From Candidatus Hydrogenedentota bacterium (GTDB taxonomy: Bacteria > Hydrogenedentota > Hydrogenedentia > Hydrogenedentales > SLHB01): a DNA stretch of 64,000 nt. Below, piece after piece: positions 1 to 64,000 of this stretch. A model generated the notes under the pieces. It was given only the letters and a program-made list of their open reading frames with translations, was not told where the DNA came from and ran no database searches. Each line of letters begins with the position of its first letter. Positions within the stretch are counted from its first letter, which is position 1. The DNA lies in assembly GCA_045863295.1 (NCBI GenBank), contig BTWA01000007.1, positions 136,469 to 200,468 of the forward strand. The letters are read 5' to 3'. A program made the translations under genes and the position numbers.

Positions 1-208
1 GGTCGAGGTGAAGGGGCAAGAGACTTTCACGACCCAATGCTATGTGAAAGGGCACCCGTTGAACGAGGGGGATGGCGTATTGCGTGGCTTGCACGAGCAG
101 GCCCAGCGCGATCGCCTCATGGTCGAGTTTGCGGCATTGCCGGAATCACCGGCTGGCGAATTGTCAGCGGTGTTTGACGTTGTTCTCGGGCTTACGCCGG
201 AACATTGA
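1..208 (+). CDS. Intradiol ring-cleavage dioxygenase family protein, C-terminal fragment (truncated by window edge)
   Basis: C-terminal pattern FTTQCYVKGHPLNEGDGVL...FDVVLG resembles protocatechuate 3,4-dioxygenase-like C-termini. Confidence 0.6.
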   Translation, partial: VEVKGQETFTTQCYVKGHPLNEGDGVLRGLHEQAQRDRLMVEFAALPESPAGELSAVFDVVLGLTPEH

Positions 209-283
209 CACGACAAATTACCTGTTCAAAGACAGCCTTTGTGCGGGTGGTGAATCGGGCAATTCACAACAGGAGACGGCCAA

Positions 284-1066
284 ATGGTTACGAAGCGATC
301 TTGGGTACCGTTAAGAGGCGTGCGTTGGGCCTTGATGGGAGCTGCATGTGCGGCGCTTTGCATAGGCGGCATACAGGCTTCGGCGCAGCCGGGCGGCGGC
401 GGCGGGGGAGGCGGCGGACTCGATCCGGCTAAGCGTGAAGCAGCCTGGTTGTTGCAGGCGAAGGGTGTAGCGAAAGAGCTTGCTCTGAGCGACGAGAACA
501 CAGGGAAACTTGCGGACGCATACAAGACCAGCCGGCAAGCGTTGGAAGATGCAGTGCAATCGGGTGACGGCCAGGGCCGCGGCGGCCGCGAGCGCTTTTC
601 CGCGATGCAGGAACTGGCCAAGCAGCACCGGGACAAGTTCAAGACGGACGTGTCGGCGTTTTTGACGGAAGAACAGGCGACCAAGGCGATGGCGACGCTT
701 GGTTCCTTCGATCGCCAGTGGGATCGCATGGTGGACACGCTTTCGGGCCTTGGGTTGGAGCAGGAGAAGTTGGACAAATCGCTGGCACTTGTTTCCGCGT
801 ACGTGGCGGAAGCGAGTGCAGAGCGCGAGAAGGCGATGTCCAGCGGCGATTTCCAATCCTTGCGCACAGTGTTGGGTCCAGTTCGCGAGAAGTTGGACAA
901 GGGCTTGAAAGAATTGCTTTCGGAAGAGCAGTTGATGAAGTGGACTGAAGCGACTGCAATGCGTGGCCGCGGCGGTCCTGGAGGTCCTGGCGGCCCCGGA
1001 GTTCCTGGCGTTCCCGGCGCTCCTGGCGGCGGTGAAGGTGGCGAACGCCGGCGTTCGGAGAACTAG
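284..1066 (+). CDS. Secreted alpha-helical protein with Gly-rich termini (Spy/LTXXQ-like repeats)
   Basis: RBS AGGAGA; signal peptide ending ASA-Q; LTEEQ/LSEEQ repeats; poly-Gly and GGPGG repeats. Confidence 0.65.
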   Translation: MVTKRSWVPLRGVRWALMGAACAALCIGGIQASAQPGGGGGGGGGLDPAKREAAWLLQAKGVAKELALSDENTGKLADAYKTSRQALEDAVQSGDGQGRGGRERFSAMQELAKQHRDKFKTDVSAFLTEEQATKAMATLGSFDRQWDRMVDTLSGLGLEQEKLDKSLALVSAYVAEASAEREKAMSSGDFQSLRTVLGPVREKLDKGLKELLSEEQLMKWTEATAMRGRGGPGGPGGPGVPGVPGAPGGGEGGERRRSEN

Positions 1067-1282
1067 AGCCGGTCTCGATAGTCGAAGCTAATCTCGGATG
1101 GGAGTCCATGACATCATGGGCTCCCAATTTTAGTTTGGTGGCACTTTTCGTCATTGGTGGCGCGGCCGGCGCAAGGTCCGAGGTTTGGACCGGTGAATCC
1201 TCGCACCCAAAAGAATGACTTGCCGTGGACTCAGCCGGTATCATAAATTCGCAGAGGAACTTTGGGGAAAGGATTAGCAGCG

Positions 1283-3622
1283 ATGTCGACCTTAGTCATG
1301 CGAGCCGTATGTGTATTGGCTATTCCACTTATGTCTGTTGGTTTTTCCATGGCAACTGGGGAGACTGTGGAGCAGTCGTCCGTTTTTTGGCGCCCTCAAC
1401 CTGATGCGGTTTATCTTCAGGAGTTTGGGGAGAAGGTTGCGACCGAGTTTCCCGTGAGTGACGTGGTTGCCCTTGACGACACGGTTCTCGCGCTGGCCAA
1501 TGGGAAAGTCCACAGACTCAGCGGTACAACTCTCGTACCCGCCGCGGACGCGCCGGAAGGAGTCACGCGATTGCGGGTTTTGAACGGTGCGATCTGGTCC
1601 GTTGGAAAATCCGGAGTGTATCGGCTTGAAGTTGGAAAGTGGAATCGGATTGCCGAAGGCGAGTACGTGGATGCTTGCCTGCACTTGGGGGCTGTACATG
1701 TGGCCACTCGCGATGAAATCTATCGCATTGACACGGATCAGATAGTCAACATCAAGCCCGAGGGTGGGTATTTGTCCAATGACAGCACGGTGCTTATGGA
1801 GGACTTTACGCAGGTGCTGGCGGATCCGGTCCGGATTGGTCCGATTGAACGTATCATGTCCTATAGCGGCACGCTGTACCTACTGCGGCCGGGTGGTCTG
1901 GCACTGTTGAACATGGGTCAATATGTGGAAGATCCGATTGACTGGGGCACTTTGCCATCGCGTATCACGCGCGATGCGCTGTCGGCCGGCAACCGCCTTT
2001 ATATTACAACGGATCGCGGATTGGGTGTGTTGCGGGGTATGGCGCTAACCGTAGTTACCGGGGAAGAGGGGCTGCCCTATGAGGACACGACATGTTTGGC
2101 CGCGGGTTTTGACGGCGATCTGTGGATAGGCACGACGACCGGGGCCATTCGTCAGACGAGAGAAGGATTTCAGTATTTTGGCGCGCACCATTGGCTTCCC
2201 GGCGACTACGTCAATGCCATAGCCGTGGGTGAGGATGTGGTCTACATTGCGACCAATTCGGGTCTTGGCGTGATTCGTTATGAACCGTACACATTGGCAA
2301 AGAAGGCGGCCTATTACGAGCGAGAGTTGGAGGAGTGGGGGCAAAAGCGGCTTGGATTCGTGCACAAGTTGTTTTGGTCGCGGGATGAGAATACGTGGAT
2401 ACGCGAAGTGAGCGACAACGATGGCGGCCATACCTCTCATTACCTCGCGGCGATGTCGTTCAAGTATGCCGCAACGAATGACAAGCATGCGCGGGAGGAG
2501 GCGGTAAATGCCTTCAAAGCAATGGCTTGGTTGGATTCGATTACTCCGAAGCCGGGATTCATTGCGCGGGCCATATGGGCGGAGAATGTGGATAAAGGCA
2601 AGCGTGCTGAACGGGGTTCAGGCGGTTTGCCCGCTAAGTGGTATCCGTCGGACGATGGCCTCTGGCAGTGGAAGGGCGATACGTCCAGTGACGAGGTGAA
2701 TGGGCATATTTACTCTGTTGCGCTGTTTCACGATCTGGTGGCGGAAGGCGCGGAGAAGGAACGCGCGAAAAAGCACATCGCCAACATAGCCTCGCATATC
2801 ATGGACAACGGCTGGGTGCTGATGGATATGGATGGTAAACCCACGCGTTGGGGGCGGTGGGATCCCGATTATCTGTTGAGACCGTACGGTTACGTATCGA
2901 ACGGCCTGAACGGGATGGAAGCGCAAACGTATATGTGGACAGCCTACGGATTGACGGGCGATTCCAAGTACATGGAGGGATTGGAACAGCTTATCCAGTG
3001 GCGGTATCACACGTTTACTGTCCGGCAGAAGTTGACATTTCCGCCGGATACCGTCGTGCCCTGGGATGATGAGTTGGCGTTTCGTTCCTATCACGCGTTG
3101 TTGACGCACTGCACCGACCCCGGATTGCGTTCGGTGTATCTACGCAGTATCGAGCGGTCATGGGAAGTGATGCGTATGCAGCACATTCCGTATTTCAATT
3201 TCATCTATGGCGCCATGACGGGCAACGATTGCGAAGAAGACCGGGCCGTGCAGTATTTGCGCGAATGGCCGGTGGATTTGGTGGGGCATAGTTACACCAA
3301 CTCACACCGCCACGATCTTGCGCCTGAGCCGGGGTATGTTCCTTATGGTGGGGGCACGCGCGGCATTTCCCCGCGCGAGCAGGAGGCAATGTGGGGCAGC
3401 AAACCGACGATACTTTATGACGGCGGTAGCGGTAGCCGGTCGGTCACGCCGCCAGTGGGCTGGCTTGAGGACTATTGGATGGGCCGTTACTACGGGTTCA
3501 TTGAAGCCCCGGACATCAAGGACAAGAAACTAACGTCGATCGAGGAAAGGCCGTTCAAGCGGCAAGGCGCGGCACCCTACGATGGGCCTGCACGGCCGGA
3601 TGATCAGATCATGGCGTATTGA
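1283..3622 (+). CDS. Secreted hypothetical protein: N-terminal beta-propeller (two-component-regulator-propeller-like) plus C-terminal helical-barrel enzyme-like domain
   Basis: Long ORF; signal peptide; LWIGT/VYIAT..GL blade motifs; C-terminal WQWKGDTSSDE motif. Confidence 0.7.
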   Translation: MSTLVMRAVCVLAIPLMSVGFSMATGETVEQSSVFWRPQPDAVYLQEFGEKVATEFPVSDVVALDDTVLALANGKVHRLSGTTLVPAADAPEGVTRLRVLNGAIWSVGKSGVYRLEVGKWNRIAEGEYVDACLHLGAVHVATRDEIYRIDTDQIVNIKPEGGYLSNDSTVLMEDFTQVLADPVRIGPIERIMSYSGTLYLLRPGGLALLNMGQYVEDPIDWGTLPSRITRDALSAGNRLYITTDRGLGVLRGMALTVVTGEEGLPYEDTTCLAAGFDGDLWIGTTTGAIRQTREGFQYFGAHHWLPGDYVNAIAVGEDVVYIATNSGLGVIRYEPYTLAKKAAYYERELEEWGQKRLGFVHKLFWSRDENTWIREVSDNDGGHTSHYLAAMSFKYAATNDKHAREEAVNAFKAMAWLDSITPKPGFIARAIWAENVDKGKRAERGSGGLPAKWYPSDDGLWQWKGDTSSDEVNGHIYSVALFHDLVAEGAEKERAKKHIANIASHIMDNGWVLMDMDGKPTRWGRWDPDYLLRPYGYVSNGLNGMEAQTYMWTAYGLTGDSKYMEGLEQLIQWRYHTFTVRQKLTFPPDTVVPWDDELAFRSYHALLTHCTDPGLRSVYLRSIERSWEVMRMQHIPYFNFIYGAMTGNDCEEDRAVQYLREWPVDLVGHSYTNSHRHDLAPEPGYVPYGGGTRGISPREQEAMWGSKPTILYDGGSGSRSVTPPVGWLEDYWMGRYYGFIEAPDIKDKKLTSIEERPFKRQGAAPYDGPARPDDQIMAY

Positions 3623-3786
3623 GTGCGGTCGCTGAGTCGACTTTTTTCAAAGTTGTTGCTGTGATCGCCGGTATTGAATGGTTTGCCCTTACAGGGTGCA
3701 CATGAAATACCGACGGCGATGCACGCTGGGAAGCGCATTGTAAGTTTCTTTACCACGCCCACCGTTCGCGTGGTGAAAGACGACTG

Positions 3787-5097
3787 TTAGCTTTCGTCCG
3801 CGCCTCGAATGGGCTCGGTTTTGAGTTGGAGGTATTGCTTGGTGGATTCGGGGGAGGATTGTTTCCATTCCCACTTGCCGGGTTCGAAGAGAAGAGTCAA
3901 GTTTTCGATATCACTTTCGATTACACCCATGAGACCGTTTTGATTGAGCGGGTCCAGACTGTAGTTCTTTTCCGACAAGTGATAGTCGGGCACATTACAC
4001 GTGACGGAGTATTCTTCGCGGGGCAGATTCTTGATCGTGAAATTGCCTTGTGGGTCTACCTCGGCCATGGCCCAGTCCCACGCCCGTTCACGGGAGAACA
4101 TCACTTTCGTACCTTCCGGTACTTGTGCGCCGTCGGATAGGACAATTCTGCCGGTAACCGTGTGGCCACGCTGGGTTTCCAAGACACCGACATCGAGGAT
4201 GTCGTTTTCTTTGTCTATTCTAAGTATCTTTTCCCTAACGACTCCATCTTCAATGGGTGTGCTCAATTGGCTGTATACGGTGTATTCGAATTGCGATGGG
4301 ACGTTTGCAAAGACAAACGTTCCATCGCTTCCTGTTGCCACTTCCATCTCGCCGAGAAACGTATCGGAGGCGTGACTGGTTTGTGTGATGCCCATGGATA
4401 CGCCGGCGACGGGTTTTCCGTTATTCAACACTTTGCCGGTGACTGTCGAGCCGAATTGCAGTGACAGGTCATGCGTTTTATCACCGGCCGCCAGTTCGGG
4501 GAAGTTCTTTTTTGCCAGTCCGGTTGCTTCCACGCTTACGCTCAATTTTACGCCGGGCTTCTCCGATGTAATCATGAAGACGCCTTCGGCATTGGTTGCT
4601 GCAAGCGCGTCGATTCCATCGAGGCCACCGAATCGGGTGGAGTTTTCGAAGTGGATGGCAAAAGGCTCGATCACCGCGCCTGCGACGGGCTTGCCCTGGG
4701 GATTCAATACGCGGCCACGCAACACATGGCCGGTCTTGAGACGTTCCGGGTCACGTGCCACCAGTTTTGCGAGCACGGGTCCCAATTCAGGGTCCGTGTT
4801 CTCGATAAACTGTGGAGTGTAGTTTTCTTCCACGATGAGTAACTTGAACAACAGTGATGGATCGACATCGGGCAGGGTAAAAGTGCCATCGGCCTTGGTG
4901 GTATCACGTTTGGCACAGTCGAGGTAGCAGGAAGGGCAGAGTACGCCTTGGCCCACGCGGGGTTTGGCTGTATACACTTTGACCATCGCACCCTGCACGG
5001 GTATTTCGTCTTCGTTGTAAATCGTGCCGGTGATATCGAGTGCGAATGCGTGTGCAGAGAGGGTTATGGCCGAAAAGACGGAAATGCAGCGGGTCAT
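3787..5097 (-). CDS. Secreted carboxypeptidase-regulatory-like (repeated beta-sandwich) domain protein
   Basis: Signal peptide; repeated ITG.V....G.PV.GA motifs and T..DG.F motifs; CPSCYLDC motif. Confidence 0.75.
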   Translation of the reverse strand: MTRCISVFSAITLSAHAFALDITGTIYNEDEIPVQGAMVKVYTAKPRVGQGVLCPSCYLDCAKRDTTKADGTFTLPDVDPSLLFKLLIVEENYTPQFIENTDPELGPVLAKLVARDPERLKTGHVLRGRVLNPQGKPVAGAVIEPFAIHFENSTRFGGLDGIDALAATNAEGVFMITSEKPGVKLSVSVEATGLAKKNFPELAAGDKTHDLSLQFGSTVTGKVLNNGKPVAGVSMGITQTSHASDTFLGEMEVATGSDGTFVFANVPSQFEYTVYSQLSTPIEDGVVREKILRIDKENDILDVGVLETQRGHTVTGRIVLSDGAQVPEGTKVMFSRERAWDWAMAEVDPQGNFTIKNLPREEYSVTCNVPDYHLSEKNYSLDPLNQNGLMGVIESDIENLTLLFEPGKWEWKQSSPESTKQYLQLKTEPIRGADES

Positions 5098-5201
5098 TCC
5101 GGTATCTCCCTGACATACGGTGTCTGTGTTTGCCTAATAGGATTATATGCCAACTGGGGCAATTTGGAAAGCTGCTTGTTAGCCGGTCAGGGACAATCCC
5201 G

Positions 5202-6524
5202 TTAGTCCGTGTTCTCGGTCACTTCGAGGGTGGGTTGGGATGAGATCAGCAGTTTATCGATTCGTTGCCCGTCCATGTCCATTACTTCGAAGCGCCATCC
5301 TGCACATTCAAACGATTCTCCGGCACTGGGGATTTTGTTGAACTGGGTCAAGGCGAAACCGGCCACCGTTTCAAACGTGTGGCTTTCTTCGTCCGGTAAT
5401 TCATCGATACTCAGTATGCGCTTGAGTTTGTCAATGGGCGTGCTGCCGTCAATCAGCCACGAGCCGTCCGGGCGCAAGACAGGTTCCATGCCTTCTTCTT
5501 CCGGGCGGGTCGTGATGCCCAGTACCGCTTCCATCAGGTCGTCCAGGGTAACCGTGCCTTCGATGCCTCCGAACTCATCCACAATAATGGCCATGTTCTG
5601 GCGGTTATCGCGGAGTTTTTGGAGTACTTCGAGCCCAGTGGACGTGTAGGGGACATAGTACGGTTGGCGCAGGAGAGGCCGTATGTCGAATGGGCCTGGA
5701 TTATGAGCGGGCAGCAGGAGGTCGTGTACACGCAGCATCCCCACAATTTTGTCGATGGAGCCATCGGCAACCGGCATTTCGATTTCTCCGAGGGCACTGA
5801 CACGCACCAGAATGTCGTCGAGCGGATCGGCCACGTCGATCCACTCCGTGTCGGTGCGTGGCGTCATGACGGCTGTGACCCTGCGGTCATCCAGTCGCAG
5901 TACGCTTTCGACCATTTCATGTTCCAGGGCCTCGATGACTCCTGTGCGCGCTCCCTGGTTGATGAGAAACCGGATTTCTTCCTCCGTAACCGTATGTTCC
6001 CGGGTACTGGGTACGCGCATAATCCATAGGACGAACGCGCTTGAACCGCTTATAAAGGCGACGATTGGTCTTGTGGCTGTAGACAGCCAACGGAGTGGGC
6101 GCGCTACCGCGCAGGCGATTCCTTCCGGGTTTTGCAGGGCAAGTTGCTTGGGCACGAGTTCGCCGATAATGAGGCTTAGATACGTAATGGCCGCGACCAC
6201 AATTGCCAGCGCGAGATTTTCGGCATGGTGCGCGAGGGGAGGCACATTGTCAATCCATGCAGCCAAATGCTCCGACAGGGTGGCGCCGCCGAACGCGCCC
6301 GCGATCACTCCAATGAGCGTGATGCCGATTTGTATTGCGGCCAGGAAATCCCCGGGTTTTTCCATCATATCCAAGACTGTCGCGGCACCCCGGTCGCCAT
6401 TGGCAGCCCGGTGTTCCAAGCGCGCACGTTTTGAGGAGACAATCGCCAATTCGGACATGGCAAATAGGCCATTGCAGGAAACAAGTGCAAGAATGATGGC
6501 GAACTCGACGAGTTCAACGGTCAC
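5202..6524 (-). CDS. Hemolysin/CNNM-CBS-CorC family transporter-associated protein
   Basis: NGLFAMSELAIVSS, IQIGIT, GELVPK, MTPR, VDEFGG and CorC_HlyC C-terminal motifs. Confidence 0.92.
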   Translation of the reverse strand: MTVELVEFAIILALVSCNGLFAMSELAIVSSKRARLEHRAANGDRGAATVLDMMEKPGDFLAAIQIGITLIGVIAGAFGGATLSEHLAAWIDNVPPLAHHAENLALAIVVAAITYLSLIIGELVPKQLALQNPEGIACAVARPLRWLSTATRPIVAFISGSSAFVLWIMRVPSTREHTVTEEEIRFLINQGARTGVIEALEHEMVESVLRLDDRRVTAVMTPRTDTEWIDVADPLDDILVRVSALGEIEMPVADGSIDKIVGMLRVHDLLLPAHNPGPFDIRPLLRQPYYVPYTSTGLEVLQKLRDNRQNMAIIVDEFGGIEGTVTLDDLMEAVLGITTRPEEEGMEPVLRPDGSWLIDGSTPIDKLKRILSIDELPDEESHTFETVAGFALTQFNKIPSAGESFECAGWRFEVMDMDGQRIDKLLISSQPTLEVTENTD

Positions 6525-6685
6525 GAAACTACTCCTTGCGTCGTGGGACGGTACGCACGTTCTGGCAACGGTATTCTATACGATGGCATTGAAGGATGCC
6601 CCTCAGATCGACAACATCCTCGCACGCGACTTTGGCCACGGGCGAGGATGCCGGTAGATTGCAGTTAAATTGGACGCGACTCCGT

Positions 6686-7699
6686 TTACTTCTCAATCGG
6701 TGTCAGCACAATGTTCCGGTACTTGACCCCGGTATGATCGCCTTGCAGGTAGATGGGCCCTGGCTTGAATTCCTCGGCCCAAAGGGCGCCACCGGTGCAG
6801 CCTTCCAAGGGGGCGTTGTCGATGATTGTCTTTCCATTCAGCACGACGGTGATGTGCCGGTCGCACAATGTAATGTCAAAGGTCTGCCACTCGCCGGCCG
6901 GTTTTTCCACGGCTTCAATCGGCGCAATGCGGCTGTAAATGCCGCCCATGTGGTGCGGGTCAAGTTCCATGCCGAAACTGTCCATTACCTGTACTTCGTA
7001 GATGCCGCGCAGGTAGATGCCGCTGTTGCCTTTTGGTTCGACCATCACGTCACATTTGAAATTGAAATCTTCGAATTCCGCGACGGTGCGCAAATTGCCG
7101 TAGGAGATGTGGGGCTTGCCTTCGGTTTGCACTGGGTTGTTAACCAGCAGGCCGTCGACGACACTCCAGCCGTTTGTTTGGTGTTCATTGGTCAATGTCC
7201 AACCGGTCAAGTCCTTGCCGTTGAAAAGATCGATGGGCTTGTCGAATTTGACTTTCGACAGGTCAGGCGGGGCGGGCAAATCGGCGATGCGTTTGCCTGT
7301 GAACGAGTGTTTTTCGATACCGGTACCGTCACGGAACGGCTTTATCAGTTCCAGATTCAGCTCGTCGCCATTGACCTTGGCTCGAATCGTGTCCGTAAAA
7401 CGTTGCGTACGAACGACCTGCCCTTTTTGGTCCTTACGTTCGACGTCGGATATACGGGTCACGACAAGGGTATCGCCGTCCATGTACACACTTTCGCAGG
7501 GCACGACGCTACCGCCACCCCAGAGGATGTGCGCGTCCAGGAACCCGGCATCTGCTTTAGCAATGCCAAGCCAGCCAGCTCCGCCCCCTGGGATTGTGAG
7601 CGCCCAACGGCCCATGTAGGGGTCAATGGGAGCCGCGCTGCCGAATGTGCTGGCGAGTACTGCAACCAGGCCTAAGAGCGGAATGCGGCGTGAATACAT
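6686..7699 (-). CDS. DUF1080 (3-keto-disaccharide hydrolase-like) secreted protein
   Basis: LFNGKDLTGW, GNSGIYLRG.YEVQV, GPIYLQGDH..V.YRNI motifs; RBS AGGAGA before ATG at 7699. Confidence 0.9.
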   Translation of the reverse strand: MYSRRIPLLGLVAVLASTFGSAAPIDPYMGRWALTIPGGGAGWLGIAKADAGFLDAHILWGGGSVVPCESVYMDGDTLVVTRISDVERKDQKGQVVRTQRFTDTIRAKVNGDELNLELIKPFRDGTGIEKHSFTGKRIADLPAPPDLSKVKFDKPIDLFNGKDLTGWTLTNEHQTNGWSVVDGLLVNNPVQTEGKPHISYGNLRTVAEFEDFNFKCDVMVEPKGNSGIYLRGIYEVQVMDSFGMELDPHHMGGIYSRIAPIEAVEKPAGEWQTFDITLCDRHITVVLNGKTIIDNAPLEGCTGGALWAEEFKPGPIYLQGDHTGVKYRNIVLTPIEK

Positions 7700-7880
7700 G
7701 GAAGTGTCTCCTAAAAGAATGAATACGCGTACTGGGCCACAGTATGAATAGCAGATGCGGGACAGGTCAAGGTTTGCGCCGGTGCGAAGTTCCGACGATT
7801 CCCAACGGGGGACTGGCGCAGGTCCGGTATTCAAATGGTAGTATGGACTCATCGGTCAAAACCTGCAGGAGCTGAAAACC

Positions 7881-8690
7881 ATGAAATGCATGCGTTCTGT
7901 ATCTACCTTTGTATTTTTTGTTGCGTTGGTCACCTTTTTTGGAACGGGGCCTGCCATGGCGGGGGCGCCGTCGGCCGAGACTGCGAAGCAATCGCTTGAG
8001 GCCTCCACCCGGCATGGGGAGTATCTGCAACTCGACCTTCCCGGCAGCGAGACCAAACTTCGCACATGGATCAGCTTTCCGGAGCGGCCCGACAAAGCGC
8101 CGGTCATTATTGTGATTCACGAGATATTTGGATTGAGCGAGTGGATTACGTCGGTAGCCGACGCGTTTGCCGCGGAAGGGTTCATTGCGCTGGCGCCGGA
8201 CCTCATTTCGGGCATGGAAGGGGCGGAAGAGAATCCCCGCGAGACCATTGGCAAACTGAGCGAAGAGGAGGCCGTTAAGCGGCTGAACGTTGTGGCGGAC
8301 TACGCGCTGGCGCTACCGGCCGCGAGCGGCAAACTGGGCGTCGTGGGGTATTGTTGGGGCGGGAAGACCAGCTTCATGTACGCTGGCGTGCAGTCCCGGC
8401 TGAGTGCCGCAGTGGTGTACTACGGCACATCGCCCGAGGCGGGGAAATACGAAACGATTACGTGTCCGGTGTTGGGGCTGTACGGGGAGGACGACGCGCG
8501 GGTGAATGCAACAATTCCCACGGCCCAGGAAGAGATGAAGAAATTGAACAAGACCTACGAAGTTGAGATCTATGAGGGCGCGGGTCATGGATTTCTACGC
8601 CAACAGGATGCCAAAGAGGGCGCGAATAAGGCGGCGGCCGAGAAGGCTTGGACTCGGACCGTGGAGTTTTTCAAGAAATATACGGAGTGA
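7881..8690 (+). CDS. Dienelactone hydrolase family protein (secreted)
   Basis: VIHEIFGL, GYCWGG nucleophile motif, YEGAGHGF. Confidence 0.92.
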   Translation: MKCMRSVSTFVFFVALVTFFGTGPAMAGAPSAETAKQSLEASTRHGEYLQLDLPGSETKLRTWISFPERPDKAPVIIVIHEIFGLSEWITSVADAFAAEGFIALAPDLISGMEGAEENPRETIGKLSEEEAVKRLNVVADYALALPAASGKLGVVGYCWGGKTSFMYAGVQSRLSAAVVYYGTSPEAGKYETITCPVLGLYGEDDARVNATIPTAQEEMKKLNKTYEVEIYEGAGHGFLRQQDAKEGANKAAAEKAWTRTVEFFKKYTE

Positions 8691-8773
8691 GGGCGGTTCG
8701 GAGTCGAATCCATGGTGTACAATTGAACCCACGGAGGACGGATAACCAAAGTCCATTTTAAGTGAGGTAAACC

Positions 8774-9016
8774 ATGACACTCGAAACCATTCGCGACGCG
8801 TTGGGTTGGTGCATTGTTTTCGACGTGATCTTCCTGTTCGTATGGGGCTGTGCATTCGCTTTCATGCACGACTGGATGTATCGGATGCATGTGAAGTGGT
8901 TCAAGATGTCCGTCGAGACCTTTGATGCCATTCACTATGCAGGCATGGCCCTGTTCAAGATGGGCATGATACTGACCGCGCTTGTGCCTTATCTGGCATT
9001 GCGGATCGTGGGCTGA
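8774..9016 (+). CDS. Small two-TM membrane protein (DUF6868-like)
   Basis: RBS GAGG; HDWMYRMH.KWF...E.FDAIHY.GMA.FK...VPYLAL pattern. Confidence 0.7.
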   Translation: MTLETIRDALGWCIVFDVIFLFVWGCAFAFMHDWMYRMHVKWFKMSVETFDAIHYAGMALFKMGMILTALVPYLALRIVG

Positions 9017-9223
9017 CGCACGTGGGCGAGGCGAGTGGGCGGGGGCGCGCATCATTTTATTTGTTTTGGTCTTTCTTGCATACGCTCTCGGTGTGCGGAT
9101 GGGCAGAATTACAAGGGTGAGGTATAAGAGCACACGCTTGAAGAATGCTAGATGAGTGATCCGTAATCGAGTACCGGAGCGAGTCGCCCGGTTGGAAGAA
9201 CAGTGCGATGCCAGGAGGTGTGG

Positions 9224-9961
9224 ATGACCGAAGCATTGATGCCGATAGAACTGACCGATCGTGAAGTGGAATTCTACCGGACCGAGGGCTATTTGGTTAT
9301 ACCAGACCTGCTGCAACTCGGGGCGGCGGATCATCTGCGTGATGAGGTTCTTGGGATACTTGAAGTGATTGGCCTTGGTAAGACCAAACTTCGTCAGACC
9401 AAGCAGTACCTTGCGGGCGGGTATATCGATGGGCTGGTCAATAGTCCTGTGCTGCTGTCGCTGGCATCCCGGCTCATGGAGGGGCCGAGCACGCTGCATT
9501 CGCCTTTTACGGCGGTGAAAAGTCCGGGCGGGACTGAGTTTCATTTTCATCAGGACAATCAGTACACGCGATTCGACGGTCCGGGGATCAACTTCTGGTT
9601 CGCGCTTGAAGACATGTCGCCGGAGAATGGGTGTCTGCTGATAGCGCCGCGGACGCATTTGAATGGAACCATTACCGGCGTCGAAAGTCCGGACAAGGAC
9701 GGCCATCGCACGGTGGAAAACGAGCCGGCGTACTTCTTTCCGTTACGCATGCGCGCTGGCGATTGCGTGGCGTTCAGCCGGTTGACCGTGCATGGTTCGG
9801 GGTACAATGCCAGCGGCCGGCCGCGCGTGGCCTATGGCATACAGTTTTTCCGCGACGATGTTAAGGCGTTGCATTCGGATGGTGAATGGCGATTGCTGAA
9901 GGAGTTTCCGAAAATCGATCCGGGTCCGGTGGAGAAGATTGAAGCGGACAACAAGGTGTAA
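9224..9961 (+). CDS. Phytanoyl-CoA dioxygenase (PhyH) family Fe(II)/2OG dioxygenase
   Basis: RBS AGGAGG; HQD motif, W.AL.D...ENGCL, distal HGS..N. Confidence 0.88.
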   Translation: MTEALMPIELTDREVEFYRTEGYLVIPDLLQLGAADHLRDEVLGILEVIGLGKTKLRQTKQYLAGGYIDGLVNSPVLLSLASRLMEGPSTLHSPFTAVKSPGGTEFHFHQDNQYTRFDGPGINFWFALEDMSPENGCLLIAPRTHLNGTITGVESPDKDGHRTVENEPAYFFPLRMRAGDCVAFSRLTVHGSGYNASGRPRVAYGIQFFRDDVKALHSDGEWRLLKEFPKIDPGPVEKIEADNKV

Positions 9962-9964
9962 GAA

Positions 9965-10012
9965 ATTGGGACCTAAGGGACCTTTGAGTCCTTAGGGACC
10001 TTAGGGCCCAAT
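9965..10012. repeat. Intergenic inverted repeat built from GGGACCTAAGG/CCTTAGGG units
   Basis: ATTGGGACCTAAGG (9965-9978) matches the reverse complement of CCTTAGGGCCCAAT (9999-10012) at 13/14, with further unit copies inside. Confidence 0.6.
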
Positions 10013-10070
10013 GCACCATTTGTCCTTGGCGTGAACAGTTCTATGCTGTGCGCAATTGGAGGCTGCCATT

Positions 10071-10547
10071 ATGCCCGCATTTCAGTTCACGGTGAATGGC
10101 GAATCGAGATCAGTCGATACCGATCCCGATCGGTCGCTGCTTGAAGTGCTGCGCGAGGACTTGGGCCTGACGGGCGCCAAGTATGGCTGTGGCGAAGGCA
10201 GTTGCCGGGCGTGCACGGTGCTGGTGGATGGTCGGCCTTTGGCGTCCTGTCAGGTCCCCGTGGCCAAAGCCGAAGGGAAGTCCATCACGACTATTGAGGG
10301 TCTCGCGGACGGCGACTTGTTACATCCCATCCAGCAGGCATTTGTCGACGAACATGCCATGCAATGCGGTTATTGTGTGCCGGGCATGATTCTAACGGCG
10401 GAGGCACTGTTGCGCACGAATCCGGAGCCTTCCCGCGATCAAATTGTTGAATTCATGAACGGAAATCTCTGCCGCTGTTGTAACTACATAAACCTTGTGC
10501 AGGCGGTGGAGCGCGCGGCGCAAACAATGAAGGCGGCGGTGTCATGA
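10071..10547 (+). CDS. (2Fe-2S)-binding small subunit of a xanthine-dehydrogenase-family molybdoenzyme (IorA/CoxS-like)
   Basis: GCGEGSCRAC, QCGYC and NLCRC iron-sulfur motifs. Confidence 0.93.
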   Translation: MPAFQFTVNGESRSVDTDPDRSLLEVLREDLGLTGAKYGCGEGSCRACTVLVDGRPLASCQVPVAKAEGKSITTIEGLADGDLLHPIQQAFVDEHAMQCGYCVPGMILTAEALLRTNPEPSRDQIVEFMNGNLCRCCNYINLVQAVERAAQTMKAAVS

Positions 10548-12679
10548 GTACGGAACCGTATCCCATCGAGCCTGAGCGGTTCGAGTTCAGCGAACCTCCA
10601 CGTTACCATTTCGCGATCACGCGCCGTTCGTTTGTAAAAGTTGCCGGCGCAGGACTGCTGATCACTCCGTGGCTTCCGGCCGCGCTCGCGCAGGGTCGCG
10701 GGGGCGACCGGCCGGAGCGGGGACGGTTTCACATCGATGCCGATGGGTCTGTCACCGTATTCACTGGAAAAGTGGAAGTAGGGCAGGGTGCGCGGACTCA
10801 GATCGCGCAAGCGGCGGCGGAGGAGTTGCACTTGCCTTTGAAGCGGGTGCGCGTGGTGATGGCGGATACATCGATTGTGCCCGACGATGGCGGCACCTAT
10901 GGGAGCCAGACCACTCCGCGAACGATTCCGCGAGTGCGTCAAGCAGCGGCATTGGCCAGACAGTTGCTTGTCGAATTGGCGTGCGACCATTGGGGAACTC
11001 CGCCGCATGCCGCGAGCATGGTAGATGGTGTCATTGTTCATACCGATGGACGTCGCATGTCGCTAGGCGAACTCGTGGCTAAGACAAAGGATATCGATGC
11101 AGCGCTGGCGACCACCTCCGGCGCACAAACGGAGGTGTCGTTGCCTCAATCGTGGACGGTTATGGGGCAGCCGGCCGTTAAGCCGAGTTCCATTGCGATT
11201 GTCATGGGAGCGCATCAGTATGCCTCCGACATGCGCAAGCCGGGCATGTTGTATGGCGCGGTACTGAGGGCGCCAACGATCGGCGCGGAACTGACAGCCG
11301 TCGACACAACGGTAGTTTCATCCTTTCCCGACGTAGTCGTGGTGCATGATGGGTCATTTGTGGCGTGCGCGGCTCCGAAATCGCACGCGGCCCGCAAAGC
11401 CGTGGAGGCAATTGCCGCGACGGCACGTTGGACAACACCCGAACATCCATCCAGTGCAACGTTGCTTGACTATCTAAAGACGCACACGGTTGACGGTTCT
11501 GGGCGTCAGCGGTCGCGGGTGCAGTCCGAAGGGGATGTGGACGCGGCACTGGCTGGAAATGCGAACGCGATTCGTGAGACGTATTTCATTCCCTACATTC
11601 AGCACGCTCCTCTGGAGACACGATCCGCTTTTGCCGAATGGGACGGGGAGCGCGTGACCGTATGGACCGGGACCCAGCGGCCATTTGATGTTGGGGAGGA
11701 AGTGGCCGAGGCGTTTGGGATTTCTTCCGCGCAAGTACGGTTAATCGTGCCCGATACGGGCGGCGGTTTTGGCGGGAAGCACTCCGGTGAAGTGGCCATT
11801 GAAGCGGCGCGCCTGGCCAAGGCGGCGGGAAGGCCTGTTTCGCTGCAATGGAGCCGGGAGGAAGAATTTGTTTGGGCGTATTGCCGACCGGCCGGCGCGA
11901 TGGATATTGCGGCTGCGCTGGATGCCGATGGCCGAATCGTCGCCTGGGATTTTACGAACTACAATTCCGGTGGATCCGGGTTGGAGTGTCCGTACGTCGT
12001 CGCTAACAAGCGGACCAGAGTGCAGCCGTGCGAGTCTCCGTTGCGGCAAGGGTCGTATCGTGCTTTAGCGTCGACGGGCAATAATTTCGCGCGAGAAACG
12101 TTTATGGACTTATTGGCGGCAGAAGCGCTTCGCGACCCCGTTGCCTTTCGTGTGGCGCATTTGGACGACGGGCGACTGAAGGATGTGCTGTTGGCTGTGG
12201 CGGAAATGGCGGGATGGGAGGACAGACGCACTACGATGAAGGACGGATCCGGCTTGGGCATTGCCTGCGGTACCGAGAAAGGATCCTTTGTGGCTACGTG
12301 CGCCGAAGTAGTACTGAGTGCAGATCGGAAGAATTATGTCATTCGGCAGTTGTGGGTAGCTTACGAATGTGGGGCTGTACACAATCCGCGCAATCTGCTT
12401 TCGCAAGTTGAAGGCGGCGTGATCATGGGGCTGGGCGCCATTTTCTCCGAAGAAGTGCATTTTGAAGGCGGCAAAGTTACGAATCCGCGATTCAAAGATT
12501 ACCGCGTACCTCAATTCGAAGACGTGCCGCCCATCGAAACGAAGGTGTTGAACAGGCCCGATCTGGACTCCGTTGGCGCGGGCGAGACCCCAATCATCGC
12601 CGTGGCTCCGGCGGTTGCGAATGCATTACTTCAGGCGACGGGGAAGGGTTTGACTGCGCTGCCGCTTCGGTTAATTTGA
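10544..12679 (+). CDS. Molybdopterin-binding large subunit (IorB/aldehyde oxidoreductase-like), with Tat-like motif
   Basis: RRSFV; GKVEVGQG; GGGFGGK; QVEGGVIMGLG; GAGETPI; ATGA overlap with the small subunit. Confidence 0.9.
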   Translation: MSTEPYPIEPERFEFSEPPRYHFAITRRSFVKVAGAGLLITPWLPAALAQGRGGDRPERGRFHIDADGSVTVFTGKVEVGQGARTQIAQAAAEELHLPLKRVRVVMADTSIVPDDGGTYGSQTTPRTIPRVRQAAALARQLLVELACDHWGTPPHAASMVDGVIVHTDGRRMSLGELVAKTKDIDAALATTSGAQTEVSLPQSWTVMGQPAVKPSSIAIVMGAHQYASDMRKPGMLYGAVLRAPTIGAELTAVDTTVVSSFPDVVVVHDGSFVACAAPKSHAARKAVEAIAATARWTTPEHPSSATLLDYLKTHTVDGSGRQRSRVQSEGDVDAALAGNANAIRETYFIPYIQHAPLETRSAFAEWDGERVTVWTGTQRPFDVGEEVAEAFGISSAQVRLIVPDTGGGFGGKHSGEVAIEAARLAKAAGRPVSLQWSREEEFVWAYCRPAGAMDIAAALDADGRIVAWDFTNYNSGGSGLECPYVVANKRTRVQPCESPLRQGSYRALASTGNNFARETFMDLLAAEALRDPVAFRVAHLDDGRLKDVLLAVAEMAGWEDRRTTMKDGSGLGIACGTEKGSFVATCAEVVLSADRKNYVIRQLWVAYECGAVHNPRNLLSQVEGGVIMGLGAIFSEEVHFEGGKVTNPRFKDYRVPQFEDVPPIETKVLNRPDLDSVGAGETPIIAVAPAVANALLQATGKGLTALPLRLI

Positions 12680-13126
12680 CTGTTCTCGTTCCAGAATTGC
12701 GACATCTACGAAGTCCTGAGGTCTGCCAGACGCCTTCTTATTGCGAATGAGATCCTCTCTTCCCAGGTACCTGACCGGTATCTCATCCAACAAAGCAGTG
12801 CGTGAATTCGGCCAGGCCTCCTCAAACGTCACGCCTGAAATCGAAGTCAGTATGTCTATTCGATTTGGCGCGACTCCAAGCTGAATCACTTGGTTTTCTA
12901 CCAGAAAATCTTTGGACTCAAGACCGAGAGAAGCAAAGCCAATGTGCTCGATGACTTGCATCATATTTGTAGCATTTTCATCACTCGTCCGCACAAAAAA
13001 ATCAATATCCTGGGTAAATCGTGGACGAGCATAGAAAGAATAGGCGTACGCGCCGGCGATAATGTATTCAACGTCGTTCGAATTTAACAATTCGATAAAC
13101 TTTCTCAAGTCTTTGTTGAGTCCCAC
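12671..13126 (-). CDS. Minimal nucleotidyltransferase-fold protein (DUF6036/AbiEii-like)
   Basis: IIAGAYA...RPRFTQDIDF motif and C-terminal NKKASGRPQD..D motif. Confidence 0.8.
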   Translation of the reverse strand: MGLNKDLRKFIELLNSNDVEYIIAGAYAYSFYARPRFTQDIDFFVRTSDENATNMMQVIEHIGFASLGLESKDFLVENQVIQLGVAPNRIDILTSISGVTFEEAWPNSRTALLDEIPVRYLGREDLIRNKKASGRPQDFVDVAILEREQSN

Positions 13127-13262
13127 CCGTGCCTCGCTCGATTAGTTCCAAGAGTATGTCCATTCGTTGCTGTGGAGTCAGCTGCCGGTAGAAAGCCTCG
13201 TCGGCGACGTCCGCGGCCTGGAGCGACGCGAATCGTTGTATCACGGGTTCAATCATGGACAT
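13068..13262 (-). CDS. Small 64-aa protein overlapping the nucleotidyltransferase start (putative antitoxin/partner)
   Basis: RBS GAGGGG before ATG 13262; D..FYRQLTPQQRMDILLEL pattern resembling small partners of such NTases. Confidence 0.6.
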   Translation of the reverse strand: MSMIEPVIQRFASLQAADVADEAFYRQLTPQQRMDILLELIERGTGGTQQRLEKVYRIVKFERR

Positions 13263-13651
13263 TGATGCCCCTCGATTAGCAGGTTTTCCCCAATAGTATA
13301 GCATAGGGCAGACGACGATATGCCAAGTCTTCGATAGTAAAGGTCTGTACGTTGAAGCAATTCTATATCGCCAAATAGTGAGAATGCGGAAACGTAGCTT
13401 CGCCAGCCCGGGATGTGGCAAAGTATGCATACACTTGTACTTGGTGGGCCTCCATACACTTTCAACAGGCGTTGCCGGAAAGGAAACCCAAACATGGGCC
13501 AAGTCACAATCCACAGCGAGGCAGTAACGAAGCGGTAGCCGCGCGAGTTCGAAGCGCTTATCGCAATTGATCATGCTTCCTTTCCGCGCCGGGCGACTTG
13601 TCCGGTGGCCCGCCTCTTTTCTTCCCTCGCCAATCCCCAAATCCAATCCTT

Positions 13652-13719
13652 CAGGCACGGGTCTGTACGGCCTCCAAATGCCTGTTGTATGCTCAATCAG
13701 GCCGGGCGCATTGCGCCCG
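13652..13719 (+). promoter_or_regulatory. Candidate structured cis-regulatory leader of rsgA
   Basis: Stem CAGGCA(13652-57)/TGCCTG(13679-84) and hairpin CGGGCGC(13703-09)/GCGCCCG(13713-19) just before the RBS. Confidence 0.45.
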
Positions 13720-13734
13720 AACGAGGGAAGAACC

Positions 13735-14802
13735 ATGACGTTAGAATCCTGGGGCTGGCGCCCCGAATGGGATTTTCAGTTTGATGCATTTCGCGCCGAG
13801 GGGCGCATGCCCGCGCGTGTGGTGCAGGAACACCGCGAGCGTTACATCATCGTAACTGCCGAGGGTGAGGTCCCGGCCGTGATCCCCGGCAAGACGCGGG
13901 ACGCCGCCGAAAGCCGCGCCGATTTTCCCGCCGTGGGCGATTGGGTCGCCGCTTCGCGCACGGACGACGGCAGCCTCTGTGTGATCCATGCCGTGCTGCC
14001 GCGCAAGAGCGTGTTCGCCCGCAAGGCACCGGGCGCTGTGACAGATCTCCAGGTCATTGCCGCCAACGTGGACGTGCTCTTTCTGGTGACCGGATTGGAC
14101 GGCGATTTCAATCCGCGGCGCGTCGAACGCTACGTGACCCTGGCTTGGGAAAGCGGCGCGAAACCTGTCGTGATCCTCAACAAGGCCGACATCTGCGCCG
14201 ATGTGTCGGAAGCTGTCGCGGCCATTGAATCCGTGGCGTTCGGTGTGGACGTGTTGCCTGTAAGCGCTCTCGCCGGCGATGGTGTGGATGCCTTGCGCGC
14301 CTTCTTTCAGGCAGGCCATACTATCGCGCTGGTGGGTTCGTCCGGTGTGGGAAAATCGACCATCGTGAACGCGCTCATGGGCGAGGAGCGCATGCGGACG
14401 AGCGCCGTGCGAGAAGACGACAGCCGTGGCCGCCATACTACGACCCACCGCGAACTCATGCTCGTGCCAGGCGGCGGAATCCTGGTCGATACACCCGGCA
14501 TGCGCGAACTCCAGCTTTGGGCCAGCGAGGAAAGTCTTGAGAAGAGCTTCGAAGACGTGGCGCGCTTTGCTGAACAGTGCCGCTTTCGCGATTGCACGCA
14601 CAAGGGCGAGCCGGGCTGCGCGGTGTTGGCGGCGGTGGAGTCTGGCGCACTTGGTCAGGCCCGCCTCGACAGTTACTTCAAATTGGGCCGCGAATTGCAG
14701 TATCTCGAGCGCAAAGAGGATGGCCGGCTTCAGTCTCTTGAGCGGGCGAAGTGGAAGGCGATTCACAAGCAGATCAAGGAGATATACAAGCACAAGCGCT
14801 AG
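13735..14802 (+). CDS. rsgA: Ribosome small subunit-dependent GTPase A
   Basis: PAVGDWV OB-fold, NKAD, GSSGVGKS, GRHTTT, DTPG, C-terminal CRFRDCTH..EPGC zinc site. Confidence 0.95.
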   Translation: MTLESWGWRPEWDFQFDAFRAEGRMPARVVQEHRERYIIVTAEGEVPAVIPGKTRDAAESRADFPAVGDWVAASRTDDGSLCVIHAVLPRKSVFARKAPGAVTDLQVIAANVDVLFLVTGLDGDFNPRRVERYVTLAWESGAKPVVILNKADICADVSEAVAAIESVAFGVDVLPVSALAGDGVDALRAFFQAGHTIALVGSSGVGKSTIVNALMGEERMRTSAVREDDSRGRHTTTHRELMLVPGGGILVDTPGMRELQLWASEESLEKSFEDVARFAEQCRFRDCTHKGEPGCAVLAAVESGALGQARLDSYFKLGRELQYLERKEDGRLQSLERAKWKAIHKQIKEIYKHKR

Positions 14803-14912
14803 TTACTCCGGCCGGCCCCGGTGATTGGAGGTGGCGTGCTCCTTTTGATATGGTACATGATGCAGTTTGCAGGGAGCCTCAAATTCGTCTGCTACGTAAG
14901 GTAGCCGCTTTG

Positions 14913-17864
14913 ATGAGTCGATTCATTCTCAGTGTTTTTTCTTTATTGATTTGTGCGTACGCCTTGGGGGTGGCCTGGGCGGATGATGCGGCACAATTCA
15001 AGGCGCATGTCGAACCCATCCTTGTCGGCAAGTGTATTACCTGCCATGGCGCTGACGCCAAAGGCGGCCTGGACCTCCGTTCCAAAGATACTTTTGAGAA
15101 GGGAGGGGAAAACGGCGCCATTTTTGTTGCGGGCGATAGTGCGAACAGCCTCATTGTTCAATATGTTCGTGAGGGGAAGATGCCGCCCAAGGCGCCCCTG
15201 AACGCCGGGGAAATCGCCGCCATTGAAGGTTGGATCGCATCCGGCGCCTACTTCCCGGAGTCGCCGTTGGATCCTTTTGCAGCGACGACGACAAAGCGCG
15301 CGGGATACGACTGGTGGTCACTTCAGCCGCTTCGGCCCGTGGAGCCTCCGGATGTTTCTACGCTTGCGCCGGGATCTCCATTTGCGGCGACATGGAATGC
15401 CCATCCAATCGATCAGTTTGTTTTTGCCAAGCTTCGAGATGCGGGTCTGGAGCCGTCCGGGCCAGCGTCTCCGCGCACGTTAATCCGGCGCGCTACGTTC
15501 GATTTGATCGGTCTTCCTCCGACACCGGAGGAAGTGTCTGCATTCCTTTCCGCGTGTGAGCAAGAGACGGGGAAGCCTGGAGTCGTGGGAGATGTGGCCT
15601 ATGCGGAACTCCTTGATCGGTTGCTGGCGTCTCCCCGGTATGGCGAGCATTGGGGCCGACATTGGCTCGATGTGGTGCGCTTTGGCGAGAGCAACGGCTA
15701 TGAAGTGAACTACATTATCGAAAATGTGTGGCCTTATCGTGACTACGTCATTCAGTCGTTTAACGAGGACAAGCCTTATGACCGGTTTGTGACCGAACAA
15801 TTGGCGGGCGATGCTCTAGAGCCCGGCAATCCCGAAATAGAGATTGCGACTGCGTTTCTTGTCTGTGGGCCCTATGACAACGTGGGCAATCAAGATGCCG
15901 TGCAGGCTGCGCAAATCCGGGCCAATTCCATTGACGATATGATACGTGCGACGAGCGAATCGTTTCTTGGGTTGACCGTCGGTTGTGCCCGATGCCACGA
16001 CCACAAGTTCGATCCGATTTCCCAAACGGACTATTACGGACTCTATGCGTCGTTTGCGGGGGTTTGGCATGGCGAACGCACAGTCGCCACTGAAGCACAG
16101 CTTGCTTCACGCCAGAGTGTTGTTCAGCCGTTGGAAGCCAAGCGCGACGCGATCGCGGCTGAGCAGGCTCAGCTGGTGGAGTCTGTGTTGGCCCGCGCTG
16201 AATCCAAGGCTGCGGAGTACGAGGCTCGCTGGACCCGCGAGAAGGTACTACGGAGCGGAACCGAAGAGACGTTTGCTCCTGTCGAAGCCAGATATGTTCG
16301 AATGACAAGCGAAGGCCGTGATGCCGACCCCAATGCGCCCTGGCCCTTCAAGATGGATGAATTCGACGTGTACACGGCTGGGCCCAATTCCCGCAATGTC
16401 GCGTTGGCTGCCCATGGAGGCAAGGTCACCGGAGTTAGCCGAAAGGCCGATGATTTTGGTGAGGCCTATCTGGTGGATGTGGTAATTGACGGTTCCTTTG
16501 GGGTTTCCTGGATTGCCCAAGGGCCGGAGTTGACTGTAGAACTCGCCAAGCCGGAGTTGATCGATCGCGTGCTCTTTTCCAGCGATCGCCCCAACGCCCT
16601 AGGTGACAATCCGGAAGCGGTTTTTGTCTGCGAATACCGGATAGACGTTTCGATGGACGGCCAGACTTGGACCGAGGTGGCTCATTCCCACGATCGTAAA
16701 CCTGTTCATGACGCACATCGCCGTACACGGCTTTTCAGGCTCGAAGCGACCGACGAAGAGAAAGCCCGCGTCGGGGAACTGGGCCTTCAGTTGAATGCGG
16801 CGAAGGACGCGATCGCCGCGGTGCCTGCTTTGCCACGGTTTTGGATAGGCGAATTGAAACAGCCGGTAGAGCCGTTTTATGTCTTTGCCGGAGGCGATCC
16901 GCAGCGCAAAGGAGAGCGCGTGTTGGCTTCGTCCATGAAATCCTTGTCCGCGGGCGAAATTGGCTTTGCCTTGGATGAGGCGGCGCCCGAACGAGATCGG
17001 CGCCTAGCCCTTGCGAGTTGGATCGTAGCCAAGCAAAACCCGATTACGCCCCGTGTTATTGTCAACCGCCTTTGGCACTATCATTTTGGGACCGGCATTG
17101 TGTCCACGCCCAGTGATTTTGGCTTCATGGGGAGTTCTCCAACGCATCCCGAGTTGCTGGACTGGCTGGCCAATGAATTGGTTGATCCGGGGTATGGCCC
17201 ATTGACGGGGAAAGAGGCATGGCGGCTGAAACGGTTACATCGGATCATCATGCGCTCACAGACTTATCGTCAGGGATCTCAGTATCGCGAGGACGCTTCC
17301 CGAATAGACGGAGACAGCCGGTTCTTATGGCGGTTTCCGCCACGGCGGCTCTCAAGCGACTCGATTCGCGACAGCATCCTGTCTATTGCGGGGAAGTTGG
17401 ATACGGAGGCCATGGGCGGCCCCGGTTTCCGGTTGTATGCGTATTGGCGCGACAACGTATCGACTTATGTTCCGCTAGACAAGCACGGACCGGAGACCTA
17501 CCGGCGCGCGGTATATCATCAACATGCGCGCGCGGAACGTATCGATTTGTTGACTGATTTTGATTCGCCCGACTGCGCCATGCCGGCTCCAGCCCGCGCT
17601 TCAACGACTTCGCCGTTACAGGCGCTCACGTTGATGAACCACAGCTTTACCCTCGATATGGCGTCTTATCTTCAGGAACGTCTGGAGCGAGAGTCGGGTA
17701 TGTCGAATCGCGTTGCACAGGTACAAAGGGCGTTTCAATTGGCGTTTGCGCGTCCGCCCAGCGAATTGGAATTGACTGCATCCATCGTGACCATTGAAGC
17801 TCACGGAATGCAGGCGTTTTGCCGTGCTCTTCTAAATGCGAACGAGTTGATGTTTGTGGATTAA
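14913..17864 (+). CDS. Planctomycete cytochrome c + DUF1549/DUF1553 (PSD1) protein with internal discoidin-like domain
   Basis: CITCH and CARCHDHKFDPI heme motifs; YGEHWGRHWLDVVRFGES; HPELLDWLA; PLQALTLMN. Confidence 0.9.
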   Translation: MSRFILSVFSLLICAYALGVAWADDAAQFKAHVEPILVGKCITCHGADAKGGLDLRSKDTFEKGGENGAIFVAGDSANSLIVQYVREGKMPPKAPLNAGEIAAIEGWIASGAYFPESPLDPFAATTTKRAGYDWWSLQPLRPVEPPDVSTLAPGSPFAATWNAHPIDQFVFAKLRDAGLEPSGPASPRTLIRRATFDLIGLPPTPEEVSAFLSACEQETGKPGVVGDVAYAELLDRLLASPRYGEHWGRHWLDVVRFGESNGYEVNYIIENVWPYRDYVIQSFNEDKPYDRFVTEQLAGDALEPGNPEIEIATAFLVCGPYDNVGNQDAVQAAQIRANSIDDMIRATSESFLGLTVGCARCHDHKFDPISQTDYYGLYASFAGVWHGERTVATEAQLASRQSVVQPLEAKRDAIAAEQAQLVESVLARAESKAAEYEARWTREKVLRSGTEETFAPVEARYVRMTSEGRDADPNAPWPFKMDEFDVYTAGPNSRNVALAAHGGKVTGVSRKADDFGEAYLVDVVIDGSFGVSWIAQGPELTVELAKPELIDRVLFSSDRPNALGDNPEAVFVCEYRIDVSMDGQTWTEVAHSHDRKPVHDAHRRTRLFRLEATDEEKARVGELGLQLNAAKDAIAAVPALPRFWIGELKQPVEPFYVFAGGDPQRKGERVLASSMKSLSAGEIGFALDEAAPERDRRLALASWIVAKQNPITPRVIVNRLWHYHFGTGIVSTPSDFGFMGSSPTHPELLDWLANELVDPGYGPLTGKEAWRLKRLHRIIMRSQTYRQGSQYREDASRIDGDSRFLWRFPPRRLSSDSIRDSILSIAGKLDTEAMGGPGFRLYAYWRDNVSTYVPLDKHGPETYRRAVYHQHARAERIDLLTDFDSPDCAMPAPARASTTSPLQALTLMNHSFTLDMASYLQERLERESGMSNRVAQVQRAFQLAFARPPSELELTASIVTIEAHGMQAFCRALLNANELMFVD

Positions 17865-17879
17865 CGGAGTTTTTCACGC

Positions 17880-19340
17880 ATGAGTCGACACGCTAATCTG
17901 CACTCGGCCATTCAGCGTGAAGTGCTTTCGCGCAGAGGATTCCTGGCGGATTCCTTCAAGGGGCTTGCGGGAGTGGGTCTGACCAGTTTGTTGATGTCGG
18001 ACCTGTTTCGAGCCGGAACCGCTTCGGCCACTGCGAATCTTGCTCCACACTTTGCGCCAAAGGCGAAGCGCGTATTGCAGATATTCTGCCCCGGTGCAGC
18101 TTCCCACATGGATTTGTGGGAACACAAACCGTCGCTCGAGAAGTATCACGACACACCGTTACCCGGCGAAGAGAATATGGTCAGCTTTCAGGGGAAGAAC
18201 GGCAATCTGATGCGGAGTCCCTGGCCGTTTGCTCCATGCGGCGAGAGCGGAAAGACGATCAGTACTTTGCTGCCGCATATGGCGCGACACGTGGACGATA
18301 TTGCGTTTATCCATTCCATGACATCGAAAACCAATACCCACGGGCCGGGCTGCGTGTTTATGAATACCGGCCATGCAACCGAGGGGTTTCCCAGCAACGG
18401 TGCGTGGATAAGCTATGCGCTCGGCAGTGAGAACGAAAACCTGCCTGCTTATGTGTGCATGCCCGATGTTCGCGGTGAGCCGCCCAACGGCAAAGCGAAT
18501 TGGAGTAACGGCTTTCTTCCCGCGGAACACCAAGCCATTGTGTTGGCGGCGCAACAGCCCATTCGCAATTTGAGTACACCGGACATGATTTCGGCCAGCG
18601 AGGAAAATGGCACCCGCGCGTTTTTGAACTTTTTGAATGATCAACACGCAGTGACCCATCCCGGAAACTCGGAGTTGCGGGCGCGCATGGCGGCGTATGA
18701 ATTGGCGGCGCGCATGCAGCTTTCAGCGCCTGAAGTCTCCGATCTGGCTGCGGAGTCTCCATCCATGCATGCCCTTTATGGCACGGATGATCCCAATGCG
18801 TTGAAAGCAGGCTACGCACGCAACTGTCTGCTTGCGCGCCGTTTGTTGGAACGGGGCGTACGGTATGTGAATGTGTATTGCGCTTCGCGAGCTTCCGGTG
18901 TGGACGGTCTCCTGAACTGGGATGCGCACAAGACCCTCAAGACCGATTATGAGAGGCATTGTCCGATATTCGATCAACCCACGGCGGCGCTCCTGACCGA
19001 CCTGAAGCAGCGCGGGATGCTCGACGATACGCTGGTGCTTTGGACGACCGAGTTCGGCCGTATGCCCACGCACCAACAGGGGACGACGGGTCGCGACCAC
19101 AATCCAGATGGGTTTACCTGTTGGATGATGGGGGCTGGTGTGAAGGGCGGGGTGAGTTTTGGCGCCACCGACGAGTTTGGCCGCCGGGCCGAAATAAATC
19201 CGGTGACGGTTTGGGATTTTTACGCGACGGTACTTCAGATTCTGGGTTTCGATCACGAGAAGCTCACATATTACTACAATGGTCTGGACCGCAGGTTGAC
19301 GGACGTACATGGATACGTGATCAAGGATATTCTGGCCTGA
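17880..19340 (+). CDS. DUF1501 family protein (Tat signal)
   Basis: SRRGFL; PKAKRV; ARRLLERGVR; WDAH; EFGRMP; GRDHNP; RLTDVHG. Confidence 0.92.
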   Translation: MSRHANLHSAIQREVLSRRGFLADSFKGLAGVGLTSLLMSDLFRAGTASATANLAPHFAPKAKRVLQIFCPGAASHMDLWEHKPSLEKYHDTPLPGEENMVSFQGKNGNLMRSPWPFAPCGESGKTISTLLPHMARHVDDIAFIHSMTSKTNTHGPGCVFMNTGHATEGFPSNGAWISYALGSENENLPAYVCMPDVRGEPPNGKANWSNGFLPAEHQAIVLAAQQPIRNLSTPDMISASEENGTRAFLNFLNDQHAVTHPGNSELRARMAAYELAARMQLSAPEVSDLAAESPSMHALYGTDDPNALKAGYARNCLLARRLLERGVRYVNVYCASRASGVDGLLNWDAHKTLKTDYERHCPIFDQPTAALLTDLKQRGMLDDTLVLWTTEFGRMPTHQQGTTGRDHNPDGFTCWMMGAGVKGGVSFGATDEFGRRAEINPVTVWDFYATVLQILGFDHEKLTYYYNGLDRRLTDVHGYVIKDILA

Positions 19341-19421
19341 TACGCTTGCCGCAGCTGTCTGATTAGCATCTGTGTCCATTCCAGTTCAAATCGTCTCCAG
19401 ACTTACAGGAAGTGGCTCTTT

Positions 19422-21323
19422 ATGAGTTTCAGTCATCGGTTTGCACTTGTGTTGCTTTTGTGCCTGATTCCGGTTGTTCCAGCGCTGTCAGACGTATTTC
19501 AAACAATTGGCATTCCCGTTCGTAAGGCTGGACTGATGGGGGTCCTGGTGGGGCCGGGTCCTGTGGACGGGTCCGAGCGCATCTATTTTAATTTTCGTCA
19601 AGATGGCGGAAAGTTGTTCCTTGTTTCGGTGGATCCAGTTACTGGATCGTCCGAGCAATACAAATCTCCGGTGGGTACGGGTGCCTGGGGATTTATCGTT
19701 GGTCCCGATGGACGTATATACCTGGGTACCCATGAAGGGCCGGATGAAGGTGACAGTGGACAAATCCTGGTATTCGATCCGAAGCAACCGGAGAAGCAGA
19801 TACAGATCGTGGGCCGGCCTTCGTCGACGGAGACCTACCTTTGGCAATTCTGCATTGGGGATGACGGTAAAATCTATGCAGGCACGTATCCTGGAGCAAA
19901 AGTGGTCTCATTCGATCCCGCCACGGGTACCATGGCGGATCACGGAGTCATGGACGAATCACAGAAGTACACGCGCAATTTGAGCGCTGGCCGGGATGGA
20001 CGGATCTATCTTGGTATTGGATACGGAAAGGCCAATGTAGTGGCCTTTGATCCAGCGTCTGGCACACATGAATCGATATTGCCGGAGCTGTATCGTACAG
20101 ACCCTGCACAAACGACTGCGTCGGTATGGAAAGGTGTTGATGGCAATGTATATGTGTCTGCACATCGCATGGAAGGAGACGGCGAACAGCGAAAACCCGT
20201 GGGTGTGACGCTGAAGGTAGAGGGCGATTCGGTCGTGGAAGTTACGGATGCGCCCGCAACGGTGAACAACAGGACTCTGTCGAACGGTACGATCGTAAGC
20301 AACGCCACATTGGATGGCACCTATGAGTTGATATCTGCTGGTGGTCAGGTCGAAAAGCGATCATTCAAATACGCTGGGGATGGGGCCGGTCTGTTTATCG
20401 TAGAGAACGGGCCCCTGGGCCGAATCTATGGCGGCACGTTTATGCCGAATGAGATGTTCTGGTACGACCCGGCGACCGGCGAACTGCAGAACCCGGGCAA
20501 TCCAAGCGAAGTATCCGGGGAGATATATTCCATCCTTGAACACAACGGCTTGGTGTACACGTGTTCCTATCCGGGTTCGTTTTTGTCCAAATGGAATCCA
20601 CTTGGGCCATGGAATTACGGAAGAGAAGCAGATTCCAATCCGAAAGGATTTGGTCCATTGGGGAGAGGGCATCTGCGGCCGCGTGCGATGATTCATGGCC
20701 CTGGCGGCTCTATCTACATCGGCAGTTACCCGGAGTATGGCATGCACGGCGGCTCTATGGCCGTCTGGGATCCGGTAACCGATACACTGCTTCAGAATCA
20801 CCACCACCTGATTAAGAATCAGTCCATCATCAGTCTGATATTCGATGAGAAGTCCGGTCTTGTGTTTGGGGGCACGAGCACCCAAGGTGGAGGAGGGACC
20901 GAGCCGATTGAGCCGGAGGCGAAGTTTTTTGCATTTAGTCCGGATATGCAGTCGTTGGCCATGGAGCAGGTGCCCGTTAAGGGAGCAGAGTACATTCGAT
21001 CCATGTGTTTGCTAGGACGAAGAATATACGGAATTGCCAATGCGGACACCTTATTCATTTACAATATCGACGAGAAGACGATTGTGGAGACGGGGAGTAT
21101 CGGAGTCGGAAGTGTACTTGATTGTTCCCTGCGTGTTTGGAAAGACGGCGGGATTTATGGTGTTGCGAAGAATTCCGTGTTTCAGCTTGATACGGAATCA
21201 AATAAGGCCAGGGTCTTGGCGGAGTACCCAGAGTCCATTCGCTGCGGAATGGCCGTGGACGACTACGGCATCTACTTTGGCGTTCGAGCTGAACTGATTC
21301 GATACAATTGGCCAGATTCGTGA
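19422..21323 (+). CDS. Secreted double beta-propeller protein
   Basis: Signal peptide; repeated GPDGRIYLGT / DGKIYAGTYP / FDPATG blades. Confidence 0.75.
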   Translation: MSFSHRFALVLLLCLIPVVPALSDVFQTIGIPVRKAGLMGVLVGPGPVDGSERIYFNFRQDGGKLFLVSVDPVTGSSEQYKSPVGTGAWGFIVGPDGRIYLGTHEGPDEGDSGQILVFDPKQPEKQIQIVGRPSSTETYLWQFCIGDDGKIYAGTYPGAKVVSFDPATGTMADHGVMDESQKYTRNLSAGRDGRIYLGIGYGKANVVAFDPASGTHESILPELYRTDPAQTTASVWKGVDGNVYVSAHRMEGDGEQRKPVGVTLKVEGDSVVEVTDAPATVNNRTLSNGTIVSNATLDGTYELISAGGQVEKRSFKYAGDGAGLFIVENGPLGRIYGGTFMPNEMFWYDPATGELQNPGNPSEVSGEIYSILEHNGLVYTCSYPGSFLSKWNPLGPWNYGREADSNPKGFGPLGRGHLRPRAMIHGPGGSIYIGSYPEYGMHGGSMAVWDPVTDTLLQNHHHLIKNQSIISLIFDEKSGLVFGGTSTQGGGGTEPIEPEAKFFAFSPDMQSLAMEQVPVKGAEYIRSMCLLGRRIYGIANADTLFIYNIDEKTIVETGSIGVGSVLDCSLRVWKDGGIYGVAKNSVFQLDTESNKARVLAEYPESIRCGMAVDDYGIYFGVRAELIRYNWPDS

Positions 21324-21377
21324 TGCAAAGTGCATTCCGAAGGTATGGAAGCGTAGCCAGAAATGCGGGGGAATACC

Positions 21378-23987
21378 ATGCTGCATGCACGGGGCATCGT
21401 GAAGACATTGTGGACGGTGGCTGTGGCGCTATGGGGGTCTACTTGTCTGTGTGAAGAGTTTCGCCATATCCACATCCAATTGGGGCAGGATTCGGGTGCA
21501 ATTGAAGAGCGGACTGCCGCATTGCTCAAAGAGAGGTTGACTGAATCTGGCGGTGGTAAAGTTACCATTGGGCATGATGCGATTGCAGATACAGGCGAAC
21601 GGGCGTTGCTGGTTCTTTTTGGCGTTGCCGGAAACCACGCTGAAATCGGGAAACGATTTGAGAGTGCTCGGATCGCCTCTGTAACTGATCGGGACCCTGG
21701 CCCCGAGGGATTCCATATCAAGTGTATGGACTCACACGTGTTGGTAGCGGCTGCTGCTGACAACCGAGGCTCGCTATATGCGGTGGGCGAATTGCTCCGT
21801 CGCATACGCATTCTTCCCAACTCATTTGAAGTACCGTTGACGCTTGATGTGCGTACGGCGCCTGCATTCGAGATTCGAGGCACACAATTCGGGCAAAGTG
21901 GAGTGGCCAAAAACCTCGCCAAGGTGCGCGATTGGACGGAGGCCGAAACACAACGAGCCATTTTGGACGATGCCCTAGCCGGAGCCAATACCTTTGACGT
22001 GAATCGGGGGCCATTATTCGACTTCCTTAAATCATTTGACCTGCTTACCCAAGACAGTTACGGGCCCAATATTGGCAGCGGTCCGGATGAATGGCTGGCG
22101 GAGGAGTCGATTGGCCGAACGGGATATCTTTGCCCATCAGTTCCGGAAGCCCGTCAGGCCTTGTTGGATAAGGCGGAGGCCTACTTCAGCGGAGGCGCAC
22201 CTTTTGACCTAATCAAATTTGTTGGGGGCGACGGCGGCGGATGCGAGTGCGACAAGTGCGATCCCTACGGACTCACCTTCATTCTGTTGTGTGAGGACAT
22301 GGCGAAGACCGTGCACAAGTACGGACCCAACACCCGCATCTGGTTTACGAATCAGAAATTTGATGATGCCGACGATCAGGCCATTTTTAAGTACTTGCAG
22401 GAAGAGCCGCGCGAGTGGTTGTGGGCATGGGGCTACGGACCGGGATCAGACGCCATGAGTTGGCAACCCGGTCACCGACAAACGCATCGGATGGACTTGT
22501 TTCGATATCCTGGGTTCGGCCCGTTTGATCGATATAACCAGGAAATCATACACCAACTGCCTCCACAGCAGACGCTTCTCCATTACAATGAACTGACGCA
22601 TTGGCGCTATTCGCAACACGGATATGTGCAAATGTATCCGCGCCCGGACAAGAACGGGGATCTGCCACCGTGGCAAAATCATTTTATTTACGAGAGGCGT
22701 CCAGACCAGGCGCTTACCATGGTGTATGATCGGCTGACATTTTACGCGTGGCCTCGTTTCTATCATTGGTTATTCGGTGAAATAAACCGGTATGGCGTCG
22801 GCGATGTCACGCACTCCAGTGGTCACCACGATCATTTTAACCAGTGGATGTGGCAGCGCCTGTTATGGGCGCCGCAGACATCCGTGGATGATGTGGTGAA
22901 AGAGTATTGCGAGGCCTGGTTTGGCGAGGCGGCCGCGCCAAGCATGGCGCAGGCACTCTTCCAATTGGAGGAAAACCTGGAAGAGAATCCAAACACACCG
23001 ATCACGGAGAAGTCCGGGATTGATCGATACTACGATCTGGTCGCTGAGGCTGGAAAGACCATGCCTCCCCACCTGATGAAGAACAACTGGATTTGGCGCG
23101 AGTACATGCAAAAGGGTGCGCTCGACAAGTACGTTAAACTCAAAGTCGCTCAACAGACAGCATTGCAGGCGGAAATCGAAGAGGACATGTCGAATGCTGT
23201 CAAATCCGCCGATCCTGACCTGGCCGTTCGAGAAGCCTTGCAGAAGTTTGGTGAGATGAAAGAGACACCGGCGATGGTACGCCTTCGGGAAGAGGCGGGT
23301 GTACTCGGTGAGGAAAGCAATACGTTATTCGGCGTAAGGAATGAAGGGTACTTTAATCTTGAGCATGATTTCATAGGGTTGGGCTGGCTGAAGCGGCAGT
23401 TGGAGCGATCTCTTGATGCCAAAGATCGGAAGACGAAGGCCGAGTTGCTGGGCATGATTGTGGACTACGAGAATCCTGGAGAAGGCGGATTTTACGACAA
23501 TTTGGGAACATACAACCCTTGCCCGAACGTTATTAACGGATCTCCTTACGATCATGGCCAGCCTTTTGTCGCGGGCATGCTTGACGAAGGCAACAGGCCC
23601 AGCCAGAAGTCCATGCATAGCACACAGGAACAAGCGCAAGGCGTGACGCTGCGTTACCGCAATCTAGATCCCAAAGCCGCATACCGCATACGTCTCACCC
23701 TGGTACGCCCTTGGTTTCAGGAGCGGTATGCCATGCGTATGAACCAGAAGTCGCAAACCATTTATGCGGACGATACCGTTCTGGCGAAGGATGTTGAACT
23801 GCCGCTGCAAATGAGCGATTTTTTCACGTATGATATTCCGATGGCGGCCACTAAGGATGGCGAACTCGTGATTCGAATGGAGAAAGCGCCGGACATGGCG
23901 AACGGCGATCGTGTCTCGGTGGAGCAATGGCGCAATTCCGGGGGATGGGGTACGCTGTTGTCCGAGGCTTGGCTTATCAAGAAGTGA
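21378..23987 (+). CDS. Secreted putative glycoside-hydrolase-like protein (GH20/GH67-like N-terminal domain)
   Basis: Signal peptide; GPEGFHI...AADNRGSLYAVGELLR N-domain pattern; GDGGGCEC; start uncertain (21363 or 21378). Confidence 0.6.
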   Translation: MLHARGIVKTLWTVAVALWGSTCLCEEFRHIHIQLGQDSGAIEERTAALLKERLTESGGGKVTIGHDAIADTGERALLVLFGVAGNHAEIGKRFESARIASVTDRDPGPEGFHIKCMDSHVLVAAAADNRGSLYAVGELLRRIRILPNSFEVPLTLDVRTAPAFEIRGTQFGQSGVAKNLAKVRDWTEAETQRAILDDALAGANTFDVNRGPLFDFLKSFDLLTQDSYGPNIGSGPDEWLAEESIGRTGYLCPSVPEARQALLDKAEAYFSGGAPFDLIKFVGGDGGGCECDKCDPYGLTFILLCEDMAKTVHKYGPNTRIWFTNQKFDDADDQAIFKYLQEEPREWLWAWGYGPGSDAMSWQPGHRQTHRMDLFRYPGFGPFDRYNQEIIHQLPPQQTLLHYNELTHWRYSQHGYVQMYPRPDKNGDLPPWQNHFIYERRPDQALTMVYDRLTFYAWPRFYHWLFGEINRYGVGDVTHSSGHHDHFNQWMWQRLLWAPQTSVDDVVKEYCEAWFGEAAAPSMAQALFQLEENLEENPNTPITEKSGIDRYYDLVAEAGKTMPPHLMKNNWIWREYMQKGALDKYVKLKVAQQTALQAEIEEDMSNAVKSADPDLAVREALQKFGEMKETPAMVRLREEAGVLGEESNTLFGVRNEGYFNLEHDFIGLGWLKRQLERSLDAKDRKTKAELLGMIVDYENPGEGGFYDNLGTYNPCPNVINGSPYDHGQPFVAGMLDEGNRPSQKSMHSTQEQAQGVTLRYRNLDPKAAYRIRLTLVRPWFQERYAMRMNQKSQTIYADDTVLAKDVELPLQMSDFFTYDIPMAATKDGELVIRMEKAPDMANGDRVSVEQWRNSGGWGTLLSEAWLIKK

Positions 23988-23994
23988 ACCGAGT

Positions 23995-25521
23995 TCAGCC
24001 CTTCCAGCCGCCTGTCAGTAGGGGAAACTCTGTCACGGCTTTGTATGGTTCGCTGTAATCGCCACCTTGGTGGCTGTGCCGGCACGATGCGAGAAATTGC
24101 CGCAGGTACTCTCTTTGTTCAGACACGTAGTCCGGTTTTGACGCTGCGAGATTGTTTGCTTCCTGCTCGTCTTCAAGTACATCGTACAATTGATCTTCCG
24201 TTCCGGAATTCGACAAGTTGGTCAAAAACTTGTATCGATCTCCAATGGTTCCCAATGTAGGTGAGCCGGCCATTCCGCGTTCGGAATCCAGGAAGAACAA
24301 AGGAATAATTTTGTCTCTTTCGACGACCTTGCCACTCAAGGCAGGCATCAGGCTGATTCCGTCAATCGGGCGGACGTCTGGCATGACGTAGCCCAAGAGA
24401 TCGCACAGCGTGGGGAGGTAATCCAAGGTGCTGCATGGGGTCGCAACCGTAGACCCGGCTTCGATCCTGCCAGGCCACTTCGCGAAGGCCGGAACCGTAA
24501 TCCCGCCTGAGTACAAACTGCGCTTGCGGCCGCGCAAGTGAGCCGTTGAGCCATGGAACCGGCTTACCGGGTCGTCATCGCCGGACCCTTCGGGCCCATT
24601 GTCAGAGGCAAACAAAACAAAAGTATTTTGATCGACGCCAAGCTCGGTTAGCAGTTTGTTGATGCGTCCAACCTGTTCGTCCATGGCTGTGATACTGCCA
24701 AAATAATGCTGTGCGCCTTCGGGGTGGTCTGCATACATTGCTCTGTAGTCAGGTCCGGCAACGACGGGTGCATGCGGTGTGTGAAACCAGATTGTTGCCA
24801 TAAACGGAACGCCTTGGGACAGCGTAGTGCGAAAGAACGGTTCCACGCGGTCAATAATTACTCGGGCATCGTCGCCGTCCAAGTTTTCCGTTACGCGCTT
24901 GCCTTGTTCATTCCAATAGGCGGAGCGCCAGCGGGTGCCGGGCGTGCCCCATAGATTATTGCCTTCCGCCGGCGTGAGGCCTGGATTCCACGTCGGGACG
25001 AGTGCCTCCGTGCAAAAGCACGTGTCGTATCCGTGGTCCCATGGAGGCGAATAGAATTCAGGGTGATCCGGTCCCCCTCGATTGCCATCTTTTTCCGTGG
25101 TTGACATCGTACCCAGATGCCATTTGCCGAAATGCCCAGTCCGGTATCCGGCATACCTGCAGATTTCAGCAATGGTAATTTCTTGCCGAGGCAGGCAGCC
25201 TTCATTAGCATGCATGACTCCCAGACGCGCGTGGTGACGTCCCGTGAGACACGTAGCGCGCGTGGGGGAACAAACAGGGCTACCAGAATAGAATCGGGTA
25301 AACCTGGCGCCTTCCGCGCAGAGGCGGTCCAGATTGGGTGTACGAATTTCGGAATTACCATTGAATCCGGTATCACCAAACCCCAAATCGTCGCACATAA
25401 TCAGTAGGAGATTCGGCGTTTTGTTTGCACCAGAAGTCCCTTGGGCACCAAGCGTACCGAAGCTCAACGCCGTTGCCTGAAACATGGCTTGGAGAAACGA
25501 TCGGCGCGACGTGCGACTCAT
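23995..25521 (-). CDS. Sulfatase (Cys-type, Tat-exported)
   Basis: RRSFL; PNLLLIMCDDLG; CSPTR; GKWHLG; SDNG. Confidence 0.93.
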   Translation of the reverse strand: MSRTSRRSFLQAMFQATALSFGTLGAQGTSGANKTPNLLLIMCDDLGFGDTGFNGNSEIRTPNLDRLCAEGARFTRFYSGSPVCSPTRATCLTGRHHARLGVMHANEGCLPRQEITIAEICRYAGYRTGHFGKWHLGTMSTTEKDGNRGGPDHPEFYSPPWDHGYDTCFCTEALVPTWNPGLTPAEGNNLWGTPGTRWRSAYWNEQGKRVTENLDGDDARVIIDRVEPFFRTTLSQGVPFMATIWFHTPHAPVVAGPDYRAMYADHPEGAQHYFGSITAMDEQVGRINKLLTELGVDQNTFVLFASDNGPEGSGDDDPVSRFHGSTAHLRGRKRSLYSGGITVPAFAKWPGRIEAGSTVATPCSTLDYLPTLCDLLGYVMPDVRPIDGISLMPALSGKVVERDKIIPLFFLDSERGMAGSPTLGTIGDRYKFLTNLSNSGTEDQLYDVLEDEQEANNLAASKPDYVSEQREYLRQFLASCRHSHQGGDYSEPYKAVTEFPLLTGGWKG

Positions 25522-25611
25522 GAAAGACTCCACCGTTGTTATAGGGTCTAAATAGTTGTTGCTTTCGCGTACTTGATTGTACACGTCACGGCGGTCGGCA
25601 GTGAAGGGTCG

Positions 25612-27993
25612 TCAAACCCTGTCCAGCAACTCGCGCACTTTGCTGGCCAGTACTTGAGGTGAGAAGGGTTTCTGAATAAAATCGGCTTCTGCGGTGGAAA
25701 TACCTCGCAACAATACAGCGTCATTGGTGTAGCCCGACATATACAACACCTTGGTGTCTGGCCGCGATTCCATGAGGATTTCCACCATTTCGCGCCCATT
25801 CAGCTCGGGCATAATCACATCCGTCAATACAAGATGAATGTGGCCTTGAAAATCCGCGGCTACTTTGACTGCCTCAGTTCCGTTACGTGCTTTTAGAACC
25901 GTGTAGCCGCAGGTTTCCAGAATGCGTTGAGTCAGCGCGAGCACGGTGCTTTCGTCCTCAACGAGAAGCACTGTTTCAGTACCGACTGCCATACGAGTGC
26001 GTTTAGGCGTCCTTATTGCCGATTCTGCCGCCGTACCTGCCGCTGGCAGATAGATGGTAAATACCGTTCCAATTCCCACTTCACTTTGAGTTTGTATATG
26101 CCCGTTACACTGTTTAACAATTCCATACACTGTAGATAGACCTAGGCCCGTACCTTCTCCTGGGCTTTTTGTCGAATAGTAAGGCTCGAATACGTGTTCC
26201 ATTACTTCCTGTGTCATGCCGCACCCTGTATCCCTGACCTCCAAAATCACATACGAACCTGGTTTCAAGTCCATCATGGGTACTATTGCAGACCCAATGT
26301 TCACATTAGCCGTCTCCAAAACGATAGTCCCGCCTTTGGGCATGGCATCTCGTGCGTTTACCACTAGATTCATCACGATCTGCTCCAATTGTCCCGCGTC
26401 CGCGAGTATCTTGTCCAGAGCCGGCTCCAGCTTGGTCACCAGTGTGATATGTTCGCCCACTAGGCGGCGTAACAGGTCGTCCAGATCCTGAATCAAGGTA
26501 TTCAAGTTGAGGATCTTATATTCCACAACCTGTTTTCGGCTGAACGCGAGCAACTGTTTGGTGAGCGAGGCGGCGCGCGTGCCGGACTTGGAGATGGTTG
26601 CTATTAGCTCAATCTGGTCGGGGCTCAGGCCTTCCGAGCCGAGTAGTACATCGCAACATCCCGTAATGATCATAATGAGGTTATTAAAATCATGAGCTAC
26701 TCCCCCTGCCAGTTTGCCAATTGCTTCGATCTTTTGGCTTCTGCGCAATTCCTCTTCCAGGCGCTTTCGCTCCATGCCCACGGCAATCGTGTGGGCTATT
26801 GACACGAGTCCATCGAACAGGCTGTCTGCGATTTCACGCTGGGTAAAGATGGCGAGCATCCCGAGCAGCCGGCCCTCCACGACAAGGGGAATTCCCGCGA
26901 AATCGTTGAAGTTCCCACCAACCAGCCCATAGATGGCGTGAAACTCAGAATCGAGCATGGGGTGATGAATGTGATCTGCCCGCCTCCGTTCGGCGATGCG
27001 CCCTATGGGGGTCTCGCCGACGGCAATCAAAGAATCGGAGGTCTGGCACGATTCCCACAAGCCCGAACTGCAGACGTGTTGCAGAGTATTGCATGACGCC
27101 TTGACAGTCCATAAGCGTACTAGCTCTGCATTTAGATTTCGGGCGATGGACTCGAGACAAAGCTTTACCATCCCATCGGCTGTAATAGCCTGAGTGACAG
27201 CAAGCGAAACGTCCTCGTTCATGGAGGCAATGGCGCCGAGCCGGCTGCCGGATTGATCCCGAAAAACCGACACAATACCGTTGGGCCGAGCCCGCTCGTC
27301 CCGAATGCAACTTGAAGTTGTATCGATGGGGACCGCCACATTGTCACGATTGATGAGTACCGTACTTTCCGCAAGATGCACGATCGGCCCTTCGCTTACG
27401 TCATCAATGGCGATCGGTGTTCCATTGGAGCGGTGAGACAGCCGAAGTACCTCATGTAGCCGGCGTCCCACTGCCTGCTGGCGGTTCCACGCGGTTATGG
27501 ATTCCGCTCCGCGATTCATGAGCGTAATGCGTCCATCGTTGTCGGTGGCAATCACAGCGTCGGCCGGCTCTGCGATACTGTCCGCAAACCACTGTTCGAC
27601 CCTCCGCAGACGTGTCTCCATCCGGTGCCGGTATAGCGCAATTTCGATATTGGCTCGCAGTTCACGTTCGGAAAACGGCTTCACAATATAGGCGAAAGGC
27701 TCGGTAACCTTGGCCCGTTCGAGCGTCTTGTCGTCGGTATACGCGGTTACATAGATTACGGGGACTTGGCGCCGGATTTTTATTTCCGAGGCCGCTTCAA
27801 TTCCATCCAAGTCGCCTTTCAACACGATGTCCATCAATACCAAATCGGGATTCAGCATGTCCGCAAGTTGGATAGCTTCCACGCCCGAACCAGCGACGGC
27901 ACATACTTCATAGCCCATGCCTCGCAGACGCGTCTCCAGTTCTCGCGCGATGATAATCTCATCGTCGACTATCAGGATGCGTGAGGTGGACAT
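25612..27993 (-). CDS. Hybrid sensor kinase REC-PAS-GAF-HisKA-HATPase-REC
   Basis: N-terminal receiver (ILIVDDE, DLVLMD, KPF); AHDFNN H-box; NLVVNARDAM; GTGLGL; C-terminal receiver. Confidence 0.93.
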   Translation of the reverse strand: MSTSRILIVDDEIIIARELETRLRGMGYEVCAVAGSGVEAIQLADMLNPDLVLMDIVLKGDLDGIEAASEIKIRRQVPVIYVTAYTDDKTLERAKVTEPFAYIVKPFSERELRANIEIALYRHRMETRLRRVEQWFADSIAEPADAVIATDNDGRITLMNRGAESITAWNRQQAVGRRLHEVLRLSHRSNGTPIAIDDVSEGPIVHLAESTVLINRDNVAVPIDTTSSCIRDERARPNGIVSVFRDQSGSRLGAIASMNEDVSLAVTQAITADGMVKLCLESIARNLNAELVRLWTVKASCNTLQHVCSSGLWESCQTSDSLIAVGETPIGRIAERRRADHIHHPMLDSEFHAIYGLVGGNFNDFAGIPLVVEGRLLGMLAIFTQREIADSLFDGLVSIAHTIAVGMERKRLEEELRRSQKIEAIGKLAGGVAHDFNNLIMIITGCCDVLLGSEGLSPDQIELIATISKSGTRAASLTKQLLAFSRKQVVEYKILNLNTLIQDLDDLLRRLVGEHITLVTKLEPALDKILADAGQLEQIVMNLVVNARDAMPKGGTIVLETANVNIGSAIVPMMDLKPGSYVILEVRDTGCGMTQEVMEHVFEPYYSTKSPGEGTGLGLSTVYGIVKQCNGHIQTQSEVGIGTVFTIYLPAAGTAAESAIRTPKRTRMAVGTETVLLVEDESTVLALTQRILETCGYTVLKARNGTEAVKVAADFQGHIHLVLTDVIMPELNGREMVEILMESRPDTKVLYMSGYTNDAVLLRGISTAEADFIQKPFSPQVLASKVRELLDRV

Positions 27994-27997
27994 GGTG

Positions 27998-29074
27998 TCA
28001 ACTTCGCTCCTTGTAATGGGGTTCGCGAAAGCCTATTCGAAATGTAGTGCCCTCTTGAACGACCACGTCCATAGTGCCTTCCAGTTGCTGTGTCAGGTCG
28101 GCCACCAGCTTTAATCCAAGCGAATTGCTATCGCGCCAATTTAATTCTGGCGGCAAGCCCCGGCCGTTGTCACGGACGGTCAGTTCATACTGCTGATCGC
28201 CTTTGCGCTCCAGTGATATCCACATGCGGCCCGAGGTGCCTTCCGGGAATGCATGCTTAATTACATTTGCCACCAATTCATTAATGACCAGACCACAGGG
28301 AATCGCGGTGTCAATATCGAGCGAAGCATCGACTATGGTCAACTCCACGGACAGCTTGCCTTGCTGGATCGCATAGGTCCGCAACAAATCGGCCACCAGG
28401 TCCCGAACATACTCCGAGAAATCGATCCGCGTAAATTCGGGCGAGCGGTAGAATTTCTCATGGATTAACGCAATCGACTTTACACGGTTCTGGCTTTCCT
28501 GGAGTAGTTCGGCCACGTCAGGGTCTGTCAAGTACGTGGATTGCAGGAACAACAGAGACGATATCACCTGCAGATTGTTCTTCACTCGATGATGAACTTC
28601 TTTAAGATACATTTCACGGGCTTGAAGGGCTTGGGCTTCCACACGTTTGCGCTCGGTCGCATCACGTATTACGCCCAGTACGAGACCGCCGGTGGTGAGG
28701 TTTAGTGGGCTAAGCATAATGTCGACAGGGAATTCAGTGCCGTCTTTGCGGCGGCCAAACAATTCCAGCCCCGCACCCATCGGGCGCGTCTTGGGCGCTG
28801 AGATATACCCGGAGCGTACGCCCACATGCTTGCTGGCAAGGCGAGTGGGGACGAGCACTTCCACCAATTGGCCGACCAACTCATCATTGCCATAGCCAAA
28901 CATTTTTCCGGATTGCGCATTGGACAAGACGATTCTTCCGGAGTGGTCCACAAGCAGGATCGCATCCGGTGCAGATTCGAAGATGCTGAGCAGGATTTCC
29001 GGGTTTTGCACCAAGGTCCCAGGTGATTCGATGTCCATTTCAGAGCGAATATTGCGTGTGTGGTCAAGAGTCAC
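27998..29074 (-). CDS. PAS + HisKA_2-type histidine kinase
   Basis: PAS (RPMGAGLELFGRRKDGTEFPVDIMLSP); EVHHRVKNNLQ; NELVANVIKHAF; DNGRG; start uncertain. Confidence 0.9.
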   Translation of the reverse strand: MTLDHTRNIRSEMDIESPGTLVQNPEILLSIFESAPDAILLVDHSGRIVLSNAQSGKMFGYGNDELVGQLVEVLVPTRLASKHVGVRSGYISAPKTRPMGAGLELFGRRKDGTEFPVDIMLSPLNLTTGGLVLGVIRDATERKRVEAQALQAREMYLKEVHHRVKNNLQVISSLLFLQSTYLTDPDVAELLQESQNRVKSIALIHEKFYRSPEFTRIDFSEYVRDLVADLLRTYAIQQGKLSVELTIVDASLDIDTAIPCGLVINELVANVIKHAFPEGTSGRMWISLERKGDQQYELTVRDNGRGLPPELNWRDSNSLGLKLVADLTQQLEGTMDVVVQEGTTFRIGFREPHYKERS

Positions 29075-29193
29075 ATTTACCGCTCCCTCGCCGAAATGTG
29101 AAATCTTTGAGTCCAGCCTTGCTCATCCATTATAGCGTGAAACCGTACACGATTGTTCGGGTTTCTTCGATGGGCCGGGGTGTGTGGAAGTAA

Positions 29194-29221
29194 TTGACAG
29201 GCAGGCAATTAACGCTAGTAT
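29194..29221 (+). promoter_or_regulatory. Sigma70-like promoter with no obvious downstream + strand gene
   Basis: TTGACA (29194-99), 16-nt spacer, TAGTAT (29216-21). Confidence 0.35.
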
Positions 29222-29359
29222 ATAGATGTAATGACCGCTATATGCTGGCCTGGGCGCCTTTCGCAGTACGCCAGAAATGCCCCGGTTTACTTGCAGCTAC
29301 ATTGCTCATGGAATCGAAATGGGGCGACCCGAAAATTCGGAAGAGCTCAGGGTTCTAAC

Positions 29360-32128
29360 TTAGAGCGAAAGCTCAACGATTCCAAAAAAACCCAATGGTG
29401 CGTATGCGGCAGAGCCGCCGAATCGAATTCGATACGGTGAGCCCATGACTTCGATCAGTTCCTTAAGGGCCGGCTTACCTGCACAATCGTACCGGGCGAC
29501 CGCACCTCCACCAATATTCACATAGGCACTGTTTCCGTTGGCATCGATCAGATTCCCCCATTCCGGGGTGATCAACGTGCCTTCGCCCAGTTGAATGCTT
29601 CCGTTTGCCGCCACATTTGCCGCGTGGATTCGCACTCCATTCATATACGATTCGATAAAGACTTTCGATCCTCGCCCGACCACGCGAGCTGTTCCGGTTG
29701 GAAGGAACACGCTGGCAATTTCCGTCACACCGGTACCGCCCGTCCATGCGACTGTTCGAAGCAGGCTGCGATATGACTCATCGTTCTGCCATTCATCGTC
29801 TCGAAGCGTGAGCAGACCATTGGGTGCATCGTAGCGGACGAATGTCCCAGGAACGTTTACCGTAGGTCCAGCTTGACCCGTTGACGGGTCAAATTCCGTC
29901 ACAAAGTAGGCGCACAATGGCGGCGCATAGATCAGGGGAGACGACGGAAGCACGTACTCCTTTGAAGAAATGTACAACTTGTTGGCGTTCTGATCGATGG
30001 AAACCACAGCAGGCACTCCCAAACCGACAGTACCTGTCCAAACGAGTGTATCGAGGTTAACAAGAGCAAGTCCCTCTGCCGGAGGTGCGTTGCCAATCAC
30101 GCTGTTGTATTGTCCCGCTGAGCACCGTAACACCAGCGAATTCCCAGTTACAAATGTGGAGGGCTGCATATGGCTAGGCCACCAAGGTCCGTAAATGGCG
30201 TCGGAAGCGATGCTACTGCTTACGTCAGCGCCGGATCCCTGGGCAGCAGCCGCCATGTCATATGGCAAAATCCACCAATACCCGTAGTGCGGCCAAACAT
30301 TTACATTCACTGGCCCGGAAACAACCGGATGCGAGGGGTCGGTAAAGTTTACCTTTGCGACTTTGTAACCCGCATCGTCATTCCAGGAAGTGCCTACAAG
30401 GACGACGTTGTCGCCATAGACGTGGCTGCCGAACAGTTCGCCGATTGCGATCTGTACGGATCCGACTGCTGCTTTTAATGGAAGGCCGGTAGCCCGTGCT
30501 ATCGTCTTGCCGGTGTCGAATTGGGTAATCAACTCAACACCCAGCGAGTTGGATAGCTCCAGAAAGTCCGTCACATTCTCCGCGAGCACAAGGGAATTCG
30601 CAACCGTTGGATTGTCCAAGTCGGTGCCATCCACTGTAGCGAGTTGCTCGGTGGTCAGACCGAAGAGCTCGCTATTCCATTCAAAGGATCGCAATACGCT
30701 GCCCTGTAGGTCGATAGTACCGCGCAAAGCCAAGTCGGTGGGGGCCCATGAGATAAATTGAAGGCGATCAAACCCGCCGCCGATCTCCTCCCATCCTGAA
30801 AACGGCACAATAAGGAGATCATCCAGGACGGTGAAGGCTTTTACATCGTCGTATGCGCTCGACCACGACCAGTTTTGACCAAAGCTGACTTTATCCGCCA
30901 GAGTAGGATTGCTCGGGTCCGAAATATCAAATAAGCTCACACTTACGCGCCGTCCATTGGTATCGTCTACGCCTAGAGCAATCAATTTATCTCCGCGCGG
31001 CTCGATGTGCGTGGACCATCCCGGAACTTCCAGTTCACCTGCGACAGCGGGATTCGAGGGATCAGAAAGATCGACTACAAAGAGAGGATCGACCACAAAG
31101 TAGGTGACAACATAGGCGAGCGGCCCATCAAACCGTGTTGCGAACAGGGAATCTCCGCGCGCCCGTTCGAACTCAAGTTCCGCCAGCACCGTTAAATTGT
31201 CGGGATCAGCCAAATCGACCGTGGTCACATAGACGCGCCGCTGTTCGCTCCAAGCATTTGAAACCACCCGCAGCACACCCATGTATTCGTCCATCTTGAA
31301 CTTATCGGCAACGTATCCGGCAACAGTAACTGCCCCGCGCACCGTCATGGCCCCATTGGGTTTGGATATGTCCACATAGGCTATCGAGGTCGTATCCGAT
31401 TGCCAGTTGTGCTGCGCGACGTATATAGCGGTAGGTGAGGCCTGAACGACATCGCCGATTCCTGCCAGTCCAACTTCATCGGCTTCGAATATATTGCTCT
31501 CGTTCGCTACATTGATGCTAGTAACGCGCGAAGCCGAAGTTTTGGTTTTTACGGCCTGCCCTTCAGCCCAATACCATTCGTAATCCGCTGTGACGGCATA
31601 GATCACGCTTCCAACCATGCGGCTGTCCGACAGGTCTCCTTCAAAATCAAAGGAGGAGACGATTGACATGTTTTCCGGATCCGCAATATTGACAACATAC
31701 AGGCGCGAAGCAATGTCGTATTCGACCGTATCACCATTTACGGTATACTTCGACGCATAAGAAACGAGAACGAAAGCCCGATTGCCATTGATATACAGGT
31801 CGCGTGGGTATCCGAATGTGGGCGTCTGGTCCAGAATGCGTTTGTCCGTCAAATCAACGGTTGTTAATCCCCTGTGCTGGTTCAAAACATAGAGGATGTC
31901 ATCCTCTTGACGGATGACATCTGGCTCCACAACTTCACGGATACTCTCTGGAGGCCCCCCCGCGTCGTTGGTCGCTTCCGCACCGCCGCCCGCAAGATAA
32001 TCCAATGCATCAAAGAACCCGCGTGAACCGCCCTGCAATTCCGCGCTCGTGAAGCGGTAGCTGCCCTCACAACCCCAAAACAAGCTGCTCATGAGCAGTA
32101 CGCTCAGGAGCGCAATACGCGTTTGCAT
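29360..32128 (-). CDS. Lipoprotein with beta-propeller domain (Beta_propel family)
   Basis: Lipobox LFWG-C; EPDVI, ATRFDG, VDPLFVVDLSDP.NP...GEL.VPGWS motifs. Confidence 0.82.
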   Translation of the reverse strand: MQTRIALLSVLLMSSLFWGCEGSYRFTSAELQGGSRGFFDALDYLAGGGAEATNDAGGPPESIREVVEPDVIRQEDDILYVLNQHRGLTTVDLTDKRILDQTPTFGYPRDLYINGNRAFVLVSYASKYTVNGDTVEYDIASRLYVVNIADPENMSIVSSFDFEGDLSDSRMVGSVIYAVTADYEWYWAEGQAVKTKTSASRVTSINVANESNIFEADEVGLAGIGDVVQASPTAIYVAQHNWQSDTTSIAYVDISKPNGAMTVRGAVTVAGYVADKFKMDEYMGVLRVVSNAWSEQRRVYVTTVDLADPDNLTVLAELEFERARGDSLFATRFDGPLAYVVTYFVVDPLFVVDLSDPSNPAVAGELEVPGWSTHIEPRGDKLIALGVDDTNGRRVSVSLFDISDPSNPTLADKVSFGQNWSWSSAYDDVKAFTVLDDLLIVPFSGWEEIGGGFDRLQFISWAPTDLALRGTIDLQGSVLRSFEWNSELFGLTTEQLATVDGTDLDNPTVANSLVLAENVTDFLELSNSLGVELITQFDTGKTIARATGLPLKAAVGSVQIAIGELFGSHVYGDNVVLVGTSWNDDAGYKVAKVNFTDPSHPVVSGPVNVNVWPHYGYWWILPYDMAAAAQGSGADVSSSIASDAIYGPWWPSHMQPSTFVTGNSLVLRCSAGQYNSVIGNAPPAEGLALVNLDTLVWTGTVGLGVPAVVSIDQNANKLYISSKEYVLPSSPLIYAPPLCAYFVTEFDPSTGQAGPTVNVPGTFVRYDAPNGLLTLRDDEWQNDESYRSLLRTVAWTGGTGVTEIASVFLPTGTARVVGRGSKVFIESYMNGVRIHAANVAANGSIQLGEGTLITPEWGNLIDANGNSAYVNIGGGAVARYDCAGKPALKELIEVMGSPYRIRFGGSAAYAPLGFFGIVELSL

Positions 32129-32246
32129 GACTACTTTATCCCGGTTGGTTGGCCGTGTCGCGGGCATGTAACAGGACATGGATTCGCGTCGCCAACGATT
32201 CCCCTTTATTATACACCGTCGGTCCCAAAGCTGTTACACCGGTGGA

Positions 32247-32933
32247 TTACTCTTGAAACCGATATCCGACGCCGTGCACGGTCCGGATGATGAGCGGGTT
32301 GTGCGGGTCCAATTCGATGCGTTTGCGCAATTGGGATATGTGCTGGTCCAGGGTTCGGCTGTTGGGCATATGGTCCAGTCCCCAGCACGCGTCAAAGAAG
32401 GTATTTCGATCCACCACTTCACCCCGCCTTTGATACAGCAATTCCAGTATACGCACGTCGCGCAGGCTAAGTTCGATCACTTGGGCACCCCGCCTTGCAC
32501 GCAGTTCGGCTGGAAACACATCTATGTCTGCCATTCGGATGGCTTTTGGTTTTGTCCCCTGCTGTTTCTGCATCAGACAGCGGCGCGTTACAGCCCGGAT
32601 ACGCGCGACAACTTCCCGTACCCCAAACGGCTTGACGATAAAGTCGTCCGCGCCCAATTCCAACCCAACCACCTTGTCCATTTCTTCGGATTTTGCACTT
32701 ATAAACACAATCGGAGTGGACTCATTGCGCTTGCGGATCTCCCTGCATGCCGAATACCCATCCTTATCCGGCATCATAATGTCCAGACAGACAAAATCCG
32801 GATTCTCCTGCTCGAAGAGGAGCACAGCTTCGTTGCCATCGGCCGCGCAAATGGGTACGTACCCTTCATGGGCAAGCACCTCGGCAAGACCTTCACGCGT
32901 ATGCTTGTCATCTTCTGCGATGAGTACTTTCAT
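32247..32933 (-). CDS. OmpR-family response regulator
   Basis: VLIAEDD, LDIMMP, GADDFIVKPF, IRTVHGVGY. Confidence 0.95.
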   Translation of the reverse strand: MKVLIAEDDKHTREGLAEVLAHEGYVPICAADGNEAVLLFEQENPDFVCLDIMMPDKDGYSACREIRKRNESTPIVFISAKSEEMDKVVGLELGADDFIVKPFGVREVVARIRAVTRRCLMQKQQGTKPKAIRMADIDVFPAELRARRGAQVIELSLRDVRILELLYQRRGEVVDRNTFFDACWGLDHMPNSRTLDQHISQLRKRIELDPHNPLIIRTVHGVGYRFQE

Positions 32934-34513
32934 GACTCGCCTTCCGTACGCAATGCGATTTTGAACGTCGCACCCGTGTCCGCAGGTTCCAGAGTGAGGT
33001 CGCCTCCGTGCAGCCGGGCCAATTGGCGCGATATGGTCAATCCAAGTCCGACTCCCGAAACACCTTCCTTGATCTGGTCAGTCACGCGATGAAATGCGTC
33101 GAAGATATGTTGATGGTGTTGACTTGGTATACCCGGACCGTCGTCGTAAACGAAAACCGAAGTCATGCCGGCGTATTGCTCTGAGCGAATGTGGACGTGG
33201 GCTCCTCTGCCGGCGTATTTCTCCACGTTGCTCAACAAGTTACCCAATATCTGTTCGAAGATGTCGCGGTCAAACGCGACAATGGCAGGGGCGCCTGGGT
33301 CAAACGACGCTTTGATTTCTTTTGCGCGGAAGGTCTCTTCAAACTGAGCTAGTACGCCTTGGACAGCGGAATCAATATCACCGTGGGATTTGTGAATCGT
33401 CGGTCCACCTTGTTTGTCTCGGCTGAACGTCAGCACATTCGCGATCATGCGGCTCAATCGCTGACTCTCCGACACAATGACGTCAAGCCGCCTGCGCGTA
33501 TCGGGCCTCAAGTCCTCTAATTCGGACTCCAGTAGTTCGGCGTACAAGCGTATGTTCGTGAGAGGTGTTTTCAACTCATGCGATACTTGATTGACGAAAC
33601 TTACCCGTTGCAGGGCATCACGGACTGCTCGCGTATGCTCGCGATAAAAATAGAACGCAGCACAAAAAAGGGCGATTCCAAGGACCGAAATGCTGATGGC
33701 CACGGTAAATCCCAGAGTATGGCCGCTCGTTACAGCGCTTACAGGTACGAAGTACCGCAGGTGCCAGAATTGGAGCGGCGGCCGTAGTGCTGTTTCGGCC
33801 AATGGGGATTGCATGGCATCCGCCGGATATCCACCCCATTGATAGAGAACCGCACCTTGTTCGTCCATCAACTCAATCCTGCCGTTGGCGAGGGGGGATT
33901 CGCCGGTTGGCATCCCTGGCCATGCCAATGGGAGTGAAGCAACAATGTCCGAAGTCAACCGAACTTCATTGATTTCGGCGCCAACGATGCGCCCCGAAGC
34001 TTCGCGCCACCAGTAGAGCAGCCGTATTCCCTGTTCCCAATACCCGGCATGCCAGCCTGACGACGTGAATCCGCCGCCCTTTCCAGCTACAGAGGATTGG
34101 CTGCTTTCCACTTGTCCACCGGGTATTTCACCGTTCTCCCAAATTGACTGAGTGCGGCGAAGAAAAGACAATTCGCTTTCCGTAAGCGATTCCGATGGCT
34201 TTGGGTAGAGCAATGTGCCTTGAGCGTCGAGGACGAAATACTGACGCACGAGGCTTGATTGGAAGCACAGTGCCCGAAACCTGTCCGGCGATAGACTGGA
34301 GTGCGCACCTTCGGCGACTATTTCGCGCTGCCATTTTTCGATTACTTGCGCAATCCCCACCGCAGTCTCATTAAGCACGCTGCCCAGGACATCGCGAAAC
34401 CGCACCCCGATCATTTCCTGTTCCCGCTGCACGAGGGCGGCCCCCAGCCACGTCATGGCGGCCAGGGGCACCAATACGATCAACAGGAAGACTAACAGCA
34501 GCCTGGGCTTCAC
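32930..34513 (-). CDS. Membrane sensor histidine kinase
   Basis: Two TM segments; VSHELKTPL; NLLSNVEKY; DDGPGI; GVGLGL. Confidence 0.93.
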   Translation of the reverse strand: MKPRLLLVFLLIVLVPLAAMTWLGAALVQREQEMIGVRFRDVLGSVLNETAVGIAQVIEKWQREIVAEGAHSSLSPDRFRALCFQSSLVRQYFVLDAQGTLLYPKPSESLTESELSFLRRTQSIWENGEIPGGQVESSQSSVAGKGGGFTSSGWHAGYWEQGIRLLYWWREASGRIVGAEINEVRLTSDIVASLPLAWPGMPTGESPLANGRIELMDEQGAVLYQWGGYPADAMQSPLAETALRPPLQFWHLRYFVPVSAVTSGHTLGFTVAISISVLGIALFCAAFYFYREHTRAVRDALQRVSFVNQVSHELKTPLTNIRLYAELLESELEDLRPDTRRRLDVIVSESQRLSRMIANVLTFSRDKQGGPTIHKSHGDIDSAVQGVLAQFEETFRAKEIKASFDPGAPAIVAFDRDIFEQILGNLLSNVEKYAGRGAHVHIRSEQYAGMTSVFVYDDGPGIPSQHHQHIFDAFHRVTDQIKEGVSGVGLGLTISRQLARLHGGDLTLEPADTGATFKIALRTEGES

Positions 34514-34546
34514 TCCGACATTGAACCTCCACGTTGTCTGTCCAGT

Positions 34547-35266
34547 CTATTCCAGTTGAAACGTTGCATGTACTGTAACCTGGATTTCGATCGAGCCCGG
34601 TGCGAATGTTCCGCTAACCGAATCGGAATCGCTGCCGCCTGCCGGACTAACATAGACTACATTGCTTTGCGAAAGGGCGGAGATAGGCATCATTGCCGGC
34701 TGTGATTCGATTATGGTTAACACTTTGCCGGCCTTCGCCCCGACCGTTTCCGCCATGACCCGGGCCTTGTCGTGCGCGATTCGCAATGCGTCGAGGCGGG
34801 TTTGCCACCGAATCTCCTCGCGCTTGGAGGAGTCAAACAGAAAGCTCGCTTCCATATCGGTACTCGCTGCCAGCTTGGAGAGGTATTCATCAAATCGCGA
34901 CAAGTCGCGCTGTTTGATCGTCACGCCCCGTCGTACGGAAAACCCTCTAAAAGTGCGGCCCCGGGTGCTCTTGTTTTCCTCATACATGCGGGAAATGTCC
35001 AGAAATCCGGTTTGGATGTCTTCGCCGGAGATCTTGAGTTCCTTCAAGAGCGCCATGATTGATGACAATTTGCGATCGCTGGCCGACTTCGCGGTGGCTA
35101 GTTCCTGATTCTCGTCCGTGGTCTGGATAGACCAGACAATAATGTCGGGCACCACCCTCGTGGTGGCCGTACCGCTAACCGAAATCGAGCGCGATTGTGT
35201 CGCGACGTCCTGTGCGTACACGCCTGAAGCCATTGCAATCAAGCACATGCAAGTTCGAGCCAGCAT
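34547..35266 (-). CDS. SIMPL (DUF541) domain protein
   Basis: Signal peptide; ISVSG.A...VVPD; A..KA..MA...G...G.V..I.E; final V.ATF. Confidence 0.88.
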   Translation of the reverse strand: MLARTCMCLIAMASGVYAQDVATQSRSISVSGTATTRVVPDIIVWSIQTTDENQELATAKSASDRKLSSIMALLKELKISGEDIQTGFLDISRMYEENKSTRGRTFRGFSVRRGVTIKQRDLSRFDEYLSKLAASTDMEASFLFDSSKREEIRWQTRLDALRIAHDKARVMAETVGAKAGKVLTIIESQPAMMPISALSQSNVVYVSPAGGSDSDSVSGTFAPGSIEIQVTVHATFQLE

Positions 35267-35278
35267 GACACCTCTCCT

Positions 35279-36616
35279 TTACCGTTTCTGTTGCGTGATA
35301 AGGCCCTGTTGGCTCTCGATGAGCACTTTACGTTGCCGCTTGTAATTCGTCTCGTCCAAATTCTCACTCGCGATGCTGTTGGTGCGGGAGTACTCTTCAA
35401 GGTCTTTGCTGTCGTATTTGGCCGCGTTTTGAATCAGGTAGTTGCTGTTGGAGATGAACATCTGGCGTGATTCTTCAATCTTGCCTTCATCGCGTAAACG
35501 AGTCGCCAATTTATTTTGCTCGACGCCGATTTGAAGTACGGCGGCCGCCATCACATCTTCGTTTGTTTGTTCCTTTACATCCGTAGGGTCATCGGTAAAG
35601 GCAATCGTTACCTTGCGGTTCAGCGTTGTGGCGTTTCCTGTCGCCAAATTGGAATAGTCTACCTGCACGAACGCCAAGTCCCTCTCTGAGCCGCTCGCAC
35701 CGGCAGGCACCTCTACCTCAAGGATAAGGTACTTGGTCTGGTCGCTGTACAACTGATTCAGGGTGAGCATCACATTCTGGCCCGAAACGACTGCCTCGCG
35801 GCCGAGAACACGTACCGGACGAATCCCTGCCGCACAGCGAATCGATATGTTTACTTGTTGTGCGACCACCGCCAGTACATCGCCAAATTCGCGCGCAAAT
35901 GCGTCGTCGAGGTCGGATGGACGTTCGGCAAACATGTGATTGCCGTCGCTTGCCATCGCCAGACGGGTCATCAGGTCTTCGTTGTAGTCGAGACCCAGCC
36001 CAATGGTGCTTACTGCAATGCCGTCGCGGCCCAGTGACCTTCCCAAATCGCCCAACTCGCCAGGCGAACTGGGACCCACGTTGGCCAATCCATCAGACAA
36101 CAGAATGATGCGGTTGACCTGTTGCTTCTCAAGAAATTTCCGTAGTTCAGCGGCCCCTCGGCTTACTCCCGCAAACAGTGCGGTTGAGTGATCCGCGCTC
36201 AGCTTCTCCACGGCCTCGTAAATTGAAGCACGATCGGTCAGCCTTGTTGCCGGTACCAAAACGAGTACATTTGTGTCGTACGCCACGATTGAGACAATGT
36301 CGCGATCGTTCAGGCGGCCAATTGCCATGCGGACCGCCTGTTTCGCATTCTCGATTTTTTCCCCCTGCATGGATCCGGATTTGTCCAACACAAAGGCTAT
36401 GTTGACTGGAGCCCGGTCGGACTCACGTTCCGGTTTGAAACCAGTCATGGCTACACGCAAGTATGCCGTTTGTTGTTGTGACGCGAGGACAACGGGGGTA
36501 CCCAGAGCCGCATCGATTTCGATTTCCTTGGCCTGGATGGCGATGGGAGCGAGGAAACACGCGAAGACAGCCCATACTGCATACTGCGGCTTAAATCGGT
36601 TTTTTAAGGCGCTCAT
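35279..36616 (-). CDS. Secreted von Willebrand factor A domain protein
   Basis: MIDAS DKSGSM; LLSDGLANVG; GLGLDYNEDLM; RBS AAGGAGG. Confidence 0.9.
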   Translation of the reverse strand: MSALKNRFKPQYAVWAVFACFLAPIAIQAKEIEIDAALGTPVVLASQQQTAYLRVAMTGFKPERESDRAPVNIAFVLDKSGSMQGEKIENAKQAVRMAIGRLNDRDIVSIVAYDTNVLVLVPATRLTDRASIYEAVEKLSADHSTALFAGVSRGAAELRKFLEKQQVNRIILLSDGLANVGPSSPGELGDLGRSLGRDGIAVSTIGLGLDYNEDLMTRLAMASDGNHMFAERPSDLDDAFAREFGDVLAVVAQQVNISIRCAAGIRPVRVLGREAVVSGQNVMLTLNQLYSDQTKYLILEVEVPAGASGSERDLAFVQVDYSNLATGNATTLNRKVTIAFTDDPTDVKEQTNEDVMAAAVLQIGVEQNKLATRLRDEGKIEESRQMFISNSNYLIQNAAKYDSKDLEEYSRTNSIASENLDETNYKRQRKVLIESQQGLITQQKR

Positions 36617-36745
36617 ACGAACCTCCTTACCCTTTCTGGGTTGTGCCGCGGTTGCGGCGTTTGTCACGCCCTTAGGGTAAGAATTTTGACTGTCAGTGTG
36701 GTCAGATGTTGTTCAAAATGGTGTAAAAAAAGTGTAAAACGCGGC

Positions 36746-38056
36746 TCAAACGAAATACACCCGGTTTTGGACTAACTCCGTATTCGTGCCGCCACGCACG
36801 CCTTCCGTGAACATAAAATGAGGCGCAGACTCTGTACGATTATGTCCCGTGGGTCGTTCCAGATTCGGAAGCCATCGCGGAACCGCCGCATCCACTTCCG
36901 TAATTACGCTCCCAACGAAACTGCGGCCGTTGTCCTGGGAGACAAAATGCGCAATCTCGCTGCTTGGATGTCCCCACAATGAGTCCTCGGGACCCGCGGG
37001 TTTTCCTACCAAGGTAAGCACAGCATGCAATTCGCCATTGCCCGAAAAGGCGATGCCGCCGGGTGTGACCAATCCCCAGCCTTCCGGTTCGGGCAGGGGG
37101 GGAGTGAATGCTGTGTTGGCCCATCCTCCATGGCCGTCGGGATACGATAGCCAAGCCGTTCGCGTGCCATAGTGACTGCAGAGTACGAGCGGCAATCCAT
37201 GGCTGTCGGTGATAATCGATCCACCCCTTAAATCGCCGTTGGCGACGGTTGGCTCTTTACTGACGACATCAATTGTATGCGCTGTGACAGGTAGGGCTAA
37301 CGCGTTACCATCGAGGCGGGTCCATGTTTCTCCGTAGTCCGCGCTTCGCATATATCCGATAGTGTGTCCATGTCCCGGCGAACCGTCATACAACCTGCAT
37401 GACAGATGCAACGTCTTGCCTTCATGCCCCCAAGCCAGCGCTTCCATAAAGTGTGCATAGCCGCCGGTCAACGCTTGCATAATGGGGTGTGGACCCTCCC
37501 ACACCTTACCAGGCCGCTTGATGTAGCGATTGCACAACCACGGCGCACTCTTGCTGCTTTCACGGCAGGTGACGATGAGTGTATCGTCCGGGGCGCACAC
37601 GAGTGTGGGGTACGTAGTAGTCGATCCAAACGTTTCTTCCTCGCCCCACTCGGAGGCATCGTTTGGGCGGACCGACTTGCGGTACCGCATCGGGTGGTGA
37701 TGTGGAAAATACACGATATGCAGATACCCCTGACTGTCCACCGTCAGCGCGGGTCCGCCGTGATTGTCATGGGCCTCGCCCACGGTCACCGTAGGTTCCC
37801 AGATTCCGGACGCATGGTCCAGCGTGCGTATCCGAACTCGAAATCCTTCGCGAGGCGAGTCCAGCCATGCTACATGCGTCTTCCCATTCAGCGTGACGAT
37901 TTTGTTGGTCTCTTCGTACCCCGTGGCCCTGCTGCAACCAACGTCTGAAAGCAAGAAAGCGGCAGGTATCGATGCACCGGCTGGTGCATCGCGTAGTCCA
38001 TCGAAAGTAAGGCCGGTAGTGGCAGCTGCATACGAGATAAATGTGCGGCGATTCAT
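36746..38056 (-). CDS. BNR-4 repeat protein (Tat-like signal)
   Basis: RRTFI; DNHGGPALTVDSQGYLH; Asp-boxes S.DYGETW and S.DNGRSF; ATGA overlap with the upstream sulfatase. Confidence 0.8.
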   Translation of the reverse strand: MNRRTFISYAAATTGLTFDGLRDAPAGASIPAAFLLSDVGCSRATGYEETNKIVTLNGKTHVAWLDSPREGFRVRIRTLDHASGIWEPTVTVGEAHDNHGGPALTVDSQGYLHIVYFPHHHPMRYRKSVRPNDASEWGEEETFGSTTTYPTLVCAPDDTLIVTCRESSKSAPWLCNRYIKRPGKVWEGPHPIMQALTGGYAHFMEALAWGHEGKTLHLSCRLYDGSPGHGHTIGYMRSADYGETWTRLDGNALALPVTAHTIDVVSKEPTVANGDLRGGSIITDSHGLPLVLCSHYGTRTAWLSYPDGHGGWANTAFTPPLPEPEGWGLVTPGGIAFSGNGELHAVLTLVGKPAGPEDSLWGHPSSEIAHFVSQDNGRSFVGSVITEVDAAVPRWLPNLERPTGHNRTESAPHFMFTEGVRGGTNTELVQNRVYFV

Positions 38057-39534
38057 GTGTTTTGCTCTACCCCAGCAGACTCGGCGTAGTCCGCGCCATT
38101 GAGACTGCGCACGACGGAGGCTTGCCACAGGCCAAGTGCATGGGTCATCTCCGCAGCGATCCTCTCTTCGTCCTCCATCCGGTTCAGCGACTCTTGTGGA
38201 TCGTCCTTCAGGTTATACAATTCGTATGCAGGCGTTCCCGACTGTTCTTTTTCATCAATGCGATGCAACTTCCATGGCCACGCCAACCAGGCAGCGTGTC
38301 CTGGGTACTCGTTTTCAGGATAGGTCTTGTCGATTTGTCCGCTCTGGGCCTCCAACAATTCTGGGTGTGCGGTGTCGACACCATTCCTTTGTGACTCCAA
38401 CAACTCGGCCATCAGCGTGTCGCTGGGCGTCACGATACCTTTCGCCGGATATCGCCAGAACCCCATCGGCGCCGGTCGTTCCGTCATATTATCTTCGAAG
38501 GATTTCCGTAGGCTGATGCCGTCCAATACCGGTTGGTTTTTGACCTTTACACCGGCAATGTCTATCAAAGTGGGATAAATGTCCACCGTTCCGCACGGCA
38601 TGCTGGCTACGCGCGGTGATTGAATGACCCTAGGCCACTCTACAAACGCGGGCACACGCAAACCGCCTTCATATATATCGGCCTTGTGTCCACGCCCCCC
38701 GGTGGACCCCACTTCCGGTAGTCCGCCATTGTCGCTGTTGTACCAGAGAATGGTGTTCTCATGGATGCCCATCTCACGCAACGACGAGCGCAGTTTTCCA
38801 AATGCCCGGTCCATACCTGTAATCTCGCCGTAGAAATTCCCGTGCTTTTCGTCTTCTGCGGGATACAATGAACGCAATTCTTCGGTGGCGGTATGGGGCT
38901 TATGCGGCGATCCGAACCAAACCACCGCCAAGAATGGACTCTTGCTCTGCGATTGCCTTTGCATAAAAGCGATTGCGGCATCCACTGCCACCATGGAGCT
39001 TTCGCCCTTAAATACTTCCGCCCTGCCGTTCCGGCTGAGAATAGGATCATTGTCGTAGAAATTCGGGGCCGACAGCCACTCGTCGAATCCACTCGCGCCT
39101 GGATTGGTCTCGCTCCCATTTTCTACCGGTCCCAGGTGCCACTTCCCAAAATGTCCGGTGACATATCCCGCTGTTTTCAGCGCTTTTGGAAGTGTGATCT
39201 CTTGAGGGCGAAGCGGATAGCCCCACGTAAAACACCCAAATCGGTTTGGATGACGGCCTGTCATTACGCTCCCCCGGGTGGGCGAGCAAACCGGAGCTGC
39301 CGCGTAAAACCGGTCAAACCGTAAACATGCGGCGGCGGCGGCGTCGAAATGCGGGGTTTGAACAATTGGGTGTCCATTGTAGGCCATGTCCCCCCATCCC
39401 TGGTCATCGGCCATGCAAAGTACAATGTTGGGCGGGAGATTGTCTTGGGAAGGCTGCGCGTGTGTGCGTAAGGTTGCGGCTGCGATAGCAGCGCCTCCTG
39501 CCATCCCCAGGAATTCGCGCCTCCGCATCGTCAT
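38053..39534 (-). CDS. Sulfatase (Cys-type, Tat-exported)
   Basis: RRREFL; PNIVLCMADDQG; CSPTR; GKWHLG; SDNGG. Confidence 0.93.
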   Translation of the reverse strand: MTMRRREFLGMAGGAAIAAATLRTHAQPSQDNLPPNIVLCMADDQGWGDMAYNGHPIVQTPHFDAAAAACLRFDRFYAAAPVCSPTRGSVMTGRHPNRFGCFTWGYPLRPQEITLPKALKTAGYVTGHFGKWHLGPVENGSETNPGASGFDEWLSAPNFYDNDPILSRNGRAEVFKGESSMVAVDAAIAFMQRQSQSKSPFLAVVWFGSPHKPHTATEELRSLYPAEDEKHGNFYGEITGMDRAFGKLRSSLREMGIHENTILWYNSDNGGLPEVGSTGGRGHKADIYEGGLRVPAFVEWPRVIQSPRVASMPCGTVDIYPTLIDIAGVKVKNQPVLDGISLRKSFEDNMTERPAPMGFWRYPAKGIVTPSDTLMAELLESQRNGVDTAHPELLEAQSGQIDKTYPENEYPGHAAWLAWPWKLHRIDEKEQSGTPAYELYNLKDDPQESLNRMEDEERIAAEMTHALGLWQASVVRSLNGADYAESAGVEQNT

Positions 39535-39563
39535 GCCGCATCTCCTTGTTACGCCGCCATGAT

Positions 39564-40832
39564 CTACCGTAAGGCGACCACCACTGCATTGTCAGGGTGT
39601 TGCATCGTACCATTCACTCCTGTGAACAGTGTGCCGTCGGCTGAGAGAGCCATTCCTTCGCTAAAGCCTCCGTCAGACTTGCCGACGGCTTTACTCCAGC
39701 GCGTTTTGCCAGTGGCTTTTTCAACGGCGTACGCGGTACCTGTTCCGTTCAACCCGAAAAAAAGCAAGTCTTTCCCGGCAACGAGGCCACTTACGTCAAT
39801 TCCGCGGTCGAAAACTTTTCGCCAACGCTCTTTTCCGTCGAGATCGAGCGCATACAACACTGGAGCCGGAGCCATGTAACTGCTGTAGACTCCGGACGCA
39901 TCCATGGCGCGCAATCGTAGCGCACCTTTTCCCTCGACCCGATAAATCCACTTGCGCGCATGGGTTCGTCCGGCTTCCCCTATCGCGTACAAAAGTCCGA
40001 ATTCCTCGCACTGTATATAGATCGTGCCATTCACGTCTACGGCCGGTATGCTCCACGCAAACGAATGTCCCTCGGATTGCTCAGGACTCCACGCCCACTT
40101 GTCCGAGCCATCTGCCGTGTTCACCGCGTACAGGTAAGCAACCTTGTTCGCGGTTCGTCCGATATACATTGTCTCTTGATCGGTGGAAAGAGCAGGGGAG
40201 GAAGCATTGCCTGTTGCCCCGTCGGGAAAACGATGAATCCAAAGCGGCTCTCCGTCTCGGGGATTAAGTTTTTGAACTGTGTCCGTGTCACGGGGATAAA
40301 CGTAGATAGATCCCTCTTCATCCACCAGAAGGGCCGACGTTATTGGATCGAGGTCGTGTGTAAGGTGACGTTCCCAGCGCAACGCGCCCGAATTTCGCTC
40401 AAAGCAGCGAATCCAGCCGAATCGAAATCCCATAACAATGCCGCCATCCCTCGTCAGAGCGGGTACGCTCAATTGGGACACGCTGGCTGGATACCCGGCC
40501 GTTGCTGGGTCCCATTGCCATGTGTATCGCCAACGCTCCTTGCCCTTGGGCGAAATGGAAACCAGAATACCGCGCCCTTCATAGTTCCGTGGTTTACCTT
40601 CGCCGCCCGCGGGAGCCGCAGTGGCATACACATTGCCTGCCTCGTCCACAACGGGCTGGGTTAGCGATTCTCCCACTATGTCCGTTGTAAACTCCCACAG
40701 GATGGTAGGCTCTGACAATGGTCCATCCACGGCGACTTCGCCCGTTCGCTGTGCATTTCCTCCCGCCATAGGAAATTGACACCAGGCCGATGTCATACAT
40801 ACAAGGAGAAGCGGAACAATACGAAGATACAA
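39564..40832 (-). CDS. PQQ-like beta-propeller repeat protein, secreted
   Basis: Repeated G..RW/KW blades; N-terminal FPMAGGNAQRTG. Confidence 0.8.
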   Translation of the reverse strand: MYLRIVPLLLVCMTSAWCQFPMAGGNAQRTGEVAVDGPLSEPTILWEFTTDIVGESLTQPVVDEAGNVYATAAPAGGEGKPRNYEGRGILVSISPKGKERWRYTWQWDPATAGYPASVSQLSVPALTRDGGIVMGFRFGWIRCFERNSGALRWERHLTHDLDPITSALLVDEEGSIYVYPRDTDTVQKLNPRDGEPLWIHRFPDGATGNASSPALSTDQETMYIGRTANKVAYLYAVNTADGSDKWAWSPEQSEGHSFAWSIPAVDVNGTIYIQCEEFGLLYAIGEAGRTHARKWIYRVEGKGALRLRAMDASGVYSSYMAPAPVLYALDLDGKERWRKVFDRGIDVSGLVAGKDLLFFGLNGTGTAYAVEKATGKTRWSKAVGKSDGGFSEGMALSADGTLFTGVNGTMQHPDNAVVVALR

Positions 40833-40834
40833 CT

Positions 40835-42631
40835 TCAGTTCTCCTTCTCGATAACAAACGAATCCTTCACGGAGCCATCCACGCCAATCGCCTGCATGGT
40901 CAGTTTGTTGCCGTCAATTTCATAACGGTCGCACATGAGTCCGCCTCCTACCCAGGCTTCCACCAAGGCTGGTTTAGGACGGTCCGAATCGAACTCGCGC
41001 CCGGGTATCGAAATAGCGGTCACGTATACTGTTCCGTCTGCTGGGGAATCGACCACGGAACCACCTTTCACGGGATAGGTGCGTGTGTGCGTGTGAATGT
41101 GTCCCGTCAGCACCACATCCACATGGTATTCATCAAAGGCTGTCGCCCAATACTTCTGCAGTGCCGACGGTTGGTCTTCGCGTGTATACATTGGAAAATG
41201 GAACAGGGCGATTTTCCAGGTTGCCGTGCTTTGCGCCAGTTTCTCCCGCAACCATTCGCCTTGGAGTCCTGTCGGGCTCATCACGTCAAGCACAAAAAAC
41301 TCGGCGTTGCCGTAACGAAACGTATAGGCCCGCTCGGGTCGAATTCCCTCAGGCCCGTTTTCTGGCAATCCAAAGACTTCCAAGTATATATCCGGCGGAA
41401 AACCCAGTTGTGCATCATGATTGCCTATGGCCGGCATGACCGGTCGTGTGCGATACATTGCCTCGCCGTAGGCCAGTGTTTCGTCATAGTCCTGGCGCTC
41501 CATTCCCGTTCGCACAAGATCCCCGGAGATAAGACAGAAACTGGTGTCCGGATATGCCTTAAACGTATCGCGCAGCAGTTTGCCCCAGTGTTCGTTGCTG
41601 TGTGTGTCACTGCAATGAAAAAAGCTGAATTTCGCGGGATTGGCGGGCGCCGTGGTAAAGGCCGCGGGGGTGCTCCACAAGTCCTTTTCCCTCACCCCTG
41701 CTTGATACTCGTACGTCGTACCGGGCTCGAGTCCCGCAATCAATCCGGTATACCAGTGGCAATACCGGTCATTGGCCAGCATCCGGTCTTCCATTCTTAC
41801 CGGTGCAACATCGATTTCATGCTTCGTGCTGTCACCTTGCTTCCAGTAGCGAATCACGCCGTCGCTTACCGTGTCCTTGGTTCGCCAATTTACGGTTTGC
41901 GTTGTTTTTGGGTCGTCGCTCCACGTCAAATAGACTGGGCTCGGACGTTCCGTCGCGGGAAATTTTGTCTGGCGGAATCCACCAACCAGATGCGATTCCC
42001 TTCCGCGGCCGCGGATCGTCGTTAAAAGTTGTTGCCCCACTAAAGCAACTGGCACCTCGGTTAACACCAATTCTGTCCAATCGTTGTAGCACAGCGCGCC
42101 GACCTTGGTCTCCACGATAGGAAATCGATCCGGGGAAAGATTCGAAATGGTCACCTTTTTAGAGGAGTCTTTGGCGCCAACGGAAACCAGATAATGCGGC
42201 CGGTGATATTCGAAGCCGTTGATTCCCAATTCAACTTTTCCGGCAGGGAATTCCTTTTGCCATACTTCGTATTGCCAATCTTCCATGTTCCTGGCGGTCA
42301 GATCCGTTTTCTTGAATCCGGCCGGCTCAAGCCAGAAAGGAATTACTTCTTGTTTCACGTCACGTAGTATCGACACCACTACCGGCATGTCTGCTGTAAA
42401 TGACAGGTGTTTCGTCGCCAGCACAGCTAACTCGTCCGGTGTCAGCAACGTCATAACCTTCGCATTGTCCAGCGCGTACAACTCCTCCATGGGCATAGAC
42501 GCGTAGAACCGCGTGATTACGTTGTCCATTACCGTATCCACCGTATCGGCGGCCCGGGCAGTCAGAACGACCAGCAACGAGAGTACGCCTGCAATCAGGA
42601 CTTTTTTGACACTGTAGAAACCACACAACAT
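40835..42631 (-). CDS. Purple-acid-phosphatase-like metallophosphoesterase with FN3-like domain
   Basis: SDTH, GDLV, GNHD, FHFP, GHIH motifs; GLEPGTTYEY; RBS AAGGAG before ATG 42631. Confidence 0.88.
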   Translation of the reverse strand: MLCGFYSVKKVLIAGVLSLLVVLTARAADTVDTVMDNVITRFYASMPMEELYALDNAKVMTLLTPDELAVLATKHLSFTADMPVVVSILRDVKQEVIPFWLEPAGFKKTDLTARNMEDWQYEVWQKEFPAGKVELGINGFEYHRPHYLVSVGAKDSSKKVTISNLSPDRFPIVETKVGALCYNDWTELVLTEVPVALVGQQLLTTIRGRGRESHLVGGFRQTKFPATERPSPVYLTWSDDPKTTQTVNWRTKDTVSDGVIRYWKQGDSTKHEIDVAPVRMEDRMLANDRYCHWYTGLIAGLEPGTTYEYQAGVREKDLWSTPAAFTTAPANPAKFSFFHCSDTHSNEHWGKLLRDTFKAYPDTSFCLISGDLVRTGMERQDYDETLAYGEAMYRTRPVMPAIGNHDAQLGFPPDIYLEVFGLPENGPEGIRPERAYTFRYGNAEFFVLDVMSPTGLQGEWLREKLAQSTATWKIALFHFPMYTREDQPSALQKYWATAFDEYHVDVVLTGHIHTHTRTYPVKGGSVVDSPADGTVYVTAISIPGREFDSDRPKPALVEAWVGGGLMCDRYEIDGNKLTMQAIGVDGSVKDSFVIEKEN

Positions 42632-42744
42632 GTCATAACTCCTTGAGCGCGATGTTAGGGGTGCAATATGGGTTTCGCCCATGATCGATATCTTGCGGAC
42701 ACCATAAACGACGAAGCGCGTGCGGTTCTACCGAATTGATGGAA

Positions 42745-43557
42745 TCACCTGTCCGGGCTTTCGTGCAATCTCAGGAGCTCCGGTGCCCGATCAGTCTGAA
42801 GCCAGTCCACGCCGCATTCGAGCATACGAGTCCACACCGCCGGTATGTCTGCTTCATCCAATACTTTTGCCTGTACTTTTATCCCTAAAGCATGAAATCG
42901 GGCGCAGACATCCGGAGTGACTTCATTGTGATTGATTTCGACCGCCGAGGGCTTCCATTTCGCGACCCAATCTTCGATGCCGTAATCCGTATGCCATTTG
43001 GGCATAATTGGGATCTGCCCTTTGGAGAGTAACCGTACCTTTTCGAGTACTTCGACGCTGTCAAATACGACGACTTGGTTCGCCATGTCTGCATCAAGTA
43101 TCTCATGGACAATTAACTCCGGATCGATTGATTTGCAGTCCAGATAGAGATTTAGCCGGTTTCGCGCGATGGTCAGACATTCTTTCAGGGTCAGAATACG
43201 CTCGCCCTTGAACTGATCAGAAAAATGCGACCCGGCATCAAGCAACTTAATCTCGGCCAGAGTCAAATCGGAGACCGCCCCCGTGCCGTCAGTCTTGCCG
43301 TCTACCGTGCTGTCGTGAAACACGATGTGTTGGCCATCCTTCGTCAACCGGACATCCACTTCGGCCCATTCAATCCTTAGGTCAACGCAGCGGTCCAGCG
43401 CGGGCCGCGTATTCTCCGGCGCGTCCGACATGGCACCGCGATGGGCCATGACCTGAAAGCGCCTCGGTGGAGAAATGGGTTCAAAGAACTCGGCTGCTTT
43501 GGAAACGCTTGAAATGATAATCAAAAGGGCCAGCGAGGTGAACAAGTAGATACGCAT
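42745..43557 (-). CDS. Glycerophosphodiester phosphodiesterase family protein
   Basis: AHRGA...APENT; EVDVRLTKDG...FHD; GVD..QTDR. Confidence 0.92.
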   Translation of the reverse strand: MRIYLFTSLALLIIISSVSKAAEFFEPISPPRRFQVMAHRGAMSDAPENTRPALDRCVDLRIEWAEVDVRLTKDGQHIVFHDSTVDGKTDGTGAVSDLTLAEIKLLDAGSHFSDQFKGERILTLKECLTIARNRLNLYLDCKSIDPELIVHEILDADMANQVVVFDSVEVLEKVRLLSKGQIPIMPKWHTDYGIEDWVAKWKPSAVEINHNEVTPDVCARFHALGIKVQAKVLDEADIPAVWTRMLECGVDWLQTDRAPELLRLHESPDR

Positions 43558-43686
43558 GAGAACTCTTCCTTATGGATCCTGCACAAAAGGCATTCTTGCC
43601 ATTCGCGGGGATTCACTTGTCGCTGACGGTCGAGTGACGCAATCGTCTATTCTGGAGTTGCACCCTGATTGTGGCAGAATGAAGGC

Positions 43687-44616
43687 ATGTCTGCCAATGC
43701 GCTCGACCAGTTTCTCCATCACCTTACGACCGAACGTGGCTATTCGCCTCATACCGTCCGCGCTTACATGCAGGATATCGAACAATTCTGCGTGTACCTA
43801 GAGGAAGGTCCGGCTGGTCTCGACAAACCTGCGGAGGAACGGCCGCAACCCTCACTTTCTGTACTGCGCCGGGCGCAGCGGGTCGACGTGCGCGCTTATT
43901 TGGCCCATGTTCAAACGCACGGCGGCACGCCCAAAACCGCAGCGCGAAAACTCGCTTCGTTACGAGCGGCCTACCGATTCTTTATGCGCGTTGGCGAACT
44001 CGACATGAACCCCGCACAAAGTGTCAAATCGCCCAAGCTGCGGCGCGATCTGCCGGATGTACTCAGTATCCCGGAAGTTACCGCGTTACTGGAGGCACCG
44101 GACGCAGGCGAACCGCTTGGCGTCCGCGATCGCGCACTGTTGGAGACCCTCTACTCCAGCGGCATCCGCGCCGCGGAACTCGCCGGGCTCTCGTTGCGCG
44201 ACGTCGACATAGTCGGCGGCACGATCAAAGTACTGGGCAAAAGGCGAAAAGAGCGAATAGCCTACCTGGGCCGACCCGCCGGAGAAGCACTCACGGAATA
44301 CCTGCGAATCCGCGTTCAATTGGGCAATCCACGCCACGAACGGCTCTTCGTCAACTTCCGCGGCGGTCCACTGACGACTCGAAGTGTGCAACGGGTTGTC
44401 GAGAAATACGTTCTGCAAGTGCTGCCCATGCGAAAGGAAGTCTCGCCCCACACCCTTCGTCATACCTTTGCTACGCATATGCTTAACGCGGGGGCCGACT
44501 TACGTGTTGTCCAGGAACTCCTGGGGCACGAAAGCCTTTCCAGCACGCAAATCTACACCCATGTCAGCATCGACCGCCTGAAGGAAATCTATCGCGACAC
44601 CCATCCACATGCGTGA
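43687..44616 (+). CDS. xerC: Tyrosine recombinase XerC-like
   Basis: SPHTVRAY, RKLASLR, RDRALLETLYSSGIR, GKRRKER, HTLRHTFATH, LGHESLSSTQIYTH. Confidence 0.88.
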   Translation: MSANALDQFLHHLTTERGYSPHTVRAYMQDIEQFCVYLEEGPAGLDKPAEERPQPSLSVLRRAQRVDVRAYLAHVQTHGGTPKTAARKLASLRAAYRFFMRVGELDMNPAQSVKSPKLRRDLPDVLSIPEVTALLEAPDAGEPLGVRDRALLETLYSSGIRAAELAGLSLRDVDIVGGTIKVLGKRRKERIAYLGRPAGEALTEYLRIRVQLGNPRHERLFVNFRGGPLTTRSVQRVVEKYVLQVLPMRKEVSPHTLRHTFATHMLNAGADLRVVQELLGHESLSSTQIYTHVSIDRLKEIYRDTHPHA

Positions 44617-44646
44617 TGGGACTAGGGTACAGTTGTTAACTTACTG

Positions 44647-44676
44647 TTGACACGCCACCTTGACTTGTGCGATACT
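44647..44676 (+). promoter_or_regulatory. Sigma70 promoter of the retron cassette
   Basis: TTGACA (44647-52), 18-nt spacer containing an extended -10 TG, GATACT (44671-76). Confidence 0.6.
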
Positions 44677-44682
44677 ACGCAA

Positions 44683-45086
44683 GTACCCCAAGGTGTAGAC
44701 AATTCACAGGAGGGCAAACTTCAGTTTAGGGTCGACGCGATGTAGTAATCTCTGGGTCTGAACGTGGCCATGCTAAATGGTCGCCTCCTCCCACCAGGAG
44801 GTAGGTCCCCCGCCCGCGTGTCAGGATGTATGCCTGTTAGTCTCGTGGTATCTCCGGTGTGCTTGCGTGGCAAGTGACTCTGGTATTGACGTGCCACAGA
44901 ACTCGTAGCAAGTGTTGACAGGATACGCTGCGTGGACCTCATATAGCGCAAACAAATGTTTCGCTATCAGTTCATGAAGGACCGGTGAGTCACATTGTAG
45001 TGGCGAGCCGGGCGGCCTGAAGAACAATACCCAGAGAAGGGAGGTGAATCCATATGGATACGCAATCTGAAGTTCGCGTCGCCCCT
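44683..45086 (+). ncRNA. Putative retron msr-msd non-coding RNA, overlapping the start of the small ORF (boundaries approximate)
   Basis: Flanking complementary pairs 44749-57/45029-37 (9/9) and 44728-40/45074-86 (12/13); small hairpins 44766-82 and 44784-801; long interrupted stem 44803-44939; hairpin 44943-67; lies upstream of a retron RT. Confidence 0.65.
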
Positions 45087-45518
45087 GGCCAGCAAGCTGC
45101 AGTCGATAAGTTGGATGCCATGATCAAGTTGCTACGATCATCCGTCCACAAGGTGGAGCAGCGTGATGGCCAAGGCTGCGCAGAGCTGCGACTGGTTTTG
45201 GCTGAGGCCGAAGAGATCTTGGCAATACTGAAATCCGATCGGGCAGCCAATGCGATCGATTGGAAAAAGATTGGTCAAGTGCTCCGGTTTCTTTTGGACC
45301 TGTTGAAAGTGGTCTGTTCCTTTTATAACTGTGTATTCCCCAGATGGAGAGGTAATGGACACTGGGTTGATCATAAAGAAGATACGCGTAAGCGAGTCTC
45401 TGACACAGGACGAGCTTGCCACCGAACTGGATGTTACGCGAGCATATCTTTCCCAAGTGGAAAATGGTCGAAAACACTGCAGCTTAGACTTATTGCGCAA
45501 AGTCGCGCAGAGATTTGA
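45054..45518 (+). CDS. Small helical protein, putative retron effector/toxin (3' end uncertain, overlaps HTH gene)
   Basis: Strong SD GGGAGGTGA (45039-47); first ~90 aa helical with amphipathic IDWKKIGQVLRFLLDLLKVV; the last 164 nt overlap the HTH ORF. Confidence 0.55.
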   Translation: MDTQSEVRVAPGQQAAVDKLDAMIKLLRSSVHKVEQRDGQGCAELRLVLAEAEEILAILKSDRAANAIDWKKIGQVLRFLLDLLKVVCSFYNCVFPRWRGNGHWVDHKEDTRKRVSDTGRACHRTGCYASISFPSGKWSKTLQLRLIAQSRAEI

Positions 45519-45657
45519 TATTCCCATTGCTCTATTGCTGGCGTGGGAAGATGATGCAAGTGTCGATGCGGAGTTAAACGGGAGGTTACAACGGTTATTC
45601 ATGGAGATTCTTTCCGCAAGAATTGCTAAGACCCAGTCTCCCAGGCCCACTGGCTGA
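45355..45657 (+). CDS. XRE-family helix-turn-helix protein (retron-associated)
   Basis: IKKIR....LTQDELA..LDVTRAYLSQVENG motif; purine-rich GGAGAGG just upstream; 11 nt upstream of the RT start. Confidence 0.88.
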   Translation: MDTGLIIKKIRVSESLTQDELATELDVTRAYLSQVENGRKHCSLDLLRKVAQRFDIPIALLLAWEDDASVDAELNGRLQRLFMEILSARIAKTQSPRPTG

Positions 45658-45668
45658 ATTAGGCCGTC

Positions 45669-46604
45669 ATGAAGGGGGCTAAATCTGACGCACTTGAAAT
45701 CCGATCCATGGCGCACCTTGCACTTTGCTTAGGCATAAGCCCGGCAGCGCTGCATGATCTGCTCGCTAATCCTGACAGCTTGTATAGAACATGGTCACAG
45801 ACGAAGAAAGGTAAGAAACGGGACTATTGTGAGCCGTTGGAGCCCTTGAAAACTGCACTGAGGAGTCTCAATGCGAGACTTCAAAAAGTAAAGCTCCCGC
45901 CATATTTCTATGGTGGAATTCGTGGCCGGTCGAATATTGACAATGCTAAGGCGCATGGCCCGAATCGCACACTTCTTAAGGCTGATATAAAGGATTTCTT
46001 TCCGAGTATAGATCGCCAAAGGGTACAAGTGATGTTCGAGAAAAAGTTGCGCTGTTCAGGTGAAGTTGCAAGAGCGATTTCTATTCTCTGTACCCATGAA
46101 GACCGGCTTCCCCAAGGGGCGCCAACGAGTACGATGATTGCGAATTTGGTAGTCGAGCACCTTGCTTTTAGACTGCATCGTCTTGCTCAATTCCATGGGG
46201 CCACCTTTACACAATTTGTTGACGATATCTCCATTTCGGGACCAAGCCATCTTATTCAACTTGAAGACCTCGTCGCTCGTATAATCGAAGAGGAGGGATT
46301 CACTTGCCATCCTCAGAAGCTCTGTACTTTAGGGAAATCCTCTGAGCAAGTGATCACGGGGGTAAGAGTGGATCATGGTTTAGATGTACCTCTGGAAAAA
46401 CTATCAGATGTAAGGTCAGAAATAGAAGAGCTAGCACATCTCAATTCTTCGGACGATGAACTGTACAGAAAGTCGATTCGGTCCATTGTGGGCAGAATCG
46501 CATACATTGGAAGTCTGAATAAGGGTTTGGGAAAACAACTTTCGTGTCGATTAAACGAAGTACTTGGAGACGCTGGTTTATCTGGACAAGTCAATCGAGC
46601 TTAG
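45669..46604 (+). CDS. Retron-type reverse transcriptase
   Basis: KKGKKR..P..LK; region X NAKAH (45942-56); DIKDFFPSI; LPQGAPTS..IAN; catalytic FVDD (46215-26); region Y ITG (46353-61); 311 aa with no maturase or endonuclease domain. Confidence 0.9.
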   Translation: MKGAKSDALEIRSMAHLALCLGISPAALHDLLANPDSLYRTWSQTKKGKKRDYCEPLEPLKTALRSLNARLQKVKLPPYFYGGIRGRSNIDNAKAHGPNRTLLKADIKDFFPSIDRQRVQVMFEKKLRCSGEVARAISILCTHEDRLPQGAPTSTMIANLVVEHLAFRLHRLAQFHGATFTQFVDDISISGPSHLIQLEDLVARIIEEEGFTCHPQKLCTLGKSSEQVITGVRVDHGLDVPLEKLSDVRSEIEELAHLNSSDDELYRKSIRSIVGRIAYIGSLNKGLGKQLSCRLNEVLGDAGLSGQVNRA

Positions 46605-46873
46605 CAATTACAAATCAAAATCGAATTGTCATGGCTGCCTTCTACATTCCATTGGTGTAACGATAGCCGCACTCCACGAGAGCACTTTCGAGATTTAAAG
46701 TCCTTTACGGTAGATACAATTGTTCTAGTTGCTTCAACCAATGCGGGCAATACTTGCATAGGCGATATATCCACGATCAGTCTACCAGTCGAAAAGTGTA
46801 CAATCTCGTTCCCAAATAACATACCATAGTGCCCGAAGCATTCGGCATTCTGTGCAACCTTGGACTAATGTAG

Positions 46874-48076
46874 ATGCAAGTAGAAATAATAATGATAGGA
46901 ACCGAGCTTCTTCTCGGCCAGATCGTAGATACCAACGCTTCTATGATGGGTCGGCATCTTGCTGATAACGGCATTCCTATCTATCTGAAGACTACGGTTG
47001 GAGACAACAAAAACCGCATCGTAAAAGTACTGGAATCGGCGTTAAGCCGCGCCGACGTGGTGCTCACGTCCGGCGGCCTTGGCCCTACGGAAGACGACCT
47101 CACACGAGAAGCCGTGGCGGAGGTCTTTGGGGTACCGCTCGAATACCACGAGCATCTTTACGACGAATTAGTCCGGCGCTTTTCAAAGCTGTCCCGCAAC
47201 ATCACTCCCAACAATAAGAAGCAGGCATATGCGCCGCAGGGTGCCACAATCTTGCCCAATCCGAACGGAACCGCGCCGGGGTTTCGGTGCGGCGATTCCC
47301 GCGGTGAAATCGTCTGTATGCCCGGGGTGCCCTTCGAATTGGAACCGATGCTGTGCGACCAGGTAATTCCGCACATCTGCAATACTTTTGGCGTAAAAGG
47401 GCTGATGCACTCGAGGGTACTGAAAGTGTGCGGCGTCGGCGAATCCAGAGTGGATGCGGCCATGGGCGACCTCATGGCCACACTGGAGAACCCCACAATT
47501 GGGGTTCTGGCCAGCCCGGAATGGGTTCGTATCCGCATCACGGCGCGGGCCGAAACAGTCGAGGAGGCGGAAGCCCGGATTGCTCCCGTGGAAGCGGCTG
47601 TAAGGGAACGTCTACCCGGGCTCATTATGGGGACCGGAGATGATACTTTGGAGGCCGTAGTAGAATCGCTCCTTGTTGAAAAAGGCTGGACCATAGCCAC
47701 GGCAGAAACCATGACGTCCGGCATGATCGCCCAGCGATTGACCGCAGCCGGCTCCAGGCAATTCCTGGGAGGTGAGAACCTTCCCATGGCGGCGTTCAAG
47801 GGCCGCGCAACCTCTGAGCAAGCCTTGCAGTGGGCGTGTCAGACGCGTGACCGCTTTGGCGCGGCCTGTGCGCTCGCCGTACTGGCCAACCCTGAAGATC
47901 GGCGTTTGCTTGTCGCATGGGTGTGTCCAGAGGGGCAAACCCTTATGGAGGCAGGGTTTGGGCGCATTACGCCAGTATTTCAGCTGCGTGCATGCACCCA
48001 TGCGCTGGAACATGTTCGTAGGTCCATTCTGGGAGTAGTGGATCCGTTTGCGGAGCCTACCTCCAAGAACATTTAA
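46874..48076 (+). CDS. cinA: CinA family protein (MoCF-binding-like N-domain + degenerate PncC domain)
   Basis: IGTELLLGQIVDTN; VGDN; GGLGPTEDDLT; NPNGTAPG; MPGVP.E; GVGES. Confidence 0.88.
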   Translation: MQVEIIMIGTELLLGQIVDTNASMMGRHLADNGIPIYLKTTVGDNKNRIVKVLESALSRADVVLTSGGLGPTEDDLTREAVAEVFGVPLEYHEHLYDELVRRFSKLSRNITPNNKKQAYAPQGATILPNPNGTAPGFRCGDSRGEIVCMPGVPFELEPMLCDQVIPHICNTFGVKGLMHSRVLKVCGVGESRVDAAMGDLMATLENPTIGVLASPEWVRIRITARAETVEEAEARIAPVEAAVRERLPGLIMGTGDDTLEAVVESLLVEKGWTIATAETMTSGMIAQRLTAAGSRQFLGGENLPMAAFKGRATSEQALQWACQTRDRFGAACALAVLANPEDRRLLVAWVCPEGQTLMEAGFGRITPVFQLRACTHALEHVRRSILGVVDPFAEPTSKNI

Positions 48077-48102
48077 CCGGCCTGCGGGTCCCAAGGAAAC
48101 AT

Positions 48103-48131
48103 TTGACAGGTTTAGGACCGTGTGCTAGACT
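48103..48131 (+). promoter_or_regulatory. Sigma70 promoter
   Basis: TTGACA (48103-08), 17-nt spacer, extended -10 TG-C-TAGACT (TAGACT at 48126-31). Confidence 0.7.
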
Positions 48132-48183
48132 GCTTTCGTTCCCGCAACATCTGTGGTGGTAAGCGGTTAGCCCCAGGGAGGAT

Positions 48184-48567
48184 ATGCCAGTGTTGAAAAA
48201 GTGCAAGGCTCTCGTGGCCATCCTGTTGATCGCGGTGGTCGCATTGGCATCAATGCCGCTGGGCGCCCAGTCCACTTACGATCCCGACGACATGATTACC
48301 CCGCCCACGGGCTTCGAGAAATCGCTGACCAAACTCGGTCGCGGCTTCTCGAACATCCTCCTTGGCTGGGCGGAGATTCCCGTAACCTTCGACAAAAAGC
48401 TCAAGGAAGGTAAGCCTCTCGGTTATTTGGTTGGCGTTGTGCCCGTGTTGGGCACGGCCCGCGCGGTGATGCGCACGGCCACTGGCGTCTTTGAAGTCAC
48501 CACCTTCGTATGGTCGGATAAAGAAGTCAATTACGACGCCATCCTTGAGCCGGAATACATTTTCTAA
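48184..48567 (+). CDS. Exosortase-system-associated protein, TIGR04073-like
   Basis: KLGRGFSNILLGWAEIP...R...GVFEVTTF...EPEYIF pattern; RBS GGGAGG. Confidence 0.75.
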   Translation: MPVLKKCKALVAILLIAVVALASMPLGAQSTYDPDDMITPPTGFEKSLTKLGRGFSNILLGWAEIPVTFDKKLKEGKPLGYLVGVVPVLGTARAVMRTATGVFEVTTFVWSDKEVNYDAILEPEYIF

Positions 48568-48581
48568 TTGCCTTGGAGACC

Positions 48582-48845
48582 ATGGTCTGGAAACGGCAGG
48601 GCGCGGCGGTCACGACTGCTGTGATTTTGAAGAACGGCGCCAAGGGCCGTGTCGTGCTGGTTGCCGGCAAAGAGAATCCCAAGGGCGCCGTAATGCTCAT
48701 GTCTGGCGGGGAACAGGGGGCGGTAGTCACGACAACCCTGACCAGTCACTATCGAGACTTGACCCAAGAACAACTGGTCGCGATTCTCTGCATGCAAGAA
48801 AGGGTGTTCGGCCAATCCGGCCTGACGGCACCTGAACTTCCGTGA
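48582..48845 (+). CDS. Small hypothetical protein
   Basis: RBS GGAGA; fills the operon gap; GTGA overlap with the HDOD gene. Confidence 0.5.
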   Translation: MVWKRQGAAVTTAVILKNGAKGRVVLVAGKENPKGAVMLMSGGEQGAVVTTTLTSHYRDLTQEQLVAILCMQERVFGQSGLTAPELP

Positions 48846-49693
48846 CCCACCGCTACACCATTGACAGTCTCCTCGAAGAGATCGTAACGCTTCCGAGCTT
48901 GCCCGACTCGGTCTTTCGCATTACGGAAATGGTCAACAGCCCCGATCCCAATATGCACGATATAGGGAAAGCCATTTCCGCTGACCCGGCGCTTGCGCTC
49001 AAGACTTTACGACTGGTCAATTCGGCCTATTACGGACTCGCCAACAAAGTCACCTCCGTCGAGCATGCTGTAACCCTGCTGGGGCTGCGCGTACTCAAGA
49101 ACCTGGTGTTTACAGCCACGGTATTTGAGACGTTTAAAACCAGCACTGCAGACTTGCTGCGCCACAGCGTGGCCTGTGCCGTCGCCATGCGTACCATTGC
49201 TGAGGCCCGCATCAACACCATGGAATTTGATCCCGAAGAAGCATTCATCTTTGGACTGTTGCACGATATCGGCAAGATCATCTTTCAACAATTTCTTCCC
49301 GAGGACTTTGAGAGCGCGGTGCATGCCAGTCACGTCCGAGGAATTCCCCTGTTTATTGCGGAACAGGACGTGATAGGCGTCGACCATGCCGAACTGGGTG
49401 CCTGCCTCGCCGAAAAGTGGGGCTTGCCGCCCGCCCTGGTTCAAGCCGTGGCGTCACACCACGACCTGTCCAATTGTTCCGATGTTGCCTTGAGACCCTT
49501 AGCTGCGACTTTGGCCGTGGCGGACTACTTCTGCATTGCGGCGGGCATACCCGCCGACAAGCGCTCCGTACTGCATTGTGCGGACGGTGCGTTTGGTGCC
49601 GCCAAGATTTCCAACGATCAGATCCCCGATTTGTTAAATCGATTCTTTAGAGCGCACGGATCCATCGACGAATATATACAAGTGGCGGCGTGA
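48842..49693 (+). CDS. HDOD domain signalling protein
   Basis: LPSLP; DPALALKTLRLVNSAYYG; GLLHDIGK; DHAELGA.LAEKWGLP; HH. Confidence 0.92.
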   Translation: MTHRYTIDSLLEEIVTLPSLPDSVFRITEMVNSPDPNMHDIGKAISADPALALKTLRLVNSAYYGLANKVTSVEHAVTLLGLRVLKNLVFTATVFETFKTSTADLLRHSVACAVAMRTIAEARINTMEFDPEEAFIFGLLHDIGKIIFQQFLPEDFESAVHASHVRGIPLFIAEQDVIGVDHAELGACLAEKWGLPPALVQAVASHHDLSNCSDVALRPLAATLAVADYFCIAAGIPADKRSVLHCADGAFGAAKISNDQIPDLLNRFFRAHGSIDEYIQVAA

Positions 49694-49802
49694 TCCGCAT
49701 TGGCATGACCGCGAAAAGGTGTGGCATGTGGTGTCGGCGCCGGTCTAATGTCGGCCATTCACGTGTTCTCATGCGGTTTATTCGGCCAAGGAACACTGCT
49801 CG

Positions 49803-50888
49803 ATGCGATTGATGGAATTGACATGTACCGGATTTCGCTGCCTGCGCCACTTGAGTTGGTCGCCGTTGCCCGGCTTGAATGTGATACGTGGTCTCAACGC
49901 GCAAGGTAAGACCACTATCCTTGAAGCGCTTCTCTTCGCAGCCACTTCGAAGAGCCACCGCACCAATACCGAAAGCGACTTGCTTCGGGAAGGTGATGAT
50001 CGCTTTTACATCAAGGCCGCCGTCGAAAGATTGGACCGATCCGTCACCCTGGAAGCCATGTGGCTCGGGGGCGCTAAACGCTTTCGAGTAAACGGAGTGC
50101 CACAGGCGCGCATCAGTGATATCTTGGGCAAGATACACCTCGTGTTTTTTTCGCCGGAAGACGTCGCTTTGGTCCGAGGGGCAGCTGCGGTGCGGCGCAC
50201 CTTTATGGACATGGAACTCTCGCAATTGTCTCCGGCCTATCTTCGCGCATTGCAACAATATCGCCTGGTGATGCGGCATCGAAATCAATTGCTGCGCGCC
50301 GATCGCTGGGATGAAAACCAGCTGGACGTTTGGGACGCACAATTGGCCGAACATGGAGAACGCCTGATGCGCGACCGGTCCCAGTTTGTCCAGGAACTCA
50401 GCGTGTTTGCCTCCCGGTCATACCAGTTGCTGTCCGGAGCGGAAGACATGTCGATGATTTACAAACCATGCGTTAGACAGCCCGGCAGCCTTGCCTCGGT
50501 ACTCGCCGGGTGCCGCGCCAATGACATCAAACAAAAAGTGACTACTCAGGGACCCCATCGAGACGATATCGATCTGTTTATCGCCGGCAGGAACGCGAGG
50601 CACTTTGCGTCGCAAGGACAACAGCGTACGGCGGCGCTCGCTATTAAGCTGGCGGAAGTCGATTTGGTGCACCAGCGTATTGGCGAATTTCCCATTCTCA
50701 TGCTTGACGACGTGCTGGGCGAGCTTGACGTGAACCGCTCTAACCGGTTGGTGCAAGCCCTTGACCGTGGTATTCAATGCTTGCTCACCACAACCAACCT
50801 CACAGACTCCGCTCGCATATTTGGCAGCCGTTGCGGCGAATTTGAAGTCTCCGCTGGCGAGTTTGTCCGGCATGGCGGTGAGAAATAG
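49803..50888 (+). CDS. recF: DNA replication/repair protein RecF
   Basis: GLNAQGKT Walker A; KSHR; FSPED; RRTFMD; GPHRDD; SQGQQR; LDDVLGELD. Confidence 0.95.
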   Translation: MRLMELTCTGFRCLRHLSWSPLPGLNVIRGLNAQGKTTILEALLFAATSKSHRTNTESDLLREGDDRFYIKAAVERLDRSVTLEAMWLGGAKRFRVNGVPQARISDILGKIHLVFFSPEDVALVRGAAAVRRTFMDMELSQLSPAYLRALQQYRLVMRHRNQLLRADRWDENQLDVWDAQLAEHGERLMRDRSQFVQELSVFASRSYQLLSGAEDMSMIYKPCVRQPGSLASVLAGCRANDIKQKVTTQGPHRDDIDLFIAGRNARHFASQGQQRTAALAIKLAEVDLVHQRIGEFPILMLDDVLGELDVNRSNRLVQALDRGIQCLLTTTNLTDSARIFGSRCGEFEVSAGEFVRHGGEK

Positions 50889-50917
50889 GTCAATCTGCCA
50901 ATTGTTGGCAGAAAGCC

Positions 50918-52588
50918 CTACTTGCTGGTGGGCTTACCTCGATACGGCGGGGGCTTCAGCGGAACGAGACCTCGTTCAGTGATTACACTCAGATTCTCCA
51001 GAATATAGCTTCGTTCTTCATTGATTCGAAACAGCGTAATCGGTTTACGTCCATCGAATACCTGCACATCAAATGGGATGTTTCTACCCGCAAGTTCCAC
51101 CTTCAATCGTTCGGGATCCAACGGCGGCTGTTGAATGACCGGAACCCACACCGTTACCCCCAGTGAGGCCATAACCATCGCTTGTTCGGCAAATCCTATA
51201 CCGACTCCTTCTATCGGCAAATTCGGATGGTAGTGTTGTGAAGCCAGTGTAAATTCACCGCCGTACCATTCGGGTATGCGAACCAGATCGCCCTGAACGT
51301 ATTTCGACTGAATGAAATCGGTTACGCTTTTCCAGTCGGGACGTATAGGACGCCGAAGGTCAGACAAGACATATGCCGATGAAATCAGAATGGCGATTAT
51401 TGCGCCCAGTCGTGGCAAACTGCGGTCAAACGACACAATGGATACTGCTCCGAGAAGAAATAGGGCATAGGAACTGTGCAGCACGTACCGTTCTACATAG
51501 CAAGGACGAACAGCATGCGAGAGCGCATACAAAACCAGCGTTGGCAGTACGAACCAAAGTACAAGAAAGCCCACGGCGGGTACGGTAATCCCTTGGTCCG
51601 GGTTCGAGCCCGCGGACGGCACGCCCTTTCCACGAATGGTGGACCATGGCTTGCACTTGGGCCGCATCGCATACATGAGCATGAGGTGCAGCAAGAGCAG
51701 TGCAAATACCGATCCGACTATCATTCCGCCATTGTATTTCAGATGGGGGGTCTCTTCGTTGCCAAACAGCAGTGCGCCGGAGTGTACATAGAGATACGAT
51801 TCCAACAAGACCTGCCAAGTCGGCAAGGGTATCCAACTAAGCATGATATCCATCTTTGAAGTCGAGAAGCCCTTTACCCACCAGGCAAAAGGGAGGAGCA
51901 CAGGGAGATGCCCCAAAGCCAGCAAGTACAACAACCGGTGACGGATTCCAAGGCGGCTCAACAAGACTATTCCTTGTACCAGCATGAGCGTGCAGCCAAA
52001 GAAATGTGTGGCTAACATGGCGGCATTGGCGGCTATCCAGACTGGCCACAGCCAGGTCTTGTTCCGGTACAGCGCGAGAAAGAAAACATAGGAGGACATT
52101 ATCGCCAGGAAATAGTACAACGAGTACATCCGGATGTCCTGGCTATGCCATATGTGGTGCTTTGAGAAGGACAACATGATCAAGGCTGTCAGTCCGCAGA
52201 AGTGGCCGCCCAATGACCGGCCGAACGCGTACAGCACTCCCATGGAACCCGCCGCCGTTAGGACTGAAAACCAACGCAGCAGTAAGATCGAATCTCCGCC
52301 CCATTTGGCAATGAAATACTCGAATAACAGGTATAGTGGCATCATCGCCGGATCGTATGTTCGTTCCGCCGCGAAGAACTCGGAGAGTGTTGCGCTGTCC
52401 AAGGCTGAAACACTTACGGCCTCGTCAAACCAAAGCGATTCTTTGTCGAGGTTGTATGCGCGCAACCCGAATCCGGCCGCAAAGACGATGATAAAAGAAA
52501 GTATTTGGACAGCCTGCCCGCGAGCCCACTTTCCATTTGTCGCGCAGCCGCGATCCGCGGCTGTCCCCTGTTCAGACACCGACCCCAT
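50918..52588 (-). CDS. GT-C fold glycosyltransferase (family 39/PMT_2-like) membrane protein
   Basis: SLWFDEA motif, PLY, SQDIRMYS, many TM helices. Confidence 0.85.
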   Translation of the reverse strand: MGSVSEQGTAADRGCATNGKWARGQAVQILSFIIVFAAGFGLRAYNLDKESLWFDEAVSVSALDSATLSEFFAAERTYDPAMMPLYLLFEYFIAKWGGDSILLLRWFSVLTAAGSMGVLYAFGRSLGGHFCGLTALIMLSFSKHHIWHSQDIRMYSLYYFLAIMSSYVFFLALYRNKTWLWPVWIAANAAMLATHFFGCTLMLVQGIVLLSRLGIRHRLLYLLALGHLPVLLPFAWWVKGFSTSKMDIMLSWIPLPTWQVLLESYLYVHSGALLFGNEETPHLKYNGGMIVGSVFALLLLHLMLMYAMRPKCKPWSTIRGKGVPSAGSNPDQGITVPAVGFLVLWFVLPTLVLYALSHAVRPCYVERYVLHSSYALFLLGAVSIVSFDRSLPRLGAIIAILISSAYVLSDLRRPIRPDWKSVTDFIQSKYVQGDLVRIPEWYGGEFTLASQHYHPNLPIEGVGIGFAEQAMVMASLGVTVWVPVIQQPPLDPERLKVELAGRNIPFDVQVFDGRKPITLFRINEERSYILENLSVITERGLVPLKPPPYRGKPTSK

Positions 52589-52808
52589 GTGTGAATTCCC
52601 CCAACAACTCACACGACGCAAACCCGATAAAGTACTAATCCCTGCACAAACTGCAGGCACCACAATCACTTGGTAACACCGCTATCTACAGTCTCCGATA
52701 CGGGCAAGCATTTCCAATCGGAAATCGAGTATGTCTAACTCCAGCGCCACACACCACAGGCATGCGCTGAAACCAACATACCGTGCCAGGCCAGAAACAA
52801 ATGTCGAG

Positions 52809-53861
52809 TCAGACAACCGGCATCTTTTGAATTGACTCATGCATGTAGGCCTTGGCAGAGAAGTCGGCCAGCAACATGCGGTCGCTTTCCGTATACGTCG
52901 TGTCGCCGGTAATGATCGCAATGTTGCGATCCATGTCCCCGGGATATGAAATTCCAATGTTTAGGACACTGACGCGCTCATCGCGCAACACCCAGCGAAT
53001 CGCCGCTCCGGGAAGCTGTTCCATCGCAGCTACCTCGTAGTCCGCAACCATATTCTTCGCATTGTGGTTGAAAACCCAGGCGCCCAGGACCTTCATGGCA
53101 ATGATGCCCATGTTCAATTCATGCGCCTTCGCCAGGCAGTTTTCACGCCATTCCACCTGCGTCTCCGAGTGGCGGGTGTTATACCCCTTCTTGAAATACC
53201 CATACTCAATTAAAACAGAGTCAAAATTCTTTGAATCAATGAGTTTGTACATTTGGTCAAACGCATTGTGACCGGTAATTCCGATAAGACGCACGAGGCC
53301 CTCCTCGCGCAATTGCGCCATCTCCTCGTACATTGGCATGCACCCGTCGTATCCCAAACGTTCGATGACCGGTCCATGAATTTGTATCAGGTCAATGCTG
53401 CTCATCTGGAGGTCTTGTAGCGAGGCTTCCACGCTTTCACGTACCTTACCCGGTTCGAATACCATCGCTTTGGACGCAAGGAATATCTTGTCCTGCACAT
53501 CCTTAAGCGCCTCGCCCATGAGCTTTTCGCTCTCCTGATAAATGCGCGCTGTATCGAAATACCGGATGCCCTTCTCGTACGCATCCCGAATCATTTTTAC
53601 TCGATCGCCATACGAGGGAACGTCTTTCAATCCGTAATACCCATACTCCTTCTCCATCAACGCCGAACCGCCATGCCCAAGCACGGGAAACGAATAGCCG
53701 GTTTTGCCAAATGGCCTTACCGGAATGGGGCCTTCATATGAAATCACCTTTCCAGCGGTTGGAGCGGCCGATAGACCTGCCGGCGACAATGCCACGGCAC
53801 CCGCCGCCACGCCCGCTGTCAGGAATGTCCGCCGTTCCATAGTCTGTTTCCCGGTCTTCAT
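52809..53861 (-). CDS. Aldo/keto reductase with Tat-like signal
   Basis: RRTFL; FGKTG; GIRYFDTARIY..SE..MG; IDLIQIH; IGITGH; AMKVLG; RBS GGAGG. Confidence 0.9.
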   Translation of the reverse strand: MKTGKQTMERRTFLTAGVAAGAVALSPAGLSAAPTAGKVISYEGPIPVRPFGKTGYSFPVLGHGGSALMEKEYGYYGLKDVPSYGDRVKMIRDAYEKGIRYFDTARIYQESEKLMGEALKDVQDKIFLASKAMVFEPGKVRESVEASLQDLQMSSIDLIQIHGPVIERLGYDGCMPMYEEMAQLREEGLVRLIGITGHNAFDQMYKLIDSKNFDSVLIEYGYFKKGYNTRHSETQVEWRENCLAKAHELNMGIIAMKVLGAWVFNHNAKNMVADYEVAAMEQLPGAAIRWVLRDERVSVLNIGISYPGDMDRNIAIITGDTTYTESDRMLLADFSAKAYMHESIQKMPVV

Positions 53862-53995
53862 GGTTTGCCTCCAGATTGGGGATTTCATGCGCCAACGCAG
53901 GTCCTAGAATCGCAAGTTCAGGCCGACGGTTCAACCTTGAAGGTAAGGCTGGCAAAACACATACAAGGAAATCTCGGCGACAATGGATAACGTCG

Positions 53996-55555
53996 TCAAA
54001 ACGAAATCGAAGTCAGAAACGTCACTGATACAGCGTCATCGCTTCCAGTCCCTCCAATGAATCGTGTGCCGTTTTCATCGAAGAACACTCCATCCTCAAA
54101 TGCATCGCCCACAAAGTAGTAAACGAGTTGCATGGAAAAAGTCAGATCTTCAGAATACCGGTATTCCGGCGCAAACATGATTTCAACACCGAGTTCATCC
54201 GATCCCTCTTCGGTCAAGAAGGGCAATGCTGGCGCGACGGGTATCCGAAAGTCGCCAACCTGCGCATACGCCGGTGCGTCAAACGGCTCCACGACTTCGT
54301 GGTAGAGTACATCCAGGCTTGCGCTTAATCGGTCGGTCAGCGCCAATTCAATACCTGCCCTAATCAACCAATAGTTGCTCAATGCGGAATAGTCCAGGAA
54401 GTGCGTCGCCCGATACGAAGAGAAAAGCCGGTTGAATGCGACACTCGCGTCTGAACGGTCAAACGGATTCAACCAATCGTCCGCGCCCAAGTCACGGTAG
54501 TCTTTCGCGCCAAAATAATGGCCCCCAAAGTAAACACGCGGCGAATACCGATTTTCAAACTGATATCCCAGTTCAAACACGCCGCCCCATGTATCGAATT
54601 CTGCTTCGTTATCGCCATAGACGCCGAAAGGCCTGAACGTGGCCCCTAGGGCGTCGGCCTCGCCCCATTGGTAAGCCGCTTCGAACCGATAGTCGATACT
54701 CCGCCACGCTCCTGCCACCCGAACACCCGCCGTATGCAGCGCCGAAGGATCATAGTCATCCAGTCCCAACACATCTTCGAGTTGTTCCAACGGCGCCGTG
54801 AACTGGGTGTCGTTCACCCGGGCTGCATCTCTCAAAAACAGATAGTAGAGGTCCAGCGTTAGCGCGGGCGAAATATCGAAAGACGAATAGGCGCCGAAAA
54901 ACGACGCATCGCCGTCCTGTTCTCTTCCGCCACTCTCCGAAAGTTGCGACGCCCATACATCCACCGTCGCGATGCCCCATTCATAGGTCAGGCGTATTGC
55001 GTCAAACGACGTTTCGGTGAATGGGTCCGGATCGGGATTGCTCCCTACCAGCCATTCGTCTCCGAAGGCAAGCACCTGACGGCCTATTCGCAACGTCAAG
55101 GGATGACCCAACACTTCGCGGGCCTCAATGTAGGATTGAAATATCTCCGGGTTGCCCTCATTGAACAAAGCCCTTGTATCGGCTCCCGTACGCCAGTCAG
55201 AACGGAAATCCTCGCCCCACGTCCAGACGCTGTCCAATTCCACGAATGCCGAAATATCACGGGTAAAATCGGCGCGCACATAAAGCTTGGTGCGTTGCTC
55301 GATGAACGTCGTCGCGTTCGCGTCTCCGTCATTGTCGACGTATGTGCTCGTGCCATTGTTGCCAATGGGCCGCCAGTCCAAAAGGAAGTTGGGCCATACC
55401 ACGTAATCCTGATCGGAAAAGAAACCGGAATAGTAGGCCCCATAGATTTCAATGGCCCCGCCGGTCTCGATGTTTCGCAGTTCGCCCTTGGCATTGGTCG
55501 TCAGCAACCCCGCGCATACCACGAGGAGGAGTCGTAACTGTACTGACTTTCGCAT
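53996..55555 (-). CDS. Alginate-export-family outer-membrane beta-barrel
   Basis: Signal peptide; LRIGRQ.L.FGDEWLVG; FDAIRL; E.AYQWG; C-terminal Phe. Confidence 0.82.
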   Translation of the reverse strand: MRKSVQLRLLLVVCAGLLTTNAKGELRNIETGGAIEIYGAYYSGFFSDQDYVVWPNFLLDWRPIGNNGTSTYVDNDGDANATTFIEQRTKLYVRADFTRDISAFVELDSVWTWGEDFRSDWRTGADTRALFNEGNPEIFQSYIEAREVLGHPLTLRIGRQVLAFGDEWLVGSNPDPDPFTETSFDAIRLTYEWGIATVDVWASQLSESGGREQDGDASFFGAYSSFDISPALTLDLYYLFLRDAARVNDTQFTAPLEQLEDVLGLDDYDPSALHTAGVRVAGAWRSIDYRFEAAYQWGEADALGATFRPFGVYGDNEAEFDTWGGVFELGYQFENRYSPRVYFGGHYFGAKDYRDLGADDWLNPFDRSDASVAFNRLFSSYRATHFLDYSALSNYWLIRAGIELALTDRLSASLDVLYHEVVEPFDAPAYAQVGDFRIPVAPALPFLTEEGSDELGVEIMFAPEYRYSEDLTFSMQLVYYFVGDAFEDGVFFDENGTRFIGGTGSDDAVSVTFLTSISF

Positions 55556-55738
55556 GGAAATCCCTTGAGTTTCTCGTCCCGCCCAAACCCTGCGTGACAA
55601 ATAATATCAGGCAATACACAAATTAGCAACTGTTAACTATATGCGTGCCAGTTTTCCACTTCATGGCCCTTTTGCCGGCCGGTCGCACCTGCCATACTGG
55701 ATCAATCAAACCAGCGGCAAATGCCAAGGACTGCCTGA

Positions 55739-57040
55739 ATGAGTATGTACGCAACCGGACTTACGGACCCCAGGGCCATATTTGAGAGCGCACAAGCCGC
55801 GTTTTCCGAAAATCTCATGCCGTTCTGGGCCAACAATGCGTGGGACGAACAGTACGGAGGATTTCTTACCCGCCTTGATCGACAAGGCCATCGCCTGGAA
55901 GATCACGAAAAAATTCTTATCATGCAGGCCCGAATGATCGCCAGCCTGTCGTTTGCACACGGTCACGGCATTCAACACCGTGGCTATCTCGAACTCGCCG
56001 GCCGCGGCTTCGACTTTCTGGTTCAAAATTTTTGGGATCGGGAAACCGGTGGATTCCATTTCTCGGTCGATAGGCAAGGTATTCCGCTGTGCACACGCAA
56101 GAACACCGATTTTCACGCCTATACCTTGATCGGTCTGGCAGAGTACTACCGTGTTTCTCAGCGGCCCGAAGCACTTGATTGGTGTCATCGTGTCTTCGAC
56201 GTCCTGACGCATAAGGCGGCCGACGGGGAGTGGGGGTATGTCGAGGACTTCGATGGGGCGGAATGGGATCCCCTGAATGCCGATCAGATGAATCTGGAAG
56301 GTCAACGCTTCGTAAAGACGATCGACATGCACACCAACATCATGGAGGCACTCACCTATCTTGCCCGCATTACCCGTGATCCCGATCATCTGACGGCTCT
56401 TCGCCGAGTCGTGGAATTAGTTGTTGCGAAAGGATTGGACCCCGACTACGGGGGGAGCATAACCGTATTTGATCGCGAATGGCACCCCTTGAAGGACGCA
56501 CTGGGAAATGCGACGACCTCGTACGGGATCAACGTGGAGATTGCGTGGCTGCTGGGCGAGGCAGCCTCGGTTCTCGGTGAGCCGTGGGACATTTACCGGC
56601 GTCCCATAGTCACGCTGATTGACCACGCCCTGATTTACGGATTCGACCATGAACGCGGAGGACTAGCCAATTATGGCCCTATGCAAGGCCATGTGCTTGC
56701 CGCTACCCATTTGCCGGCCAATCGACTGATCAAACCTTGGTGGACTCAGGCCGAAATGATGAACGCACTTATGGATGCCTATATCGTGACCCGCAATCCA
56801 AAGTACTGGCAAGCCTTTACCAAACTGGTTGGATGGATCTGGAACCACCAGATTGATCACCAGTACGGAGACTGGTACATGGAGACCGATTGGCACACCG
56901 GCCAGCCCACCTCTACAGACAAAGGTGGCGAATGGAAGACCGCGTTTCACGCAGGCCGTGCGCTTGTTCGAACCACGCAGACCTTGGCGCGCCTATTGCG
57001 GGAATCACGCGCCGATTCGCTACAATCGCCTCCACTATGA
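55739..57040 (+). CDS. AGE family epimerase (cellobiose/N-acylglucosamine 2-epimerase-like)
   Basis: FW...WDEQYGGF; QARMI; K..D.H...MEA; SYG...E.AWL; WWTQAE; WK..FH..RA. Confidence 0.88.
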   Translation: MSMYATGLTDPRAIFESAQAAFSENLMPFWANNAWDEQYGGFLTRLDRQGHRLEDHEKILIMQARMIASLSFAHGHGIQHRGYLELAGRGFDFLVQNFWDRETGGFHFSVDRQGIPLCTRKNTDFHAYTLIGLAEYYRVSQRPEALDWCHRVFDVLTHKAADGEWGYVEDFDGAEWDPLNADQMNLEGQRFVKTIDMHTNIMEALTYLARITRDPDHLTALRRVVELVVAKGLDPDYGGSITVFDREWHPLKDALGNATTSYGINVEIAWLLGEAASVLGEPWDIYRRPIVTLIDHALIYGFDHERGGLANYGPMQGHVLAATHLPANRLIKPWWTQAEMMNALMDAYIVTRNPKYWQAFTKLVGWIWNHQIDHQYGDWYMETDWHTGQPTSTDKGGEWKTAFHAGRALVRTTQTLARLLRESRADSLQSPPL

Positions 57041-57369
57041 GCAAAAAAGCCCCCAAGCACGTCGGCGATATCCTCGATAAGCTCAAGAAATCCACTGCTT
57101 TGGGTGAAAATCTTGAGCAGGCGCGCATCTGGGAGCGCTGGCCCGAACTTGCCGGCGCGCGGCTGGCCCCCCATGGACAGCCTCGAAGTGTCCGCGACAA
57201 AACACTTTACGTCGATGCCGAAAGTCCCGTTTGGGCGAATAGGTTTGCGTATGCCAAGTGGGACATCATTCGTCGTGTCAACCGTTTGGCCGGACGAGAA
57301 TTGATCAACGAAGTATTCGTCGCGCTTATTGCGGAAGAAGACACCCCGCCAGCACAACATGACGTATAG
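57037..57369 (+). CDS. DUF721/DciA family protein
   Basis: W.ELAG..LA.H.QP......LYV..ESPVWA pattern; directly upstream of gyrB; ATGA overlap with the epimerase. Confidence 0.8.
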   Translation: MSKKAPKHVGDILDKLKKSTALGENLEQARIWERWPELAGARLAPHGQPRSVRDKTLYVDAESPVWANRFAYAKWDIIRRVNRLAGRELINEVFVALIAEEDTPPAQHDV

Positions 57370-57406
57370 CCACCCGTCATAAAGCTCAAAATATTGCGCA
57401 CTTACG

Positions 57407-57435
57407 TTGTTTTTTTATGCCCAATTTGCTACAAT
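57407..57435 (+). promoter_or_regulatory. Candidate gyrB promoter
   Basis: TTGTTT (57407-12), 17 nt, extended -10 TG-C-TACAAT (TACAAT at 57430-35) in an AT-rich spacer. Confidence 0.45.
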
Positions 57436-57437
57436 GA

Positions 57438-59957
<2,520 letters not shown>

Positions 59958-60023
59958 TTTATTGCGGAACCCGCGAGCCCGGCTTGATTCCGAAGGCCGC
60001 CTGCGAAACCGGTAACGAGGACC

Positions 60024-62540
60024 ATGGAAACTAAAGACGAACGCATACTGCCCATAGCCATCGAACAGGAAATGAAGACTTCATTCCTGGACTATTCCAT
60101 GAGCGTGATAGTCAGCCGTGCACTACCCGATGTGCGGGATGGATTAAAACCGGTTCACCGCCGCATCCTAACCGTGATGAACGATCTGGGTCTGCGCAGC
60201 AACCGGGCATACCGCAAATGCGCGGCCATCGTCGGCGACACGCTGGGCGGTTACCATCCCCATGGCGATCAATCCGTGTACGATGCCCTCGTACGGCTGG
60301 CGCAACCCTGGAATCTGCGCTATCCCCTGGTCGATGGCCAGGGTAACTTCGGCTCCATCGACGGCGACAGCGCGGCGGCCTATCGGTATACCGAAGCCCG
60401 CATGACCTCCGCCGCGGAAGAAATGTTGGCGGATCTGGAGCGGGGCACCGTCAACACTCAGCCAACCTATGACGATCGTAAACAGGAACCCACGGTGCTT
60501 CCGTCGGGCATTCCCAATCTGCTGGTCAATGGATCAACGGGCATTGCCGTGGGTATGGCCACCAACTGCCCTCCGCACAATCTGCGCGAAGTCTGCGATG
60601 CCGTGGTGCATCTTATCGATAATCCAGAAGCCCACGTACGGGATCTGATGCGGTTTGTAAAAGGTCCCGATTTTCCCACCGGCGGCATCATATACGGTAC
60701 GGAAGGGCTGCTGGCCGCATACAGCACCGGCCGTGGCAAAGTGCGCGTGCGTGCCCGCGTAGCGTTCGAACATGACAAGAGCAACGGCAAGGACAGCATC
60801 ATCGTTACCGAGATTCCATATCAGGTGAACAAAGGCCGTCTCATTGAAAACATCGCTGCTCTTGTACGTGCAAAGGAAATTGAAGGCATTACGGATCTGC
60901 GCGACGAATCCGACCGCGACGGTATGCGTATCGTAATTGAAATCCGTAAGGGCGACGAGCCGCAGGTGATTCTGAACCAACTTTTCAAGCAGACGCAGCT
61001 TCAAGATACATTTAGCATTATCATGCTTGCGCTCGTGAACAACATACCGCGCGTGCTGTCCCTGAAAGAGATGGTCGGCTTTTTCATCGAACACCGCATC
61101 GAAATCGTGCGGCGCCGGACCGAGTTTCTTTTGGCTGAAGCAGAGGCAAGGGCGCACATCGTCGAAGGTCTGCTCAAGGCAATTGATCATATCGATGAAG
61201 TCATTGCGATCATTCGCAGTTCCGCGGATACAGACACGGCCAAGGTAAATCTTATGAAAACGTTCGGGTTTTCGGATTTACAGGCCGACGCCATTCTGGC
61301 CATGCGACTGCGCCGTTTGACGGGGCTCGAGCGGGAAGAGCTCGAAAACGAATACGCCGAGCTTCTGAAGAAGATCGAAATGTATAAGCGTATCTTGTCT
61401 GGCCGGGGCACACTGCTCGCTGAAGTGCGTAAAGAAATTCTCGACGTAAAGGAAAAATACGGCGATGATCGCCGCACGCACCTGCTGAATGACGATGGCG
61501 AATTCACCATTGAAGATTTAATCGCCGACGAAGAAATGGTCGTCACCGTCACCAACGGGGGGTATATCAAGCGTACGCCCGTGGCCGCCTATCGCAAACA
61601 ACGGCGCGGCGGCAAGGGTGTTAGCGGAATGAATACCAAGGAAGAGGATTTCGTAAAGGATCTCTTCATTGCCTCGGCCCACCAATATCTCCTCTTCTTC
61701 AGCAGCAAGGGACGGGTCTATTGGCGCAAAGTGCACGAATTGCCGAAGCAAAGCCGCGCAGCGCGCGGACGTGCCATCGTAAATGTGTTGAGTCTCGACG
61801 GCGCAGAGTTTATCACTGCCTGCCTTCCGGTCTACGACCTCAAGGAAGAGGGCAAGATGGTGTTTATGGTCACCTCGCAAGGGGTGGTAAAAAAGACACC
61901 GCTGATGGCCTTCAGTAACCCGCGAACGGCCGGTATCATTGCGCTAGAGCTTGATGGCGGCGATGAACTCATCGACGTACAGATTACCTCGGGAGAAGAT
62001 AACATCCTGATCGCGACGTATTCGGGCATGTCCATTCGATTCCCTGAAAAAGATGTACGACCAATGGGCCGCACAGCGCGGGGCGTCATTGGCATCCGGC
62101 TGGAAAAGAACGATCGTGTAGTCGGCATGTCCATAGCCGCTGATGAGTCAACCGTACTTTGTGTGACCGAAAATGGATTCGGAAAACGTACTCAGGTCAG
62201 TGAATACCGGTTGCAGCATCGAGGCGGTTCCGGGATCATCAATATTAAGACCACGGAGCGCAATGGGAACGTGGTGGGAATGTTGACCGTCGATAATGAT
62301 GATGACATTGTCTTGGTAGCTACCGATGGGCAGACTATTCGCGCCGGGGTCAAAGACATTCGTGTCATTGGCCGAAATACCCAAGGCGTCAAGCTCATGA
62401 CTCTTCCCGAGGGTGCAAAAGTCAGTGCCGTTGGCAAGGCAGTCGCCGAATCCAAGGAAGACGCAGTGACAGGACCCATCGGAGCAGTGGACGACATCGG
62501 TGACGATGATGGCGATGAGGAAGACGCGAGCGCGGAGTGA
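60024..62540 (+). CDS. gyrA: DNA gyrase subunit A
   Basis: RALPDVRDGLKPVHRR; AAAYRYTEAR catalytic Tyr; GyrA box QRRGGKG; beta-pinwheel repeats; acidic tail. Confidence 0.98.
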   Translation: METKDERILPIAIEQEMKTSFLDYSMSVIVSRALPDVRDGLKPVHRRILTVMNDLGLRSNRAYRKCAAIVGDTLGGYHPHGDQSVYDALVRLAQPWNLRYPLVDGQGNFGSIDGDSAAAYRYTEARMTSAAEEMLADLERGTVNTQPTYDDRKQEPTVLPSGIPNLLVNGSTGIAVGMATNCPPHNLREVCDAVVHLIDNPEAHVRDLMRFVKGPDFPTGGIIYGTEGLLAAYSTGRGKVRVRARVAFEHDKSNGKDSIIVTEIPYQVNKGRLIENIAALVRAKEIEGITDLRDESDRDGMRIVIEIRKGDEPQVILNQLFKQTQLQDTFSIIMLALVNNIPRVLSLKEMVGFFIEHRIEIVRRRTEFLLAEAEARAHIVEGLLKAIDHIDEVIAIIRSSADTDTAKVNLMKTFGFSDLQADAILAMRLRRLTGLEREELENEYAELLKKIEMYKRILSGRGTLLAEVRKEILDVKEKYGDDRRTHLLNDDGEFTIEDLIADEEMVVTVTNGGYIKRTPVAAYRKQRRGGKGVSGMNTKEEDFVKDLFIASAHQYLLFFSSKGRVYWRKVHELPKQSRAARGRAIVNVLSLDGAEFITACLPVYDLKEEGKMVFMVTSQGVVKKTPLMAFSNPRTAGIIALELDGGDELIDVQITSGEDNILIATYSGMSIRFPEKDVRPMGRTARGVIGIRLEKNDRVVGMSIAADESTVLCVTENGFGKRTQVSEYRLQHRGGSGIINIKTTERNGNVVGMLTVDNDDDIVLVATDGQTIRAGVKDIRVIGRNTQGVKLMTLPEGAKVSAVGKAVAESKEDAVTGPIGAVDDIGDDDGDEEDASAE

Positions 62541-62778
62541 AAGGTGTAACACTTCAGACTCCGTGACCACGCTACGAACAATGCGTTGGATTCGTTATGC
62601 CCCGTTGCAGGACTGGGCGTCGAAGTCAGAGGTCGCGGAAGTAACGGAAAGAAGCAATGGTCAGGTCATCGCAAGTCGGTTGAGAAATTGCGTAGACCAT
62701 GGATGGGAAGCAATGCAGAAATAGGCCAAGCTTGTTTCACTCGGATGACTAAATCCCTGTCATGAGAGAGCCAATGAG

Positions 62779-63681
62779 TTAAATGGGCTTTTCCTCGTCG
62801 TATACAATTGGGAAGTTCTCGCCCTCAATAACCTCACCTTCCGGAATTGGCTTTGTGTGCACGAGTAAGGGCCGAGTCCCGTCTGCGCTGCGAGTCTCCG
62901 GATGCATATAATTCAAAACGACACCCCGCCGGGGCCGGTCAGAACCGTTGCCATACGATCCATGCAACGTCATGGAATGGTGAATTGAACACTCGCCCGC
63001 TTTCAGTTCCATCGGTACCTCGCTGAACTGCGCGCGTTGTTCGTCGGTCAGAATGTCCTTAATCGCCTCCATATTCTCCAACAACTGAAGCTTTGGCAAA
63101 AGCGGCCACCGGTGGCTTCCCGGCACGAAATGGATGCACCCATTCTCGACCGTCGTGTCGTCCAGGGCAATCCATACGGTAAGGTGCCGCTGCGGCACGG
63201 CACGAGTCCAATACGAGTAGTCCTGATGCCAAGCCACCACACCGGGATGACGGGCTGGCTTGTAGAAGACCTGGTCATGCCAAAATCGAACGCGTGGCGA
63301 GCCCAGCAATTGGCTTACCGGAATGGTGATCCGAGGGTGAAAAAGTACATCGTGAAACGCCTCGTCTATCAACCAGGCTCCCAGGAAGTGAAACACATTC
63401 TGATCCGGCGCCTTTTTCCACGCGTCGTCGACCTCGTACAATTCTTCCAGCCGCTCGTTTTCGCCACTTCGAATCCGCTCCAGTCCTGTTCGCAATGCGG
63501 CAATTTGCTCGTCGTTCAACACCCTGGGGCATTTTACGAAGCCTTGGGCATGATACTGCGCGACTGACTCGTCGGTCAGGCGGAAGTCCGTCCGTTGAGC
63601 GTCCGTCCGCAGCGACTCAAACAGCCGGCCGGCAAAGCCATGAATGGTTTTGTAAGGGATTGTGCTGGCCGACATATTCAC
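62779..63681 (-). CDS. Phytanoyl-CoA dioxygenase (PhyH) family dioxygenase
   Basis: WHQDYSYW; WIALDD...ENGC...VPGSH; HGSYGN.SDRPRR. Confidence 0.9.
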   Translation of the reverse strand: MNMSASTIPYKTIHGFAGRLFESLRTDAQRTDFRLTDESVAQYHAQGFVKCPRVLNDEQIAALRTGLERIRSGENERLEELYEVDDAWKKAPDQNVFHFLGAWLIDEAFHDVLFHPRITIPVSQLLGSPRVRFWHDQVFYKPARHPGVVAWHQDYSYWTRAVPQRHLTVWIALDDTTVENGCIHFVPGSHRWPLLPKLQLLENMEAIKDILTDEQRAQFSEVPMELKAGECSIHHSMTLHGSYGNGSDRPRRGVVLNYMHPETRSADGTRPLLVHTKPIPEGEVIEGENFPIVYDEEKPI

Positions 63682-63775
63682 GGTCTCCTGTTTTGTGTCT
63701 GAATTCGATGCCCGCCCGCCTGAAACGTCACATGCTGCCCCAAATCAAGCAAAGTATCAACGCGGACCATACGGA

Positions 63776-64000
63776 TCAACCTGTTTTGACATCTGCCACC
63801 AGACTCGAAAAGCTGCCCCGCTCAAATACGATGGCAGTCAGTATGAACCGGCTCGTGTGGCTCACCAGAATGGACAACCAGATAGTGCTCGTCGACAAGA
63901 CGCCCATCCACTGGAATATCCAACAGAGGCCGAGCAGGATGCCTATCTGCGTTACCATGGCGATTACCATGGGCTTAAACGTGTCCCCCGCACCAATCAA
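63776..64000 (-). CDS. MATE family efflux transporter, C-terminal fragment (truncated by window edge)
   Basis: GAGDT..PM motif followed by two TM helices with IW. Confidence 0.7.
   Translation of the reverse strand: MIGAGDTFKPMVIAMVTQIGILLGLCWIFQWMGVLSTSTIWLSILVSHTSRFILTAIVFERGSFSSLVADVKTG

Follow-up and report, generated by a model that had tools for sequence, protein, structure and literature searches.

Type VI is the one retron type in which a toxin gene lies inside the RNA used for reverse transcription. Two examples have been studied, and they differ. In Retron-Vpa2 of Vibrio parahaemolyticus, for which a hybrid RNA (hyRNA) has been published, translational repression of the small protein (SP) was measured and the lock is opened by msDNA; the preprint also reports trans-activation and proposes that msDNA docks at a conserved 7-nt direct repeat (Zhang et al., bioRxiv 10.1101/2025.10.22.683967). 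In Retron-Sen3, the ribosome-binding site (RBS) of SP belongs to the basal stem, but production of SP is reported to be constitutive, and the toxin is present but restrained by the HTH protein, which was modelled as an SP binder (Garcia-Rodriguez et al., bioRxiv 10.64898/2026.04.27.721009). Thus, sequestration of an RBS need not mean repression. The published SP clusters are cl2075, cl2760, cl3272, and cl3897.

In the window (the whole stretch of 64,000 nucleotides that was analysed), we found a locus that is, judged from its sequence, a Type VI retron, a class of anti-phage system. It is newly recognised, and its RNA structure is genuine and conserved. The hyRNA concept was already in print for Retron-Vpa2 and Retron-Sen3, and the value of the locus is that of a well-defined new test case, not of a discovery. 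Our main reading, to which we give a probability of about 60%, is that this Type VI retron operon joins the structured RNA and the SP message in one hybrid RNA, in which two helices clamp the start of SP.

Gene Content of the Locus and Its Relatives

The operon runs from a promoter through a leader and a structured RNA of ~370 nt to the genes of SP (a small toxin-like protein), HTH, and RT (Table 1). Among PADLOC models, RT_VI was the best for the RT (236.5 bits), and the runner-up was RT_II-A (9.1e-52); in the genome-wide search, the RT matched RT_VI at 7.0e-70. The HTH gene is directly upstream of the RT gene, and the tail of the SP ORF overlaps the HTH gene in a different frame. SP had no match to Pfam or PADLOC families. 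Its predicted structure consists of helices at residues 11-36, 42-63, and 70-94 (block pLDDT 73-91), followed by a tail (98-134) with pLDDT below 50. SP homologues were detected by tblastn in five related loci in which the gene order is also kept (L009, L010/L090, L013, L089, and L091), and the same order with an SP homologue was seen by eye in additional loci beyond this set. In the SP alignment, which covered 12 sequences, the N-terminal part was the least conserved. In addition, a search of 43500-47500 against Rfam gave no match at E of 1 or below.

Table 1. Features of the retron locus, with positions counted from the first nucleotide of the window
Feature	Position	Strand	Details
Sigma-70-like promoter	44647..44676	+	-35 element 44647-52, -10 element 44671-76, spacer of 18 nt with TG; 10/12 matches
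5' arm of 6-bp pairing	44702..44707	+	with 45044-49; chance level
5' arm of alternative pairing	44717..44724	+	with 45067-74; 8-bp core of 44714-27/45064-77 (12/14)
Outer helix, 5' arm (leader)	44728..44740	+	pairs with 45074-86, 12/13
Inner helix, 5' arm (a1-like terminal repeat)	44749..44757	+	starts with CU-rich tract; pairs with 45029-37, 9/9
Pair of short stem-loops 3' of a1	44766-82 and 44783-802	+	MFE, probability 0.48-0.64
Long interrupted hairpin	44803..44939	+	MFE; candidate template (msd) region
8-nt direct repeat	44921..44928	+	copy at 45056-63, just past AUG
Two further stem-loops	44943-67 and 44970-45025	+	MFE; pairs at columns 234-238:251-255 and 272-276:297-301
Inner helix, 3' arm (a2-like)	45029..45037	+	ends 1 nt before SD
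SP start region	45039..45068	+	SD 45039-44, AUG 45054-56, weak local hairpin 45040-68
SP ORF, 154 codons	45054..45518	+	strong SD; conserved core ~95 residues (to ~45340)
Outer helix, 3' arm	45074..45086	+	within SP codons 7-11, least conserved N-terminal part of SP
HTH protein, Cro/C1 type	45355..45657	+	HTH_3 3.2e-13; HTH_VI 2.1e-19
Retron reverse transcriptase	45669..46604	+	RVT_1 8.5e-14; RT_VI 8.1e-71

The relatives were obtained solely through profile scans. A scan of genome contigs with the single RT protein returned no relative, and in the source genome and 60 related genomes all matches outside the locus were RTs with 31-35% identity, none of them with the Type VI layout. The hosts of the clade are environmental metagenome-assembled genomes, including Nitrospirales, Acidobacteriota, Phycisphaeraceae, and others. 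The main comparison comprised 17 loci (the present locus and 16 others); its helices were hand-picked from helix searches, and the controls were cross-locus swaps, not formal R-scape. MAFFT failed to bring the arms into register, either with flanks or with the ends flush at the helix (755 columns), and the evidence for covariation comes from our own scripts and RNAalifold. RNAduplex energies between leader and target, compared within and across loci, told little, as too large a space was searched: the self duplex ranked first in its column for the outer helix in 4/13 cases and for the inner helix in 3/13. They were replaced by a contiguous-helix test. A plasmid search for a studied Type VI comparator was not useful either: the inspected top enterobacterial match was an RT with a cold-shock protein, which we take to be another retron type.

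Two Long-Range Helices around the SP Start

An earlier note on this DNA had proposed a set of pairings between the 5' arm of the RNA and the start of the small ORF. All the stretches it named were found in place and are complementary as claimed, both by direct reading and in a repeat search. Two of the pairings gained strong backing, and we refer to them as the inner and the outer helix. From sequence and comparison, the leader strand and the far side of the RNA make up a long interrupted basal stem.

The inner helix, which judged by its sequence is the terminal inverted repeat of the retron, had pair probabilities of 0.86-1.0 in the fold of 44683-45113 and of 0.94-0.97 with longer 3' ends. 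The leader (44683-44760) was compared with 45020-45100 shuffled 2000 times, and Watson-Crick helices of at least 9 bp arose with P = 0.012. The outer helix had pair probabilities of 0.88-1.0 at 12 of its 13 positions in the fold of 44683-45113; with longer 3' ends the probability was 0.72 (end at 45360), 0.88 (45520), and 0.10 (45670). A 13-mer with one mismatch was rarer still in the same shuffles (P = 0.0015). When the fold ended at 45360 or 45520, no stable pairing between leader and SP end was seen, and the partner of the leader was codons 7-11 instead.

Both helices recur in the 16 other loci, in equivalent positions and with unrelated sequences. An equivalent of the outer helix was found in 17/17 loci, and its 3' arm always lies at +11 to +37, although this arm has 16 distinct sequences among the 17 loci and a mean pairwise identity of 0.25. 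The outer helix is kept despite complete turnover of its sequence, as would be expected only of two arms on one RNA. Watson-Crick helices of at least 9 bp formed within the same locus in 7/13 cases for either helix, as against 3/156 (outer) and 5/156 (inner) cross-locus pairs. In per-locus MFE folds, a helix between leader and coding region was present in 11/11 loci and a helix at or beside the SD in 10/11; among ten more distant or repeated loci, both helices were clear in six. Furthermore, RNAalifold on a plain MAFFT alignment of four loci returned the long-range outer pairing and an a1:SD pairing, and 16 of the 37 predicted pairs still pair after changes on both sides.

The position of the SD relative to the inner helix varies. 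An inner helix was defined in 14 loci. Its 3' arm contains the SD in nine of them; in the other five, the present locus among them, the arm ends just 5' of the SD. The CU tract of the 5' arm can alternatively align with the SD columns. We also considered a pairing of the a2 arm with the start of HTH, where CTGGGT recurs (45362-67); this pairing is not conserved, and the self distribution equals the cross distribution.

The repeats might instead act on DNA, for example as a site for the XerC-like tyrosine recombinase whose gene (43669-44616) is directly upstream of the retron, itself a low-GC insert, or they might be due to chance. However, the helices accompany the retron where the upstream ORFs are unrelated (L012 and L011), and they accept G-U pairs, a tolerance that is relevant to RNA alone. 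Both the cross-locus and the shuffle tests put the helices far beyond chance. This explanation is effectively refuted.

The Rest of the RNA Fold

The 418-nt fold as a whole is modestly better than that of shuffled sequences (z = -2.2; 3/100 shuffles were equally good). The inner helix brackets 289 nt of stem-loops, and this arrangement is kept in relatives. The hairpin CCTCCT/AGGAGG (44784-801), which the earlier note had listed as an alternative structure, is a genuine local hairpin, with the probability given in Table 1 for the short stem-loops, and in the three loci nearest to this one (L009, L010, and L091) both strands of its stem have changed (columns 65-69:79-83). The long interrupted hairpin is a candidate msd by analogy with the long internal stem-loop of Retron-Sen3 and Retron-Vpa2. 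In addition, a sequence block at ~44966-82 is conserved across eight aligned loci.

We also searched for a repeat shared between the msd and the start region, as proposed for Vpa2. The sole candidate here is the 8-nt direct repeat, which is paired and not in a loop in the MFE structure; repeats of at least 8 nt also occur in 22/156 cross-locus pairs, so that the candidate is weak and within cross-locus chance. Between the region -130 to -30 and the SD-AUG segment (-18 to +3), no repeat above shuffles was found in 15/17 loci. In L014 and L104, it is a block with the SD that is duplicated, not a repeat between msd and start region. Across the loci, the direct-repeat searches found no conserved sequence feature for opening of the clamp by reverse transcription or msDNA.

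Three Further Proposed Pairings

In a dynamic version of the proposal in the earlier note, three more pairings would act as alternative conformers or as a pseudoknot that toggles the RBS: the two whose 5' arms head Table 1 after the promoter, and an anti-SD CCTCCC (44787-92) opposite 45039-44. One observation speaks for such a switch: the 8-bp pairing is unusual. At least two helices of at least 8 bp occurred in shuffles with P = 0.0005, and three were observed; a helix of this length at the corresponding place was seen in just 3/272 cross-locus pairs, counted in constrained windows. However, all three pairings had a probability of 0.00 in every fold. The 8-bp pairing is specific to this locus: in the 16 other loci, the equivalent crossing helix reaches at most 6 bp. 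The pairing ATTCAC/GTGAAT is expected by chance, with a helix of at least 6 bp in 59% of shuffles and in 15/272 cross-locus pairs, and is not conserved. The anti-SD is likewise at chance level. CCTCCC is one strand of the conserved hairpin, and it reads as an anti-SD only in the present locus and partly in L091, not in L009 or L010.

The remark that the last three of the proposed helices cross one another, and so cannot make one stem, was right. The linkers between their arms are 3 nt and 0 nt, which by helix geometry would preclude a simultaneous pseudoknot; the crossing pairings would thus be mutually exclusive alternatives. With neither probability in the folds nor conservation behind the three extra pairings, we consider a dynamic switch of this kind very unlikely.

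Transcription

The promoter is the sole promoter-like site within 44500-46800 and predicts a transcript start near 44683. Promoters with a perfect TTGACA -35 element were found in 9/17 loci, including the present one, and they end 27-60 nt before the 5' arm of the outer helix begins. No terminator-like site was found between the structured RNA and the SP ORF. In the metatranscriptome library X10, one contig (44994-45147) spans the 3' arm of the terminal repeat together with SD and AUG; this is weak evidence, since contigs prove no single transcript and the library may contain DNA. X10 had no contig over 44683-44993, and X21 and X20 cover just parts of the HTH and RT genes; such absence is no evidence. 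That the RNA and the SP message are one hybrid transcript, as the earlier note had assumed, is therefore favoured indirectly, by the helix between leader and coding region in all 17 loci, the promoters in nine, and the lack of a terminator, while the X10 contig adds little.

The SP Start Region and the Modelled HTH-SP Contact

It had also been proposed that the fold hides the RBS. This is partly supported by the loci in which the SD is inside the inner helix, and by the energy needed to open the segment -16 to +13, which the upstream RNA raises on average by 5.2 kcal/mol and in 13/17 loci by more than 2. However, it holds poorly for the present locus. Here, the SD is in neither conserved helix but in a 36-nt loop that faces an 8-nt spacer. 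The unpaired probability of the SD bases ranges from 0.01 to 0.99, and that of the A and U of the AUG is 1.0. Opening of the segment -16 to +13 costs 12.0 kcal/mol in the full RNA and 10.7 in the truncated RNA, so that the upstream RNA adds 1.3 kcal/mol. A lock by secondary structure alone is thus weak here, because SD and AUG are outside the helices, the gain in energy is small, and the AUG is predicted to be largely unpaired.

Meanwhile, a predicted complex of HTH and SP scored 0.73 (runs 0.02, 0.73, and 0.73), and the best of three controls scored 0.05. This mark is reached by 116/157 solved complexes and 2/215 mismatched pairs, a calibration that is roughly valid here, with our own alignments used. 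At least 4% of contacts are common to the runs, with a partner pLDDT of at least 49. The modelled contact with SP is made through HTH residues 55-93, and its interface includes HTH residues 77-85 and SP residues 48-55 and 80-84. The model suggests that HTH binds SP and is its antitoxin, as in Retron-Sen3, and control after translation, again as in Sen3, is also likely on this ground.

These two results bear on another explanation, in which the helices are purely structural. They would be the extended basal stem that the RT, and perhaps HTH, requires for priming, for assembly of the complex, or for stability of the RNA; SP would be constitutive and restrained by HTH; and the enclosure of the start region would be a by-product. 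The small energy gain and the unpaired AUG of the present locus agree with this, as do the complex model, even with one of its three runs at 0.02, and the overlap of SP and HTH, which resembles that of coupled toxin-antitoxin pairs. Moreover, SP of Retron-Sen3 is reported to be constitutive despite its RBS in the basal stem (bioRxiv 10.64898/2026.04.27.721009). On the other side, the mean energy gain across loci and the SD inside the inner helix in 9/14 loci count against it. A second helix at SP codons 7-11 in 17/17 loci is not explained by priming, for which the terminal repeat alone suffices in canonical retrons. Furthermore, translational repression was measured in Retron-Vpa2 (bioRxiv 10.1101/2025.10.22.683967). 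We regard the purely structural explanation as possible but doubtful, and we prefer the hybrid RNA with two helices that clamp the SP start.

Proposed Mechanism

In the clamp that we propose, the two helices would bring both ends of the segment on which the ribosome lands into proximity. Together with the weak local hairpin, this could keep the translation of SP low; the argument is a steric one. A ribosome that does translate SP would have to unwind the outer helix. It would then run over the start of HTH, because the SP and HTH genes overlap, and HTH would be made along with SP. The HTH protein could then bind SP as an antitoxin, as the modelled contact suggests and as reported for Retron-Sen3. 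On infection, SP might be set free by msDNA, by RNase H cleavage of the template, or by a loss of the restraint that HTH imposes.

The outer helix may further make the two uses of the RNA mutually exclusive. In the closed state, the RT would find the template presented by the basal stem, and loading of the ribosome would be blocked. In the open state, a ribosome past codon 7 would melt the stem and destroy the priming structure. Release might follow once RT-made DNA, whether produced in cis or coming from another copy, has annealed to the template region and RNase H cuts the RNA between the strands of the clamp. The intramolecular lock would thereby become a weak duplex of two pieces, and the SP-HTH message would be freed. 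This extension is drawn from the geometry of the clamp and from the trans-activation reported for Vpa2; it is tentative, and we consider it rather unlikely. If it is true, msDNA could switch translation on without a docking motif.

Besides, the outer helix offers a simple target for mutation, 13 bp in a stretch of the protein with little conservation, on which it can be asked whether RNA structure, protein binding, or both restrain the toxin.

Comparison with Known Systems

The present locus shares several features with Retron-Vpa2. The structured RNA, the small toxic or toxin-like protein, HTH, and RT follow in equal order, and SP has a hydrophobic C-terminal helix. As in Vpa2, the RNA and the SP coding sequence probably belong to one structured transcript, in which the SP start region would be embedded. 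In the present locus, unlike in Vpa2, SP codons 7-11 are the partner of the leader, while SD and AUG are looped between two long-range helices. SP is also different, with a core of ~95 residues and an overlap with HTH. For the 7-nt direct repeat of Vpa2, the direct-repeat searches gave no convincing counterpart here.

With the Retron-Sen3/cl2075 lineage, the locus shares an RNA within ~280-300 nt of the SP start and terminal inverted repeats. Further common points are an SP RBS placed at the basal stem, an SP coding region that belongs to a conserved RNA scaffold, and HTH modelled as binding SP, a contact that our complex model supports. In Sen3, a local stem-loop is formed just upstream of the 5' repeat, whereas here that segment pairs with the SP coding region; Sen3 also has a long-range IR1-IR2 pairing to a site beyond the SP stop codon. 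Unlike in Sen3, there is no intergenic spacer here because SP overlaps HTH. Furthermore, this clade is environmental and not from Proteobacteria, in contrast to the lineage as described there.

The locus also resembles canonical retron msr-msd RNAs, in that the inner helix, taken as a1/a2, encloses short stem-loops followed by a long hairpin. It differs from them in its lack of an Rfam match and in a second helix that runs into the protein-coding region. In toxin mRNAs of the hok/sok type, the 5' end pairs over a long range with a distant segment, and the start region stays shut as long as the RNA is unprocessed. The likeness is an analogy in locking by fold-back, without an antisense RNA or a sequence relationship here. 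The pairing partner also differs, being the 5' coding region in the present locus, where the RNA additionally serves as a template for reverse transcription.

Thus, next to a translational lock opened by msDNA in Vpa2 and a toxin that is present and HTH-restrained in Sen3, the environmental clade presents, with clean support from the comparison of loci, a third arrangement, in which two helices bracket the ribosome-landing site, one of them within the codons of the toxin, and the toxin gene overlaps that of its likely antitoxin.

Gene Order and Setting of the Locus

The paired RNA stretches lie in a 437-nt gap between a gene for a XerC-like recombinase and three plus-strand genes (see table). 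The first of the three encodes a small toxin-like protein (SP), which had no match in PADLOC or Pfam. It is followed by a Cro/C1-type protein (HTH) and a reverse transcriptase (RT), and Type VI retrons are laid out in this succession of SP ORF, HTH_VI and RT_VI. From the placement of the promoter, the transcript is predicted to start at about 44683. No terminator-like site was found ahead of the SP ORF, and Rfam returned no family for the locus at E values up to 1.

Coordinates of features of the retron locus and its neighbours
Feature	Position	Strand	Remarks
XerC-like tyrosine recombinase gene	43669-44616		neighbour on one side
Sigma-70-like promoter	44647-76	+	sole such site found in 44500-46800
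Crossing helix	44717-24:45067-74		8 bp
Outer helix	44728-40:45074-86		12/13 paired; 3′ arm in SP codons 7-11
Inner helix (arms a1 and a2)	44749-57:45029-37		9/9 paired
Repeated 8-mer	44921-28 / 45056-63
Conserved sequence block	~44966-44982		alignment A2, columns about 395-410
SP ORF	45054-45518	+	first of three; strong SD in front
HTH gene	45355-45657	+	100 residues; PADLOC HTH_VI 2.1e-19; Pfam HTH_3
Inverted repeat bracketing HTH gene	45357-45367 / 45631-45641		11 nt, 10/11 matching
RT gene	45669-46604	+	311 residues; PADLOC RT_VI 8.1e-71, best among 56 RT models; Pfam RVT_1
400-residue ORF	46874-48076		neighbour on other side; presumably CinA-like, from its N-terminal sequence

The GC profile of 42500-48500 showed a low-GC insert, with 0.42-0.49 in the retron and 0.55-0.62 on either side of it, a pattern of the kind seen in horizontally acquired islands. 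The same genome (G000) carries one more retron-type RT, which belongs to a different type (contig C53, L008:1396-2256). Its best PADLOC models were RT_XIII (2e-79) and RT_X (7.6e-72), and the adjoining ORFs matched no PADLOC family. In addition, the inverted repeat bracketing the HTH gene reaches from the HTH start codon to just short of the RT ribosome-binding region and has one hexamer in common with the a1/a2 arms; pairing of a2 with the HTH start was not conserved in relatives.

Promoters whose -35 hexamer is perfect lie upstream of the outer 5′ arm in 9/17 loci, their ends 27-60 nt away from it. Contigs identical to 44994-45147, 45139-45292 and 45466-45663 were found in metatranscriptome library X10, the first of them running over the a2 arm as well as the SD and AUG. 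These contigs are weak evidence for one transcript, since no contig is proof of a single RNA and such libraries can contain DNA.

Relatives and the Small Protein

No close relative was found among the related genomes searched, and the nearest RTs in a large protein collection were 47-57% identical. Profile scans yielded relative loci (L-numbers) from metagenome-assembled genomes and metagenomes. SP homologues were detected by tblastn in L009, L010 (= L090), L013, L089 and L091, and further loci carry ORFs similar to SP. The AlphaFold model of SP (12-sequence alignment) has three helices (residues 11-36, 42-63 and 70-94; block pLDDT 73-91) and a tail (98-134) with pLDDT below 50; across loci, the tails are unconserved and variable in length.

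No stop interrupts the SP frame ahead of the HTH start. Of 14 loci read for both genes, 12 show SP overlapping HTH in another frame by 34-211 nt (the window's locus, L009, L010, L012, L013, L014, L089, L091, L092, L093, L095 and L099), the two without overlap being L098 and L102. This run of the SP frame into the HTH gene suggests that the two are translationally coupled. In L096 (SP-like ORF 496-906, RT from 894) and L011 (2036-2356, RT from 2405), the RT gene follows the SP-like ORF directly and the HTH gene is absent.

Two Conserved Helices around the SP Start

Five pairings between the ncRNA and the SP start had been proposed in the earlier note. All the complementary stretches are present in the sequence at the positions given there, and the pairings carry very unequal weight: two represent conserved structure, one belongs to this locus only, and two lack support. 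The inner and outer helices are both in the minimum free energy (MFE) fold with pair probabilities of about 0.9-1.0, and are rare by chance (P = 0.012 and 0.0015, respectively; 2000 shuffles of the target region). The outer helix probability falls to 0.10 once the folded RNA reaches 45670. The whole fold is modestly better than shuffles (z = -2.2), 3 of 100 being equally good.

The relatives showed the same arrangement. Whether helices were searched for or each locus was given its own MFE fold, one stretch of the leader was paired with SP coding sequence at about +11 to +37 from the SP start, and another, lying further on, at the SD or just before it. Within the near clade the two stretches are 5-9 nt apart; in the majority of the more distant loci the spacing is 12-18 nt, and in L112 it is 69 nt. 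Separate MFE folds gave the leader-to-coding-region helix in 11/11 loci and the helix at the SD in 10/11; when 10 further loci were folded, both were clear in six. In the 17-locus helix table that we compiled, 16 distinct sequences occur in the outer 3′ arm; their mean pairwise identity is 0.25, the random level, and each arm is complementary to its own leader. When each leader was instead paired with the targets of other loci, Watson-Crick helices of at least 9 were found in 3/156 pairs for the outer helix and 5/156 for the inner one, against 7/13 for self pairs in both cases. When the four closest loci were aligned with MAFFT and the alignment was left unedited, RNAalifold likewise returned a long-range outer pairing, with 16 of 37 predicted pairs kept despite changes on both sides. 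G-U pairs occur in the conserved helices, and thus the constraint acts on RNA. With fold probability, shuffle statistics and conservation in relatives all bearing out these two pairings, we conclude that the two-helix structure is real and conserved.

Two sequence elements were also kept across 4-8 aligned loci while the remainder diverged: one is the block towards the 3′ part of the retron RNA, the other a short motif that directly follows the a1 arm. They are candidates for an RT recognition or priming site.

The crossing helix is statistically unusual, with three helices of at least 8 present (P = 0.0005 for two or more in shuffles). However, it crosses the outer helix, sharing position 45074 with it, and its predicted probability was 0.00 in every construct folded. 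It has 8 bp here vs at most 6 bp in the 16 other loci (cross-locus background, at least 8 in 3/272 pairs), and is a peculiarity of the window's locus. The 6-bp ATTCAC/GTGAAT pair is at chance level because 59% of shuffles contain a helix of at least 6, and leader-to-SD pairings were no better than the cross-locus background. CCTCCC, put forward as an anti-SD, is not supported as one; it makes up one side of a local hairpin, and its pairing with the SD was predicted at 0.00. In the RNAalifold alignment, the SD columns line up with the CU-rich bases at which the a1 arm begins. The anti-SD, if any, would be a1, not CCTCCC.

Probable Control of SP by the RNA and by HTH

The fold had been expected to hide the ribosome-binding site (RBS). 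This is borne out only in part. In the window's locus, the RBS is in neither of the two helices; it occupies a 36-nt loop, with a weak local hairpin, that they hold together at its ends and that faces an 8-nt spacer, and the prediction leaves A and U of the AUG unpaired. Of the 14 loci for which an inner helix was defined, nine have the SD inside the inner 3′ arm; in the other five, the window's included, this arm ends just upstream of the SD. We also compared the energy needed to open -16 to +13 with upstream RNA present and absent. Upstream RNA raised the cost by a mean of 5.2 kcal/mol, and by more than 2 in 13/17 loci, and added only 1.3 kcal/mol (12.0 vs 10.7) in the window's locus. A tied 36-nt loop would be unable to wrap into the 30S channel, and the clamp formed by the two helices would keep SP translation low. 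That the helices are purely architectural, as the small local effect might allow and the larger cost in most relatives might not, is to us the less likely reading. In addition, the distant relatives L014 (-71, -18 relative to the SP start) and L104 (-69, -15) carry an exact duplicate of an SD-containing block of 11-13 nt, placed upstream of the original by about 50 nt and matched by 0/500 shuffles. Possible readings are a decoy SD or a wrongly chosen start codon in these loci.

The complex of HTH with the SP core was modelled with a score of 0.73 (runs 0.02, 0.73 and 0.73; best control 0.05), a mark reached by 116/157 solved complexes vs 2/215 mismatched pairs, counts that hold only roughly because our own alignments were used. 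Contact agreement was at least 4% and partner pLDDT at least 49, and the modelled interface joins the post-domain HTH helix (residues about 70-93) with SP helices 2 and 3. The model supports binding of SP by HTH. Taken with the SP/HTH gene overlap, it points to a toxin-antitoxin relationship layered on the RNA clamp, and a ribosome passing the clamp would make HTH too. We favour, with a probability of roughly 0.6, the existence of both controls: the clamp lowers SP translation, and the ribosomes that get through also make HTH. The small remainder goes to chance and to the switch model of the earlier note, in which the crossing pairings and the CCTCCC anti-SD would be alternative folds turning the RBS on and off.

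Comparison with Published Type VI Retrons

The preprint on Retron-Vpa2 (Zhang et al., 10.1101/2025.10.22.683967) describes a hybrid RNA, an SP that is toxic and translationally repressed, derepression of SP by msDNA, also when supplied in trans, and a conserved 7-nt direct repeat proposed as the docking site. The interpretation of the earlier note is therefore a rediscovery of the Vpa2 model, already in print, and is supported here in part. For a repeat like that of Vpa2, the window's locus offers only one candidate, the repeated 8-mer, and equally long repeats occur in 22/156 cross-locus pairs; a second search found nothing above shuffles in 15/17 loci. For Retron-Sen3, the preprint of Garcia-Rodriguez et al. 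[quoted passage not shown] The toxin-antitoxin relationship suggested here would, on that description, be of the Sen3 kind. The window's locus is an additional Type VI retron, a recently described kind.
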